From: Bdellovibrionales bacterium
GTDB taxonomy: Bacteria > Bdellovibrionota > Bdellovibrionia > Bdellovibrionales > UBA1609
Reading direction: 5' to 3'
Length of the DNA stretch: 32,000 nucleotides
NCBI GenBank assembly: GCA_963692945.1
Contig: OY843585.1
Coordinates: 1,110,001-1,142,000, forward strand
The notes below the pieces were generated by a model that ran no database searches, had not been told where the DNA came from, and saw only the letters and a list, made by a program, of their open reading frames with translations. Numbering within the stretch: the first letter of the stretch is position 1; the number at the start of each line of letters is the position of its first letter. A program made the position numbers and the translations under genes. This document shows positions 1-32,000 of this stretch, piece by piece.

Positions 1-582
1 TGCTATTTCTCTTAAATCAACCAATGAAGAATCTAATAGTGCTGTTGCTTTTTCTTCTGGAAGATTTTGAATAAAATCTTCTATAAGTGTTATTAAAAAT
101 TCTCTATAATGTGCTTCACAAGTTTTTGTACATTTATCCATACTGTCAGAACAGCTACTTGTTTGTATGGTTTTAAAGGCATCTGTTAAAGATCTAGGAA
201 TTTGAGAAAGATTACTATATTTACAGGCCTCATAAGGATCTCCTGAAACAGAACCTCTCACTTGATAATAGGTTTCTAATAATGGAAGACCAACTTGAGC
301 TAAACTATCTTTTACATTATCTCTAATCCTTTTAGAACATTTTCCCTGATTTATGCAACAATTATTGGTTTCTTCTTTAGCCTCATTACATACAACATTC
401 AAACTACGACTATCTTTTTGATCTATATAGGAGTAAGATTTTAATTTAGCAACAAATGTAGTAACATTATCATTACCAGCAGTAAGATTAGTAGGAAAAG
501 ATTTACATCCATAGTTATCTAAATTAATCCCTGCATTAGATAAAAAAGGAAACAAAAATATTAAAATATAAAATCTAAACAT
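1..582 (-). CDS. Secreted cysteine-rich hypothetical protein (partial; 3' end runs off the left edge)
   Basis: Not in the supplied ORF track. Reading the minus strand from ATG (complement of cat at 580-582), I found no in-frame stop down to base 1 (194 codons). N-terminus MFRFYILIFLFPFLSNAG looks like a signal peptide. An AAGAGAG Shine-Dalgarno-like run lies ~9 nt upstream. The mature part is Cys-rich (NNCCINQGKC, SSCSDSMDKCTKTCE). No family recognised. Confidence 0.55.
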   Translation of the reverse strand, partial: MFRFYILIFLFPFLSNAGINLDNYGCKSFPTNLTAGNDNVTTFVAKLKSYSYIDQKDSRSLNVVCNEAKEETNNCCINQGKCSKRIRDNVKDSLAQVGLPLLETYYQVRGSVSGDPYEACKYSNLSQIPRSLTDAFKTIQTSSCSDSMDKCTKTCEAHYREFLITLIEDFIQNLPEEKATALLDSSLVDLREIA

Positions 583-828
583 AGAATAAACTCTCTTTCT
601 AAACTATTTATCGTAAAAATAGATGAAAATCTTTAAAATAAAAACCAATTCTTTCCTTAAAGTATATCATAAATAAATCACTAAAAATCTCTTTATAAAT
701 AGCTTTCTCTATTCAAGAAGAAAAAAACATCTTTTCTATCTATAATTATTAAAAAAACGCGGTAGGATTGTCTCAATTTGAGACACTTATTTGATAAAAT
801 AAATTTTTGAAATATTAACTTAATAAAA

Positions 829-1028
829 TCTTTTTTCTATTCCTAAGTGCAATAAGATATTTAAAGTAAAAACTTCTATTTTTCTGTTCCTAAGTGCAAT
901 AAGATATTTAAAGTAAAAATTTCTGTTTTTCTGTTCCTAAATGCAGCAAAATATTTAAAGTAAAAATTTCTTTTTTTCTATTCCTAAGTTCAACGAGATA
1001 TTTAAAGTAAAAACTTCTGCTTTTCTTT
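829..1028. repeat. 47-bp tandem repeat, ~4 copies, last copy overlapping the fusA stop
   Basis: The unit tcctaagtgcaataagatatttaaagtaaaaacttctatttttctgt starts at 841, 888, 935 and 982 (exact 47-nt period), with a partial copy before 841. Copy 4 contains the last fusA codons and the stop (1002-1004). Confidence 0.9.
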
Positions 1029-3077
1029 TTCAGGGAGTAAGCCATAAGCCTCCATTTCCATAGAAAAACTAGCTCTACCCTGACTCAAAGATCTTAAATC
1101 CGTTGCATAACCAAACATATTCATTAAAGGCACTTGAGCAAAAATAAGAGTCCTATCTTTTTGTTTTTCCATACCAGCTATTTGCCCTCTACGAGTGTTT
1201 AAATCACTAATGATAGGACCTGTAAACTCTTCAGGACTGGAGATTTCTAATTTAAAAATAGGTTCTAAAAGATCACTCCCAACCTCCATCAACCCTTTAC
1301 GAAAGACTTGATAAGTTACCGATTGAAGAGCTAAAACACTTAACTCGTCTTCTTTATAATCTATTTTTTTTAAACAAACTTCTAAATCTCTTAAAGGATA
1401 TCCCATAAAAGGACCAGAAGACATTCCTTGTTCTAAACCTGTCTCAACTGCTTTTGTAAACTCTGGATTTAAATTTTTTAAAACACCACTATCCTTTTTA
1501 AAAAGATATCCCTTATTTTTTTCTAAAGGCTTTAAACTTAATGTCATTTTTGCATAGTGTTTAGCACCCTGTATTTCTTTAGAAAATTCAAAAGAACCTT
1601 CCCAAGAGGAAGACGGAGTCTCTCTAAAAGAAACTTGTGGTTTTCCAATACGAGCTTCAACTTTATAATCTTTTAAAAGTCTATCCACTAAAATTTCTAA
1701 ATGGAGTTCTCCCATTCCCATAAGTAAAGTTTGACCTGTTTCTAAATCTTTTTGAACCTGACAAGAAGGGTCTTCTCTTTGAATCTTTTGAAGTGCTTCT
1801 TCAATTTTACTTTGATCCACAGAGGTTTTTGCTTCAATAGCTACAGAAATAACAGGTTCAGGAAATTTCACTTTTTCTAAAATAACACTCTTATCTTTTG
1901 CACAAAGAGTGTCCCCAGTTTGAGTCCATTTCAAACCAGCAATAACTCCAATATCTCCTGAATAAATTTCTTTAACTTCTTTTCTAGAATTGGCATGCAC
2001 TTTTAATATTTTTTGAATCCTTTCCGTCTTTTCTTGATGAGTGTTATAAACTTGAGAACCTGCTTTCAAACAACCTGAATAAACACGAACATAAGTTAAA
2101 GTTCCAGAAAAAGAATCAAAAGCAATTTTAAAAGCCAAAGCAACTAAAGATTCTTTATCATCTGTTTTACAAATAATGTCCTTACCTTTAGAGTTTTTTC
2201 CCACAGCATCTGGTATCTCTAAAGGAGAAGGAAGGTAATTTTTAACAGCATCTAATACAAGCTGAATGCCTTTATTTTTAAAAGCCGAACCACACAACAC
2301 AGGAGTTATTTTTAAATCTAAGGTTTGTTTTCTTATAGCTTGTTTTATATCTTCTGAATTTATTTCTACATTTTCTAAATATTTTTCCATCAACTGTTCA
2401 TCGGATTCACAAATTTTTTCTACAAGATGCTCTCTTTGATTTTGGATAATGCTTTTATACTCTAAAGGCACTTCTGTAACAGAAAATTTTTTTCCTAATT
2501 CATCTTGATCCCAAAAATAAGCTTTTTGTTCAATCACATCTATGACACCTTTAAACTGATCTTCCGATCCAATAGGCCACTGTATAGGTAAAGCAGTGAG
2601 GCTGAGTTTTTTTTGAATAGATTCCAAACTCTTTTCAAAGTTAGCACCCACACGATCCATTTTATTTAAAAAACAAATACGAGGAACCTTGTATCTATCC
2701 GCTTGTCTCCATACTGTTTCAGATTGAGGCTCCACTCCATGAACAGAATCAAAAACAGCAATGGCTCCATCTAAAACTCTTAAAGACCTTTCAACCTCTA
2801 TCGTAAAATCAACATGCCCAGGAGTATCAACCAAATTGATAATAATATCTTTCCAAAAACAAGTTGTATTGGCTGAAGTGATTGTGATTCCTCTTTCTTG
2901 TTCTTGTTCCATCCAATCCATAACAGCTGTGCCTTCATGAACCTCCCCCATTTTACGACTTAATCCTGTGTAAAATAATATTCTCTCACTCAATGTGGTT
3001 TTACCCGCATCAATATGTGCCATAATTCCTATATTTCTAATTTTAGATTTATCTTTGAGACTTATACCAGAAGACAT
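1002..3077 (-). CDS. fusA: Translation elongation factor G
   Basis: 691 aa with GTPase motifs AHIDAGKTT (G1), DTPGHVDF (G3) and NKMD (G4). Sits directly after rpsL-rpsG, as in the str operon. Confidence 0.95.
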
Positions 3078-3127
3078 AAAGAACCTTTTTTTTATCTTCT
3101 TTATTTTAAAATATTATAAAGAAAAAA

Positions 3128-3607
3128 TTACCAATTGTAATGAGAAAAAGCTCTATTTGATTCAGCCATACGATGAACTTCTTCTTTTTTCTTAACAGAA
3201 TGACCCCTATTGTTGTAAGCATCAACTACTTCATTTGCTAAACATTCATAAATAGGTTTCCCTTTACGAGAACGAGAGTGATCAACCAACCAACGCATGG
3301 CTAAAGCCAATTTACGAGCTGGCCTTACATCCACTGGCACTTGATAAGTGGCTCCCCCTACACGACGAGAACGAACTTCTAAAAAAGGTTTGCAATTTGT
3401 AAGTGCTTTTTTAAATACAGCTAAAGGTTCTTCACTTGATTCCATAGTTTTGATTTTTTCAAAAGCTTTATAAAGAATAGTTCTGGCTTTCTCTTTTTTT
3501 CCATCCAACATCAATTTGTTAATGAAACGAGCAACAACAACATCATTATAAACAGGATCTGGAGATATTTCTCTTGCTAAGTTTTGATTTTTTCTTCTTC
3601 TAGACAT
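3128..3607 (-). CDS. rpsG: 30S ribosomal protein S7
   Basis: 159 aa with S7-like sequence (RSRRVGGATYQVPVDVRP). Lies between rpsL and fusA. Confidence 0.95.
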   Translation of the reverse strand: MSRRRKNQNLAREISPDPVYNDVVVARFINKLMLDGKKEKARTILYKAFEKIKTMESSEEPLAVFKKALTNCKPFLEVRSRRVGGATYQVPVDVRPARKLALAMRWLVDHSRSRKGKPIYECLANEVVDAYNNRGHSVKKKEEVHRMAESNRAFSHYNW

Positions 3608-3619
3608 AATGAATATTCC

Positions 3620-3994
3620 TTATTTTTTTGGTCTCTTAGAGCCATACTTGGAACGACCCCTCTTACGATTAACTACACCCTGCGTATCTAAAGTTCCACG
3701 AATAATATGATAACGAACACCCGGGAGATCTTTAACTTTTCCTCCACGCACTAAAACAACACTATGTTCTTGAAGATTATGTCCGATACCAGGGATATAA
3801 GCATTGGCTTCAAATCCACTAGACAATTTAACACGAGCCACTTTTCTTAAAGCGGAATTAGGTTTTTTTGGAGTTGTTGTAAAAACACGAATACAAACCC
3901 CTCTTCTTTGAGGACAATTCTTCAAAGCAGGAGATTTTGATTTTACACTAGATGAAACTCTATTTTTTCTAATAAGTTGATTAATGGTTGGCAT
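3620..3994 (-). CDS. rpsL: 30S ribosomal protein S12
   Basis: 124 aa starting [10 protein letters not shown], containing [14 protein letters not shown]. First gene of the str cluster. Confidence 0.96.
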
Positions 3995-4062
3995 ATATAT
4001 TCCTCTTTTGCATCTGCTAAAAAATAGTTTTCAAAACCCTACAAGTCAATCTCTTTCTCTCA

Positions 4063-7000
4063 TTAAGCTCTTGTATTTTGTGTGTTATCATCCTTTTTAG
4101 AATTGACACTGTCTAAAGAAGTTGATCCTCCAAAAAGTTGCACATTATCCTCTTCCTCTTCATCTTCATAAGCTAAAGGATATTGATGATAACCAGCATA
4201 ACCCGTTCCTGAAGGTATTAAACGACCCATAATAACATTTTCCTTTAATCCAACTAAATAATCGTTTTTAGATTGAACAGAAGCCTCAGTAAGTATTCTA
4301 GTTGTCTCTTGAAAGGAAGCCGCTGAAATCCAACTTTTTGTATTTAAAGATGTTTTTGTAATACCTAAAAGAAGAGGTTTAAAAACAGCCAACCGACCCC
4401 CTTCTCTAATGATCTTATTGTGTACATCCTCTAATTCACCTTTATCAACTTGCTCTCCGACAATATACGGAGTGTCTCCTGATTCTAAAATCTCTACTTT
4501 TCCTAACATCTGACGGACTATCAACTCAATGTGTTTATCGTTAATAGAAACCCCTTGCAGTCGGTAAACCTCTTGAACTTCATCAACAAGATAAGAGGCT
4601 AAAGCCTGATCTCCAGAAACATTTAAAATATCATGTGGATCACTAGGACCATCCATAAGAGATTCTCCCTTTTGAATGTACTCTCCCTCTCTAACAGCAA
4701 TGTATTTTCCTTTAGGAATCAAATACTCTTTTTGCTCTCCCTCTTTAGAAGTTACAATCACTCTTTGCTTACCTTTTAAATCTTTTCCAAAATTGATATA
4801 GCCATCAATTTCAGAAATAATAGAAGATTCTTTTGGTCTTCTCGCTTCAAAAAGTTCAGCCACACGAGGTAGTCCCCCTGTGATATCTTTTGTTTTTGTA
4901 CTTTCTTTATAAACTTTAGCAAGAGTATCCCCAGCATGTATCTCATCACCATCAGAAACCATTAACTGAGCTCCAATAGAAACAGAGTAAGCCACAGGAA
5001 CATCTCTTTCTGGAAAATTAATTGTATTCCCTTTAGAATCCACTATAGCAATCATAGCTTTTTGGTCTCCTGCTTTAGAATCTGTAAGAACTTTTGTTGT
5101 AAATCCTGTCACGGAATCAACTTGCTCAATGTAGTTCACGTCCTCTTCTATACCTTTAAATTTTACAAATCCAGAAGCATCAGAAACAATAGTGTTAGAG
5201 TAAGGATCCCATTCTGCAATGACATCTTCTTTTTTAACAGTATCGCCTTCTTTAACATTTAAAATAGCACCATAAACCAATTTAAAACTTTCTCTTTCCC
5301 GACCCGTGCTATCAAGGATAACAATATCACCACCTCTGTTCATTACTGTTAACTTTCCTTCTCTATTTTGAACAACATTTACATTTACAAATTTTATTTT
5401 TCCAGAGTAGTGAGCAACATGGACGGACTGTTCAACAGAACGAGATGCTGTTCCTCCTAAATGGAAAGTTCTCATCGTCAACTGAGTTCCAGGTTCTCCA
5501 ATAGATTGAGCTGCAATAATTCCAACCGCTTCACCAATATCTACTGTTCGGCCACGAGATAAATCCCGACCATAACATTTAACACAAATACCTTTCTTAG
5601 ACTGACAAGTTAGAGAAGATCTAATTTTTACTTTTGGAATAGCGAGGTTATCTATTTTTTTGACCATTTCTTCATCAATTTCTTCCCCAGCTTCACAAAT
5701 GATTTCATTAGAATTAAGATCTACAACTTCTTCATAAGCTGTTCTACCTAAAACTCTCTCCCCAAGAGCTTCAATCACTCCCCCACTTTCTATAAGAGGT
5801 TGCATCTCCATGTGTTTGTCCGTCCCACAATCTTGTTCAGTAACAATAACATCTTGAGAAACATCTACTAATTTACGAGTTAAATAACCTGAGTTGGCTG
5901 TTTTTAAAGCCGTATCAGCTAAACCTTTACGAGCTCCATGGGTAGAAATAAAATATTGTAAAACGGTTAATCCTTCTCTGAAATTCGCTGTAATAGGAGT
6001 TTCAATAATTTCTCCAGAAGGTTTTGCCATCAAACCACGCATACCAGCTAACTGACGAATTTGAGCTGTTGAGCTTCTTGCTCCTGAATCAGCCATAATA
6101 AAAATAGGATTAAAACTAGCCGCTTCAATTTTTTGATCATCAACAATAAAGGTTTCTTTTTCTAAATACTCCATCATTTCATCAGCCACTTTATCTGCAC
6201 AGTGAGTCCAAATATCAACAACTTTATTGTATCTTTCACCATCTGTAATTAAACCCTCATCATACTGTAAACGAATTTCATCAACTTCAGCACGAGATTC
6301 TTTTAGAAGTTCTTCTTTACGAGAAGGAATTTGTAAATCATTGATACTAATAGAGATACCTGCTTTTGTAGAATATTTAAATCCAGCGTTCATCAATTTA
6401 TCCGCTAAAACAACTGTCTTTTTTCCTCCACATAGACGAAAAGTTTTATCAATTAACTCGGCTAGAGAATTTTTATTCATCACACGATTGTAAAATGAAA
6501 ATGGAACTTCTTCAGGGACAATAGAACTTAAAAGAACTCGGCCAACAGAAGTTTTTTCTCTTTTTCCGAAAACACGACAAGTGATTTCTGCTTGAAGATC
6601 AACAGCACCTGATTCGTAAGCATAAATAACTTCTGGAATACTTCCAAAAGACTTTCCTGTTCCTTGAGCTCCAGGACGGATACGAGTCATCCAATACATT
6701 CCTAAAACAATATCTTGTGTAGGATTGATAACAGGTTGACCACTTGCAGGACTCAATATGTTATTTGTGGACATAATCAATGTTCTTGCTTCCGTTTGAG
6801 CCTCTATAGACAAAGGAACATGAACAGCCATCTGATCTCCATCAAAATCAGCATTGAAAGCTGTGCAAACAAGAGGATGCAACTGAATCGCTTTTCCTTC
6901 ATGTAAAACAGGTTCAAAAGCTTGAATACCTAATCTATGCAATGTAGGTGCTCTATTTAATAAGACAGGATGTTCTTTTACAATTTCAGAAAGAATATCC

Positions 7001-8226
7001 CAAACTTCATCCGTTTGAGATTCCACTAAAGTTTTTGCTTGTTTAACTGTCGTTGCCAAGCCTCTTTGTTCTAATTTATTATAGATAAAAGGCTTAAATA
7101 ATTCTAAAGCCATTGTTTTTGGCAATCCACATTCATGGAGTCTAAGATGAGGACCTACAACAATAACAGAACGACCTGAATAATCCACCCTCTTACCTAA
7201 AAGATTGGAACGAAAACGACCTTGCTTACCTTTAAGAATATCACTTAAAGAACGAAGAGGTCTCTTGTTAGCTCCTGTAAAAACTTTACCGCCTCGCCCA
7301 TTATCTAAAAGAGCATCAACAGCTTCTTGTAGCATTCTTTTTTCATTACGAACAATAATATCAGGAGCATTTAATTCCTGAAGTTTTTTTAAACGATTGT
7401 TTCTGTTAATAACTCTACGATAAAGATCATTTAAATCAGAAGTTGCAAAACGACCCCCATCCAAAGGAACAAGAGGACGTAAATCAGGAGGTATGACAGG
7501 AAGAATATCTAACATCATCCACTCCGGCCGATTGATAGAATTTTGAAAGTCTTCTATGATTTTAAGTCTTTTTCTAAATTTTTTAATTTGAGATTCCGAA
7601 GTTGTTTCCAAAAGAGATTGACGAAGTTGTTTCGCTGTAACTTCTAAATCCACATCTTTAATAAGTTGTTTTATAGCTGTTCCACCCATATCTGTTTTAA
7701 AATAAGGGCCATATTTTTCTTGAGCTTTCTCGTAATCATCTTCTGTGAGAACTTGTCCTTTTTTTAAACCCGTATCTAAAGGGTCTGTAACAATATAACA
7801 TTCACAATAAAGAATTCTTTGAATTTCTTTAACGGACATTCCTAAAAAAGCTCCAAGACAACTAGAAATAGATTTTAAAAACCAAATGTGAGCAACAGGA
7901 GTTGCCAATTCAATATGACCTAATCTCTCTCTTCTTACTTTTGACTTTGTAATTTCTGTTCCACATTTTTCACAAACAACTCCACGATATTTCATTCCTT
8001 TGTATTTTCCGCAAAGACATTCATAATCTTTCGTTGGTCCAAAAATTTTACAACAAAACAAACCTTCTCGTTCTGGTTTAAATGTTCTGTAATTTATTGT
8101 TTCTGGCTTCTTAACCTCTCCATAGCTCCAACGACGAATCATTTTTGGAGAAGCTATAGAAACCTGTATAGATTTAAGAGCTAATGGATCTTTTGGTTTA
8201 TCAAAAAAATTTAATAAGTCTCTCAT
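4063..8226 (-). CDS. rpoC: DNA-directed RNA polymerase subunit beta'
   Basis: 1387 aa with the catalytic NADFDGD motif and an N-terminal Cys cluster (CLCGKYKG...CEKCG). The ATG is 3 nt after the rpoB stop, with GAGGAG inside the rpoB 3' end. Confidence 0.97.
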
Positions 8227-8229
8227 TTT

Positions 8230-11200
8230 TTAAGTCTCCTCACTTTTTTCAACATCAACAGTTTCTGTCAACACATCTGATTCAAACATTTCAACATTAA
8301 GTCCTAAACTTTTCATTTCATTAATAAGTACATTGAAAGATTCAGGAATACCAGGTTCAAGGACATTTTCCCCTCTCACAATACTTTCATACATACGAAC
8401 ACGACCAGCGACATCATCCGATTTTACAGTTAGAAATTCTTGAAGACAATAAGCCGCTCCATAAGCTTCAATAGCCCAAACCTCCATCTCTCCAAGTCTT
8501 TGTCCACCAAATTGTGATTTACCACCAAGAGGTTGTTGCGAAACCAAAGAGTAAGGACCAATAGATCGAGCATGAATTTTTTCCTCAACAAGATGATGAA
8601 GTTTCAACATATACATAACCCCTATAGTCACAGGCATTTCAAAAGGCTCTCCACTTCTTCCATCAAATAAAACCGTTTGTCCTGTTTCTGGTAACTTAGC
8701 ATGTTTTAAAAAGTTTTTAACATCTTCTTCCTTAGCTCCATCAAAAACAGGTGTGGCAACATGAATTCCATCTTCTGCTTTTTTAATTAAAGTCTTAAGA
8801 GATTGTTCATCTGCTGTATCTATAATTTGTTCAATATCTTTATCAAAAAAGTAAGATTCTTTTAAAGATTGTCTCGCTTCACTTTCTTTAAAATCATCAA
8901 GATATTTTTGTAATTGCTGTCCCAAACTGTAAGCCGCCCAACCTAAATGAATCTCTAAAATTTGTCCTATATTCATACGAGAAGGAACACCTAAAGGATT
9001 AAGAACCATATCAACAGGTGTGCCATCGGCCATATAAGGCATATCTTCTTCTGGAAGAATTTTAGAAATAACTCCCTTATTACCATGACGACCAGCAAAT
9101 TTATCACCCACTTGAACTTTTCTTTTAACAGCCACATACACTTTTATCATCTTCACAACACCAGGCAGTAATTCATCTCCTGAAGACAATCGTTCCACCC
9201 TTTCTTGATAAACGGATTCCAATTTATCTAATCTAGAACGAGCTTCATCAACAATTTCTGTAATATGTTTTGAAGTTTTTTCATTAGACAAAGGGATATA
9301 AGCTAGAAGATCAAAAGGTATCATCTTGAGATCTTCATCTTGTATTTTTTGATTTTTATTTAAAAGCTCTTCTGAACCATCATCACTTAAAAGAATATCC
9401 GAAGTTTTTTGTCCAACCAATAATTCTTTGATTTCATCTAAAGTGTTGCTTTTAATAGCATTCTTTTGAATTTCAACATCTTTTTTTAATTTCTCTTCTT
9501 TTTCTGAAATGATTTTTTTAAGACGATCACTTTTTTCAACACCTTCTCTTGTATAAATTTGAGTGTCAATCACTGTCCCTGATACACCAGAAGGAACTCT
9601 TAAAGAAGTGTCTTTCACTTCACCTGCTTTCTCTCCAAAAATAGCAAGAACCAATTTTTTTTCAGGAGACAATTGATTTTCTGCTTTAGGAGTCACTTTA
9701 CCCACAAGAATATCTCCTGTAGAAACTTCAGCCCCTATGCGAACAATTCCTGAACTGTCTAAATTGTTAAGAGATTCTTCTCCTACATTAGGAATATCAT
9801 CCGAAATTTCTTCACGACCTAACTTTGTATCTCTTGCTAAACATTCAAATTCTTCAATATGAATGGAAGTGTAAACATCTTTTTTTATAAGTTTTTCAGA
9901 TATTAAAATAGAATCCTCAAAATTATATCCTGCCCAAGGTGTGAAAGCGACAACAATATTTCGACCTAAAGCCAATTCTCCCATATCCATAGAAAGACCA
10001 TCTGCGATGACATCACCATGTTGAATTTTATCACCTATTTTCACAATGGGTTTCTGATTAAAACAAGTGTTTTGATTTGTCCGTTGATATTTAATTAAAT
10101 CATAAATATCTAAACTGTCTGCCAACTTTCCTTTTTTACTTAAACGACGAATAACAATACGAGAAGCATCCAAACTTTCTACAACACCATCATGCTTACA
10201 AACCACACTGTTTCCAGAATCTCTAGCAACTAATTTTTCAATACCTGTTCCTATAAGAGGAGCTTGTGAAGTAACAAGGGGAACAGCTTGTCTTTGCATA
10301 TTAGATCCCATCAAGGCTCTATTGGCATCATCATGTTCTAAGAAAGGTATTAAAGAAGCTGCAATAGAAACCAATTGTCCTGGAGAAACATCCATCAAAG
10401 TGGCTTGATTTTTTTTGACTGTCTTATACTCTCCACTCACTCGGGCTGTTAAAAAACTGTCCTTTTTTATTTTACCAAATTCAGAACGAGATTGTAATAT
10501 GGAATGAGACTCTTCTTCTAAAGCGGAATAATATCTTATATTATTAGTAACATCTCCATTTTTTAATTCACAATAAGGTGTTTCAATAAATCCATATTGA
10601 TTCACACGCGCAAAAGTAGCTAAAGAAGCAATCAAACCAATGTTAGGTCCTTCTGGAGTTTCAATAGGACAGATTCGCCCATAATGTGTAGGGTGAACAT
10701 CTCGCACTTCAAATCCAGCACGTTCTCTTGTTAAACCACCAGGCCCAAAAGCAGATAATCTTCTTTTATGTGTGATTTCTGCTAAAGGATTGGTTTGATC
10801 CATAAATTGAGACAATTGACTGGAACCAAAAAACTCTTTCACAACAGCACTCACTGATTTAGCGTTGATTAAATCATGAGGCATCATCGTATCTGTATCT
10901 TGAAGACTCATTCTTTCTCGTATAACTCTTTCCATACGAACCAAACCAATACGATATTGATTTTCTAAAAGTTCCCCCACAGAACGAACCCTTCTATTTC
11001 CTAAATGATCAATGTCATCCACTTGACCTCTACCATTTTTTAAATCCACTAAATGTTGAACCACTCTCAAAATATCTCTTTTTGTTAACACGGTCATATC
11101 TTTAGGAATATCTGTAAAATTAAATCTATGATTGATTTTTACACGACCAACTTCCCCTAAATTATAAGTGATAGGTTCAAAAAATAAATTTTTCAAATAA

Positions 11201-12375
11201 TACTCAGCCGCTTCTAAAGTCGGTGGCTCTCCTGGTCTCATTCTTTTATAAATATCTAAAAGAGCTTCCTCTTTTGTATGAATAGAATCCACTAAAAGAG
11301 TGTTAGAAATATAAGGACCAGAAACTAAACTATCAAAAAATATAACTGGAATTTTTTTAACACCTTTACTTGTAAAATTTTTAATAAGATCAGCATTGAT
11401 TTCTTGATTTGATTCTAAAAGGATTTCTCCTGTTGAAGTATCTACAATAGGCTTAGCTGTCACTATGTATTTTAAATCTTCTTCCCGAATTTGTATTTCT
11501 TTTATATTGTTTTGTTTCACTTTTTTAATCACTGACCTTGTAATCCTACGGCCAGAACGAACAACAACATTTCCTTTAGAATCTTTAATATCACTTAACA
11601 ACCTTTGACCTTCCATTTTTTCAATGTCAATGGTTCTGTAAAATTGGTTTTTACTAATGTAAATCGTATCTACATTATAAAAAGATTCTAAAATTTCATC
11701 TTTAGAAAACCCTAAAGCTTTTAAAAATATAGTTGCTGAAAATTTTCTTTTTCTATCAATACGAGCATTCACTATATCTTTTTGATCAAATTCAAAATCT
11801 AACCAAGAACCTCTGTAAGGTATAACTCTTGCAGAGTAAATGTATTTACCACTTGTACTATCTTTTCCGCCATCATGGTCAAAGAAAACACCAGGGGAAC
11901 GATGAAGTTGAGAAACCACAACTCTTTCTGTTCCATTGATAATAAAAGAAGCGTAATCTGTCATAAGAGGAATATCGCTTAAATAAACCTCCTGTTCTTT
12001 TACATCACGAATTGTTTTTTCTCCTCCTTCTTGATCGGTTTCAAAAATAACTAATCGTAAAGTGACTTTAAGAGGTGAGGCATAAGTCATACCTCTTTGC
12101 AAACAATCTTTAACATCATACTTAGGATGAAAAAGTTCATACTTCACAAATTCCAAACTGACCGTATTGTTGTAATCAGAAATAGGAAAAACCGATTTAA
12201 AAATAGCTTGAAGACCCGTATTTTTTCTTTTATCAGGAGGTATATTTTGCTGTAAAAAATTCTCATAAGAGATTTTTTGAAGATTGATTAAATTAGGTAT
12301 CTCTATAGATGTTTTCATGGTTCCAAAACTTTTACGAAGACGTAAGTTTGAACCTGTAATACTATTTTTTTTCAT
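8230..12375 (-). CDS. rpoB: DNA-directed RNA polymerase subunit beta
   Basis: 1381 aa with conserved beta-subunit blocks (GPNIGLI, GEMEVWAIEAYGAAY). Lies between rplL and rpoC. Confidence 0.97.
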   Translation of the reverse strand: MKKNSITGSNLRLRKSFGTMKTSIEIPNLINLQKISYENFLQQNIPPDKRKNTGLQAIFKSVFPISDYNNTVSLEFVKYELFHPKYDVKDCLQRGMTYASPLKVTLRLVIFETDQEGGEKTIRDVKEQEVYLSDIPLMTDYASFIINGTERVVVSQLHRSPGVFFDHDGGKDSTSGKYIYSARVIPYRGSWLDFEFDQKDIVNARIDRKRKFSATIFLKALGFSKDEILESFYNVDTIYISKNQFYRTIDIEKMEGQRLLSDIKDSKGNVVVRSGRRITRSVIKKVKQNNIKEIQIREEDLKYIVTAKPIVDTSTGEILLESNQEINADLIKNFTSKGVKKIPVIFFDSLVSGPYISNTLLVDSIHTKEEALLDIYKRMRPGEPPTLEAAEYYLKNLFFEPITYNLGEVGRVKINHRFNFTDIPKDMTVLTKRDILRVVQHLVDLKNGRGQVDDIDHLGNRRVRSVGELLENQYRIGLVRMERVIRERMSLQDTDTMMPHDLINAKSVSAVVKEFFGSSQLSQFMDQTNPLAEITHKRRLSAFGPGGLTRERAGFEVRDVHPTHYGRICPIETPEGPNIGLIASLATFARVNQYGFIETPYCELKNGDVTNNIRYYSALEEESHSILQSRSEFGKIKKDSFLTARVSGEYKTVKKNQATLMDVSPGQLVSIAASLIPFLEHDDANRALMGSNMQRQAVPLVTSQAPLIGTGIEKLVARDSGNSVVCKHDGVVESLDASRIVIRRLSKKGKLADSLDIYDLIKYQRTNQNTCFNQKPIVKIGDKIQHGDVIADGLSMDMGELALGRNIVVAFTPWAGYNFEDSILISEKLIKKDVYTSIHIEEFECLARDTKLGREEISDDIPNVGEESLNNLDSSGIVRIGAEVSTGDILVGKVTPKAENQLSPEKKLVLAIFGEKAGEVKDTSLRVPSGVSGTVIDTQIYTREGVEKSDRLKKIISEKEEKLKKDVEIQKNAIKSNTLDEIKELLVGQKTSDILLSDDGSEELLNKNQKIQDEDLKMIPFDLLAYIPLSNEKTSKHITEIVDEARSRLDKLESVYQERVERLSSGDELLPGVVKMIKVYVAVKRKVQVGDKFAGRHGNKGVISKILPEEDMPYMADGTPVDMVLNPLGVPSRMNIGQILEIHLGWAAYSLGQQLQKYLDDFKESEARQSLKESYFFDKDIEQIIDTADEQSLKTLIKKAEDGIHVATPVFDGAKEEDVKNFLKHAKLPETGQTVLFDGRSGEPFEMPVTIGVMYMLKLHHLVEEKIHARSIGPYSLVSQQPLGGKSQFGGQRLGEMEVWAIEAYGAAYCLQEFLTVKSDDVAGRVRMYESIVRGENVLEPGIPESFNVLINEMKSLGLNVEMFESDVLTETVDVEKSEET

Positions 12376-12407
12376 GGTTTCTATTCCTATTTTTTATCTC
12401 TATTAAC

Positions 12408-12456
12408 AAATATCATCCCCTCTTCCTTTCTTAGATTAAAAAAGAAGATGATATTT
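12408..12456 (-). promoter_or_regulatory. Possible rplL-rpoB intergenic attenuator hairpin
   Basis: A 10-bp inverted repeat, aaatatcatc (12408-12417) / gatgatattt (12447-12456), sits in the 96-nt rplL-rpoB spacer. No U-run follows. The analogy is with the known rplL-rpoB attenuator region of E. coli. Confidence 0.25.
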
Positions 12457-12471
12457 TTCATTCTTTACTTT

Positions 12472-12876
12472 TTACTTAACTTCTACTTTAGCACCTGTTT
12501 TTTCCAAACTGGTTTTAATTTTATTAACCTCTTCTTTAGACACTCCTGTTTTTAAAGGTTTTGGAGCTCCTTCTACAAGATCTTTAGCCTCTTTAAGACC
12601 TAATCCTGTAATCACTCGCACTTCTTTAATCACAGCAATTTTATTACCTCCAACACTTGCTAAAACAACATCAAATTCTGTTTTTTCTTCCACATCTGCT
12701 GCTGCTCCTGCTCCAGGAACACCTGCAGCAACGGGTGCTACTGGAGACACTCCCCATTTATCTTGAATCTTTTTAGTAAAATCTACCAATTCAATCACAG
12801 GAAGACTAGATAGATAATCAATCACCTTGTCTTTACTTAGTTCTGTCGTTTTTTTGCTTTTACTTGGTTCTGCCAT
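12472..12876 (-). CDS. rplL: 50S ribosomal protein L7/L12
   Basis: 134 aa with an Ala/Gly/Pro hinge ([13 protein letters not shown]) and a C-terminal domain [18 protein letters not shown]. Confidence 0.96.
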
Positions 12877-12905
12877 TTTTTTTCTCCTTTTTTTTATTGT
12901 TAATT

Positions 12906-13433
12906 TTAATTCCCTTTGTTTTTATAAGCATTTAATAACCTTACACAATCTTCAGGAACAGCCTGAAGAGTCCCCAAAAAATTTGTAAGTGGTGCTGTCA
13001 ACAAACCCACAAGTTGAGCACGTAAAATCTCTAGAGATGGAAGTGTAGATAAAACTTTAACTTCTTTTTCTGTCACTACAGACCCATCTAAAACTCCACA
13101 TTTAATTTTAAAAACTTCATTCTCTTTAGACATTTCATTCATAACTTTAGCCACACCAACAACATCATCATCAAAAGCTAAAACGAAAGCATTTGGACCA
13201 TCCAATTGAGATTCATAAACGGATTTCAATTCAGAATGTTTATCCAGAACTAAACGAGCAAGAGTGTTACGAATGACTTTAATATCTGCTTTATTTTGTT
13301 TTAATTTTTTTCTGAAATTTGTCATTTCTTCAACATTTAATCCAATACAATTCACTAAAAAACTAGATTTTGCTTTTCCAAGACTATCTGAGAGATGAGT
13401 CACTTGATTTTGTTTAATACTTTTTGTTATCAT
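12906..13433 (-). CDS. rplJ: 50S ribosomal protein L10
   Basis: L10-like ([11 protein letters not shown]) and positioned between rplA and rplL. The ORF track starts at a TTG (13463) that overlaps rplA. The internal ATG ([10 protein letters not shown]...) matches normal L10 N-termini better and removes the overlap. The start is uncertain. Confidence 0.88.
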
Positions 13434-13434
13434 T

Positions 13435-14130
13435 CTAAACAGCCTCTTTTTGTGTTTCTGCAATATTTAAAATCACACCAGGCCCCATTGTAGAAGACAT
13501 AGATATAAATTTTAAATAAACACCCTTACTTGTTTTAGGTTTTTGTTTAATGATTTCTCCAGATAAAGACAAATAGTTTTGTTTGATTTGATCAAAACCC
13601 ATTGATTTTTTACCAATAGAAGTATGAATGATTCCATTTTTTTCTACACGAAAAGAAGCCTTACCTTTTTTCTCTGCCTCTACAGATTGAGAAACCTTTG
13701 TTGTAACACTTCCTGTTTTTGGACTAGGCATTAAACCTTTCGGGCCTAAAATTTTAGCCACTTTCGCAACAACAGGCATCATCTCAGGAGTAGCAATCAC
13801 ACGATCAAAATCTAACCAACCCCCTTTTATTTTTTCTACAAGATCTTCTGCTCCAACATGGTCAGCACCAGCTTTTGTAGCCTCTTCTTGTTCTCCTTTA
13901 GCAAAAACCAATACACGAACTTCTTTACCCAACCCATGAGGAAGTGATAAAGACCCTCTCACTTGTTGGTCTGATTGTTTAGAATCTACACCTAATTGAA
14001 TAGCCACATCTATAGATTCATTAAAAGATGTTGTTGCTGTATCTAAAACCAATTTGATGCCTTCATCAAGATCATAAACCTTATCCACTTCCACTTTCTT
14101 TTTAGCCTCTTTATATCTTTTATTGGACAT
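13435..14130 (-). CDS. rplA: 50S ribosomal protein L1
   Basis: L1-like ([24 protein letters not shown]). The track start is a TTG at 14136 overlapping the rplK stop. The ATG two codons later ([11 protein letters not shown]) is the more likely start. Confidence 0.93.
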
Positions 14131-14132
14131 AA

Positions 14133-14567
14133 TCAAACAACCTCTAAACCCATACTTTTAGCAGAACCACAAACTTGAGATTTAGCTGCTTCTAAATCCA
14201 AGCAATTAAGATCAGGAAGTTTTACTTTTGCAATCTGTTCCACTTGAGCTTCTGTGATTTTTCCAACTTTCTCTTTTTGTGGCATTTTTGATCCACTCTT
14301 CAAACTCATGGCTTTTTTCAAAAGTACAGAAACAGGGGGGGTCTTCGTGATAAAACTAAAAGAACGATCCTGATAAACAGTAATGATCACAGGGATAGTG
14401 GTATTGCCTTCTTTTTGAGTTTTAGCATTGAACTGCTTACAAAAATCCATAATATTAACACCATGTTGACCAAGAGCAGGCCCAACAGGTGGTGCTGGAT
14501 TGGCTTTCCCAGCTGGAATTTGTAGCTTGATATATCCTGTGATTTTCTTCAATGATTTTTTTGCCAT
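14133..14567 (-). CDS. rplK: 50S ribosomal protein L11
   Basis: 144 aa containing [22 protein letters not shown]. Confidence 0.96.
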
Positions 14568-14579
14568 AATTACAATCCT

Positions 14580-15119
14580 CTAATTTTCTCTATGCACTTG
14601 TTCAAAATCAAACTCTACAGGAGTGGGTCTTCCAAAAATACTTACAGAGACCTTCACTCGTCCTTTTTCTTTATTCACTTCCTCTACAACACCATTAAAA
14701 TTTTTAAATGGTCCGTCTATAACTAAAACAGCATCCCCTTCTGAAAAAGTAATTTTTGTTTGAGGATTGTTTGCTCCATCTTTAATTTTTTGCTCAATGA
14801 TATCCAGCTGCTCAGATGGAACTTCTTTCGGTTTTGACTTCGTTCCACCCACAAAATGACTCACATTGGGAGCACTCTTAATAACATGCCAGAGCTCATC
14901 GCTCAACTTCATTTGTAAAAAAATGTAGCCTGGGTATATTTTTTTGGCACAAGTGACTTTTTTACCCTTAGAAATCTCAACAACATCTCTTTTAGGCACA
15001 AGAATCGTCTTCACTCTATCTTGAATTTTCCTTGTCTTTATTATAGTTTCAATAACAGACTTTGCTTTTGCTTCGCAATTAGTCCTTGTCTTTAAAATGT
15101 ACCACTTAAAATCTTCCAC
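14580..15119 (-). CDS. nusG: Transcription termination/antitermination factor NusG
   Basis: 179 aa with an NGN-type N-terminus (WYILKT) and a C-terminal KOW motif (GDAVLVIDGPFKNFNGVVEEV). Lies between secE and rplK. Confidence 0.94.
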   Translation of the reverse strand: MEDFKWYILKTRTNCEAKAKSVIETIIKTRKIQDRVKTILVPKRDVVEISKGKKVTCAKKIYPGYIFLQMKLSDELWHVIKSAPNVSHFVGGTKSKPKEVPSEQLDIIEQKIKDGANNPQTKITFSEGDAVLVIDGPFKNFNGVVEEVNKEKGRVKVSVSIFGRPTPVEFDFEQVHREN

Positions 15120-15125
15120 AATCTC

Positions 15126-15506
15126 TTACTCCATAAAAAAACGGACACCCGTCCCTGCCACTAAATCAAAAAGACCTAATACGACACCAGAAACAATCAA
15201 AATAATACAAACAACTGTTGTCATAGAATAAAGTTCTTTTTTTGTAGGCCATACCACCTTACGCACTTCTGTCACCACTTCATCTGCCAATGTTCTATAG
15301 GAATCTCTAAATTGAAGAAGAGTAAATACAAATAAACCTGTAGAGATAGGAATACCATGACGGAAAACATCCATACTGTAATAGGCTGCAAAAAAACCAA
15401 CGGCCACAGAAAGAGTCTCAAAGATAACTCTGGCTACATAAGCCATTAAAAAAGAAAAAATAACAAAACTAACTGTTACAATCTTTAAATTTTCTGGCTT
15501 AACCAA
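15126..15506 (-). CDS. secE: Preprotein translocase subunit SecE (three-TM form)
   Basis: 126 aa with three hydrophobic segments and a conserved C-terminal part (EVRKVVWPTKKELYSMTTVV). TTG start preceded by AAGGAGAG. Lies directly upstream of nusG. Confidence 0.88.
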   Translation of the reverse strand: MVKPENLKIVTVSFVIFSFLMAYVARVIFETLSVAVGFFAAYYSMDVFRHGIPISTGLFVFTLLQFRDSYRTLADEVVTEVRKVVWPTKKELYSMTTVVCIILIVSGVVLGLFDLVAGTGVRFFME

Positions 15507-15584
15507 AATAACTCTCCTTCTTTTTAAAAGTAAAAAGATTTAAAATGGAAAAAATATGATTTACCCTCTTAATTAACACTTCTA

Positions 15585-15611
15585 ATTATTTAAAATCCTC
15601 TATAAAGTCAA
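15585..15611 (-). promoter_or_regulatory. Candidate sigma-70 promoter for the secE-nusG-rpl-rpo block
   Basis: On the minus strand: TTGACT (complement of 15606-15611), a 15-nt spacer, then AATAAT (complement of 15585-15590), ~80 nt upstream of the secE start. Hexamer matching in AT-rich DNA is weak evidence. Confidence 0.25.
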
Positions 15612-15836
15612 CTCTTTAAAAAATAGTAAGAATTTAACATATAGCATTAAAAAATAAGATACAAGAGGTTTTTAAACTATTTTAGATACCTCTTTCTAGC
15701 CTAAATTTCCGAAATGCGAACCATCTTCTAAAAATCCTTATTTCAAGAAAAATATCTAGAAAAAGGCTTTTCTTAGTGCTAATTATTTTTATTACAACTC
15801 ATCTTTACTTGAAAAAGGCTTAGAAAAGGAGGCTTC

Positions 15837-17096
15837 ATGTTAACAATTAAGATTGATCATAACTACAAAAACCAGTCTGTCGGATTTTTGAACTGGTCTA
15901 AAGAAAAACACAATGAACAAATAGAGGTTAAAAACTTTTTAAGCATTGGACGAGAAGCAAAAAATCTTTTGACCTTAGATGATAGCTGTATTTCTCGCCA
16001 TCATGCCAGAATTGAAAAAAAAGAAGACTCAGGTTTCTTTATTTTAAAAGATATGAATAGTCGCAACGGGGTCTTTTTAAATGGAAACCGTATTTATCAG
16101 GCTGTCCTCAGTCATAATGATAAGATTCAAATAGGAAATGTCTCATTTACTTTTTCTTATGAAAAATACAACCCTAGATGGCTATTCAACTCCAGAAGTT
16201 TCAATGAAAAATGGAATCAACAATTAAGCCGCATCCCCCACCTTGCTCAAACAGATTGTCCTATTTTAATTCTAGGTCCTTCTGGAACAGGAAAAGAAAT
16301 CGTAGCTCAAATGATTCATAAAAACTCCCATAGAAACAAAGCCCCCCTTGTAAGTGTTAATTGCAGTGCCTTGACAGAAAGTCTTGTGGAAAGTGAACTT
16401 TTTGGACATACAAAAGGAAGTTACACAGGAGCTATTAAAGATCGTAAAGGAGCTTTTATAGCTGCAACAAATGGAACTTTATTTCTAGATGAAATAGGAG
16501 ATCTTCCTTTAAATCTTCAACCTAAATTTCTTCGTGCCATTGAATATCAAGAAATCAAACCTGTAGGATCTGATAATAATTTAAAAACAAATGTTAGAGT
16601 TATTTCTGCCACTCATCAAGATTTAAAAAGTAAATCTGAAGAAAAAGAATTTAGAGAAGACCTCTATTATCGTTTAAATGTTGTCTCTATTTCTATCCCT
16701 GCTCTAAAAGATAGAATGGAAGATTTTGAACCCTTACTTCATAACTTCACTTTAAAAGAAGGAGTTGTATTCTCCACAAAAGCCATTGATATTTTAAAAA
16801 GTTATTCTTGGCCAGGAAACATTCGTGAATTAAAAAACACAGTGTCTCGTGCTAAGGCTCTTTTTAGAAATGAAGTCATAGATGAAGAAAAAACATCTTT
16901 TATTTTACATCAAGGAGAAAAAGAACAAAACACAGCTATAACTTTAAAAAAGTTAGAAAAAAAAGCAATCATCACTTCTTTAAAAAGATTTAAAGGCAAT
17001 CAAAGCAAAGCAGCTCTCACTTTAGATATTCCTAGAAGCACGCTTTATGATCGTATTCAAGAACATGGTATCAATGTGAAAGAATTTAAATTGTAG
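15837..17096 (+). CDS. Sigma-54-dependent transcriptional activator with N-terminal FHA domain
   Basis: 419 aa with an FHA signature (LSIGREAKN...SRHHARIE...NSRNGVFLNGNRI), AAA+ Walker A GPSGTGKE, Walker B LFLDEIGD, a sigma-54 contact loop variant GSYTGA, and a C-terminal Fis-type HTH (NQSKAALTLDIPRSTLYDRI). AAGGAGG lies 5 nt before the ATG. Confidence 0.92.
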   Translation: MLTIKIDHNYKNQSVGFLNWSKEKHNEQIEVKNFLSIGREAKNLLTLDDSCISRHHARIEKKEDSGFFILKDMNSRNGVFLNGNRIYQAVLSHNDKIQIGNVSFTFSYEKYNPRWLFNSRSFNEKWNQQLSRIPHLAQTDCPILILGPSGTGKEIVAQMIHKNSHRNKAPLVSVNCSALTESLVESELFGHTKGSYTGAIKDRKGAFIAATNGTLFLDEIGDLPLNLQPKFLRAIEYQEIKPVGSDNNLKTNVRVISATHQDLKSKSEEKEFREDLYYRLNVVSISIPALKDRMEDFEPLLHNFTLKEGVVFSTKAIDILKSYSWPGNIRELKNTVSRAKALFRNEVIDEEKTSFILHQGEKEQNTAITLKKLEKKAIITSLKRFKGNQSKAALTLDIPRSTLYDRIQEHGINVKEFKL

Positions 17097-17121
17097 GAGA
17101 GTGCTCTTCAAATCTCGTGAA

Positions 17122-17157
17122 AACAAACATTAAGGCTGTACAACCTTAATGTTTGTT
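17122..17157. terminator. Bidirectional stem-loop between convergent genes
   Basis: Perfect 14-bp stem AACAAACATTAAGG (17122-17135) / CCTTAATGTTTGTT (17144-17157) with an 8-nt loop. It lies between the stop of the sigma-54 activator (17096) and the stop of the 133-aa gene (17175). It is AT-rich and lacks a clean U-tract. Confidence 0.55.
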
Positions 17158-17174
17158 AATGTTTGTTTCTTTAA

Positions 17175-17576
17175 TTATAGACTTTGTTTTAAAAGCTGTT
17201 CTATTTTTGCTAGCCTTATTTTCATTTTTTTGCAGTATTTTTCAACTGCAAATAAACCTTTTCTAGCATGTGCCGTACTACCTGGAAAACGTTTGTCATT
17301 GGCGACTTTTATACTATGTTTCCAGAGACGTTTTCCTCTAATGCATCTTTCATTACTTACTGTTTTAAGATTTTTCAAATTTTGTTGCATCATCTGTATG
17401 TGAGTTCCCAATTTTTGCACTTGAGAGTTAAAAGTGATCACTAACTTTTCTCCTTCTATATCTGGTCCATGTAAACCAATACCTACACCTACATTACCTT
17501 CTGGTATTCTTCTGCTATTATTTTTAGCAAATGCAATACCACTTAAAAATGGTATTAAAATAATAAATAGTTTCAT
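17175..17576 (-). CDS. Small secreted hypothetical protein
   Basis: 133 aa with signal peptide MKLFIILIPFLSGIAFA and a basic helical C-terminus. A strong SD (AAAGGAGGAAGT) lies directly upstream of the ATG. No family recognised. Confidence 0.7.
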   Translation of the reverse strand: MKLFIILIPFLSGIAFAKNNSRRIPEGNVGVGIGLHGPDIEGEKLVITFNSQVQKLGTHIQMMQQNLKNLKTVSNERCIRGKRLWKHSIKVANDKRFPGSTAHARKGLFAVEKYCKKMKIRLAKIEQLLKQSL

Positions 17577-17618
17577 AACTTCCTCCTTTTTGTTTAGTTA
17601 TTATCATAGAAATACAAT

Positions 17619-17627
17619 GGGGGGGGG
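17619..17627. repeat. G9 (C9 on the minus strand) homopolymer tract
   Basis: aatgggggggggtaga, 43-51 nt upstream of the ATG at 17576. The same 16-mer context occurs at 30777-30792. Confidence 0.9.
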
Positions 17628-17693
17628 TAGAGTCAAACTTAAACAAAATTAAGTTGTATTTTTTTATTTAAATTTAGATATAAGTCCAGAAAG

Positions 17694-17751
17694 TTTTTTT
17701 CACTAAATCACTAGCAAAACACTGCAAAGGAGCATTGATAGCCGCTTTAAG
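17694..17751 (-). pseudogene. polA 3'-region fragment (remnant)
   Basis: By my hand alignment, 52 of 57 aligned nt are identical to polA 23222-23293, apart from one 15-nt in-frame gap. It translates to LKAAINAPLQCFASDLVKK, against polA LKAAIERAAINAPLQGSASDLVKK. No ORF surrounds it. Confidence 0.75.
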
Positions 17752-17819
17752 CAAAGTTATAGAATCTTATTTGATCTCTCATTTAAAAAGGAGGTTCTCC
17801 AAATTCACCAGATTTTTTA

Positions 17820-19211
17820 TCAATATCTTCCTTTTTTATTTTTTTTAATAATCTCCAGAAAGTTTTTTTTATTTTTGGATACAATGGATTCCATTTCTTT
17901 TTTATTCCAAATATGATTGTAAGCTTTTTTATAAGAGTTCATTTTATCTTTGATTTCAAAATCATCTGAAATTACATTTATATTTACTGAATAACTTAAT
18001 TTATTAAATTCCATTTCAAATAATAAAGTCAGATCAAAATCTTCTTCACTTGGTTTATAATTTTTATACATAACTTTTAAAATTATTTTTTTATTTATAT
18101 AATCTTCAGAAAAAGTTTCTGTATTTACAAAATCTTCAAAAGAAGAGAAAATTTGTTGTATCTCATTTGGTGGAACTTCTGTTAAAATAGGATGCCCTTC
18201 TTCTATATATAACTTTATTTTTTTAGAACAAAAAACCGTATCAAAAGTGTCAAATTTCCTATAAAGAATATTAAAAAAAGGTTTAAAAAAATTATCAAAT
18301 AAAACTTCTTTTGTATTGATATCCAGTAAAGTAATGTTTTCTTGTTCCTCTCGTATAAATTCCTCAGCTTCTTTATCCACGTCTTCAGGCTCACTTATAT
18401 CTTCACCTTTTGCAGCTTTAATACCTATTTCTAGCCATTGAATTAAAACTTGACCTATATATATAGCCAAAGCATCTACACTTCCCGTATCAGTCTTGTT
18501 TAAAGCAATAAGATAGTTTTCTCTATCACTGCTTTTAATTATTAAGGGTGGGTAGCCAAGTTTTAACAATATATAATTTAATAAAACTCTAGCAATTCTA
18601 CCATTCCCATCATCAAATGGATGAATTAAAAGAAACTCATGATGTGATTTCGCTAGAAAAGAAGAAATTGAAAGAGTTTTTTGTTCAAGCTCTTTGTTAA
18701 CCCACTTCATCAATTCTTCCATTTTTGCAGGCACTTCTTCAGGTTCGGCAAATTTAAATATTTCTCCTGTACTGGTTTTTACATGATTAGGCTGACTTTT
18801 ATATTTGCCAGGAATAATTTCTTTTTGAACTTCTATTCCATCTGATGTTTGAGCTTTTTTAAAAAATGGTTCTTTTAAAATAATCTTATTAAAATCTCTA
18901 ATATCAGCCTCTGTTAATGGGTAAGTTTCAGTTTTAGCCAATTCTTGAATTTTTTTTATAACCACATCATGAGATTTCATCTCATTGTAATTTCTTTCTA
19001 AATGACCTCCTTCCATCCTTCCAAAAATAAGAAGAAGCTCTGTTTCTCCATAAGTTAAAGTATTACCTTCTATTTTATTTGAATGGTAATTCCAATCTAA
19101 CCTGATTTTTTTATCCAATATCTCTTGATATTCTGATTTTAAAGGCTGAAATTCTTTCCACTTTTTAAACAAATCTTCAATTTTCTTATTTATTTCTTTT
19201 AATTCTTTCAT
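17820..19211 (-). CDS. Fic family protein (AMPylase-type, class II with N-terminal inhibitory motif) plus uncharacterised C-terminal domain
   Basis: 463 aa with the canonical Fic motif HPFDDGNGRIAR (aa 197-208) and the inhibitory-helix motif S-x-x-x-E-G as SNKIEG (aa 44-49). About 190 C-terminal residues have no recognisable motif. Confidence 0.9.
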   Translation of the reverse strand: MKELKEINKKIEDLFKKWKEFQPLKSEYQEILDKKIRLDWNYHSNKIEGNTLTYGETELLLIFGRMEGGHLERNYNEMKSHDVVIKKIQELAKTETYPLTEADIRDFNKIILKEPFFKKAQTSDGIEVQKEIIPGKYKSQPNHVKTSTGEIFKFAEPEEVPAKMEELMKWVNKELEQKTLSISSFLAKSHHEFLLIHPFDDGNGRIARVLLNYILLKLGYPPLIIKSSDRENYLIALNKTDTGSVDALAIYIGQVLIQWLEIGIKAAKGEDISEPEDVDKEAEEFIREEQENITLLDINTKEVLFDNFFKPFFNILYRKFDTFDTVFCSKKIKLYIEEGHPILTEVPPNEIQQIFSSFEDFVNTETFSEDYINKKIILKVMYKNYKPSEEDFDLTLLFEMEFNKLSYSVNINVISDDFEIKDKMNSYKKAYNHIWNKKEMESIVSKNKKNFLEIIKKNKKGRY

Positions 19212-19333
19212 TGTTAAATTTCCTTTTTTAAATCTCTCAAGGATATTATGTTATTCATTTATTTAATAAACTAAGTTTAATATTAGCATAAAATAAAAGA
19301 AAAATGGTAGCCATTAAATTAAAAAAATAGTTA

Positions 19334-19394
19334 TTCTTCTCCTTGTTGCGATGAAAAGCTCGTGAAAATAAAAATTCACACACTAGAGTTTTGT
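19334..19394. repeat. Partial copy of the MITE-like element (one end)
   Basis: ctcgtgaaaataaaa...ctagagttttgt matches the reverse complement of the left end of the 22853-23024 element. The terminal CTAGAGTTTTGT (19383-19394) abuts the stop codon of the HEAT-like gene. Confidence 0.6.
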
Positions 19395-21691
19395 TATTGA
19401 AATAAAAAATATTTTTTATGGGTTTTATGTGAAAGATTACGCACTTCAATATTCGTATCTTTCATACCCTGTTCTAAAAGCAAAAGAGCTTCTTCTTTCA
19501 TATCCGCTTCTATCAATTCATACATTTGATGTATAACAAACTCACGGACAACTGTATTTTCATCTTTCATACCTTGTTTCAAGAAGAAAAAAGCCTCTTC
19601 TCTCATATCTGCGTTTATCAATTCATACGTTTTCTTAATAACAGCATACCGTACGTACCGATTTTTATCTTGCAGACCTTGTTTCAATAAGAAAAAAACC
19701 TCTCCCTTCATATCTGCACTTATCAATTCATAAGTTTGATATATAACGGCCTGACGTACATCTTTACTCTCATCTTCCAGACCTTGTTTCAATAAGAAGA
19801 AAACCTCTTCCCTCATATCTGCGTTTATCAATTCATAGGTTTGATACATAATGAGTTGACGAACACCCTCATCCTCATCTTGCAGACCTTGTTTTAATAA
19901 GAAAAAAACCTCTTCTTTCATATCTGCGTTTATCAATTCATCCATTTGATATATAACAGCATGACGTACAACTCTATTCTTATCTTGAAGACCTTGTTTT
20001 AATAATGAAAAAAAATCCTCTTTCATTCCCACTTTTATCAATTCATACACTTTCTGAATAACAGTCTGACGTACATAGACATTCTCATCTTGCAGACCTT
20101 GTTTTAAAAACGAAAGAGCCTCTTCTTTCATTCCCATTTTTATCAATCCATACGTTTGATATATAACGGCCTGACGTACATCTTTACTCTCATCTTCCAG
20201 ACCTTGTTTTAAAAACGAAAGAGCCTCTTCTTTCATTCCCATTTTTATCAATCCATACGTTTGATACATAACGGCCTGACGTATATCTTCATCCTCATCT
20301 TGCAGACTTTGTTTTAATAAGAAAAAAACCTCTTCTTTCATATCTGCGTTTATCAATTCATCGGCTTGATATATAACTTCTAAATTCACACTTTTATTCT
20401 CATCTTGCAGACCTTGTTTTAAAAAGGAAAAAGCCTCTTCTTTCATTCCTACTTTTATCAATTTACCCATCTGATACATAACAGCCTGACGTACATCTTC
20501 ACTCTCATCTTCCAGACCTTGTTTTAATAATGAAAGAGTTTCTTCTTTCATTCCTACTTTTATCAATTCATCGGCTTGATATATAACAACCTGACGTACA
20601 CCTTCATCCTCATCTTTCAAACCTTGTTTTAATAAGAAAAAAGATTCTTCTTTCATTCCCATTTTTATCAATTCAGATACTTTCTTAATAACAACCTGAC
20701 GAATATTTTCATTCTCATCTTTCAGACCTTGTTTTAAAAAGGAAAAAATCTTTTCTCTCGTTCCTGCTTCTATCAATCTATCCATCTGATATATAACAGC
20801 CTCACGTACACCCTCGTCCTTATCTTTCATTCCTTGTTCTAAAAACGAAAGAGCTTCTTCTTCCATTCCTACTTTTATCAATTCAGATGTTTTCTTAATA
20901 ACAGCCTGACGAATACTTTCATCCTCATCTTTCAGACCTTGTTTTAATAAGAAAAAAGATTCTTCTTTCATTCCTACTTCTATCAATTTATCCATTCTCT
21001 TAATAACAGCCTGACGTACATTTTTATTTTTATCTTTTAGACCTTGTTCTAAAAACGAAAGAGCCTCTTCTTTCATGTCTGCTTCTATCAATTTATCCGT
21101 TTGATACATAACAGCCTGACGTACATTTTTATTTTTATCTTTTAGACCTTGTTCTAAAAATAAAAGAGCTTCTTCTTTCATTCCTACTTCTATCAATTTA
21201 TCCGTTTGATGTATAACAGCTTGACGAACATCCTCGTCCTTATCTTTCATTCCTTGTTCTAAAAACGAAAAAGATTCTTCTTTCATGTCTGCTTCTATCA
21301 ATTCATCCGTTTGATACATAACAGCCTGACGTACCCCCTCGTCCTTATCTTTCATTCCTTGTTCTAAAAACGAAAAAGATTCTTCTTTCATGTCTGCTTC
21401 TATCAACTCATCCGTTTGATACATAACAGCCTGACGTACATATACATTCTCATCTTTCATTCCTTGTTTTAAAAGTGAAAGAGCTTTTTCTTTCCTATTT
21501 GTTTTTATCAATTCATCCGTTTTTTTAACAATAGCTAAATGTATATCTTCATGCTCGCTTTTCACACCTTGATTTAAATGAGGGTTTGTAGCATAAGATT
21601 CTACAGCATAAATTAAAAAACTTATAAGACAGGAGTAAGAAAGAATGAAACAAACTTTCAAAATAAAACTTTTAAAACCACTTAAAATCAT
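19394..21691 (-). CDS. Secreted or membrane-anchored protein of ~20 tandem 35-aa HEAT-like (PBS-lyase-type) repeats
   Basis: 765 aa with a hydrophobic N-terminus (FILKVCFILSYSCLISFLIYAVESYA). It then carries 20 units of consensus VRQAVMYQTDELIEADMKEEaFsFLkQGLKDedeg. The L-KD-D--VR-A signature is that of HEAT-like repeats. Confidence 0.85.
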   Translation of the reverse strand: MILSGFKSFILKVCFILSYSCLISFLIYAVESYATNPHLNQGVKSEHEDIHLAIVKKTDELIKTNRKEKALSLLKQGMKDENVYVRQAVMYQTDELIEADMKEESFSFLEQGMKDKDEGVRQAVMYQTDELIEADMKEESFSFLEQGMKDKDEDVRQAVIHQTDKLIEVGMKEEALLFLEQGLKDKNKNVRQAVMYQTDKLIEADMKEEALSFLEQGLKDKNKNVRQAVIKRMDKLIEVGMKEESFFLLKQGLKDEDESIRQAVIKKTSELIKVGMEEEALSFLEQGMKDKDEGVREAVIYQMDRLIEAGTREKIFSFLKQGLKDENENIRQVVIKKVSELIKMGMKEESFFLLKQGLKDEDEGVRQVVIYQADELIKVGMKEETLSLLKQGLEDESEDVRQAVMYQMGKLIKVGMKEEAFSFLKQGLQDENKSVNLEVIYQADELINADMKEEVFFLLKQSLQDEDEDIRQAVMYQTYGLIKMGMKEEALSFLKQGLEDESKDVRQAVIYQTYGLIKMGMKEEALSFLKQGLQDENVYVRQTVIQKVYELIKVGMKEDFFSLLKQGLQDKNRVVRHAVIYQMDELINADMKEEVFFLLKQGLQDEDEGVRQLIMYQTYELINADMREEVFFLLKQGLEDESKDVRQAVIYQTYELISADMKGEVFFLLKQGLQDKNRYVRYAVIKKTYELINADMREEAFFFLKQGMKDENTVVREFVIHQMYELIEADMKEEALLLLEQGMKDTNIEVRNLSHKTHKKYFLFQ
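19397..21538. repeat. Intragenic 105-bp tandem repeat array (~20 units)
   Basis: Exact 105-nt period; for example, gcttctatca recurs at 21291 and 21396. Adjacent units such as 21241-21345 and 21346-21450 are nearly identical at the DNA level. Confidence 0.92.
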
Positions 21692-21856
21692 ATCTTTGTT
21701 TCTAATAAATCTAGAAATGCCTTTTTACAAGCTAAAATCAAGTGATATGTAAAACTTTCACAGTGATTTTGTTAATCATGCTAGATTATCAACTTTTAAC
21801 TCAATGCTAGAACTTTCAATAAATGAACTGAGGTTTTCCCTAATGAACTAGGGCTA

Positions 21857-22198
21857 CCGTAGTTTTTCTATATGCGAAAAACCGTAGAACAAAATTCTAT
21901 ATGCGAAAACCAGTAGGTTTTCTCTAGGAATACCCCTCCTTGTTTTCTGAACTTGAAGATCTTAACCCATATGCGAAAACCAGTAGGTTTTCTCTATCTG
22001 CGAAAACCAGCAGTTTTTCTCTATGTTTAAATCTTTTATTTTAACAAGATTTGAAGAACAAAGCCCCTCATGCAAAAACCGTAGTTTTTCTCTAGGAATA
22101 CCTTTTTACTTTTTGAGGTTGAAGAGTATCCCCTCCTACGATGAAAGCTCAAAAAGTAAAAAGGGAAGGACTAGAGTTTTGTAAATTAAGAGTTTTGT
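21857..22198. repeat. Composite/nested cluster of MITE-like element modules
   Basis: Four copies of the small-hairpin module (A)TGCGAAAACCAGTAG(G/T)TTTTCTCTA lie at 21901-21926, 21971-21996, 21999-23 and 22070-94. The cluster also has one truncated and one complete long hairpin (22101-22164), a degenerate left terminus ACAAAATTCTAT (21889-21900), and a right terminus CTAGAGTTTTGT (22171-22182) followed by a second partial terminus (22188-22198). Confidence 0.75.
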
Positions 22199-22389
22199 CC
22201 GATATCTGTCAGTAATACAAAAAAAGTTGTAAAAAAACTACTTTTAGAAGTTATATGAAGCCATAATATTTGCTTTAGTAATGAGTGAGAGTTTTTGGAT
22301 GGAATTTTTTTACAATCTATGTTAAGATATTCTTGTTCAAAAATGATTTTTTATAAAAACAATAGTGCGACTAAAAATAGGGAGAAAAA

Positions 22390-22845
22390 ATGATGAACGC
22401 CAATGCTTTAGAACAAAATGAAATTCTTTTTGAAATAAAAAAATTATCTACACAAATGCAAACATTAGACTCAAAAATAGATACAAAAGTAGATAATCTA
22501 GATTCAAAGATAGAAAATCTAGATTCAAAGATAGAAAACCTAGATTCAAAGATAGATAATCTAGATTCAAAGATAGATACAAAGGTAGATGGATTATCTT
22601 CAAGAATAGATAGATTGGATGAAAAGATGGTTGATTTAAATATAAGGGTAGATAAATTAGATACAAAAGTAGATACAAGAATAGATAAATTAGATGAAAA
22701 AGTAGAGGGTCTTAAAACCGATCATGCTGAACTTAGTGCAAGTGTGGTTAGTATAAAGTCTCATCAAAAAGTTTCTACATGGGTTATTACTTTGCTTCTC
22801 CCTATATTTACGGTTATTACTATTGCAGCCATTAAATATGTTTAA
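22390..22845 (+). CDS. Tail-anchored coiled-coil protein with heptad/hendecad repeats
   Basis: 151 aa with GGGAGA 6 nt before the ATG. It has canonical heptads (I-E-N-L-D-S-K) and a single C-terminal TM segment (WVITLLLPIFTVITIAAI). The architecture resembles XhlA-type small coiled-coil membrane proteins, but no sequence-level assignment is possible. Confidence 0.7.
   Translation: MMNANALEQNEILFEIKKLSTQMQTLDSKIDTKVDNLDSKIENLDSKIENLDSKIDNLDSKIDTKVDGLSSRIDRLDEKMVDLNIRVDKLDTKVDTRIDKLDEKVEGLKTDHAELSASVVSIKSHQKVSTWVITLLLPIFTVITIAAIKYV
22498..22581 (+). repeat. 21-bp in-frame tandem repeat (4 units) inside the coiled-coil gene
   Basis: ctagattcaaagatagaaaat starts at 22498, 22519, 22540 and 22561. 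It encodes LDSKIEN/LDSKIDN. Confidence 0.92.
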
Positions 22846-22852
22846 ATCCTAA

Positions 22853-23024
22853 ACAAAACTCTAGTTCAAAACTTTTATTTTCACGAGATTTGAAGAACAA
22901 AGCCCCTCATGCGAAAAACAGAAGTTTTTCTCTAGGAATACCCCTCCTTGTTTTCTGAACTTGAAGAGTGTCCCTCTTACGATGAAAGGTCAGAAAATAA
23001 GGAGGGGAAGAACGAGAGTTTTGT
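22853..23024 (+). mobile_element. MITE-like non-autonomous element (172 bp)
   Basis: Terminal inverted repeats ACAAAACTCTAG (22853-22864) and CGAGAGTTTTGT (23013-23024) match at 11/12 positions. Both ends are flanked by TAA (22850-52 and 23025-27). The interior carries one small-hairpin module (22909-22934) and an 18-bp-stem hairpin (22941-22958 / 22990-23007). There is no ORF. Confidence 0.65.
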
Positions 23025-25561
23025 TAATGAGCTTCATTCCAACTACTTCCAATAGCGAGATTGATTTTTAAAGGAACTTTAAGTTTTACACAATTTTCCA
23101 TAATAGAAATAATCTCTTGAGATTCAAGCTCTATACAATCCTCTGGACATTCAAAAAGCAATTCATCATGAACTTGAGACAATAAAGGTATAGGCAAACT
23201 TTCATCTAGTTGAATCATCGCTTTTTTCACCAAATCACTAGCAGAACCTTGTAAAGGAGCATTGATGGCTGCTCTTTCTATAGCCGCTTTAAGTCTAGGG
23301 TTTTTAAATTCTGACTTATCAAAAAATCGTTTCCTACCAAAAAGCGTTTCCACATATCCTTTTTTAAAAGACTCCTCTTTTGTGGTTTCAATATAATCTT
23401 TTATTTTTTTAAATTTCTTAAAATAATTGTTAATAATATCTCTCGCTTCTTGCCTAGAAACCCCTAAAGCCTCTGCCAAACCATAAACTCCTTGCCCATA
23501 GGCAATTCCAAAATTGACGGCTTTACTTTTTCTCCTTAAATCCACTGTAACATCTTTTAAAGGAATATTAAAAACTTCACTCGCTGTTGCAGAATGAATA
23601 TCTAAATCATTTTCAAAAGCTTTTATAAGCCCAGGGTCTTTTGTGATATGAGCTAAAATTCTTAACTCTATTTGAGAGTAATCAGCAGAAATGATTTTAC
23701 TTCCTTGAGGAGCAATAAAACATTCACGAATTTGACGGCCTCTTTCTGTCCGAATAGGAATATTTTGTAAATTAGGATTCACACTGGAAAGCCTTCCTGT
23801 AGAAGTGGCTGTCTGGCGAAATTGCGTATGGATTCTTTTGGATTTTGGATTCACAAGAGATAAAAGGCTATCCGTATAAGTTGTTTTCAATTTAAAAAGT
23901 TCACGATGCTCAATAATAAAAGGCAAGCTCACATGAAGATCTTTCATCTTAATCAACTCATGGCTGTCTGTAGAATAACCTGATTTTGTTTTTCTGCCTT
24001 TTGGTAATTTTAATTTCTCAAATAAAATAACAGATAATTGTTTAGGACTGGAGATATTAAACTCTTCACCTATAAGATTAAAAATCTTCTTCTCTCTATT
24101 TTTTATATCTACTTCTAATTTTTTAGATTGCCTTTCAACCTCTTCAACATCTAACAATAAACCTCGTTTTTCCATATGATATAAAACAGAAATAGTGGGA
24201 AGCTCTATCTCTTTCAAAACAGATTCTAAATTGGATTTTTTTAATTGAGTTTCTAAATTTGAACGTAACAACTGATGAAATTTATAAAGATCATCAACAC
24301 TGCTGGAATCTTCTAAAGTGGATTTTAAATACAAGTAACATAAATTCTTGAAAGATTTAGAAGTTTTAGAGTCCAACAAATGTCCTGCAACCATAGCATC
24401 CCATTCCGCTATAGGCTTTACACAATCTAATTTTTTCCATGAAGATTTTAAATTGTAACCACAGTAACGAACCCATTTCTCATCTAAAATCTTTCCCACA
24501 TCTTTATAGTCCGAAGGTTCTAATAAAGTGATTCTCTTTTTAAAAGCCAAATACATATGATCTTCTTGAGACCCTAACCAAAGACTTGCATAAGGTTCTA
24601 GTTGTTCTAAAAACTCTTCTTTTTTAATAAGACCTTTAGATTTATGAGCTGGCTTAGAAACCGGCTGAGTCTTTTTTTGTTCTGATGAGGATTTATTTGG
24701 AAAAAACACATTTCTAAAAGATTTAAAACTTAATTTTTCTAAAAAATCTTTCAATTGTTTTTGATCCTGCTCTGAAAACTGATGGGGAAGCTCAAGAGCA
24801 GCCTCTTTAAGAGATAAATCTATTTTCATATCTGTTTTTAACTGAATAAGTTCTTGAGATAAATAAGCGTCCTCTTCTCCATCTATCAATTTCTTTTGAG
24901 CAGAACCTGAAATATGTTTTATATTTTTATAAATCTTTTTAAGAGTTCCATATTTTTCTAATAAAGTAGTAGCTCCCTTAGGACCAATACCACGAACACC
25001 AGGAATATTATCACTTGAATCTCCAATAAGAGATAAATAATCTAACATTTGATCGGGAAACACTCCCCATTTATTTTTAACTCCTTGAGTGTCGTAAATG
25101 ATATCTTTCATGGTGTCGTATAAAAAAGTATTTTTATCAACCAACTGAGCAAAATCTTTATCACCACTTATAATATAAGTATTCAGTTTCTTTTTTCTCC
25201 CAAGCAAAGCTAAAGTGCCAATAATATCATCAGCTTCAAAACCAGGTTTTTCAATATAAGGAATTTTTAAAACATCCATCATCATTTTAAGGTATGGCAC
25301 TTGTTGTTCTAAATCTTCAGGCATCTCTCCACGATTGGCTTTATAATCTGGATAAATCTCCTTACGAAAAGAAGCCTTTTTACTATCAAAGCAACTGATT
25401 AAATAATCTGGTGATTGCTCCTTTGTTAACTTATGTAACATTTTAAAAACACCATAGAGGGCATTGGTAGGCTCTCCTTTCTCATTTTTCATATGCAAAG
25501 AAATGGCATAATAGGAACGAAAGAATAAAGAACTAATATCAATTAAATAAAGTTTTTTCAT
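23024..25561 (-). CDS. polA: DNA polymerase I (5' nuclease plus polymerase; 3'-5' exonuclease residues apparently absent)
   Basis: 845 aa with a 5'-nuclease N-terminus and family-A motifs DYSQIELR (A), RRKSKAVNFGIAYG (B) and QVHDELLFE (C). Confidence 0.95.
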   Translation of the reverse strand: MKKLYLIDISSLFFRSYYAISLHMKNEKGEPTNALYGVFKMLHKLTKEQSPDYLISCFDSKKASFRKEIYPDYKANRGEMPEDLEQQVPYLKMMMDVLKIPYIEKPGFEADDIIGTLALLGRKKKLNTYIISGDKDFAQLVDKNTFLYDTMKDIIYDTQGVKNKWGVFPDQMLDYLSLIGDSSDNIPGVRGIGPKGATTLLEKYGTLKKIYKNIKHISGSAQKKLIDGEEDAYLSQELIQLKTDMKIDLSLKEAALELPHQFSEQDQKQLKDFLEKLSFKSFRNVFFPNKSSSEQKKTQPVSKPAHKSKGLIKKEEFLEQLEPYASLWLGSQEDHMYLAFKKRITLLEPSDYKDVGKILDEKWVRYCGYNLKSSWKKLDCVKPIAEWDAMVAGHLLDSKTSKSFKNLCYLYLKSTLEDSSSVDDLYKFHQLLRSNLETQLKKSNLESVLKEIELPTISVLYHMEKRGLLLDVEEVERQSKKLEVDIKNREKKIFNLIGEEFNISSPKQLSVILFEKLKLPKGRKTKSGYSTDSHELIKMKDLHVSLPFIIEHRELFKLKTTYTDSLLSLVNPKSKRIHTQFRQTATSTGRLSSVNPNLQNIPIRTERGRQIRECFIAPQGSKIISADYSQIELRILAHITKDPGLIKAFENDLDIHSATASEVFNIPLKDVTVDLRRKSKAVNFGIAYGQGVYGLAEALGVSRQEARDIINNYFKKFKKIKDYIETTKEESFKKGYVETLFGRKRFFDKSEFKNPRLKAAIERAAINAPLQGSASDLVKKAMIQLDESLPIPLLSQVHDELLFECPEDCIELESQEIISIMENCVKLKVPLKINLAIGSSWNEAH

Positions 25562-25564
25562 AAC

Positions 25565-25858
25565 TTAAATATTATCAGGAAAGATAAATATCAAATCTCC
25601 TTCATTAGCAAAATCTAACTTTTCCCGAACTTCCGATTCTATAAAGTTAGGGTCTGAAGCTTTTTTTATACTCTCTTCAATTTTTTTATTTTTTTGTTCT
25701 ATATCTTTAATACGATTACGAACAATACTTAGATCTCTATTCATCTGAAAAATCTGTATAAAAGTTTTATCTATGATTAAATTGATAGATAAAAAAATAA
25801 GACAAAGAATTAAAATACGAGAAGGCTTATAGAGTATTTGTTTTATAAATTTTAACAT
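25565..25858 (-). CDS. ftsB: Cell division protein FtsB/DivIC family (septum formation initiator)
   Basis: 97 aa with one N-terminal TM segment, a coiled coil (RNRIKDIEQKNKKIEESI), then DPNFIESEVREKLDFANEGDLIF. It lies immediately downstream of eno, an arrangement common in Proteobacteria. Confidence 0.8.
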   Translation of the reverse strand: MLKFIKQILYKPSRILILCLIFLSINLIIDKTFIQIFQMNRDLSIVRNRIKDIEQKNKKIEESIKKASDPNFIESEVREKLDFANEGDLIFIFPDNI

Positions 25859-27135
25859 AGATAACCTAAATTTTGTTTAAAAGCTTTTTGACCTTGAAAC
25901 ACGCCCAAAGAACCCAGCTCCTCTTCTATACGAAGAAGCCGATTGTATTTTGCAGTTCTCTCTCCCCTTGATAAGCTTCCTGTTTTTATTTGTTCCGCAT
26001 TCCAAGCTACAGAAAGATCAGCAATGCTTGTATCTTCTGTTTCTCCACTACGATGAGAGATAACACAAGTGTAGTTAGATTTTTTAGCAAGATTCATAGA
26101 TTCTATAGTTTCTGTGATTGTTCCAACTTGATTGCACTTAACCAGTAAAGAATTTGCCACTTGAGTTTCAACTCCTTTTTGCAATCTGGCTTTTTGAGTC
26201 ACAAATAAATCATCCCCGACCAATTGAATTTTATCTCCTAATTGAGAAGTCATATCTTTCCAGCCCAACCAATCATTCTCTGATAAACCATCTTCAATAC
26301 TCACTATAGGATAATCTTTAACCCATTTTTTATAAATAGCAATAAGATCTTGTGAATTGATTTTTTTAGATTCAAAAAGATAAAAATCTTTTTCATAAAA
26401 TTCAGAAGCAGCACAGTCCAAAGCCAAAGCCACTTTTTTAGAATAAGAGGTTTTCTCTATAGCTGATAAGATAAAATCTAAAGCTTGTTCATGAGATTTA
26501 AAATTGGGTGTAAAACCACCCTCATCCCCAACGGCAATAGAGTGATTTTTAGATTTTAAATCTTGTTTGAGCTGATGAAAAATTTCACAACCAGCTCTTA
26601 AAGCCTCTTTAAAAGAATTAAAGTCAAATGGAACAATCATAAATTCTTGAATATCCAAAAGATTGCTTCCGTGAACTCCACCATTGATAATATTCATTAA
26701 CGGAACAGGTAGTAAAAAACTCTCTCCTTGAGAATGTAAGGATTTATAAAGAGGTTCTTTTTTAAATTGAGCAGCCGCTCTGACACAGGCTAAAGAAATC
26801 CCCAGTAAAGTGTTTGCTCCTAAATTGTTTTTTAATTTTGTTCCATCTTGTTCTAGCAAAATTTTATCAATGAGTTCTTGATTTTGAACATCTATACCTT
26901 TTAAAGTTTTTGATAATTTTTTAACATTTTGAATGGCTTTTAAAACTCCTTTACCAAAAAAATAATTATTGTCACCATCTCGCAACTCTAAAGCTTCAAA
27001 TTGACCTGTAGAGGCTCCACTAGGAACGACACCATAAGCTGATAAACCGTTTTCCAAAAAAACTTCCACCTCTAGAGTAGGAACCCCACGGCTATCTAAA
27101 ATTTCTCTAGCATCTAATCTGCTAATCAAACTCAT
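25852..27135 (-). CDS. eno: Enolase
   Basis: 427 aa with the enolase signature SHRSGETEDTSIADL and a typical N-terminus (ISRLDAREILDSRGVPTLEVEV). Confidence 0.97.
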   Translation of the reverse strand: MSLISRLDAREILDSRGVPTLEVEVFLENGLSAYGVVPSGASTGQFEALELRDGDNNYFFGKGVLKAIQNVKKLSKTLKGIDVQNQELIDKILLEQDGTKLKNNLGANTLLGISLACVRAAAQFKKEPLYKSLHSQGESFLLPVPLMNIINGGVHGSNLLDIQEFMIVPFDFNSFKEALRAGCEIFHQLKQDLKSKNHSIAVGDEGGFTPNFKSHEQALDFILSAIEKTSYSKKVALALDCAASEFYEKDFYLFESKKINSQDLIAIYKKWVKDYPIVSIEDGLSENDWLGWKDMTSQLGDKIQLVGDDLFVTQKARLQKGVETQVANSLLVKCNQVGTITETIESMNLAKKSNYTCVISHRSGETEDTSIADLSVAWNAEQIKTGSLSRGERTAKYNRLLRIEEELGSLGVFQGQKAFKQNLGYLC

Positions 27136-27852
27136 TTAATCACCTAAAGTTTTTTTAATATTATGAATGATTTTTAGAGATTCTTCTAACAAGTCAGAAG
27201 AACCCTTTTCCTTTAAATCTAAAAGATTTTTTTCACAAGAGTGAATTTGTTTAAGCAAAGCATCTCCATCTAAAATTCTTGAATCGGATTTTTGAAATTC
27301 TTCTAAAGGCAAAAATAAAGTTTCTTCTTCAACATAATAAATTTTAACTTCTTCCATTCCCCATTTCACTTCTGTTCTATCTCCCCCTAAAAAAGCAGGT
27401 AGATTTTCTAAAATAGAACAAAAGTAATCTCTCACTGTGGGATACTCTTCTCCATTAAAATTTGTAGTGAAAGAATAGTAACTTGCTGTTCTTTCTTTGT
27501 TTTGAATTTCTAAAGTGGGAGAGACAAAATAAGAAAAAAAGATTTCTAATTTATCATGTATTTCATGAGAGCTATGAAACATTTTAAGAAACTTTTCCAA
27601 ACCTCCCCAGCAATCCAAATCCATAGAGTTATGCCCTACTGTTGTTACTAAATCTTTGTCTAAAAATTGATCTTGGTAGGCTCTTTTGATATTATGAAGT
27701 AACACTTCAACTTGAGTTGCATCCATCCAAGAGTGAGGGTTTTTAAGAAAATCTATCTCTAATTCTGTCATATCAAAAAAGCAGCTTGTATCAAATTCAC
27801 AACGACTAAGGAATTTAAAAAAAGAGTTAGTGATTTTCCCACTTAGATACAT
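27136..27852 (-). CDS. Hypothetical protein, possibly H-NOX-like fold, with C-terminal helical tail
   Basis: 238 aa. Its stop abuts the eno ATG with no spacer. AGAGG lies 5 nt before the ATG. It starts MY..., has a His cluster FHSSHEIH, and carries YYSFT about 30 residues later. That spacing matches the proximal His and YxSxR of H-NOX domains, with Arg replaced by Thr. The match comes from memory of sGC beta1 and Tt H-NOX, not from a search. Confidence 0.6.
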   Translation of the reverse strand: MYLSGKITNSFFKFLSRCEFDTSCFFDMTELEIDFLKNPHSWMDATQVEVLLHNIKRAYQDQFLDKDLVTTVGHNSMDLDCWGGLEKFLKMFHSSHEIHDKLEIFFSYFVSPTLEIQNKERTASYYSFTTNFNGEEYPTVRDYFCSILENLPAFLGGDRTEVKWGMEEVKIYYVEEETLFLPLEEFQKSDSRILDGDALLKQIHSCEKNLLDLKEKGSSDLLEESLKIIHNIKKTLGD

Positions 27853-27966
27853 ACAACCTCTGATTGATATTTTTTAAATACAATACCTTATAAAACAATA
27901 GAATTTAGGATTTTTCCACTAAAATATTTAATTTAAGAAGTTGGAGAATTCTCAAAAGCAATGAAT

Positions 27967-28015
27967 GTGAAAAACTGGAGTTTTTCTCTAAAAGTCATGT
28001 GCAAAAACCTGTAGA
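27967..28015. repeat. Extra small-hairpin modules adjacent to the 28016-28239 element
   Basis: The variants gtgaaaaactggagtttttctcta (27967-27990) and atgtgcaaaaacctgtagaac lie just outside the left terminal repeat. Confidence 0.5.
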
Positions 28016-28239
28016 ACAAAACTCTAGAAATACCCCTCTGCGAAAACCAGAGTTGCGAAAACCAGTAGTTTTTCTCTATGTTAAAACTTTCATTTTCACG
28101 AGATTTGAAGAACAAAACCCCTCATGCGAAAACCAGTAGTTTTTCTCTAGGAATATCCCTCCTTGTTTTCTGAACTTGAAGAGCGTCCCTTTTACGATGA
28201 AAGGTCAGAAAACAAGGAGGGGAAGAACTAGAGTTTTGT
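28016..28239 (+). mobile_element. MITE-like non-autonomous element (224 bp)
   Basis: Perfect 12-bp terminal inverted repeats ACAAAACTCTAG (28016-28027) and CTAGAGTTTTGT (28228-28239). Both ends are flanked by AGA (28013-15 and 28240-42). The interior has small-hairpin modules at 28054-28078 and 28124-28149 and a 17-bp-stem hairpin (28157-28173 / 28205-28221). The right terminus supplies the last codons and the stop of the 881-aa ORF. Confidence 0.7.
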
Positions 28240-30873
28240 AGATAATCTTTCAAGACGATCCACTCTTTTGATAAGTGAGTTTAGATTCTCTTTAAGAGAT
28301 GTATTTTCTTTTTTCAAAGAAGTGAGTTCTCTTTCTAGTTTTTTATTTGTAGATGCTAATTTCTTTTCTGTTTGAAGTTGTGTCTGTTTTAGTTTTGTGA
28401 TTTCTTTTGTGGTGGCTTTTACATCATCTGAAGTTTGTTTAAGTTTAATTTTTGTTTCTTCAATTTGACTTTGGTTCGCTCCCAACTCTTTTTTAAAAGT
28501 TAAAAACTCTGTTTGAAAAGTCTCTTTTAAATCAGATAGTGATTTTGTAAGAGCCGATACAGACTCCTTAAGAAAGTTTAGAGTTTTTGTTGTGGAGTTA
28601 TAAAACTCTTTAAAAGCTTTTATGATAACAGGAATAAGCCCTTGATAGTTCAAACTTAAAGTCTTTTTTGGATCTGAACCTTCAGACACTAACTCGGGAT
28701 ATTCTTTTTGAACCTCTTGAGCAATTAAACCTATCTGTTTTGTTTGAACTCTATGTTTGTCTTTCCAGTAAAAAGTTTTTGGGTTTAATTTTAAAAGAGA
28801 ATGGGTTTGATTTTTTAAATCCTTAATCTTGGTTTTGAGTCTTCGGTCTGATGGTGATAATGGTGCTGCTGGACTACCAAAAGAAGCAGAAGCCCCAGAG
28901 GTATTCAAGGTGAAATAATCTGTACTAGATGATGGTGATGATTTTTTAACCCTTAAATTGCCCTCTACAATTAAATCCCTTCTAATAGTGACATCATAAG
29001 CACTTAACATACCATTATCAATAGTGACATCTCTATTAATACTAGAACTTATCCCATTACTAACAGTGAAACGACCTTGGCCATATCCATTATTTTGATT
29101 ACGACCACCAATACGGAGTTCTCGATCTACTATTAAAGTTCCTCCATCTGATCCTCCACCTGTGTAGTTAACATTCCCGACTCTTAAATTACTGTGATTA
29201 ATCAGAATTTCTTTATGATTTTTGTCCATATTTCCCATGATTATATTTCCAATATTGAGCCTCTTACCACCAGAGTTAGGCTGCAAATTATTACCTATTA
29301 CAATATTATTACTTGTATTGTAAGATTTACCTGCGTGATCGCCTATATAGATATTATTACTTCCAGTTGTATTTCCCCATGAGCTACCATGTGTTCCTGT
29401 CTGCGTGCCTATAAAAATATTACTACTTCCTGTGGTGTTTCGTTTACCAGATTCATAACCTATAAAAACATTTCTACCAGAAGAGTAATTAGATTTTGTT
29501 CCTGCTTGAAAACCTACAAAAGTATTTTTAGATCCCATAAAAGTCCCATCTCCATATCCGGCTCCATGACCTATATAAGTATTACCACCATGACCACTCT
29601 GTCCACCTCCTCCTGCGTATGCACCTACATAGGTGTTGTTATGTCTATTAAGTTCAAGTTTACCAGCTTCAAAACCTATAAAAACATTATTAGACCCTTG
29701 ACGTAATCTGTGTCCTGCTTGAGATCCGATGATAGTGTTTTTGTGGTTTCCTGTTCCTAATGATGAAAAAGCACTAACGGTAGCATAACCAATGTAAGTA
29801 TTATTTTCTCCCGTGGTGTTTGTACCTGCTTGATAACCCACAAAAGTATTATTTGAATCTGATATATTTGCACGACCCGCTTTATAACCCACAAAAGTAT
29901 TCCCTGCCCCTGAACCTGTTGTTGATTTCCCCGCTTCAAAACCAAAAGCCGTGTGATGATTTACACTTACCTCTGTTGTATCTCCACAACCCACAAGACT
30001 TAACTCGCTAGGAGATTCTGTCACTTTATAACAATCTGGATCTCCACTACCTCCGCCTCCACCAACAACTACATCACCACAAACATCTTTTGCATAAGTT
30101 AAAGGGGTTGTATCTGCTATGATTAACTCTACCACTTCTTCCACCTTTGTTTTTCTGGTTGCATGAGTAGTAGCTGGTAAAGCATCTATCTGTGTCTGTA
30201 TATTTGTAGGAAGACCAGACTTCCCATCTGCTTTATCAATAATTTCTTCATAAAACAGAGAACAGCATTGAGAATCTTTCACTGAAATCTTAAAATCCCA
30301 ATCTGTTGGAGGGTTTGTTGGAGTAGTTCCTGTTCCTTTTAAGTGAATGATTTTTGGTCTTTCACTTGCTGGCGTGGTGGTTGCACACTCTGGCAACTCT
30401 GGGTCTGTTGTTGCTGTGCAATCTCTAGATACAAATTCAAAACCTGAAGGTTTAGTTTTGATATTATCATTTAAAACTTTCAAACATTTTTTATTATCAT
30501 CTGTATTTGTTGAATCATCTTCATTTGCAAATTTATTTAAAAGAGATTGAATCTGAATCACCTTCCAAAGCTCCGTGTTAGAATCTTTTATTTTTTTTTG
30601 AGAAGTAGATTGTTGCATGATAGATGTCCCAACCCCTAAAATAACGATAGCCCCTATTGCCGATGCAATAACAACACTAACAAGAGCAGAACCTTTTTGA
30701 TTTAAATAAGAAAGCTTATTGTTTTTTAAAAGAAAGGAAAGCTTGTGAAAAAAAAGAAATTTACACTTTAAAAGTAAATGGGGGGGGGTAGAAAGGTTTT
30801 TTAGAAAATAAAAAAGCAAATTTTTAAAATAAAAAAAGAAACTTCTACCTCTAGATTTAAAGGATTTTTTCAT
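28228..30873 (-). CDS. Chimeric fibre protein: pilin/PilX_N-like N-terminal helix, Gly-rich tail-fibre repeats, peptidase S74 intramolecular chaperone domain, coiled-coil tail
   Basis: 881 aa. Residues 58-86 are NQKG/SALVSVVIASAIGAIVILGVGTSIM. Residues ~306-548 carry repeated NTFVGYxAG-type units. Residues 675-~765 are SDRRLKTKIKDL...IGLIAQEVQKEYPELV...LNYQGLIPVIIKAF, which is S74-like. Residues ~766-881 are heptad coiled coil. The start is uncertain, because the first 57 residues are low-complexity F/L/K-rich and there is no SD. Confidence 0.8.
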   Translation of the reverse strand: MKKSFKSRGRSFFFYFKNLLFYFLKNLSTPPHLLLKCKFLFFHKLSFLLKNNKLSYLNQKGSALVSVVIASAIGAIVILGVGTSIMQQSTSQKKIKDSNTELWKVIQIQSLLNKFANEDDSTNTDDNKKCLKVLNDNIKTKPSGFEFVSRDCTATTDPELPECATTTPASERPKIIHLKGTGTTPTNPPTDWDFKISVKDSQCCSLFYEEIIDKADGKSGLPTNIQTQIDALPATTHATRKTKVEEVVELIIADTTPLTYAKDVCGDVVVGGGGGSGDPDCYKVTESPSELSLVGCGDTTEVSVNHHTAFGFEAGKSTTGSGAGNTFVGYKAGRANISDSNNTFVGYQAGTNTTGENNTYIGYATVSAFSSLGTGNHKNTIIGSQAGHRLRQGSNNVFIGFEAGKLELNRHNNTYVGAYAGGGGQSGHGGNTYIGHGAGYGDGTFMGSKNTFVGFQAGTKSNYSSGRNVFIGYESGKRNTTGSSNIFIGTQTGTHGSSWGNTTGSNNIYIGDHAGKSYNTSNNIVIGNNLQPNSGGKRLNIGNIIMGNMDKNHKEILINHSNLRVGNVNYTGGGSDGGTLIVDRELRIGGRNQNNGYGQGRFTVSNGISSSINRDVTIDNGMLSAYDVTIRRDLIVEGNLRVKKSSPSSSTDYFTLNTSGASASFGSPAAPLSPSDRRLKTKIKDLKNQTHSLLKLNPKTFYWKDKHRVQTKQIGLIAQEVQKEYPELVSEGSDPKKTLSLNYQGLIPVIIKAFKEFYNSTTKTLNFLKESVSALTKSLSDLKETFQTEFLTFKKELGANQSQIEETKIKLKQTSDDVKATTKEITKLKQTQLQTEKKLASTNKKLERELTSLKKENTSLKENLNSLIKRVDRLERLSTKL
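30780..30788. repeat. G9 (C9 on the coding strand) homopolymer tract inside the 5' end of the fibre ORF
   Basis: aatgggggggggtaga encodes S-T-P-P-H (TCT ACC CCC CCC CAT) at codons 28-32 of the 881-aa ORF. Confidence 0.9.
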
Positions 30874-30879
30874 AGATAA

Positions 30880-30908
30880 ATTATGAAGAAGGTTTAAAAA
30901 AATATCAA
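30880..30908 (-). promoter_or_regulatory. Candidate sigma-70 promoter giving a leaderless fibre-gene mRNA
   Basis: On the minus strand: TTGATA (complement of 30903-30908), a 17-nt spacer, then CATAAT (complement of 30880-30885). The A of the ATG (30873) lies 7 nt after the -10 hexamer, and no SD is present. Confidence 0.3.
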
Positions 30909-30983
30909 CTTTTAACTTAAAAAATTTACTTTAAGAATTATACACTTAATCATCAGAAAATAAGGGGAAAAAACAGGTTTTTT

Positions 30984-31442
30984 TTAACTACAAACTTGAG
31001 CTGCACAGGTTCCTGTCATACTCGTTCCTTTTTTTGAATTATCTGTTAACTTTCCTGTGCTATCAATACAGAATTTTAAGGGTTCGGCCTGACTTGTAGA
31101 ACTGAAACCTAAGGTTGTGTAGTCACCACCAGTTCCTACCATGTATAAACACCATTTTGTAGAATCAGAAGCATTAAAAGAAAATGTGGGCTTAGCAAAT
31201 TTACTTTTATCTTCAAAAGTCATTCTCTCCCATGCTGTATCCACAGGATTTGAATGTTCAAAATTACGAGACATTTCATATTTTTGATAAAACTCTAGAA
31301 ACATATCCTTTACCATTCCTGACTTGGCACTGTTTTTTATATTGTTATAACTGACTATTGCGACACTAGAGAGAACCCCTAGGATTGAAACAACCACAAG
31401 CAACTCTATCAAACTAAAACCTTTTCTATTTTTTTCACACAT
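30984..31442 (-). CDS. Type IV pilin (prepilin-type N-terminal cleavage/methylation domain)
   Basis: The class III signal MCEKNRKG/FSLIELLVVVSILGVL has Phe+1 and Glu+5. C-terminal Cys residues are present (FCIDS...GTCAAQVCS). The track ORF begins 11 codons earlier (31475) and overlaps the upstream pilin. The ATG at 31442 gives a normal 8-aa leader. Confidence 0.88.
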   Translation of the reverse strand: MCEKNRKGFSLIELLVVVSILGVLSSVAIVSYNNIKNSAKSGMVKDMFLEFYQKYEMSRNFEHSNPVDTAWERMTFEDKSKFAKPTFSFNASDSTKWCLYMVGTGGDYTTLGFSSTSQAEPLKFCIDSTGKLTDNSKKGTSMTGTCAAQVCS

Positions 31443-31459
31443 AAAACACTTCCAAGCTT

Positions 31460-31945
31460 TTACTGACATCCACATGAAGAACTACTACAAGTCCCTTTGA
31501 TTGTAGGAGAGGTTTTTTCACTATTGTCCGTAAATTTATTTTCGGAATCCATACAAAAATTTATTGCCTCTTTAGTATTACCGTTATAACCAAATTTTTG
31601 ATACTCTTTGTGGGCATTAGTTCCAGTACCAGTGTTTGCAGTTAGGGCCTGACACCATTTTTTAGGATGAGCAGAACAATTTTTAACAATAGCAGATTTA
31701 GTAAAATATTTTTTATCGTTAGATCGGAGACTATCCCATGCTGTCTGCCAAGGATTTGTTTCTCCTAGATTTTGATCCACAAAGATAGATTGATGATAAG
31801 ATTTAAATAGCAGTTGAAGTGTATTTACCTTTCCGTCTCTCACATATTCTTGAAAGGAACTAATACTAAATGCCCCTAAGATTCCTATAATTACAACCAC
31901 TGTAAGTAGTTCTATTAAACTAAAACCTTTTATATCTTTATACAC
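31460..31945 (-). CDS. Type IV pilin (prepilin-type N-terminal cleavage/methylation domain)
   Basis: Leader MYKDIKG/FSLIELLTVVVIIGILG, with a GTG start directly after an in-frame TAA. It is a paralogue of the downstream pilin (shared NP..TAW, KWC, FC.DS..K.TDNS.K..GTC) and has a Cys-rich C-terminus GTCSSSSCGCQ. Confidence 0.88.
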   Translation of the reverse strand: MYKDIKGFSLIELLTVVVIIGILGAFSISSFQEYVRDGKVNTLQLLFKSYHQSIFVDQNLGETNPWQTAWDSLRSNDKKYFTKSAIVKNCSAHPKKWCQALTANTGTGTNAHKEYQKFGYNGNTKEAINFCMDSENKFTDNSEKTSPTIKGTCSSSSCGCQ

Positions 31946-32000
31946 TCTTTAATGATTAGATAAACTTTAGGAATTATCAAATTCTTTTAGTAAAATTTTG

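Follow-up and report, generated by a model that had tools for sequence, protein, structure and literature searches.

Short hairpin repeats with changing stems and a near-constant tip in a low-GC lineage of Bdellovibrionota

Three long hairpins recur within a 32,000-nucleotide stretch of chromosome (the window, ~32% GC) from an uncultured bacterium of the Bdellovibrionales, a small-genome relative of Bdellovibrio, with arms that differ between copies and a loop that stays almost the same. The locus therefore raises the question of what is kept in these hairpins, the pairing, the sequence or both, and of what kind of genetic element they belong to.

Pairing of the stem and sequence of the tip

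Hairpin A has a perfect 17-bp stem, CCTTTTTACTTTTTGAG / CTCAAAAAGTAAAAAGG (22101-22117 / 22148-22164, + strand), around a conserved apical module. Hairpin B (22941-22958 / 22990-23007, + strand) has an 18-bp stem with a single G·T wobble at 22950/22998, the position that the earlier note had read as G-U in a plus-strand RNA, and hairpin C (28157-28173 / 28205-28221, + strand) has a perfect 17-bp stem that a basal T·G pair extends to 28156..28222. Re-reading the sequence bore out all three hairpins of that note, with their coordinates and arms, and we found also that the loop pattern given there as fixed, TTGAAGAG-nn-TCCC-n3/4-TACGATGAAAG, is present in A, B and C. Its description of stem A as entirely different from those of B and C was, however, too strong, the left arms being identical at 11/17 positions and the right arms at 11-12/17. 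In the left arm, A departs from B/C at six positions, each time by a transition; five pairs are altered on both sides, and the sixth differs in all three copies. The arms of B and C are near-duplicates (17/17 and 16/17 positions identical), so that the window has only two independent versions of the stem. RNA folding gave z-scores of -5 to -7 for the hairpins on both strands, with 0/200 dinucleotide-preserving shuffles as stable, and with DNA folding parameters the hairpins were likewise far above chance stability.

A fourth copy, F, was found at 4090-4156 of the relative L008 (ERZ26695812), a different species from that of the window, with a PolA 82% identical. The locus is non-syntenic and unrelated to that of any window copy; a tRNA-Ser(GGA) gene has its 3' end 37 nt away from F. 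The arms of F, AACTTCTTATTTTATGAA / TTCATAAAATGAGAAGTT, pair perfectly except for one T·G and represent a third stem version, 11-13/17 identical to the arms of A and of B/C. Its loop, TTGAAGAG-CA-CCCCTCC-TGCGATGAAAG, is nearly unchanged from the window loops.

The four copies A, B, C and F were aligned, with the arms gap-free, and a 26-pair structure was scored. Standard pairs filled 94.2% of the cells, compared to 85.6 ± 1.9% in shuffles and 46-57% when the partners were slid by 1-3 columns. Double-sided changes were present at 10 of the 26 pairs, compared to 4.3 ± 1.5 in shuffles and 0-3 in the slid controls, and 0/500 shuffles reached 10. One pair changes stepwise, from A-T (copies A and F) through G·T (B) to G-C (C). 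Because B closely resembles C, the set comprises three independent lineages only, so that the covariation is strong but made up of few events. The proposal that arms changing together under a fixed loop reflect selection on pairing is supported by this test, in which F adds a third stem version and a near-constant loop and no shuffle matches the four copies.

The comparison of A with B gave 90% identity for the upstream flank and for the loop, and 65-71% for the arms. Arms of different stem types share 65-76% identity and the apical modules 79-90%, and across the two species, where the flanks can hardly be aligned, loop identity is 79-86%. The loop is thus kept and the arms have diverged yet remain paired, which places the constraint on pairing in the stem and on sequence at the tip: the sequence of the 17-19 bp helix is free to change provided that the arms stay complementary, and the tip is fixed. 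The four-copy set is, on the alignment, a clean example of cross-species compensatory evolution in a bacterial repeat.

The apical module and the favoured strand

The apical 29 nt are near-constant even across the two species, with 17 nucleotides invariant. Within what had been taken as the loop, two purine-rich strands, UUGAAGAG and CGAUGAAAG, are invariant in 4/4 copies and, set antiparallel, could form U-A, U-A, G·A, A·G, A-U, G·A, A·G and G-C. Above this tandem G·A module two pairs co-vary or wobble (U-A / C-G; A-U / G·U), and the tip is a C-rich loop of 7-8 nt, YCCC(C)UYY. The minimum-energy fold of the + strand computed with ViennaRNA contains the module in A, B and F (3/4 copies). Symmetric tandem G·A internal loops with invariant strands are typical of RNA protein-binding motifs. 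A hammerhead ribozyme and a K-turn were rejected on direct reading, the tandem G·A being present but without the three-way junction or the 3-nt bulge.

The G·A module is present on the + strand only. In the four-copy alignment, G·U on the + strand, equivalent to A·C on the minus strand, occupies six cells, and one cell is of the reverse type. The + strand is the more stable in 4/4 copies with DNA parameters and in 3/4 with RNA parameters; the gap is widest in copy F, at -27.2 kcal/mol for the + strand RNA and -17.7 for that of the minus strand. The sense strand of the abutting genes described below is the minus strand of the element in 4-5 of 5 cases, the + strand being antisense there. The wobbles and folding energies favour the + strand, whereas the orientation at gene ends points to the minus strand.

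It is improbable that these hairpins are inert junk DNA under no structural selection, with arms kept complementary by template switching or by gene conversion from one arm to the other. Long perfect palindromes are known substrates of template-switch mutation, and the stems change at least as fast as the flanks (compare the arm and flank identities of A and B), in agreement with templated maintenance. Wobble intermediates, however, persist in B, C and F. The earlier note had named arms that are always exact copies of each other as the outcome expected of copy-back, and the G·T pairs of these three copies depart from it, which is evidence against instant copy-back as the sole cause. Strand-symmetric repair would also not predict the bias of six G·T against one A·C, and templated maintenance would leave unexplained both the invariant apical nucleotides, kept across two species while the flanks diverge, and the two co-varying pairs above the G·A module.

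A more specific idea, which we regard as doubtful, is that the copies belong to a new class of structured nucleic acid in which the G·A internal loop and the C-rich tip dock a dedicated, undescribed protein. This may take the form of a small RNA from the + strand whose UCCC-type loop targets ribosome-binding sites, or of a single-stranded DNA mobility system that recognises the hairpin tip rather than the foot of the stem or the ends; in both forms, free change of the stem may give each copy an individual identity. A Shine-Dalgarno or anti-Shine-Dalgarno role for the B/C arms was rejected, these arms not being conserved in A or F.

Mosaic elements, gene ends and a strain-specific island

Each hairpin is the right-hand core of a mosaic element of 172-294 bp. 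A terminal repeat, 1-4 copies of a 24-nt small motif and a spacer make up the left part, and to the right of the spacer come another small motif, a 6-bp outer helix (CTCTAG / CTAGAG) and the long hairpin. Element B (22853..23024, + strand) is the minimal form, with ACAAAACTCTAG, a spacer, one small motif, the hairpin and CGAGAGTTTTGT in 172 bp, and with its last base it reaches into the polA stop codon. Element C (28016..28239, + strand) measures 224 bp, and its right terminal repeat encodes the last codons (TKL) and the stop of an 881-aa tail-fibre-like gene. Element A (~21889..22182, + strand, 294 bp) is composite, with a degenerate left end ACAAAATTCTAT, then a half-copy D, three small motifs, a spacer module and hairpin A, and the right end CTAGAGTTTTGT. 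The terminal inverted repeats, ACAAAACTCTAG / CTAGAGTTTTGT, extend over 12 nt at 11/12 in B and reach 23 nt at 83% complementarity in C. The small motif, GCGAAAACCAGTAGTTTTTCTCTA and its variants, was located at 21903-26, 21973-96, 22000-23 and 22071-93 in element A (+ strand), with further copies at 22911-34, 28055-78 and 28126-49. The spacer module of element B (22864..22909, + strand), with homologues at 22025-22070 in element A and 28079-28124 in element C, resembles a degenerate left arm and loop (…CTTTTATTTTCACGAG-ATTTGAAGA-ACAAAGCCCCTCAT). When element B is folded whole, the terminal repeats close a structure with three internal hairpins; the whole-element fold z-scores are -6.9 and -6.1, one per strand.

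The 3-bp flanks are TAA on both sides of B and AGA on both sides of C, with 2/3 matches for A and F, and an identical 3-bp flank is expected by chance at ~0.02 per site. The left flanks of A, B and C are alike, so that the left boundary, and hence the 3-bp flanks as possible target-site duplications, are insecure, and the true left end may lie further out.

The window contains three fragments in addition to the three full copies. Half-copy D (21922..21959, + strand) consists of CTCTAGGAATA, a left arm of the B/C type and TTGAAGA, and ends inside the loop. The right-half remnant E (19340..19394, + strand) starts with the 3' part of the loop, TGCGATGAAAAG, followed by the right arm CTCGTGAAAATAAAAAT and then CTAGAGTTTTGT, its last base being part of the stop codon of a HEAT-repeat gene. 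Fragment G (17097..17127, minus strand) is an inverted left half (…TTTTCACGAGATTTGAAGAGCACTCTCC). The right arm of E is complementary, over 15/15 nt, to the left arm of the spacer modules and of fragment G, and a fourth stem version must therefore once have existed. The element around copy F (3978-4182 of L008) has its own 12/12 terminal inverted repeat, CCTCACTCAAAA / TTTTGAGTGAGG, of a sequence unlike the window repeats, and also carries a left-half copy upstream as well as a small-motif homologue. The copies have no reading frame in common, the frames and indels differing from copy to copy, and a small protein was rejected on this ground. An attenuator that pairs alternatively with the upstream half-copy would work in L008; this candidate was set aside because the arm of D mismatches the right arm of A in the window.

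On its minus strand the window carries fusA-rpsG-rpsL-rpoC-rpoB-rplLJAK-nusG-secE; beyond these come a sigma-54/FHA activator (+ strand), polA-divIC-eno with a 238-aa gene (minus strand), and tail-fibre-like and pilin-like genes. By its PolA homologues the window belongs to the Bdellovibrionota, and it is part of a contig of 1.56 Mb. A strain-specific island of 5.9 kb (17097..23023) is bounded on the left by fragment G and on the right by element B. It includes remnant E and elements D/A, and encodes a Fic protein, a 765-aa HEAT-repeat protein and a 151-aa coiled-coil protein. Fragment G starts right after the activator stop codon, and the last ~7 codons of the activator have been replaced by the insertion. 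We compared the polA/activator junction in three relatives, L007 (GCA_029782575.1), L008 and L009 (PolA 84%, 82% and 72% identical to that of the window). The junction is empty in all three, which have no island, the polA and activator stop codons being 6-51 bp apart compared to 5.9 kb in the window. The copies and half-copies as a whole occupy non-homologous sites.

The right ends of the elements adjoin or overlap gene 3' ends in 5/5 cases, namely polA, the HEAT-repeat gene, the tail-fibre-like gene, the sigma-54 activator (via G) and the tRNA-Ser gene of L008. The distance from gene end to element end is 0-1 nt for the four protein genes and 11 nt from the tRNA-Ser to the right terminal repeat of the L008 element. 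The orientation of the element tracks the neighbouring gene in all five cases and not the direction of replication, as seen with F and G. In the same contig but outside the window, the paralogue P0121 ends in …TTKL, like the tail-fibre-like protein of the window, which hints at another copy of the element there.

This arrangement bears on a reading of the copies as RNA elements, which is possible though on balance unlikely. They would be terminators or stabilisers at 3' ends, as described for SPRITE, REP and ERIC sequences in mRNAs, small RNAs or protein-binding hairpins, with the G·A internal loop and the C-rich tip as the ligand site and spread by duplication as a secondary matter. The gene 3' ends met or overlapped in every case, with the orientation always matching that gene, agree with such a role, and a precedent at gene 3' ends exists in SPRITE (PMC3049150). 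The exclusive transitions in the left arm and the interior G·U wobbles are also those expected of change through wobble intermediates, the tandem G·A loop belongs to the minimum-energy RNA fold of most copies, and on the + strand UUUUGU follows the outer helix CUCUAG/CUAGAG. However, the favoured + strand is antisense to the abutting genes in 4/5 cases, and the transcripts of those genes would bear A·C mismatches; the minus-strand RNA of copy F is the weaker of the two, by the energies given above. Copy A lies upstream of a gene and not behind one. A promoter scan detected no sigma-70-like promoter within or just upstream of elements A and C, and the closest promoter-like matches on the + strand near copy F precede the element by ~200 nt, a terminator-like site intervening. 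The terminator scan flagged no long hairpin on either strand, and none can therefore have an immediate U-tract. An Rfam search yielded 0 matches at gathering thresholds over the whole window; in E-value mode, only generic microRNA-precursor hairpins appeared, at 18-34 bits against thresholds of 43-97.

The bracketing of the island could also point to another role, in which the hairpins would be att- or attC-like sites for a site-specific recombinase and the elements the boundaries of cassettes or islands. Fragment G, inverted, and element B enclose the island, an element or remnant stands 3' of each island gene (E behind the HEAT-repeat gene, B behind the coiled-coil gene), the tRNA 3' end close to copy F is a classic site of island integration, and several half-copies break inside the loop. 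The integron attC site offers several likenesses: structure is conserved over sequence, the site is used as a folded single strand, and it begins at or overlaps the stop codon of the preceding gene. The attC core sites are RYYYAAC / GTTRRRY. By direct reading, the ends of the elements, ACAAAAC… / …GTTTTGT, fall outside this consensus, and conservation is opposite, attC having a variable tip and a conserved base. Furthermore, D, E and G do not share a breakpoint in the loop, so that a fixed site of recombination there was rejected, and no integrase gene was found in the window or beside F. We rejected an identity with attC for want of core sites and integrase, and consider a recombination site of this general kind highly improbable.

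Known repeat families and a proposed mode of spread

The elements share with MITEs their terminal inverted repeats, small size, AT-rich, non-coding and highly base-paired sequence, and dispersed distribution with absence at orthologous sites. Among named families, the BOX repeats of Streptococcus pneumoniae are composite and MITE-like, with fixed ends that pair and a variable number of internal tandem boxB modules (PMC3049150). Like BOX, the present elements are short, AT-rich, intergenic and non-coding, have end modules that pair and a tight predicted fold, vary in the number of an internal tandem module (here the 24-nt small motif) and can change gene ends on insertion. Unlike BOX, with which they share no sequence similarity, they are dominated by one long hairpin of invariant tip and freely co-varying arms; their copy number appears low in the DNA surveyed, and no candidate IS partner is known for them.

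REPINs provide a second parallel, as compensatory changes have been described in their hairpins, which are thought to act as single-stranded DNA (PMC3116915), and the strand-specific recognition of folded single-stranded DNA by RAYT and IS200/IS605 enzymes relies on its loops and irregularities (PMC8266576). The REP and REPIN sequences are likewise extragenic palindromic repeats that fold into hairpins preserved by compensatory changes, mobilised in trans by a RAYT (TnpA-REP) enzyme from a single gene. The GTAG found at the stem foot of REP is nevertheless absent: GGAATA stands before the stem in the window copies and TAACA in L008, and GTAG occurs only inside some small motifs, ~17 nt upstream of the stem, where it varies (GCAG, GAAG, GGAG). 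REPINs moreover have conserved arms and a variable spacer, whereas here the arms vary and the tip is conserved. We therefore rejected an identity with REP/RAYT on the missing foot and the reversed conservation; no RAYT gene was found in the window.

Two other systems resemble the elements in part. As with terminators and SPRITE repeats, the position is at gene 3' ends, SPRITE, a repeat with an 18-bp duplex, being over-represented where convergent genes have their 3' ends (PMC3049150). In SPRITE, however, the U-rich tract is immediate, while here UUUUGU comes after the additional 6-bp outer helix and on the + strand only, and SPRITE has neither a large conserved apical module nor a mosaic left half. 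The retron msr-msd region similarly has a terminal 12-nt inverted repeat that encloses small 5' hairpins and one long stem of variable sequence, but a retron RNA belongs to a single locus tied to a reverse transcriptase, whereas several copies, many of them truncated, are present here. A retron was rejected because no reverse transcriptase gene adjoins any copy; the ORFs neighbouring copy F encode no reverse transcriptase, integrase or transposase.

Further copies were searched for in several ways. BLAST, regular-expression and covariance-model (R1) searches of ~183 kb returned only the four known copies. Exact scans gave no real copy for the loop pattern in metagenome and viral contig collections or for the small-motif pattern in viral and metagenome contig collections, and only chance matches or none for the left-boundary pattern in genome and viral contig collections. 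The blastn search of element C against plasmid and phage collections gave nothing. A 1186-aa chimeric query of all open six-frame segments of the elements, designed to catch spurious ORF calls over other copies, gave 0 matches, even at E = 10.

The hairpins make up the core of a small family of short repeats, not described before, that look mobile, and this family is found in a clade of low-GC, small-genome Bdellovibrionota. It is best read as a new foldback repeat of the MITE/BOX/REPIN type that would work in a folded single-stranded form; it is closest to BOX in design and to REPINs in logic. We tentatively favour, at somewhat short of an even chance, a non-autonomous mobile element whose invariant tip would be read by a protein encoded elsewhere. 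This mobile reading rests on the terminal inverted repeats, the mosaic modules, the half-copies and the absence at orthologous sites. The element would act as a folded single strand, for which the data favour the + strand; the helix would serve as a scaffold only, and the apical module would be the part that the protein recognises. Recognition would most likely occur on single-stranded DNA during mobilisation, as for REP/REPIN and RAYT, the ends of IS200/IS605 and integron attC. The strong 3' hairpin that neighbouring genes gain, and sometimes a new stop codon, would be by-products. Against mobility stand the window, in which no transposase, recombinase, integrase or reverse transcriptase is encoded, the single copy (F) in ~128 kb of DNA from relatives, the orientation that follows the gene in every case, as selection at the transcript level would give, and, for mobility of the REPIN type, the reversed conservation, with the tip kept and the arms variable.

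These repeats add a case of compensatory evolution from low-GC Bdellovibrionota of ~1.56 Mb genome size, a lineage that has hardly been studied, and their free stem and fixed tip are the reverse of what is seen in REPINs. If the apical module is a protein-binding RNA or single-stranded DNA motif, it would represent a new recognition system; if not, the repeats would be one more MITE family, mainly of use for annotation and strain typing. The elements stand at gene ends, where they supply or overlap stop codons, and bracket an island of effector-like genes (Fic, HEAT-repeat and coiled-coil), and they may thus mark, or help to create, the flexible part of a reduced genome.

A strain-specific island between the sigma-54 activator and polA genes

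The convergent genes for a sigma-54 activator and polA were found to be separated by a strain-specific insertion of 5.9 kb (17097-23023), which is missing from all three relatives compared (L007, L008 and L009) and replaces the final ~7 codons of the activator. The island codes for a 133-aa ORF, a Fic-domain protein, a 765-aa HEAT-repeat protein and a 151-aa coiled-coil/transmembrane protein, and these four products, taken together, look like effectors. The bulk of the 765-aa gene consists of a 105-nt repeat (19450-21522, 19.7 copies) corresponding to 35-aa HEAT units, and the coiled-coil gene contains a 21-nt repeat (22478-22579, 4.9 copies) coding for LDSKIxN heptads. On its left side the island is bounded by fragment G, an inverted piece of the left half of the repeat element, and immediately beside this fragment is a 14-bp hairpin with perfect pairing, AACAAACATTAAGG … CCTTAATGTTTGTT (17122-17157). 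This hairpin looks like a terminator, with no counterpart in the intergenic spacer of the relatives.

In L008, a stretch between tRNA-Val and tRNA-Ser (1270-4282 of L008) contains orphan genes and has copy F, the fourth copy of the element hairpin, at its edge. Its genes, of 81, 91, 368 and 118 aa, gave no Pfam matches. The stretch looks like an island, without sequence relationship to the 5.9-kb one.

Hairpin arms and gene ends

In the hairpins of elements B (22941-22949 / 22999-23007) and C (28157-28164 / 28214-28221), the outer portions of the two arms correspond to an anti-Shine-Dalgarno sequence paired with a Shine-Dalgarno sequence (CCCCTCCTT / AAGGAGGGG). As this pair is not conserved in hairpins A and F, it is probably incidental. 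The right terminal repeat of element C (28228-28239) encodes TKL and the stop codon of the 881-aa tail-fibre-like protein, which ends in …STKL*. Its paralogue P0121, encoded outside the window on the same 1.56-Mb contig, ends in …TTKL, and this shared ending suggests a further element copy at the 3' end of the P0121 gene. A 47-nt tandem repeat (832-1026, 4.1 copies, 88% matches) extends from the intergenic region downstream of fusA (1002-3077, minus strand) into the 3' end of that gene, where it overlaps the final codons and the stop.

A palindrome resembling the small motif of the repeat element

Upstream of the operon containing the 238-aa gene, eno, divIC and polA, we found a palindrome, GAAAAA-N6-TTTTTC (27969-27986), with similar motifs aligned upstream of the 238-aa gene in L007, L008 and L009 alike. 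The palindrome is also similar to the small motif of the repeat element, a 24-nt module of variable copy number. It may serve as the binding site of a regulator, copied or mimicked by the repeat element.

Follow-up and report, generated by a model that had tools for sequence, protein, structure and literature searches.

The locus studied here raises the question of what kind of repeat fills the gaps between its genes and whether that repeat moves. The window, i.e., the whole 32,000-nucleotide stretch of DNA that was analysed, had a GC content of 32%; its genes include polA, an enolase gene and the secE-nusG-rplKAJL-rpoBC-rpsLG-fusA block. When compared with GTDB species genomes, polA was closest to Bdellovibrionota MAGs, at 42-57% identity. 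A first-pass annotation of this DNA had proposed an undescribed MITE-like family with 12-bp terminal inverted repeats and 3-bp target duplications. Our analysis showed that the repeats are real and that they form a family of hairpin-forming modular elements filling gaps between variable genes of a small AT-rich Bdellovibrio-like genome; they are probably selfish and mobile. The family is previously unrecorded, and its general type, that of the modular BOX-like repeats, is already known (see below).

The 12-mer ACAAAACTCTAG occurred exactly five times in the window and in none of 100 dinucleotide-preserving shuffles. Three large copies, named A, B and C (Table 1), were clearly related: identity to A was 92.8% for B (166 aligned nt) and 83% for C (168 nt), and an HMM built from the three recovered all of them (E 1e-49 to 1e-58) and picked up fragments too. 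The copies measured between 172 and about 350 bp and had no ORF in common. The copies known so far correspond to five sites inside 11 kb of the one 32-kb window plus the locus of one relative, named L045. The sequences and coordinates first assigned to the copies matched the window, with two adjustments besides the left end of B (see below): the cluster at 21857-22198, described as nested or composite, is indeed composite (copy C) but begins at about 21843, and of two reported end fragments the one at 19334-19394 was retained, whereas 17103-17123 proved too short for fragment E.

Table 1. Positions of the repeat copies, their modules and the island genes, counted from the first nucleotide of the window
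Feature	Position	Strand	Description
Exact ACAAAACTCTAG	19383	-	
Exact ACAAAACTCTAG	22171	-	
Exact ACAAAACTCTAG	22853	+	
Exact ACAAAACTCTAG	28016	+	
Exact ACAAAACTCTAG	28228	-	
Copy A	22853-23024	+	short form, 172 bp
A, left 12-mer	22853-22864		
A, M1	22865-22909		
A, H1	22910-22934		
A, H2	22930-23018		
H2 conserved middle	22966-22989	+	TTGAAGAG ... CCC ... CGATGAAAG
A, right 12-mer	23013-23024		
Copy B	27960-28239	+	long form
B, H1	27966-27991		
B, H1'	28000-28027		
B, partial H1	28039-28053		
B, H1	28054-28079		
B, M1	28080-28124		
B, H1	28125-28149		
B, H2	28145-28233		
B, right 12-mer	28228-28239		
Copy C	21843-22198	+	long composite
C, H1-like	about 21852		
C, H1'	21873-21900		
C, H1	21902		
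C, truncated H2	21922-21959		5' arm
C, H1	21972		
C, H1	21999		
C, M1	22025-22070		
C, H1	22071		
C, H2	22090-22176		co-varied stem
C, right 12-mer	22171-22182		
C, solo second terminus	22187-22198		TAAGAGTTTTGT
Fragment D	19334-19394	+	loop and 3' arm of hairpin unit, then right 12-mer
Fragment E	17090-17127 (approx.)	-	5' arm and loop of hairpin unit (TTTGTTTTCACGAGATTTGAAGAGCACTCTCCTACAAT)
Island ORF	17175-17576		unannotated
Island Fic gene	17820-19211	-	
Island HEAT-repeat gene	19394-21691		765 aa; about 20 tandem 105-bp/35-aa units
Island coiled-coil gene	22390-22845	+	151 aa; 21-bp repeats

The elements were mosaics of three modules, H1, M1 and H2. H1 (TGCGAAAACCAGTAGTTTTTCTCTA) is a small hairpin of 25 nt whose number varied per element: one in A; three full, one partial and one variant (H1') in B; and four full and one H1' in C, together with a weaker H1-like stretch. 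Of the 11 pattern matches in total, eight are the full copies aligned by nhmmer, two are H1' variants and one is a partial copy. M1 is a half-hairpin (..TTTTCACGAGATTTGAAGAACAAAGCCCCTCA), and H2 is a long hairpin of 89 nt (CTCTAGGAATACCCCTCCTTGTTTTCTGAACTT ... AAGGTCAGAAAACAAGGAGGGGAAGAACTAGAG) followed by TTTTGT. The left part of the element consists of ACAAAACTCTAG plus M1; on the other side H2 ends sharply in CTAGAGTTTTGT, and the right ends of the elements read GAGTTTTGT. M1, fragment E and the middle of H2 aligned with one another, and the M1 arm TTTTATTTTCACGAG has its complement in the 3' arm of D (CTCGTGAAAATAAAA); the modules thus correspond to diverged copies of one ancestral hairpin unit. 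Half units, solo termini and differing module numbers were all present among the copies.

Some arrangements of these units deserve a separate description. The terminal 9-mer TAAGAGTTTTGT of C was repeated solo 4 nt past its right end (22183-22198), and this solo terminus may be the remnant of an earlier copy; L045 presented a doubled TTTTGA end similar to it. Fragments E (5' arm and loop) and D (loop and 3' arm) belonged to the same hairpin subtype, with arms TTTGTTTTCACGAG / CTCGTGAAAATAAAA and CTCCT kept in both; an inversion of 17128-19333, which contains the Fic gene, may have separated what was once a single unit. Directly adjoining E, between the sigma-54 activator gene and the first ORF of the island described below, was a terminator-like hairpin with a perfect 14-bp stem (17122-17157; AACAAACATTAAGG CTGTACAA CCTTAATGTTTGTT).

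The ends of A were ACAAAACTCTAG and CGAGAGTTTTGT, with one mismatch. The right end was sharp in four copies, which shared ...GAGTTTTGT and then diverged into TAAT, AGAT, AAAT and TATT; the right flanks of these four copies were unrelated. To the left of the 12-mer, B and C were homologous up to the junction CC(T)GTAGA|ACAAAA (60 nt compared; shuffle p 0.0035), and in the full alignment their homology started at about 27960 in B and 21843 in C, about 56 and 46 nt further left than the 12-mer, respectively. The left 12-mer is therefore internal in B and C, as the homology runs 42 nt or more leftward: it corresponds to the 3' half of H1' (TGCAAAAACCTGTAGAACAAAACTCTAG at 28000 and TGCGAAAAACCGTAGAACAAAATTCTAT at 21873), and the H1' of B includes the stretch 28016-28027 previously taken as its left terminal repeat. 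The left 12-mer of A aligned, in turn, with the 3' half of the internal H1 (GTTTTTCTCTA) of B and C. Only the right end was a consistent boundary, and the module number varied, so a fixed-length unit bounded by 12-bp terminal inverted repeats is not supported; what stands of these repeats is the pair in A, with its one mismatch, and the right ends in four copies.

The 3-bp flanks were TAA/TAA in A and AGA/AGA in B (three of three positions identical in each), AGA/AAA in C and TTT/GTT in the L045 copy (two of three). By rough estimates, the chance of a 3-bp match at this base composition was about 0.022, and the naive chance of full flank identity in two of three copies about 0.0015. Note that the left AGA of B is repeat sequence and not target, given the B/C homology left of the 12-mer, and is not independent evidence. 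A 3-bp target duplication is thus suggestive rather than established, with a clean match only in A. No pair of empty and filled sites at nucleotide resolution was found among the relatives' loci examined. The link to IS5/IS1031/Harbinger-like systems, which had been drawn from the 3-bp duplication alone, is not supported either: the duplications of IS5/IS1031 or PIF-Harbinger are of the TNA/TWA type, which is represented by TAA only in A, and AGA does not fit. The lesson is that a 3-bp match at two copies is insufficient to call a target duplication.

These ends bear on the strictest version of the MITE proposal, in which 12-bp terminal inverted repeats (ACAAAACTCTAG / CTAGAGTTTTGT) would be recognized by a DDE transposase (IS5/IS1031 or Harbinger-like) encoded elsewhere that makes 3-bp duplications, B and C being such units adjoining other repeats. 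We consider it unlikely. The identical flanks of A and B (with those of C one base off), the sharp right end, the closure of A and B by paired 12-mers when folded at minimum energy, and a native polA stop that makes an insertion exactly at TAA coherent (see below for both) are all as this explanation predicts. However, the homology of B and C beyond the 12-mer means that AGA was not a target, the left 12-mer of A is the counterpart of an internal H1 half in B and C, the copy in L045 has flanks TTT/GTT and different closing repeats, and TAA is common beside stop codons at 32% GC. Correia/NEMIS elements of Neisseria and the RUP of pneumococcus are units of uniform length with defined terminal inverted repeats on either side; they show TA duplications, and their partner IS family is known. 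The elements described here resemble such classical MITEs in being small, non-coding, multi-copy, closed by inverted repeats and placed next to gene ends or across them, where they can change the gene termini, but differ from them in their variable left boundary; besides, neither the window nor the relatives' loci yielded a partner IS, a transposase or a longer element with these 12-mers at its ends. A strict MITE is a possible model for the short form A, and B, C and the L045 copy do not support it.

Comparison with three relatives (L044, L045 and L051, whose polA genes were 84, 82 and 72% identical, respectively) located the copies in variable DNA. In all three, polA and the sigma-54 activator gene were direct neighbours in convergent orientation, separated by 34, 51 and 6 bp, and the segment 17097-23023 therefore represents a lineage-specific insertion of 5.9 kb. 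Element copies occupied four gaps of this island: E at the left border (in reverse orientation), followed by the ORF 17175-17576 and the Fic gene; D between the Fic and HEAT genes; C between the HEAT and coiled-coil genes; and A at the right border. Copy B sat at a second synteny break, upstream of a conserved gene of 238 aa. The base composition of the island (28-33% GC) was not clearly foreign, and no Fic homologue closer than 60% identity was found in the protein database, so that no donor island was identified. The same database held a polA entry 100% identical to that of the window, yet its best Fic match was at 60%; the Fic gene seems to be uncalled in, or omitted from, the protein records of the source genome.

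At the equivalent intergenic regions of L044, L045 and L051, neither nhmmer nor a covariance model found the element. Over the relatives' loci, nhmmer with the full unit found, outside the window, only one diverged copy, placed at a non-orthologous site of L045 (4014-4156, E 4e-11), which ends beside the 3' end of a tRNA-Ser. It is closed by a 12-bp inverted repeat without mismatch, CCTCACTCAAAA/TTTTGAGTGAGG, whose sequence is unlike that in the window. The comparison of orthologous loci, put forward in the first-pass annotation as a way to tell mobile from ancestral sequence, thus gave absence in three relatives and a diverged copy elsewhere in one of them, which fits mobility; in this broad sense "MITE-like" is a fitting term. 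The surroundings of the L045 copy were described too. A weak partial element in reverse orientation (1354-1432, negative strand; 66% identity, E 1.8e-4, small database) lies just after a tRNA-Val, and a full copy (3978-4182, positive strand) lies just past the tRNA-Ser on the other strand. The pair brackets about 2.8 kb with four ORFs that matched no Pfam or PHROG family; as in the window, orphan genes lie between convergent gene ends with an inverted copy of the element on each side.

Searches in wider databases returned nothing related. Rfam 15 gave no match at gathering score and, with permissive settings, only sub-threshold generic hairpin matches to miRNA-precursor models. The H1+H2 junction, searched as an exact pattern, was absent from GTDB species genomes and JGI metagenomes; pattern scans of viral contigs (IMG/VR) gave nothing or chance coding matches; BLAST against plasmids and phages gave no element match; and a six-frame peptide search with the concatenated elements found nothing, not even spurious ORF calls. 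The loop-motif pattern matched five times in JGI metagenomes, all of them by chance inside GC-rich coding DNA. Applied to the window together with 20 Bdellovibrionota loci (391 kb in all), an H2 covariance model found only its four training copies. No transposase, integrase or HUH/Y1 protein was detected in L045 or, by Pfam search, in the window ORFs from 15.8 to 32 kb; the genes at 1-15.5 kb were assigned to ribosomal and RNA polymerase functions by synteny with annotated relatives only. With this coverage, we agree with the original remark that the window holds no transposase. A full-text literature search suggested that no small structured repeats appear recorded in Bdellovibrio-like predators. 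Taken with the copies and their folds (see below), these null searches bear out an undescribed, multi-copy, non-coding intergenic family closed by inverted repeats.

The contact between termini and gene ends had been described as strikingly regular. The stop codons of polA (23024-23026) and of the HEAT gene (19394-19396) each overlap a right terminus by 1 nt, and the stop of the coiled-coil gene lies 7 nt before A, which fills 172 of the 178 bp between that gene and polA. The C-terminus of polA (...EAH, then stop) was at the same position in all relatives, and read NEAH in the window and the two closest ones, so TAA 23024-23026 is the native polA stop. The spacers at the same place in the relatives were of 6-51 bp; with such tiny spacers in a compact genome, any insertion must abut a stop, and this explains why the elements are flush with stop codons. 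The overlaps and the 7-nt gap are therefore correct as described, and their regularity is largely a consequence of genome compactness.

In other cases the repeat reaches into the gene itself. The 881-aa gene reads four codons into the right 12-mer of B, to a TAG at 28228-28230, and the TAG of the sigma-54 activator gene falls in the loop of fragment E. The tail length of the activator varied among relatives (ending in KEFKL, FKRS and FKDSSKLSP before the stop), so that its truncation by the element is possible. For annotation purposes, this means that the C-terminal codons of the 881-aa fibre gene and the stop codon of the activator derive from repeat sequence. A CTCTAG "attachment core" in the relatives' activator tail was considered and judged a coding-sequence coincidence.

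The 881-aa protein itself (28228-30873, negative strand) carried a Peptidase_S74 (endosialidase chaperone) domain, had phage tail-fibre matches and resembles fibre adhesins known from predatory Bdellovibrio. Two pilin-like genes with N-terminal methylation motifs lay upstream, also on the negative strand (30984-31945), and this fibre/pilin-like block occupies the place of different genes in each relative. At the other side of the window, a 47-bp tandem repeat (832-1026; 4.1 copies, 88% matches) begins in the last codons of fusA, its first unit encoding the C-terminus of EF-G (...QKFLL) and the stop codon; no tuf gene follows fusA in the window. Each 47-bp unit carries a GAAAAACAGAAATTTTT hairpin, H1-like in look, but its similarity to H1 was not significant (E 3.2).

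The whole of A folded with its two 12-mers as closing helix at -64.4 kcal/mol (z -6.9; z -6.1 on the other strand and -7.8 when folded as DNA), and the 12-mers also paired as closing helix in the minimum-energy fold of B. The four positive-strand H2 hairpins had z values of -5 to -7.4. In all four, the RNA fold was better on the positive than on the negative strand, by up to 8.7 kcal/mol (-38.2 and -34.3 kcal/mol in A, -41.0 and -37.2 in B, -33.7 and -33.3 in C-right, and -28.0 and -19.3 in L045), indicating G.U pairs on the positive strand. Compensatory changes affected 7 of 28 stem pairs among A, B, C-right and L045; while the stem co-varied, the motif in the middle of H2 was invariant in the four copies, i.e., in two species. 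By inspection, this motif can form 5'-GAAGAG-3' / 5'-CGAUGA-3', with two tandem G.A/A.G mismatches around an A-U pair, and it could be a putative protein-binding site. Readings of the conserved loop as a hammerhead ribozyme or a K-turn were discarded by eye, because the core nucleotides and bulge size do not fit. The structural features of these four copies fit either a role as RNA or single-strand DNA or the mere constraint of arm likeness in an inverted-repeat element; the conserved motif and the better positive-strand fold could alternatively reflect a host-selected RNA or a single-strand DNA site recognized by an enzyme.

A host-selected RNA would be a hairpin plus UUUUGU serving as a terminator-like or stabilising 3' structure, or a small RNA, kept by selection and duplicated rather than transposed. 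Stem co-variation around an invariant internal motif in two species, the better positive-strand fold in four of four hairpins, the T-run after the hairpin and the position of A directly after the positive-strand coiled-coil gene are consistent with it. A precedent for terminator-like repeats exists in the pneumococcal SPRITE, which has a long stem, a T/U-rich tail and short "TIRs" AAAA/TTTT, and whose target duplication was unresolved for want of empty sites (PMC3049150). The likeness lies in the long stem duplex followed by a T-rich tail and in the ends (ACAAAA...TTTTGT here, AAAA/TTTT there); the difference is that SPRITE is a single hairpin unit, whereas the elements of the window are modular mosaics in which the T-tract is only TTTTGT. 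A Rho-independent terminator would have a GC-rich stem, a short loop and, right after it, a run of at least five T; the tail of H2 is TTTTGT, and a terminator scan reported no H2 hairpin site; it flagged two short negative-strand stems, at 22070-22052 in C and 28052-28036 in B. Moreover, only one of the five copies (A) has a co-oriented upstream gene, the others lying antisense to their adjoining genes; some copies are truncated, composite or half units; orthologous sites in the relatives lack the element, and no Rfam family matches it; and inverted-repeat elements co-vary without any RNA role too. A host function of this kind is, in our view, improbable.

If the hairpins were instead read as single-strand DNA, they would be sites for a recombinase or HUH enzyme, in the manner of attC or REP/RAYT, that mark cassette joints and mediated the gain of the 5.9-kb island; to this we give little credence. 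The copies in four gaps of an island absent in three relatives, B at the second synteny break, the inverted copies (one of them partial) that in L045 flank a 2.8-kb block of orphan ORFs lying between the 3' ends of two tRNAs, and a structure conserved above sequence of which one strand folds better would all follow from it. But the 243-bp gap between the ORF 17175-17576 and the Fic gene (17577-17819) has no element, the left border E is a truncated half unit rather than a terminus, the L045 partial copy is weak (see above), and repeats commonly pile up in variable regions without causing them. REPs are units of 20-40 nt with a GTAG/CTAC head and an associated RAYT gene, and attC sites have R and L boxes and an integrase. 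Our elements share with REP/BIME and attC the imperfect palindromes in mosaics, a structure kept above sequence, a strand-biased fold and an association with variable genes. They differ from REP/BIME in having hairpins of 25 and 89 nt without a GTAG/CTAC head, and from attC in that they lack its core motifs, their ends ACAAAAC/GTTTTGT being unlike RYYYAAC/GTTRRRY (by inspection), and in that the island genes are not co-oriented but lie on both strands. No integrase, RAYT or HUH gene was present among the window ORFs searched, nor in L045.

Composite structures of another type, the IS231-derived MICs of Bacillus cereus, consist of passenger genes without transposase bracketed by inverted copies of a short repeat. 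The transposase-free genes of the island are likewise bracketed by inverted copies of a short repeat; unlike in MICs, the left border is a truncated half unit and no duplication flanks the island. The most far-reaching proposal in this line is that H2 (UUGAAGAG opposite CGAUGAAAG, with tandem G.A pairs and a strand-biased fold) is the site of a hairpin-specific enzyme that places small gene cassettes just where convergent genes and tRNAs have their 3' ends, so that the 5.9-kb island and the 2.8-kb tRNA-Val/tRNA-Ser block of L045 would be its products, i.e., those of a new cassette-acquisition system, and would not be regions that passively collect junk repeats; we think it very unlikely. If true, such a cassette system would be a new route of gene gain, for which the present evidence is thin.

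The design of the elements is closest to that of BOX, a modular, hairpin-forming repeat of Streptococcus pneumoniae with the structure boxA-boxB(n)-boxC and a length of 67-637 bp (PMC3049150). In both, the middle module (H1 and boxB, respectively) varies in number and stands between end modules that pair to close the structure, the length is variable (172 to about 350 bp here), the location is intergenic, hairpins are extensive and no gene is encoded. The correspondence is one of design, i.e., pairing end modules plus a variable middle module, without homology to boxA, boxB or boxC: the two have no sequence similarity, belong to unrelated phyla and differ in that the modules described here are mutual paralogues. 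The explanation that we prefer, with a probability of roughly 0.55, is accordingly that of lineage-restricted, non-coding, modular hairpin repeats, selfish and non-autonomous (MITEs in the broad sense), with the pneumococcal BOX as the nearest design.

For the elements of this family we propose the following course. Copies would have inserted into the very short spacers of a compact genome, where a transposase acting in trans or a single-strand hairpin enzyme might have copied them. The motifs that they share, CTCTAG and the conserved loop, would then have let them recombine, duplicate and lose parts, yielding long, short, half and solo forms. As the spacers are tiny, the elements would sometimes supply stop codons to the adjacent genes. 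Where co-transcribed, they would add large stable hairpins to neighbouring transcripts, and the positive-strand hairpins followed by UUUUGU would give these a terminator-like look.

Few components of bacterial genomes are as poorly catalogued as small structured repeats. The family described here shows that, in a compact genome of 1.56 Mb, such repeats can form nearly all the DNA between genes in variable regions, can provide genes with stop codons and can mark where recently acquired genes are joined.

Follow-up and report, generated by a model that had tools for sequence, protein, structure and literature searches.

A putative pilin-like fibre protein with an S74 intramolecular chaperone in a member of the Bdellovibrionota

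In a 32,000-nt stretch of bacterial DNA (here, the window), we identified a gene for an 881-aa protein that joins a pilin-like N terminus to a phage-like fibre and a Peptidase S74 chaperone (Table 1). Judged from its sequence and that of its relatives, the protein is most likely a pilus-borne adhesin. We lean toward the more specific reading that it belongs to a type IV filament as a modular minor pilin, in which the pilin-derived N terminus would carry a phage-like shaft trimerised by the S74 chaperone. This architecture is not wholly new, as the combination of N_methyl and S74 already appears in a 2021 database survey (PMC8179133). A preliminary description of the window had delimited the reading frame correctly and had interpreted its product in much the same way, an interpretation that our analysis partly supports. 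The record of a 1,561,448-bp NCBI/ENA contig includes exactly this 881-aa product. EF-G similarity places the genome in the Bdellovibrionota, in a small (~1.56 Mb), low-GC lineage, and by this measure the host appears to be an uncultured relative of predatory Bdellovibrio. Contig searches of species representatives, with the single protein and with an alignment (A1), returned an unrelated Flavobacteriaceae S74 protein as their sole match; the lineage is thus either absent from these representatives or was missed by the search patterns. The host genome itself carries at least three paralogues of the fibre protein.

TABLE 1 Positions in the window of the fibre-protein gene, its parts, and the genes upstream
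Feature	Positions	Strand	Basis
Whole gene, modular pilin-like fibre protein, 881 aa (stop codon 28228-30)	28228..30873	(-)	ORF list
Long basic leader, aa 1-61, ends K60-G61	30691..30873	(-)	G61 conserved across family
C9 homopolymer in leader-coding region, codes T-P-P-P	30780..30788	(-)	~0.004 G/C runs this long expected in window
A6 tract	30722..30727	(-)	A7 at same place in independent assembly L005
Hydrophobic α1N-like segment, aa 62-86, SALVSVVIASAIGAIVILGVGTSIM	30616..30690	(-)	hhalign match to canonical-prepilin sister clade
N-module, aa 87-299, amphipathic α1 continuation, 8 conserved Cys, LVGCG at aa 292-297	29977..30615	(-)	Alignments
Fibre shaft, aa 300-548	29230..29976	(-)	12 strict repeats and degenerate flanking units
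Variable distal region, aa 549-674	28852..29229	(-)	Poor identity to paralogues
Peptidase S74/intramolecular chaperone (ICA) core, aa 675-765	28579..28851	(-)	Pfam, model, Foldseek
S675 codon, predicted nucleophile and cleavage site	28849..28851	(-)	75/75 aligned homologues
K680 codon, predicted general base of Ser-Lys dyad	28834..28836	(-)	75/75 aligned homologues
Single long helix with heptad periodicity, aa 743-881	28231..28647	(-)	Model and periodicity
Promoter-like TTGATA-17-CATAAT, ends 6 nt 5' of fibre-gene ATG	30880..30908	(-)	Consensus scan only
Prepilin gene 2, 152 aa, ATG 31442, MCEKNRKG/FSLIELL	30984..31442	(-)	N_methyl E = 1.1e-8; product on record
Prepilin gene 1, 161 aa, MYKDIKG/FSLIELL	31460..31945	(-)	N_methyl E = 2.8e-6; exact product on record

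The S74 domain begins with SDRRLKTKIKDL at aa 675. Pfam Peptidase_S74 (PF13884) matched aa 675 to 729 at E = 7.9e-15 (55.3 bits against a cut-off of 22), and the domain opens with the S-D-x-x-x-K signature (S675-D-R-R-L-K680), as in the S74 subgroup of fibres discussed below. The preliminary description had named the same two residues and had given the same codon for S675. The sequence match in the Protein Data Bank (PDB) was the L-shaped tail fibre of phage T5 with its chaperone (T5 pb1, 6f45), whose SSDRRIKKDIK aligns with PSDRRLKTKIK, so that S675 occupies the position of the T5 pb1 catalytic Ser. The monomer model has the ICA fold, a β-rich core followed by a C-terminal helix, with a pLDDT of 88 to 96 in the core (aa 674 to 744). 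Its best Foldseek match (aa ~674 to 790) was the ICA domain of MyRF (7dc3; prob 1.00, TMt 0.66, rmsd 1.4 Å), with further matches to 3gw6 (endoNF) and 3gud (GA-1). We infer from sequence that the protein would trimerise and cleave itself at S675, and the S74 domain almost certainly serves the folding and maturation of a trimeric adhesin.

Hydrophobic periodicity in aa 743 to 881 peaked at 3.55 residues, with a power reached in none of 500 shuffles. The heptad pattern reported in the preliminary description is therefore real, but its assignment to a coiled coil following the S74 domain does not fit the model, in which one unbroken helix starts within the chaperone domain at aa ~743 and extends to aa 880. 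The coiled coil is thus the chaperone module's own C-terminal helix, longer than usual, rather than a separate domain, and the earlier statement that S74 is not C-terminal was overstated. The tail predicted to be released is 207 aa long, compared with 100 to 130 aa in most homologues.

The shaft upstream of the chaperone contains 12 strict N-x-[FYI]-[VI]-G-x-x-[AST]-G units at aa 325 to 531, with a period of 16 to 22 residues. These comprise all 11 units listed previously (aa 325 to 529) and a twelfth, NTIIGSQAG, at aa 379. PHROGs tail-fibre families matched aa ~300 to 785, with E values down to 6e-22. In the AF2 model each unit forms one short strand (pLDDT 60 to 92), and 134 BFVD fold matches at E ≤ 0.001 were mainly to tail fibres and ICA-domain proteins. 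Between shaft and chaperone, the distal region was modeled with low confidence and shared only 16 to 34% identity with paralogues over less than 50% of its length, in contrast to 56 to 96% for the S74 domain. The alignments show a mosaic pattern in which anchor and chaperone are kept and the distal tip varies; once the predicted cleavage occurs, the distal region would form the tip of the fibre.

At the other end of the protein, the leader contains 12 Lys/Arg and no acidic residues, and it ends in NQKG61. It is hydrophilic and basic with Gly at -1, as in prepilins; its 61-aa length is atypical and counts against the pilus-fibre reading. To our knowledge, described prepilins have far shorter leaders. 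There is no in-frame ATG, GTG, or TTG between codon 19 and G61, and a start in another frame was ruled out because both other frames are full of stops. At the leader's composition, 60 open codons would arise by chance with a probability of ~0.007. In addition, its start, MKKSFKSR, reappears as MKKAYKSR and MKKTYKSR in two relatives (P0245 and L003, respectively).

Beyond G61 lies a hydrophobic segment that is 84 to 88% identical in two paralogues (P0002 and P0003). It provides the ~21 mostly hydrophobic residues expected past a prepilin cleavage site, and it matched the α1N of a canonical-prepilin sister clade with an hhalign probability of 97.2% (E = 2.8e-11). Instead of Phe or Met at +1 and Glu at +5, it has Ser62 and Ser66; the sister clades have F/E or F/G at these positions. 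Its own match to N_methyl (PF07963/TIGR02532) was weak (E = 0.096; 12.8 bits against a cut-off of 21.2), and NCBIfam returned no match for the N terminus of the fibre protein. Both the two Ser residues and the low N_methyl score count against the pilus-fibre reading. The Gly-preceded pilin-type helix without Glu at +5 that had been proposed earlier thus holds up by its relatives but falls short on its own profile score.

Those relatives put the pilin origin on firmer ground than the preliminary description could know. Among the best 120 homologues, about 20 share one architecture. In each, G(-1) is followed by a hydrophobic α1N, by a module of ~200 to 235 aa that closes with LVGCGxT, and by fibre repeats, and the Ser/Lys dyad is present as well. 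Many of these sister proteins have KGFSLIE, the canonical motif. G(-1) and LVGCG lie 196 to 239 aa apart in 20/20 members, and G61, C130, C281, G295, C296, S675, and K680 are invariant in all of them. N_methyl matched 15/20 (E ≤ 0.1, best 6.4e-6) and S74 matched 18/20. It is only through these relatives that the sequence points to a pilin.

The region that follows the anchor had been described as a Cys-containing spacer; it is instead a conserved module of ~235 aa, and all eight of its Cys are invariant among paralogues. The same module is joined to non-fibre cargo in P0245, P0246, and L008 (10820-12217). An exhaustive search for N-module relatives found only 6 among 1.84 billion representatives, and a profile of the N-module alignment (alignment A6) run against a 5.8-billion collection found only a Logan fragment (P0244), which is no gauge of family size. 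Against the PDB, the family N-module profile matched only type IV pilins (best E = 7.8e-6). An AF2 model from 7 sequences showed a helix to ~aa 113 and then mixed α/β structure; with a mean pLDDT of 47, it was unusable for fold search. A pilin fold is therefore unsupported by the model, which we count against the pilus-fibre reading.

Fibres ending in S74 domains have been characterized in Bdellovibrio bacteriovorus (PMC10769870). These belong to the mosaic adhesive trimers (MATs), whose S74 subgroup includes Bd3182 (Caulton et al. 2024, PMC10769870), a protein with demonstrated self-cleavage at S782 (PMC10769870). The protein described here resembles this subgroup in its phylum, in its phage-like, probably trimeric fibre ending in an S74 chaperone with SDxxxK, and in forming a multi-paralogue family with conserved ends and variable tips; its predicted released tail is longer (207 aa versus ~140 aa in Bd3182). 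MAT fibres, however, have a Sec signal peptide at the start, followed by a conserved β-rich domain of ~130 aa (PMC10769870), a description that sets them apart from a protein with a prepilin-like leader, an α1N segment, and a ~235-aa Cys-rich module. The MAT authors raise a possible interplay with pili and state that the MAT anchor is not known (PMC10769870).

These fibres suggest a rival reading, which we regard as possible though clearly the less probable one: the pilin-derived N terminus would be a mere anchor, uncleaved or processed by signal peptidase, for a MAT-like surface fibre that reaches the surface by another route, independently of pili. This would agree with a clade lacking Glu5, with Ser at +1, a subthreshold N_methyl score, and an atypical basic leader, with the lack of conserved pilin synteny (below), and with the Sec signal and unrelated N-terminal domain of B. 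bacteriovorus MAT fibres (PMC10769870). However, G(-1) is present in 20/20 members, and sister clades keep the full GFSLIE within the same architecture. The 25-residue hydrophobic stretch and predicted helix to ~aa 113 also resemble pilin α1 rather than a Sec h-region, and an inner-membrane anchor alone should not be able to bring a fibre to the surface of a diderm cell.

Upstream of the fibre gene lie two true prepilin genes, co-oriented with it and ending 110 nt before its ATG, as the preliminary description had noted; for the second, the ORF bounds are 30984-31475 and the start was taken as the ATG in Table 1. The arrangement is not conserved. Pilin genes are directly upstream in 0/6 other loci examined (in one of the six, a pilin lies 2.5 kb off on the opposite strand), so that a conserved pilin-fibre operon is ruled out by adjacency in only 1/7 loci. 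This lack of conservation counts against the pilus-fibre reading, as does the absence from the window of genes for pilus machinery or a prepilin peptidase. The promoter-like site 5' of the fibre gene is a consensus match only, since the scan found as many sites as expected from shuffles. A promoter-like site of the same geometry precedes the GTG of pilin 1.

We consider it improbable that the protein serves instead as subunit or substrate in a different type IV filament (a T2SS-like pseudopilus or an MSH-, Tad-, or Com-type system) lying beside pilin genes by coincidence. Such a reading would account for adjacency in a single locus, for the promoter-like site between fibre and pilin genes, and for the missing Glu5, which GspK/PilX-type tip pseudopilins typically lack as well; yet the window contains no T2SS or other filament genes, and no terminator-like site was found between the fibre gene and the two major-pilin-like genes.

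The preferred reading, a modular minor pilin, has parallels among known proteins. In modular type IV pilins, such as PilB and PilC of Streptococcus sanguinis (Raynaud et al. 2021, PMC8179133), an N-terminal pilin module carries a grafted functional module. The fibre protein shares this plan, with fibre and S74 as its extra modules and a pilin motif recognizable only via homologues. N_methyl with Peptidase_S74 (IPR012902-IPR030392) was among the 15 commonest architectures of modular pilins listed in 2021; that survey read S74 as "peptidase activity," with no fibre described and no test made (PMC8179133). Unlike those pilins, the fibre protein has a degenerate class III motif (no Glu5, Ser at +1, 61-aa leader), and InterPro-type screens would therefore miss it. 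The geometry proposed for it is that of CofB and TcpB, large type IVb minor pilins with a C-terminal β-rich homotrimer and a proposed place at the pilus tip (PMC8179133). That likeness comes from the literature only: CofB and TcpB are without S74 chaperone or tail-fibre repeats, and no sequence similarity to the fibre protein was found.

Like the fibre protein, phage fibres and spikes (T5 pb1, 6f45; K1F endosialidase, 3gw6; GA-1 neck appendage, 3gud; T4-like gp37 variants) combine an SDxxxK dyad and the ICA fold with a shaft that precedes the chaperone, and in the mature form the C-terminal end is the distal tip. They attach by an N-terminal virion-binding domain, whereas the anchor of the fibre protein, to membrane or filament, is of pilin type; the fibre protein is also chromosomal, has paralogues, and has a longer coiled coil. 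The best structural match, the eukaryotic MyRF ICA, is evidence that membrane-anchored proteins outside viruses can also have ICA domains; MyRF is a transcription factor, and its cleavage frees the N-terminal part from the membrane.

If the protein is a modular minor pilin, it would insert into the inner membrane with its basic leader on the cytoplasmic side, and disulfides would form in its periplasmic part. Three C-terminal chaperone/coiled-coil segments would nucleate the trimer; the S675/K680 dyad would then cut before S675, freeing the 207-aa chaperone fragment and exposing the variable distal region (aa ~549 to 674) as a binding tip. A prepilin peptidase would remove the leader, and three α1N helices would seed or cap a pilus made of the neighboring major pilins, which would place the fibre at the pilus tip. 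The missing Glu5 would be compatible with a tip-most subunit, and paralogues with different tips might confer different prey or host specificities. PilD processing, pilus display, tip location, and the adhesin role are all steps that we infer. The Bdellovibrionota origin of the genome makes a prey or host context plausible. More tentatively, and with appreciable doubt, a small-genome member of this phylum may display swappable phage-type fibres, matured by S74 and perhaps switched by homopolymers, on the tip of a retractile pilus; these would be its long-sought element of specific prey or host recognition and a link between pili and MAT-like fibres.

Type IV pili are needed for prey invasion by Bdellovibrio-like organisms. 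With fibre and pilin anchor covalently joined, such a family would offer a model open to direct test, in which a retractile filament bears a phage-type receptor-binding tip that paralogy has diversified. The family also corrects the database reading of N_methyl-S74 modular pilins as peptidases (PMC8179133). Degenerate class III motifs, long leaders, and gene calls that start past the anchor, as probably for the paralogue P0001, hide such proteins from motif-based surveys.

Two homopolymer tracts lie in the leader-coding region, and the C9 tract is a candidate slipped-strand switch. Neisseria PilC/PilY1 is a pilus-tip adhesin, the role proposed here for the fibre protein, and a homopolymer tract in the signal-peptide-coding region of pilC, analogous to C9, gives phase variation. 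PilC/PilY1 proteins are not pilins, however; their fold is a β-propeller, and their sequences are unrelated to that of the fibre protein. The independent contig L005 starts exactly at the C9 tract. With A7 in place of A6, it has a TAA stop 10 codons ahead of G61 and no start codon for the anchor, so that the anchor would be cut off, a further point against the pilus-fibre reading. The C9 tract and the difference between A6 and A7, both in the 5' part, together with strong matches to phage tail fibres in sequence and in fold, could suggest a true tail-fibre gene of a (pro)phage, or a pseudogene in decay whose 5' extension is open by chance, but this is very unlikely given an intact 2646-nt ORF, core genes on its flanks (eno, ftsB-like, polA, rpoBC, and ribosomal proteins), no phage genes in the window, an anchor so well kept in paralogues, Cys and G(-1) residues conserved across the family, and a leader N terminus that recurs in orthologues.

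P0244/L005 switches to the opposite strand after aa 337, in the order 30788->29863 (-), then 29663->29878 (+). Programmed DNA inversion in the repeat region was rejected, as L005 passes the junction site unrearranged. The fold-back junction has only ~12 nt of imperfect microhomology, and its most likely source is chimerism, in a read or in the assembly path.

The C-terminal half of the fibre protein is, with near certainty, a phage-type fibre carrying an S74 intramolecular chaperone. The segment SDRRLKTKIKDL begins at aa 675, and Pfam Peptidase_S74 matches aa 675 to 729 (E = 7.9e-15). The predicted Ser-Lys dyad described previously, S675 and K680, is in place and is invariant in an alignment of 75 homologues. 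The sole sequence match in the PDB was the L-shaped tail fibre of phage T5 with its chaperone (6f45), with SSDRRIKKDIK aligned to PSDRRLKTKIK. An AF2 model of aa 300 to 881 (75 sequences, mean pLDDT 72.8) gave a confident S74 core (pLDDT 88 to 96), and Foldseek matched the S74 part to the MyRF ICA domain (7dc3; probability 1.00, TMt 0.66, RMSD 1.4 Å) and, further, to the endosialidase (3gw6) and GA-1 (3gud) chaperones. A fold search of viral models returned 134 matches with E no greater than 0.001, for the most part to tail fibres and to proteins with ICA domains.

Upstream of the chaperone, the eleven repeat units quoted in the preliminary description were all found where it had placed them, together with a twelfth, NTIIGSQAG, at aa 379. 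These N-x-[FYI]-[VI]-G type repeats extend over aa 325 to 531 with a period of 16 to 22 residues, and the tail-fibre profile match that had been anticipated was obtained with PHROGs tail-fibre families over aa ~300 to 785 (E down to 6e-22). The AF2 model places a single short strand in each repeat as far as aa ~540, and aa ~542 to 671 are poorly predicted. A related protein, P0005 (L002 4397-7822, 1,141 aa), has three successive "KTLVGCG(S/T)T + repeat" units (aa 248, 545, and ~755), a triplicated fibre module on a single pilin anchor.

The earlier view that the S74 domain is not C-terminal needs rewording, because the modeled helix runs uninterrupted from the chaperone module (aa ~743 to 880). 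The coiled coil is thus predicted to be the module's own C-terminal helix, which is unusual in being so long. Counted from the Ser, the C-terminal fragment measures 207 aa, compared with ~140 aa in Bd3182, a mosaic adhesive trimer (MAT) fibre of B. bacteriovorus; it is 100 to 130 aa in most of the best 120 homologues and 147 to 208 aa in close relatives. The hydrophobic periodicity of the helix is 3.55 residues, which was equalled by 0 of 500 shuffles. In three proteins of the clade with canonical prepilin motifs (P0061, P0100, and P0110; L001 and L006), the chaperone starts with SSRxFKNxI in place of SDxxxK, with Ser and Lys still invariant; these proteins have no S74 match in the precomputed Pfam annotation.

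The anchor of the fibre protein has a well-supported pilin ancestry that, by sequence comparison, is visible only via relatives. NQKG followed by SALVSVVIASAIGAIVILGVGTSIM occupies aa 58 to 86 and, as noted before, has no Glu at position 5 of the helix. The proposed pilin-type helix is present as a hydrophobic segment behind its NQKG motif, but the protein alone falls below threshold against N_methyl (E = 0.096). A homologue search gave 3,116 matches at E ≤ 1e-5, and a prepilin-like N terminus occurs in about 20 proteins among the best 120 of these, many with the canonical KGFSLIE or KGFSLVE. All 20 share one layout: G(-1), a hydrophobic α1N, a module of 196 to 239 aa that ends in (T/S)L(V/I/F)GCG(T/G)T, TAFGFNAG, and repeats. 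G61, C130, C281, G295, C296, S675, and K680 are invariant throughout (the fibre protein has eight Cys in aa 87 to 300), and N_methyl was matched by 15 and S74 by 18 of the 20. In a profile-profile comparison, the first 42 residues of the window clade matched the canonical clade with 97.2% probability (E = 2.8e-11), and type IV pilins were the only PDB matches of the N-module profile, aligned via α1, among them Geobacter PilA-N (E = 7.8e-6), Thermus PilA5, Myxococcus PilA, MshA, TcpA, and PilE1.

The part of the N-module beyond α1 is lineage specific; when aa 55 to 300 were searched exhaustively with HMMER against 1.84 billion representatives, six proteins were found. Two of them, P0245 and P0246, join the N-module to Cys-rich, non-fibre C termini, and a 465-aa protein adjoining a fibre gene in L008 (10820-12217) likewise carries it with a non-fibre C terminus. 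Since the same module is fused to these other C termini, it appears to behave as a general carrier for differing cargo in this lineage. The non-fibre C termini of the three proteins are Cys-rich or Pro-rich.

On balance, we favor the reading that the fibre protein acts as a modular minor pilin, by which a trimeric fibre adhesin of phage type is displayed on a type IV filament; S74 autocleavage would mature the fibre and expose a variable tip. Processing by PilD and display at the pilus tip are suggested by the architecture, the missing Glu5, and the precedent of trimeric tips. Tip-most pseudopilins are also without Glu5. In a survey of modular pilins, the combination of N_methyl and S74 (IPR012902-IPR030392) ranks within the 15 commonest architectures and was read as "peptidase activity"; its authors remark that modular pilins are probably tip located and that CofB forms a trimer (Raynaud et al. 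2021, PMC8179133). The main rival, which we consider less likely, is that the degenerate pilin motif now does no more than hold a MAT-like surface fibre in the membrane; the subthreshold N_methyl match is consistent with such a role, and the canonical motifs of the relatives point the other way. Of the 21 MAT fibres described in B. bacteriovorus, 13 terminate in an S74 domain with SDxxxK, and Bd3182 was shown to be cleaved at S782. A signal peptide and a conserved β-rich N-domain of ~130 aa, with an unknown surface anchor, are common to all 21, and the authors mention interplay with type IV pili as a possibility (Caulton et al. 2024, PMC10769870). Full-text literature searches found no characterization of a pilin-anchored S74 fibre. 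The fibre protein combines two established kinds, the modular pilin and the MAT/S74 fibre, and is no new category.

For the modular pilin reading, regional conservation is informative. Relative to its three closest relatives, the window protein is 84 to 88% identical in α1N (P0002 and P0003 only), 52 to 72% in the N-module, 42 to 46% in the repeats, 16 to 34% in the pre-cleavage region (aa 549 to 674, alignable over less than half), 56 to 96% in S74, and 52 to 90% in the coiled coil. This is the pattern expected if a receptor-binding tip were diversifying while the anchor on one side of it and the chaperone on the other stayed constant.

We accept ATG 30873 as the true start, giving a 61-aa leader, because there is no ATG, GTG, or TTG between codon 19 and G61, the remaining two frames are closed, the chance of sixty open codons at this composition is ~0.007, the first residues recur (MKKSFKSR here, MKKAYKSR in P0245, MKKTYKSR in the L003 DNA), and called leaders across the fibre family range from 13 to 77 aa. 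The leader is strongly basic, and 61 aa is an unusual size for a prepilin. A promoter consensus scan, in which the number of sites was no different from shuffle expectation, found TTGATA-type matches so close to the starts of the fibre and first pilin genes that leaderless transcripts would be implied. The recorded start of P0001, the closest paralogue in the same genome, is the Met equivalent to M87, so that it lacks both leader and anchor; either this copy has lost its 5' part or the part was overlooked in gene calling.

Coordinates of the fibre gene and of associated features
Feature	Location	Strand	Remarks
Fibre gene	28228..30873	minus	881-aa ORF
C9 tract	30780-30788	minus	inside leader-coding part of fibre gene
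Second C9 tract	17619-17627		in promoter-like spacer, similar flanks (tctaC9att)
C27 and C19 tracts	L008 7794-7820 and 14587-14605		~180 nt upstream of both fibre paralogues
Promoter-like TTGATA-17-CATAAT	30880-30908	minus	ends 6 nt before fibre ATG; consensus scan only
Promoter-like TTGATA-17-xATxAT, before first pilin gene	31952-31980	minus	ends 6-7 nt before start; consensus scan only
Fibre-gene surroundings in 1.76-Mb genome (array/element/Cys-rich gene)	L001 9027-10004, 12565-13650; L006 6157-8008, 10598-11875
Fic, HEAT-repeat, and ankyrin-repeat proteins	window 17820-19211, 19394-21691; L006 13067-13987; L008 5227-7278

The second C9 tract precedes a small ORF for a secreted protein (17175-17576, minus strand) by 43 nt, and ~0.004 G/C runs of at least 9 are expected in the window (32%-GC genome). 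An independent Logan contig, L005 (run ERR14375725), has its first base exactly at the C9 tract of the fibre gene and reads A7 (62-68) versus A6 at window 30722-30727, being otherwise identical over the aligned 5' part shown. With the additional A, a TAA arises 10 codons before G61 and the anchor has no start codon; the difference reflects either a homopolymer error or an OFF variant. Upstream of P0003 (L003 ~5210-5300), the called gene and the conserved start ATGAAAAAAACCTATAAATCTAGAGAGAGAG (MKKTYKSRE...) differ in frame by one AG unit, and (AG)4 for (AG)5 would yield MKKTYKSRESPLHLRNLF..., in agreement with the P0245 leader; this break is possibly an assembly error, contig coverage being just 2.75x. 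The homopolymer and AG tracts could be slipped-strand (phase-variation) switches or long-read homopolymer errors. Farther along L005 (917-1143), the gene is read down to 29863 and then on the opposite strand (29663-29878), which gives the chimeric 264-aa P0244. We rejected a clean inversion, as the contig folds back on itself with imperfect microhomology of ~12 nt; the probable origin of the junction is a chimeric read or graph path.

The 881-aa product with start ATG 30873 is an exact record on a 1,561,448-bp NCBI/ENA contig that also encodes enolase, polA, and the first pilin gene of the window. The window (GC ~32%) is core chromosome, with fusA, rpsG/L, rpoC/B, rplL/J/A/K, a σ54 activator, Fic, HEAT proteins, polA, an ftsB-like gene, and eno; no pilus machinery genes were found within it. 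Two genuine, co-oriented prepilin genes (161 aa, and 152 aa from ATG 31442) lie immediately upstream of the fibre gene, with no terminator-like site in the 110-nt gap. The reported pilin-fibre synteny thus holds here but is not kept elsewhere, a directly upstream pilin gene being absent at all six other loci (L001, L002, L003, L006, L007, and L008); in L006, a pilin gene lies 2.5 kb from the fibre gene on the opposite strand. The best named matches of EF-G ("Bdellovibrionales bacterium," 78% identity; Oligoflexia, 68%; B. bacteriovorus, 55%) place the genome in Bdellovibrionota, as judged from sequence, and many EF-G relatives are located on 1.2- to 2.5-Mb contigs. Fic, HEAT-repeat, and ankyrin-repeat proteins are present in these 1.5- to 1.8-Mb genomes and hint at life in association with a host, possibly a eukaryote, rather than at free-living predation of the classical kind.

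The paralogues P0001 and P0002 lie on the contig that contains the window, at least three paralogues (P0061, P0100, and P0110) occur in a related genome of 1.76 Mb, and tandem or nearby pairs of fibre genes occur on other contigs. Upstream of both fibre genes examined in the 1.76-Mb genome are an array of 24-nt tandem repeats, which was called as an ORF of YIVTSLHR repeats, and a common ~300-nt element. In each case the next gene after the fibre gene, which overlaps the stop codon, encodes a secreted, very Cys-rich product of 361 or 425 aa.

Follow-up and report, generated by a model that had tools for sequence, protein, structure and literature searches.

A run of nine cytosines (C9; positions 30780–30788 of the minus strand, G9 on the plus strand) lies in the leader-coding part of a gene for an adhesin-like surface fibre of a Bdellovibrionales bacterium, and is probably a slippage-prone simple-sequence repeat that would act as a switch of the Neisseria pilC type. 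The tract occupies nucleotides 86–94 of an 881-amino acid open reading frame (28228–30873, minus strand) in the 32-kb stretch of DNA analysed here, hereafter the window. Such a switch had been proposed in an earlier note on this DNA, and the translational reading is the best-supported one, with every testable structural premise having held. The proposed on/off switch is of a known type, placed in a new gene family; as the mechanism is a textbook one, the gain lies in scope and not in principle.

Position, codons and frame of the tract agree with the earlier description, the run falling in codons 28–32 (TCT ACC CCC CCC CAT, encoding S28 T29 P30 P31 H32). At a GC content of 32.4%, the window has no more than three runs of G or C of at least 7 nt, one of them a G7 at 14335–14341. 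Runs of nine had been considered very rare by chance, which is borne out: two of at least nine are present vs approximately 0.03 expected under a first-order Markov model, corresponding to ca. 70 times expectation for 32 kb of DNA at 32% GC. In-frame starts within the first 100 codons of the fibre gene are confined to ATG1, TTG19 and ATG86, and a codon scan agrees that ATG, GTG and TTG are absent in frame from the tract to the pilin-like helix; the non-canonical starts ATT, ATA, ATC and CTG are also absent from this stretch, being present inside the helix only. Met86 (30616–30618, minus strand), the next canonical in-frame start, is located 3′ of the helix, so a product begun there would be without the anchor. 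With the upstream ATG conserved and no later start before the helix, any protein carrying the N-terminal anchor would need to be translated through the tract, as had been argued. The predicted effect of a one-base change was likewise recovered by computing tract-length variants: C7, C8, C10 and C11 lead to a stop at codons 34–37, which for C8 or C10 comes within 3–6 codons, while C6, C9 and C12 give full-length frames. The remaining two reading frames of the leader are rich in stops. The copy as assembled is in the ON frame, C9 giving the complete 881-residue product.

The start codon of the fibre gene (M1, 30871–30873, minus strand) opens the N-terminus MKKSFKSR, which is conserved in homologues as MKKAYKSR, MKKTYKSR and MKLSMKR, the last belonging to paralogue P0002. 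Homologue P0122, on contig L004, has an open frame that starts at MKKAYKSR and runs on into the helix found in the fibre. Upstream, a promoter-like site composed of TTGATA, 17 nt and CATAAT (30880–30908, minus strand) ends 6 nt from the ATG, so that the mRNA is probably leaderless. The layout of TTGATA, 16–17 nt, a -10 hexamer, 6 nt and ATG AAA AAA is common to the window, L001 and L004. This conservation supports the upstream ATG as the probable real start of the fibre family. The leader-coding region that follows (30691–30873, minus strand) comprises 61 codons ending in ...LNQKG, and an in-frame leader open over 61 codons was matched by 1.5% of shuffles. A prepilin-like signal of 61 residues is unusually long.

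The fibre consists, in order, of a pilin-like N-terminus, a Cys-containing N-terminal domain, Gly/Asn-rich repeats, a Peptidase_S74 chaperone domain and a C-terminal coiled coil. The Peptidase_S74 intramolecular chaperone domain (residues 675–729; 28687–28851, minus strand) matches PF13884 with E = 7.9e-15, and SDRRLK at residues 675–680 fits the SDxxxK catalytic motif as defined for S74 domains in PMC10769870. PF13884 together with SDxxxK near the C-terminus places the fibre, by sequence, in the S74 class of tail fibres and tailspikes, with autoproteolysis only predicted; in the PDB, the long tail fibre of a phage (6F45) was matched weakly. At the other end, the pilin-like hydrophobic helix SALVSVVIASAIGAIVILGVGTSI (residues 62–85; 30619–30690, minus strand) follows KG. 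Class III signal peptides (N_methyl) are defined by G at -1, F or M at +1, E at +5 and then approximately 20 hydrophobic residues. The cleavage-like site of the fibre, KG/S, has Ser at +5 and no Glu, with a 24-residue hydrophobic stretch next to it, and the fibre gave no Pfam match to PF07963 (N_methyl). PF07963 is found at the equivalent position in homologues P0005, P0082 and P0110, and two overlapping pilin-like genes directly upstream (30984–31475 and 31460–31945, minus strand) both carry the N_methyl motif; on these grounds the fibre is probably a degenerate derivative of type IV pilin-like proteins, with putative cleavage by prepilin peptidase. An AF2 model of the N-terminal 330 residues, built on a 4-sequence alignment, was unusable (pLDDT 41.9). 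The genome contains at least three paralogous fibre genes. A scan of genome contigs with the N-terminal domain of the fibre as query gave no relatives.

Long G/C tracts are present in two further family members, each located 3′ of the start and 5′ of the pilin-like helix: G17 at nucleotides 82–98 of the open reading frame in P0085 (contig L123) and C10 at nucleotides 42–51 in P0022 (L124). A one-base change in either breaks the frame, and the recurrence of such tracts in this segment of the leader lends independent support to the translational reading. These two proteins were picked for Gly or Pro runs visible in the called sequences, and their in-frame tracts are therefore not independent evidence. 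In both genes, moreover, a TTG or ATG follows in frame 3′ of the tract and would give a short canonical leader, and the tract could sit upstream of the true start. P0145, with ca. 97% identity to P0085 in the N-terminal domain, keeps the Gly run and is read from another start just before it, the upstream reading frame differing from that of P0085. The leader of P0076 contains TPPPG.

The second C9 tract of the window (17619–17627, minus strand, G9 on the plus strand) shares its flanks with the first. An identical 16-mer, TCTACCCCCCCCCATT, is found around it (copy A, 17616–17631) and within the leader-coding region of the fibre gene (copy B, 30777–30792, both minus strand), and two matches to this 16-mer, even with 3 mismatches allowed, occurred in 0 of 100 dinucleotide shuffles. 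The common 16-nt context stressed in the earlier note is thus real. However, copy A is non-coding, and the shared context accordingly gives no support to a translational mechanism. A rough estimate puts the chance of such shared flanks, given two tracts, at about 1e-4. The second tract ends 42 nt 5′ of the ATG at 17576 of an unrelated gene encoding 133 amino acids (17175–17576, minus strand), with a strong Shine-Dalgarno sequence (GGAGG, 17586–17582), a signal-peptide-like N-terminus MKLFIILIPFLSGIAFA and no matching Pfam family. Both tract-linked genes of the window are predicted to encode exported proteins, the usual cargo of contingency loci.

Several other roles for the tracts were considered and rejected. 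Folding of the RNA around the two tracts was no better than that of shuffled sequence (z = +1.07 and -0.10, without significant structure), which rules against an RNA-structure role, and an Rfam search of the window returned no match. An invertible promoter was rejected since the inverted repeats flanking the tracts are only AT-rich and of low complexity. The 16-mer was also rejected as a lineage-specific motif on account of at least 118 occurrences in unrelated phyla, in all contexts. Similar tracts were seen among the matches from Helicobacteraceae and Campylobacter.

Homopolymeric switching is best known in host-adapted pathogens, including Neisseria, Haemophilus, Campylobacter and Helicobacter. 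Poly-G tracts in pilC1 and pilC2 of Neisseria gonorrhoeae and N. meningitidis cause phase variation at the level of translation (Jonsson et al., 1991; summarised in PMC5320596, with G9–G15 for pilC). The fibre gene resembles pilC in carrying a G/C homopolymer of at least 9 nt in the 5′ coding region, ahead of the portion for the mature pilus-associated adhesin, in the frame shift caused by a one-base change, and in the existence of several paralogues, each with its own tract status. In contrast to PilC/PilY1, which is a beta-propeller protein, the fibre is tail-fibre-like with an S74 chaperone domain and the two have no sequence homology, so the parallel drawn in the earlier note stands for mechanism and not for homology. 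The pilC leader is a Sec signal peptide, whereas that of the fibre is pilin-like and of 61 residues; in addition, variation of the fibre gene is only predicted, and the host lineage is AT-rich and uncultured. Poly-G/C contingency loci are also known from Campylobacter jejuni and Helicobacter, which share with the present case an AT-rich small genome and G/C runs of at least 8 nt far above chance at the 5′ ends or promoters of surface genes, here judged from 32 kb.

In another class of switch the homopolymer forms a promoter spacer, as does the C-stretch of Bordetella fim. Poly-C of Neisseria fetA and poly-G of porA belong to the same class (PMC5320596). The tract at 17619–17627 is similar in position, lying between a -35-like TTGACT (17636–17631) and a -10-like TATGAT (17608–17603), 5′ of a secreted-protein gene. 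Its spacer of 22 nt, on the other hand, is outside the functional range of 16–18 nt and ca. 5 nt too long to function at the present length, and a promoter scan at this tract found no promoter. The fibre tract at 30780 differs further, being located approximately 90 nt downstream of its promoter-like site (30908–30880) and not within it. With regards to the encoded protein, the closest comparison is the S74 subgroup of the MAT fibres of Bdellovibrio bacteriovorus, described in PMC10769870 as chromosomal, multi-copy, phage-tail-fibre-like surface proteins ending in an S74 chaperone/protease domain. The likeness, judged on the S74 end alone, includes the multi-copy nature and SDxxxK; the present family is also mosaic, its members being conserved at the ends and variable in between (P0124 vs P0001; P0085 vs P0145), as are the MAT fibres. 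MAT fibres are recognised there by a conserved, beta-rich N-terminal domain of ca. 130 amino acids after a signal peptide, whereas the family described here shows a leader and helix of pilin type and, apparently, another N-terminal domain. A text search of PMC10769870 gave no mention of pilin, and the passages shown for its 24 occurrences of “phase” relate to microscopy, attack-phase or crystallographic usage.

The tract may instead have arisen incidentally in a leader that is of low complexity and evolves fast; occasional slips would then take place with no selected switch, and the gene would be simply expressed or slowly decaying, an explanation regarded as unlikely. The leader does contain 27 homopolymers of at least 6 nt per kb vs 3.4 in the rest of the fibre gene, an enrichment of approximately 8-fold. 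It is also poorly conserved, with many indels among homologues, and C9 falls in an apparent insertion of ca. 18 nt missing from L001 and L004. A C tract is absent from the closest leaders (L001, L004 and P0002), the P0002 leader being also without a Pro run, and other frame-affecting differences are seen, such as (AG)4 in L004 vs (AG)5 in L001 and the A6/A7 difference described below. Against this, AT-rich DNA predicts runs of A or T and not C9, C10 and G17, distantly related members of the family also have long G/C tracts in this one short segment, and C9 runs are present in ca. 70-fold excess. Very unlikely, in turn, is an assembly artefact affecting exact tract length and ON frame, whereby the population consensus could be out of frame and the gene a silent or pseudogenised paralogue. 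The C9 length was read from an assembly whose sequencing platform is not known, and relatives are low-coverage assemblies with contig names (ctg..._4x_l, contig_2) pointing to long-read data, in which homopolymers of 9–17 nt are error-prone; the exact tract length is thus uncertain. Paralogue P0001 is called only from its Met86 equivalent. Logan contig L003, from the same strain and the only independent read set (0 SNPs over ca. 925 nt), has A7 in the leader where the window has A6 (30722–30727, minus strand), and A7 breaks the leader at any C count. The first base of L003 is the first C of the tract, a break to be expected from a length bubble in a de Bruijn graph and counted in favour of the switch. 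Owing to homopolymer error in long-read assemblies, this break and the A7/A6 difference could be noise, or they could be real heterogeneity; metagenome contigs searched with the tract-flanking DNA gave no matches. However, nine or more C are independently seen in L003, their flanks identical to the window, and an error would more often break than keep an 881-codon frame. Rampant homopolymer error is also argued against by the large conserved genes of the window (rpoB, rpoC, polA, eno and fusA), all of them intact although A/T runs of 8 are numerous.

A mechanism acting through translation alone does not account for the second, identical 16-mer, which is non-coding and lies 5′ of an unrelated gene; this, with the low chance of shared flanks by our own rough estimate, speaks for an action at the level of DNA. 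The 16-mer would then be a sigma-70-type promoter on the G strand, antisense to the fibre 5′ end, with the G tract as spacer and TAGAnn as -10, or a shared protein-binding site, and any phase variation would be transcriptional. In other genomes the G strand often reads TTGAnA, N3–5, AATG9, TAGAAT, some 20–80 nt 5′ of genes for lipoproteins or secreted proteins, and three such copies are present in one Bdellovibrionales MAG. Of the 118 matches listed, 27% have the hexamer completed as TAGAAT and 14% show a -35 agreeing at 5/6 or better, vs 3% of controls. On the plus strand of the window, site B (30780) reads TTTAAA-16-TAGAAA and site A (17619) ATAGAA-16-TAGAGT. Each copy lacks one good hexamer, and the promoter scan reports none using the tract. 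Both copies, moreover, face away from the adjoining genes, with no plus-strand gene downstream to express. The L123 and L124 tracts have different flanks and no promoter consensus, the 16-mer occurs across genomes in every context and orientation, and neither inverted repeats suggestive of an invertible promoter nor significant RNA structure accompany the two sites. A DNA-level role is regarded as very unlikely, on a par with an assembly artefact.

Under the translational switch, TTGATA-17-CATAAT would most likely direct transcription from the ATG at 30873 or immediately beside it. The ribosome would read the 61 leader codons, including the tract-encoded T-P-P-H, before the KG/SALVSVV... signal-anchor helix, an order that can be followed in the sequence. 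Replication slippage by one C in either direction, itself presumed, would bring in the computed stop at codons 34–37 and leave no anchored fibre, and a further slip would restore it. A far wider proposal, put forward as a speculation with little probability, is that many surface-protein genes carry G/C-tract switches at their 5′ ends, some with a TCTA-C9-ATT cassette, the long leaders of pilin-anchored, phage-tail-fibre-like adhesins having been recruited as disposable switch modules and the shared flanks reflecting cassette copying or a sequence-specific factor. If true, the cell would shuffle its displayed fibres and hence its host or prey specificities.

If the switch in the fibre gene is real, homopolymer phase variation would reach a lineage with almost no sequenced relatives, and a new class of surface protein would come under such control, namely an adhesin resembling phage tail fibres, with an S74 chaperone domain and an N-terminus of pilin type. 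The annotation of “frameshifted” fibre genes in MAGs would be affected as well. As the genome has several paralogous fibre genes, the set of fibres on display would change with the switch; single cells would differ in the fibre exposed among at least three paralogues, with a bearing on attachment specificity.

The fibre gene (28228-30873, minus strand, 881 aa) carries a run of nine C at 30780-30788, which the plus strand reads as G9 (...aaaagtaaatGGGGGGGGGtagaaagg...) and which takes up codons T29-P30-P31-H32. A second G9 lies at 17619-17627 (plus strand ...aaatacaatGGGGGGGGGtagagtc...), and both runs are held by an identical 16-mer, TCTACCCCCCCCCATT, on the minus strand. The run itself, and the rarity that the earlier note had ascribed to runs of this length, were both confirmed. 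At 32.4% GC the whole window contains just three G/C runs of at least 7, and two runs of 9 or more are seen against ca. 0.03 expected under a first-order model of the window. A pair of 16-mer matches arose in none of 100 dinucleotide-preserving shuffles, with three mismatches tolerated. The observation of the tract is correct and lies far above chance.

Only 6 nt separate the end of a promoter-like site (TTGATA-17-CATAAT) from the fibre ATG at 30873, a spacing that fits a leaderless mRNA, which would account for the lack of a Shine-Dalgarno sequence at this start. The layout is kept in two homologous loci (TTGATA-17-TAGCAT-6-ATG in L001; TTGATA-16-TAACAT-6-ATG in L004), with ATG AAA AAA nCC TnT AAA TCT AGA G common to all three, and the L004 homologue P0122 is called from the conserved ATG straight into the helix (MKKAYKSRESPLHLRNLF...SNKG followed by SALISVIV). 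The window leader differs from those of L001 and L004 by an insertion of ~18 nt, CCCCCCCCCATTTACTTT. In the window, no in-frame ATG, GTG or TTG occurs downstream of the tract before Met86, itself past the pilin-like helix, and near-cognate start codons after the tract are found inside the helix only. The leader frame is open in just 1.5% of shuffles, with 5-6 stops in the two alternative frames. When tract length was altered in silico, C6, C9 and C12 gave full-length fibre, and C7, C8, C10 and C11 led to a stop at codons 34-37.

Several lines of evidence thus predict that the C9 tract is translated. The ribosome would read the leader from ATG 30873 through C9 into the anchor helix and, as no start intervenes between tract and helix, an anchored product can be made only by translation through the run; a one-base change in tract length would cause termination at codons 34-37 and leave no anchored product. 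The earlier note had argued precisely this, from the missing starts to the loss of fibre on a +/-1 slip, and its reasoning stands as regards the frame. The gene is, as it also proposed, in the ON frame, C9 giving the full-length protein as assembled.

Residues 675-729 of the 881-aa product form a Peptidase_S74 chaperone domain (E = 7.9e-15), and the database record is identical to the window reading. SDRRLK at 675-680 fits SDxxxK, the catalytic motif described for S74 fibres among the Bdellovibrio MAT proteins (PMC10769870). In C-terminal module, mosaic organisation and multiple copies the fibre is similar to the S74 subgroup of MAT fibres, from which its pilin-like N-terminus sets it apart (PMC10769870). 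A PDB search returned a weak match to a phage long tail fibre, and homologues number more than 3,000, the source-annotated ones being labelled tail-fibre-domain proteins or trimeric autotransporter adhesins. The N-terminal segment (...LNQKG followed by SALVSVVIASAIGAIVILGVGTSI) gave no match to Pfam N_methyl; genuine pilin motifs (KGFSLIE/KGFTLIG) occupy the equivalent position in homologues, and both genes immediately upstream are N_methyl pilin-like. At least three paralogues, including the window protein (P0124), P0001 and P0002, lie on the same 1,561,448-bp contig; their N- and C-terminal parts are conserved and their central repeats diverge, a mosaic pattern that recurs between P0085 and P0145 in another genome. 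The call for P0001 starts only at the Met86 equivalent and so lacks leader and helix, and P0002 has its own leader (MKLSMKR...).

In several pilin-type family members the leader contains Gly or Pro runs, and two loci, L123 and L124, were fetched, their proteins P0085 and P0022 being chosen for such runs. L123 carries G17 at 3082-3098 (nt 82-98 of the P0085 ORF, codons C-G6-E) and L124 carries C10 at 3042-3051 (nt 42-51 of the P0022 ORF, codons Y-P-P-P-L), in genomes of 37-38% GC. Both tracts are in frame as assembled (coverage 4x and 5x), which is not independent evidence because of how the proteins were chosen. Each lies between start and pilin-like helix, where a one-base change breaks the frame; a GGAG Shine-Dalgarno precedes M1 in L124, and in both loci an in-frame TTG or ATG past the tract would give a short canonical leader. 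P0145, whose N-terminal domain is ~97% identical to that of P0085 and which retains the Gly run, is read, unlike P0085, from a different start directly before that run, as would be expected if tract lengths differ. C9, C10 and G17 are unrelated tracts, each with its own flanks, that occupy one and the same short stretch of homologous genes, which argues for selection for a mutable site over accident and strengthens the case for a putative translational switch. Separately, L002 contains at 8890-8980 about five tandem (CGTTACAT) units followed by C7-AG-C6-GTTTGCAC-G6, directly upstream of a gene (8965-10008) that lies ahead of the fibre homologue P0061; a further repeat-based switch is one possible reading, a terminator hairpin the other.

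The other window copy of the 16-mer is non-coding and ends 42 nt upstream of ATG 17576, the start of a 133-aa protein unrelated to the fibre; the N-terminus of this protein is signal-peptide-like, and its gene has a strong Shine-Dalgarno. Its neighbours encode an FHA-domain sigma-54 activator (15837-17096, plus strand), a Fic-domain protein (17820-19211, minus) and a 765-aa HEAT-repeat protein (19394-21691, minus); the remainder of the window includes the rpoBC, ribosomal-protein and fusA cluster, along with polA and eno. An exact 16-nt direct repeat, TCCAGAAAGTTTTTTT, occurs nearby at 17685-17700 (intergenic) and 17854-17869 (3' end of the Fic-domain gene). This tract lies between TTGACT and TATGAT, and a sigma-70 promoter spanning it was rejected, the 22-nt spacing being too long and a promoter scan having found none; it is like the fetA/porA promoter-tract switches in position only. 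Nor is the 16-mer lineage-specific, since at least 118 exact copies, in unrelated phyla, turned up when 185,579 species genomes were scanned. Many of these read on the G strand as TTGAnA, N3-5, AATG9, TAGAAT ahead of genes for lipoproteins or secreted proteins, and the rest include sites in 5' coding ends in either orientation; for the most part the 16-mer marks ordinary homopolymer contingency sites. An antisense promoter in the window is a possible but weak reading, both copies being directed away from adjacent genes and each lacking one good hexamer. No invertible-segment repeats were found around the tracts, no RNA structure at either, and no Rfam match, tRNA included, in the whole window. 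The shared flanks of the two window tracts would not follow from a translational mechanism alone. In the Bdellovibrionales MAG CBDATD010000001.1, three copies (L018 3877, L020 7697, L024 3634) read TTGnAA, A3-4, AATG9, TAGA(A/G)T and precede lipoprotein or signal-peptide genes by 34-82 nt. They look like a promoter family whose spacer carries G9, and comparable sites are present in Babeliales, Rickettsiales, Patescibacteria and Sneathia loci.

Support for actual variation in tract length is only indirect. An independent Logan contig of the same strain (L003, run ERR14375725) has no SNPs relative to the window over ~925 nt and opens precisely on the tract's first C, as a length bubble at the tract in a de Bruijn graph would produce. 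At ~62-68 it has A7 against A6 in the window (30722-30727), and A7 breaks the leader at any C count. The near-identical fibre leaders of L001 and L004 have (AG)5 (5280-5289) and (AG)4 (~10022-10029), respectively; with (AG)4 the conserved ATG is in frame, as in P0122, whereas (AG)5 breaks it, a difference due to dinucleotide slippage or else to error in the L001 contig, which has 2.75x coverage. Homopolymers of 6 or more are eightfold richer in the leader than in the remaining fibre gene. Because the contig names of relatives point to long-read assemblies, all these leader differences could be sequencing noise; the window's large conserved genes are intact, making gross homopolymer error unlikely. 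The count of nine comes from the assembly, and tract length is uncertain. The lineage is very sparsely sampled, as ribosomal proteins S12 and S7 fall in 90%-identity clusters of only two members each.

In Neisseria pilC, which encodes a pilus-associated adhesin, the 5' coding region contains a poly-G of 9-15 that shifts the frame (PMC5320596), and the parallel drawn by the earlier note holds as to type of mechanism. A literature search combining Bdellovibrio, phase variation and homopolymeric tracts returned nothing relevant, and "phase" in the available part of the MAT-fibre paper (PMC10769870) refers to microscopy, attack phase or crystallographic phasing only. A candidate translational ON/OFF switch of the fibre gene is the best-supported explanation of C9, and one we regard as rather probable. 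It would be a new instance, in a fibre gene, of the already known pilC type of translational phase variation, the switching itself being proposed.
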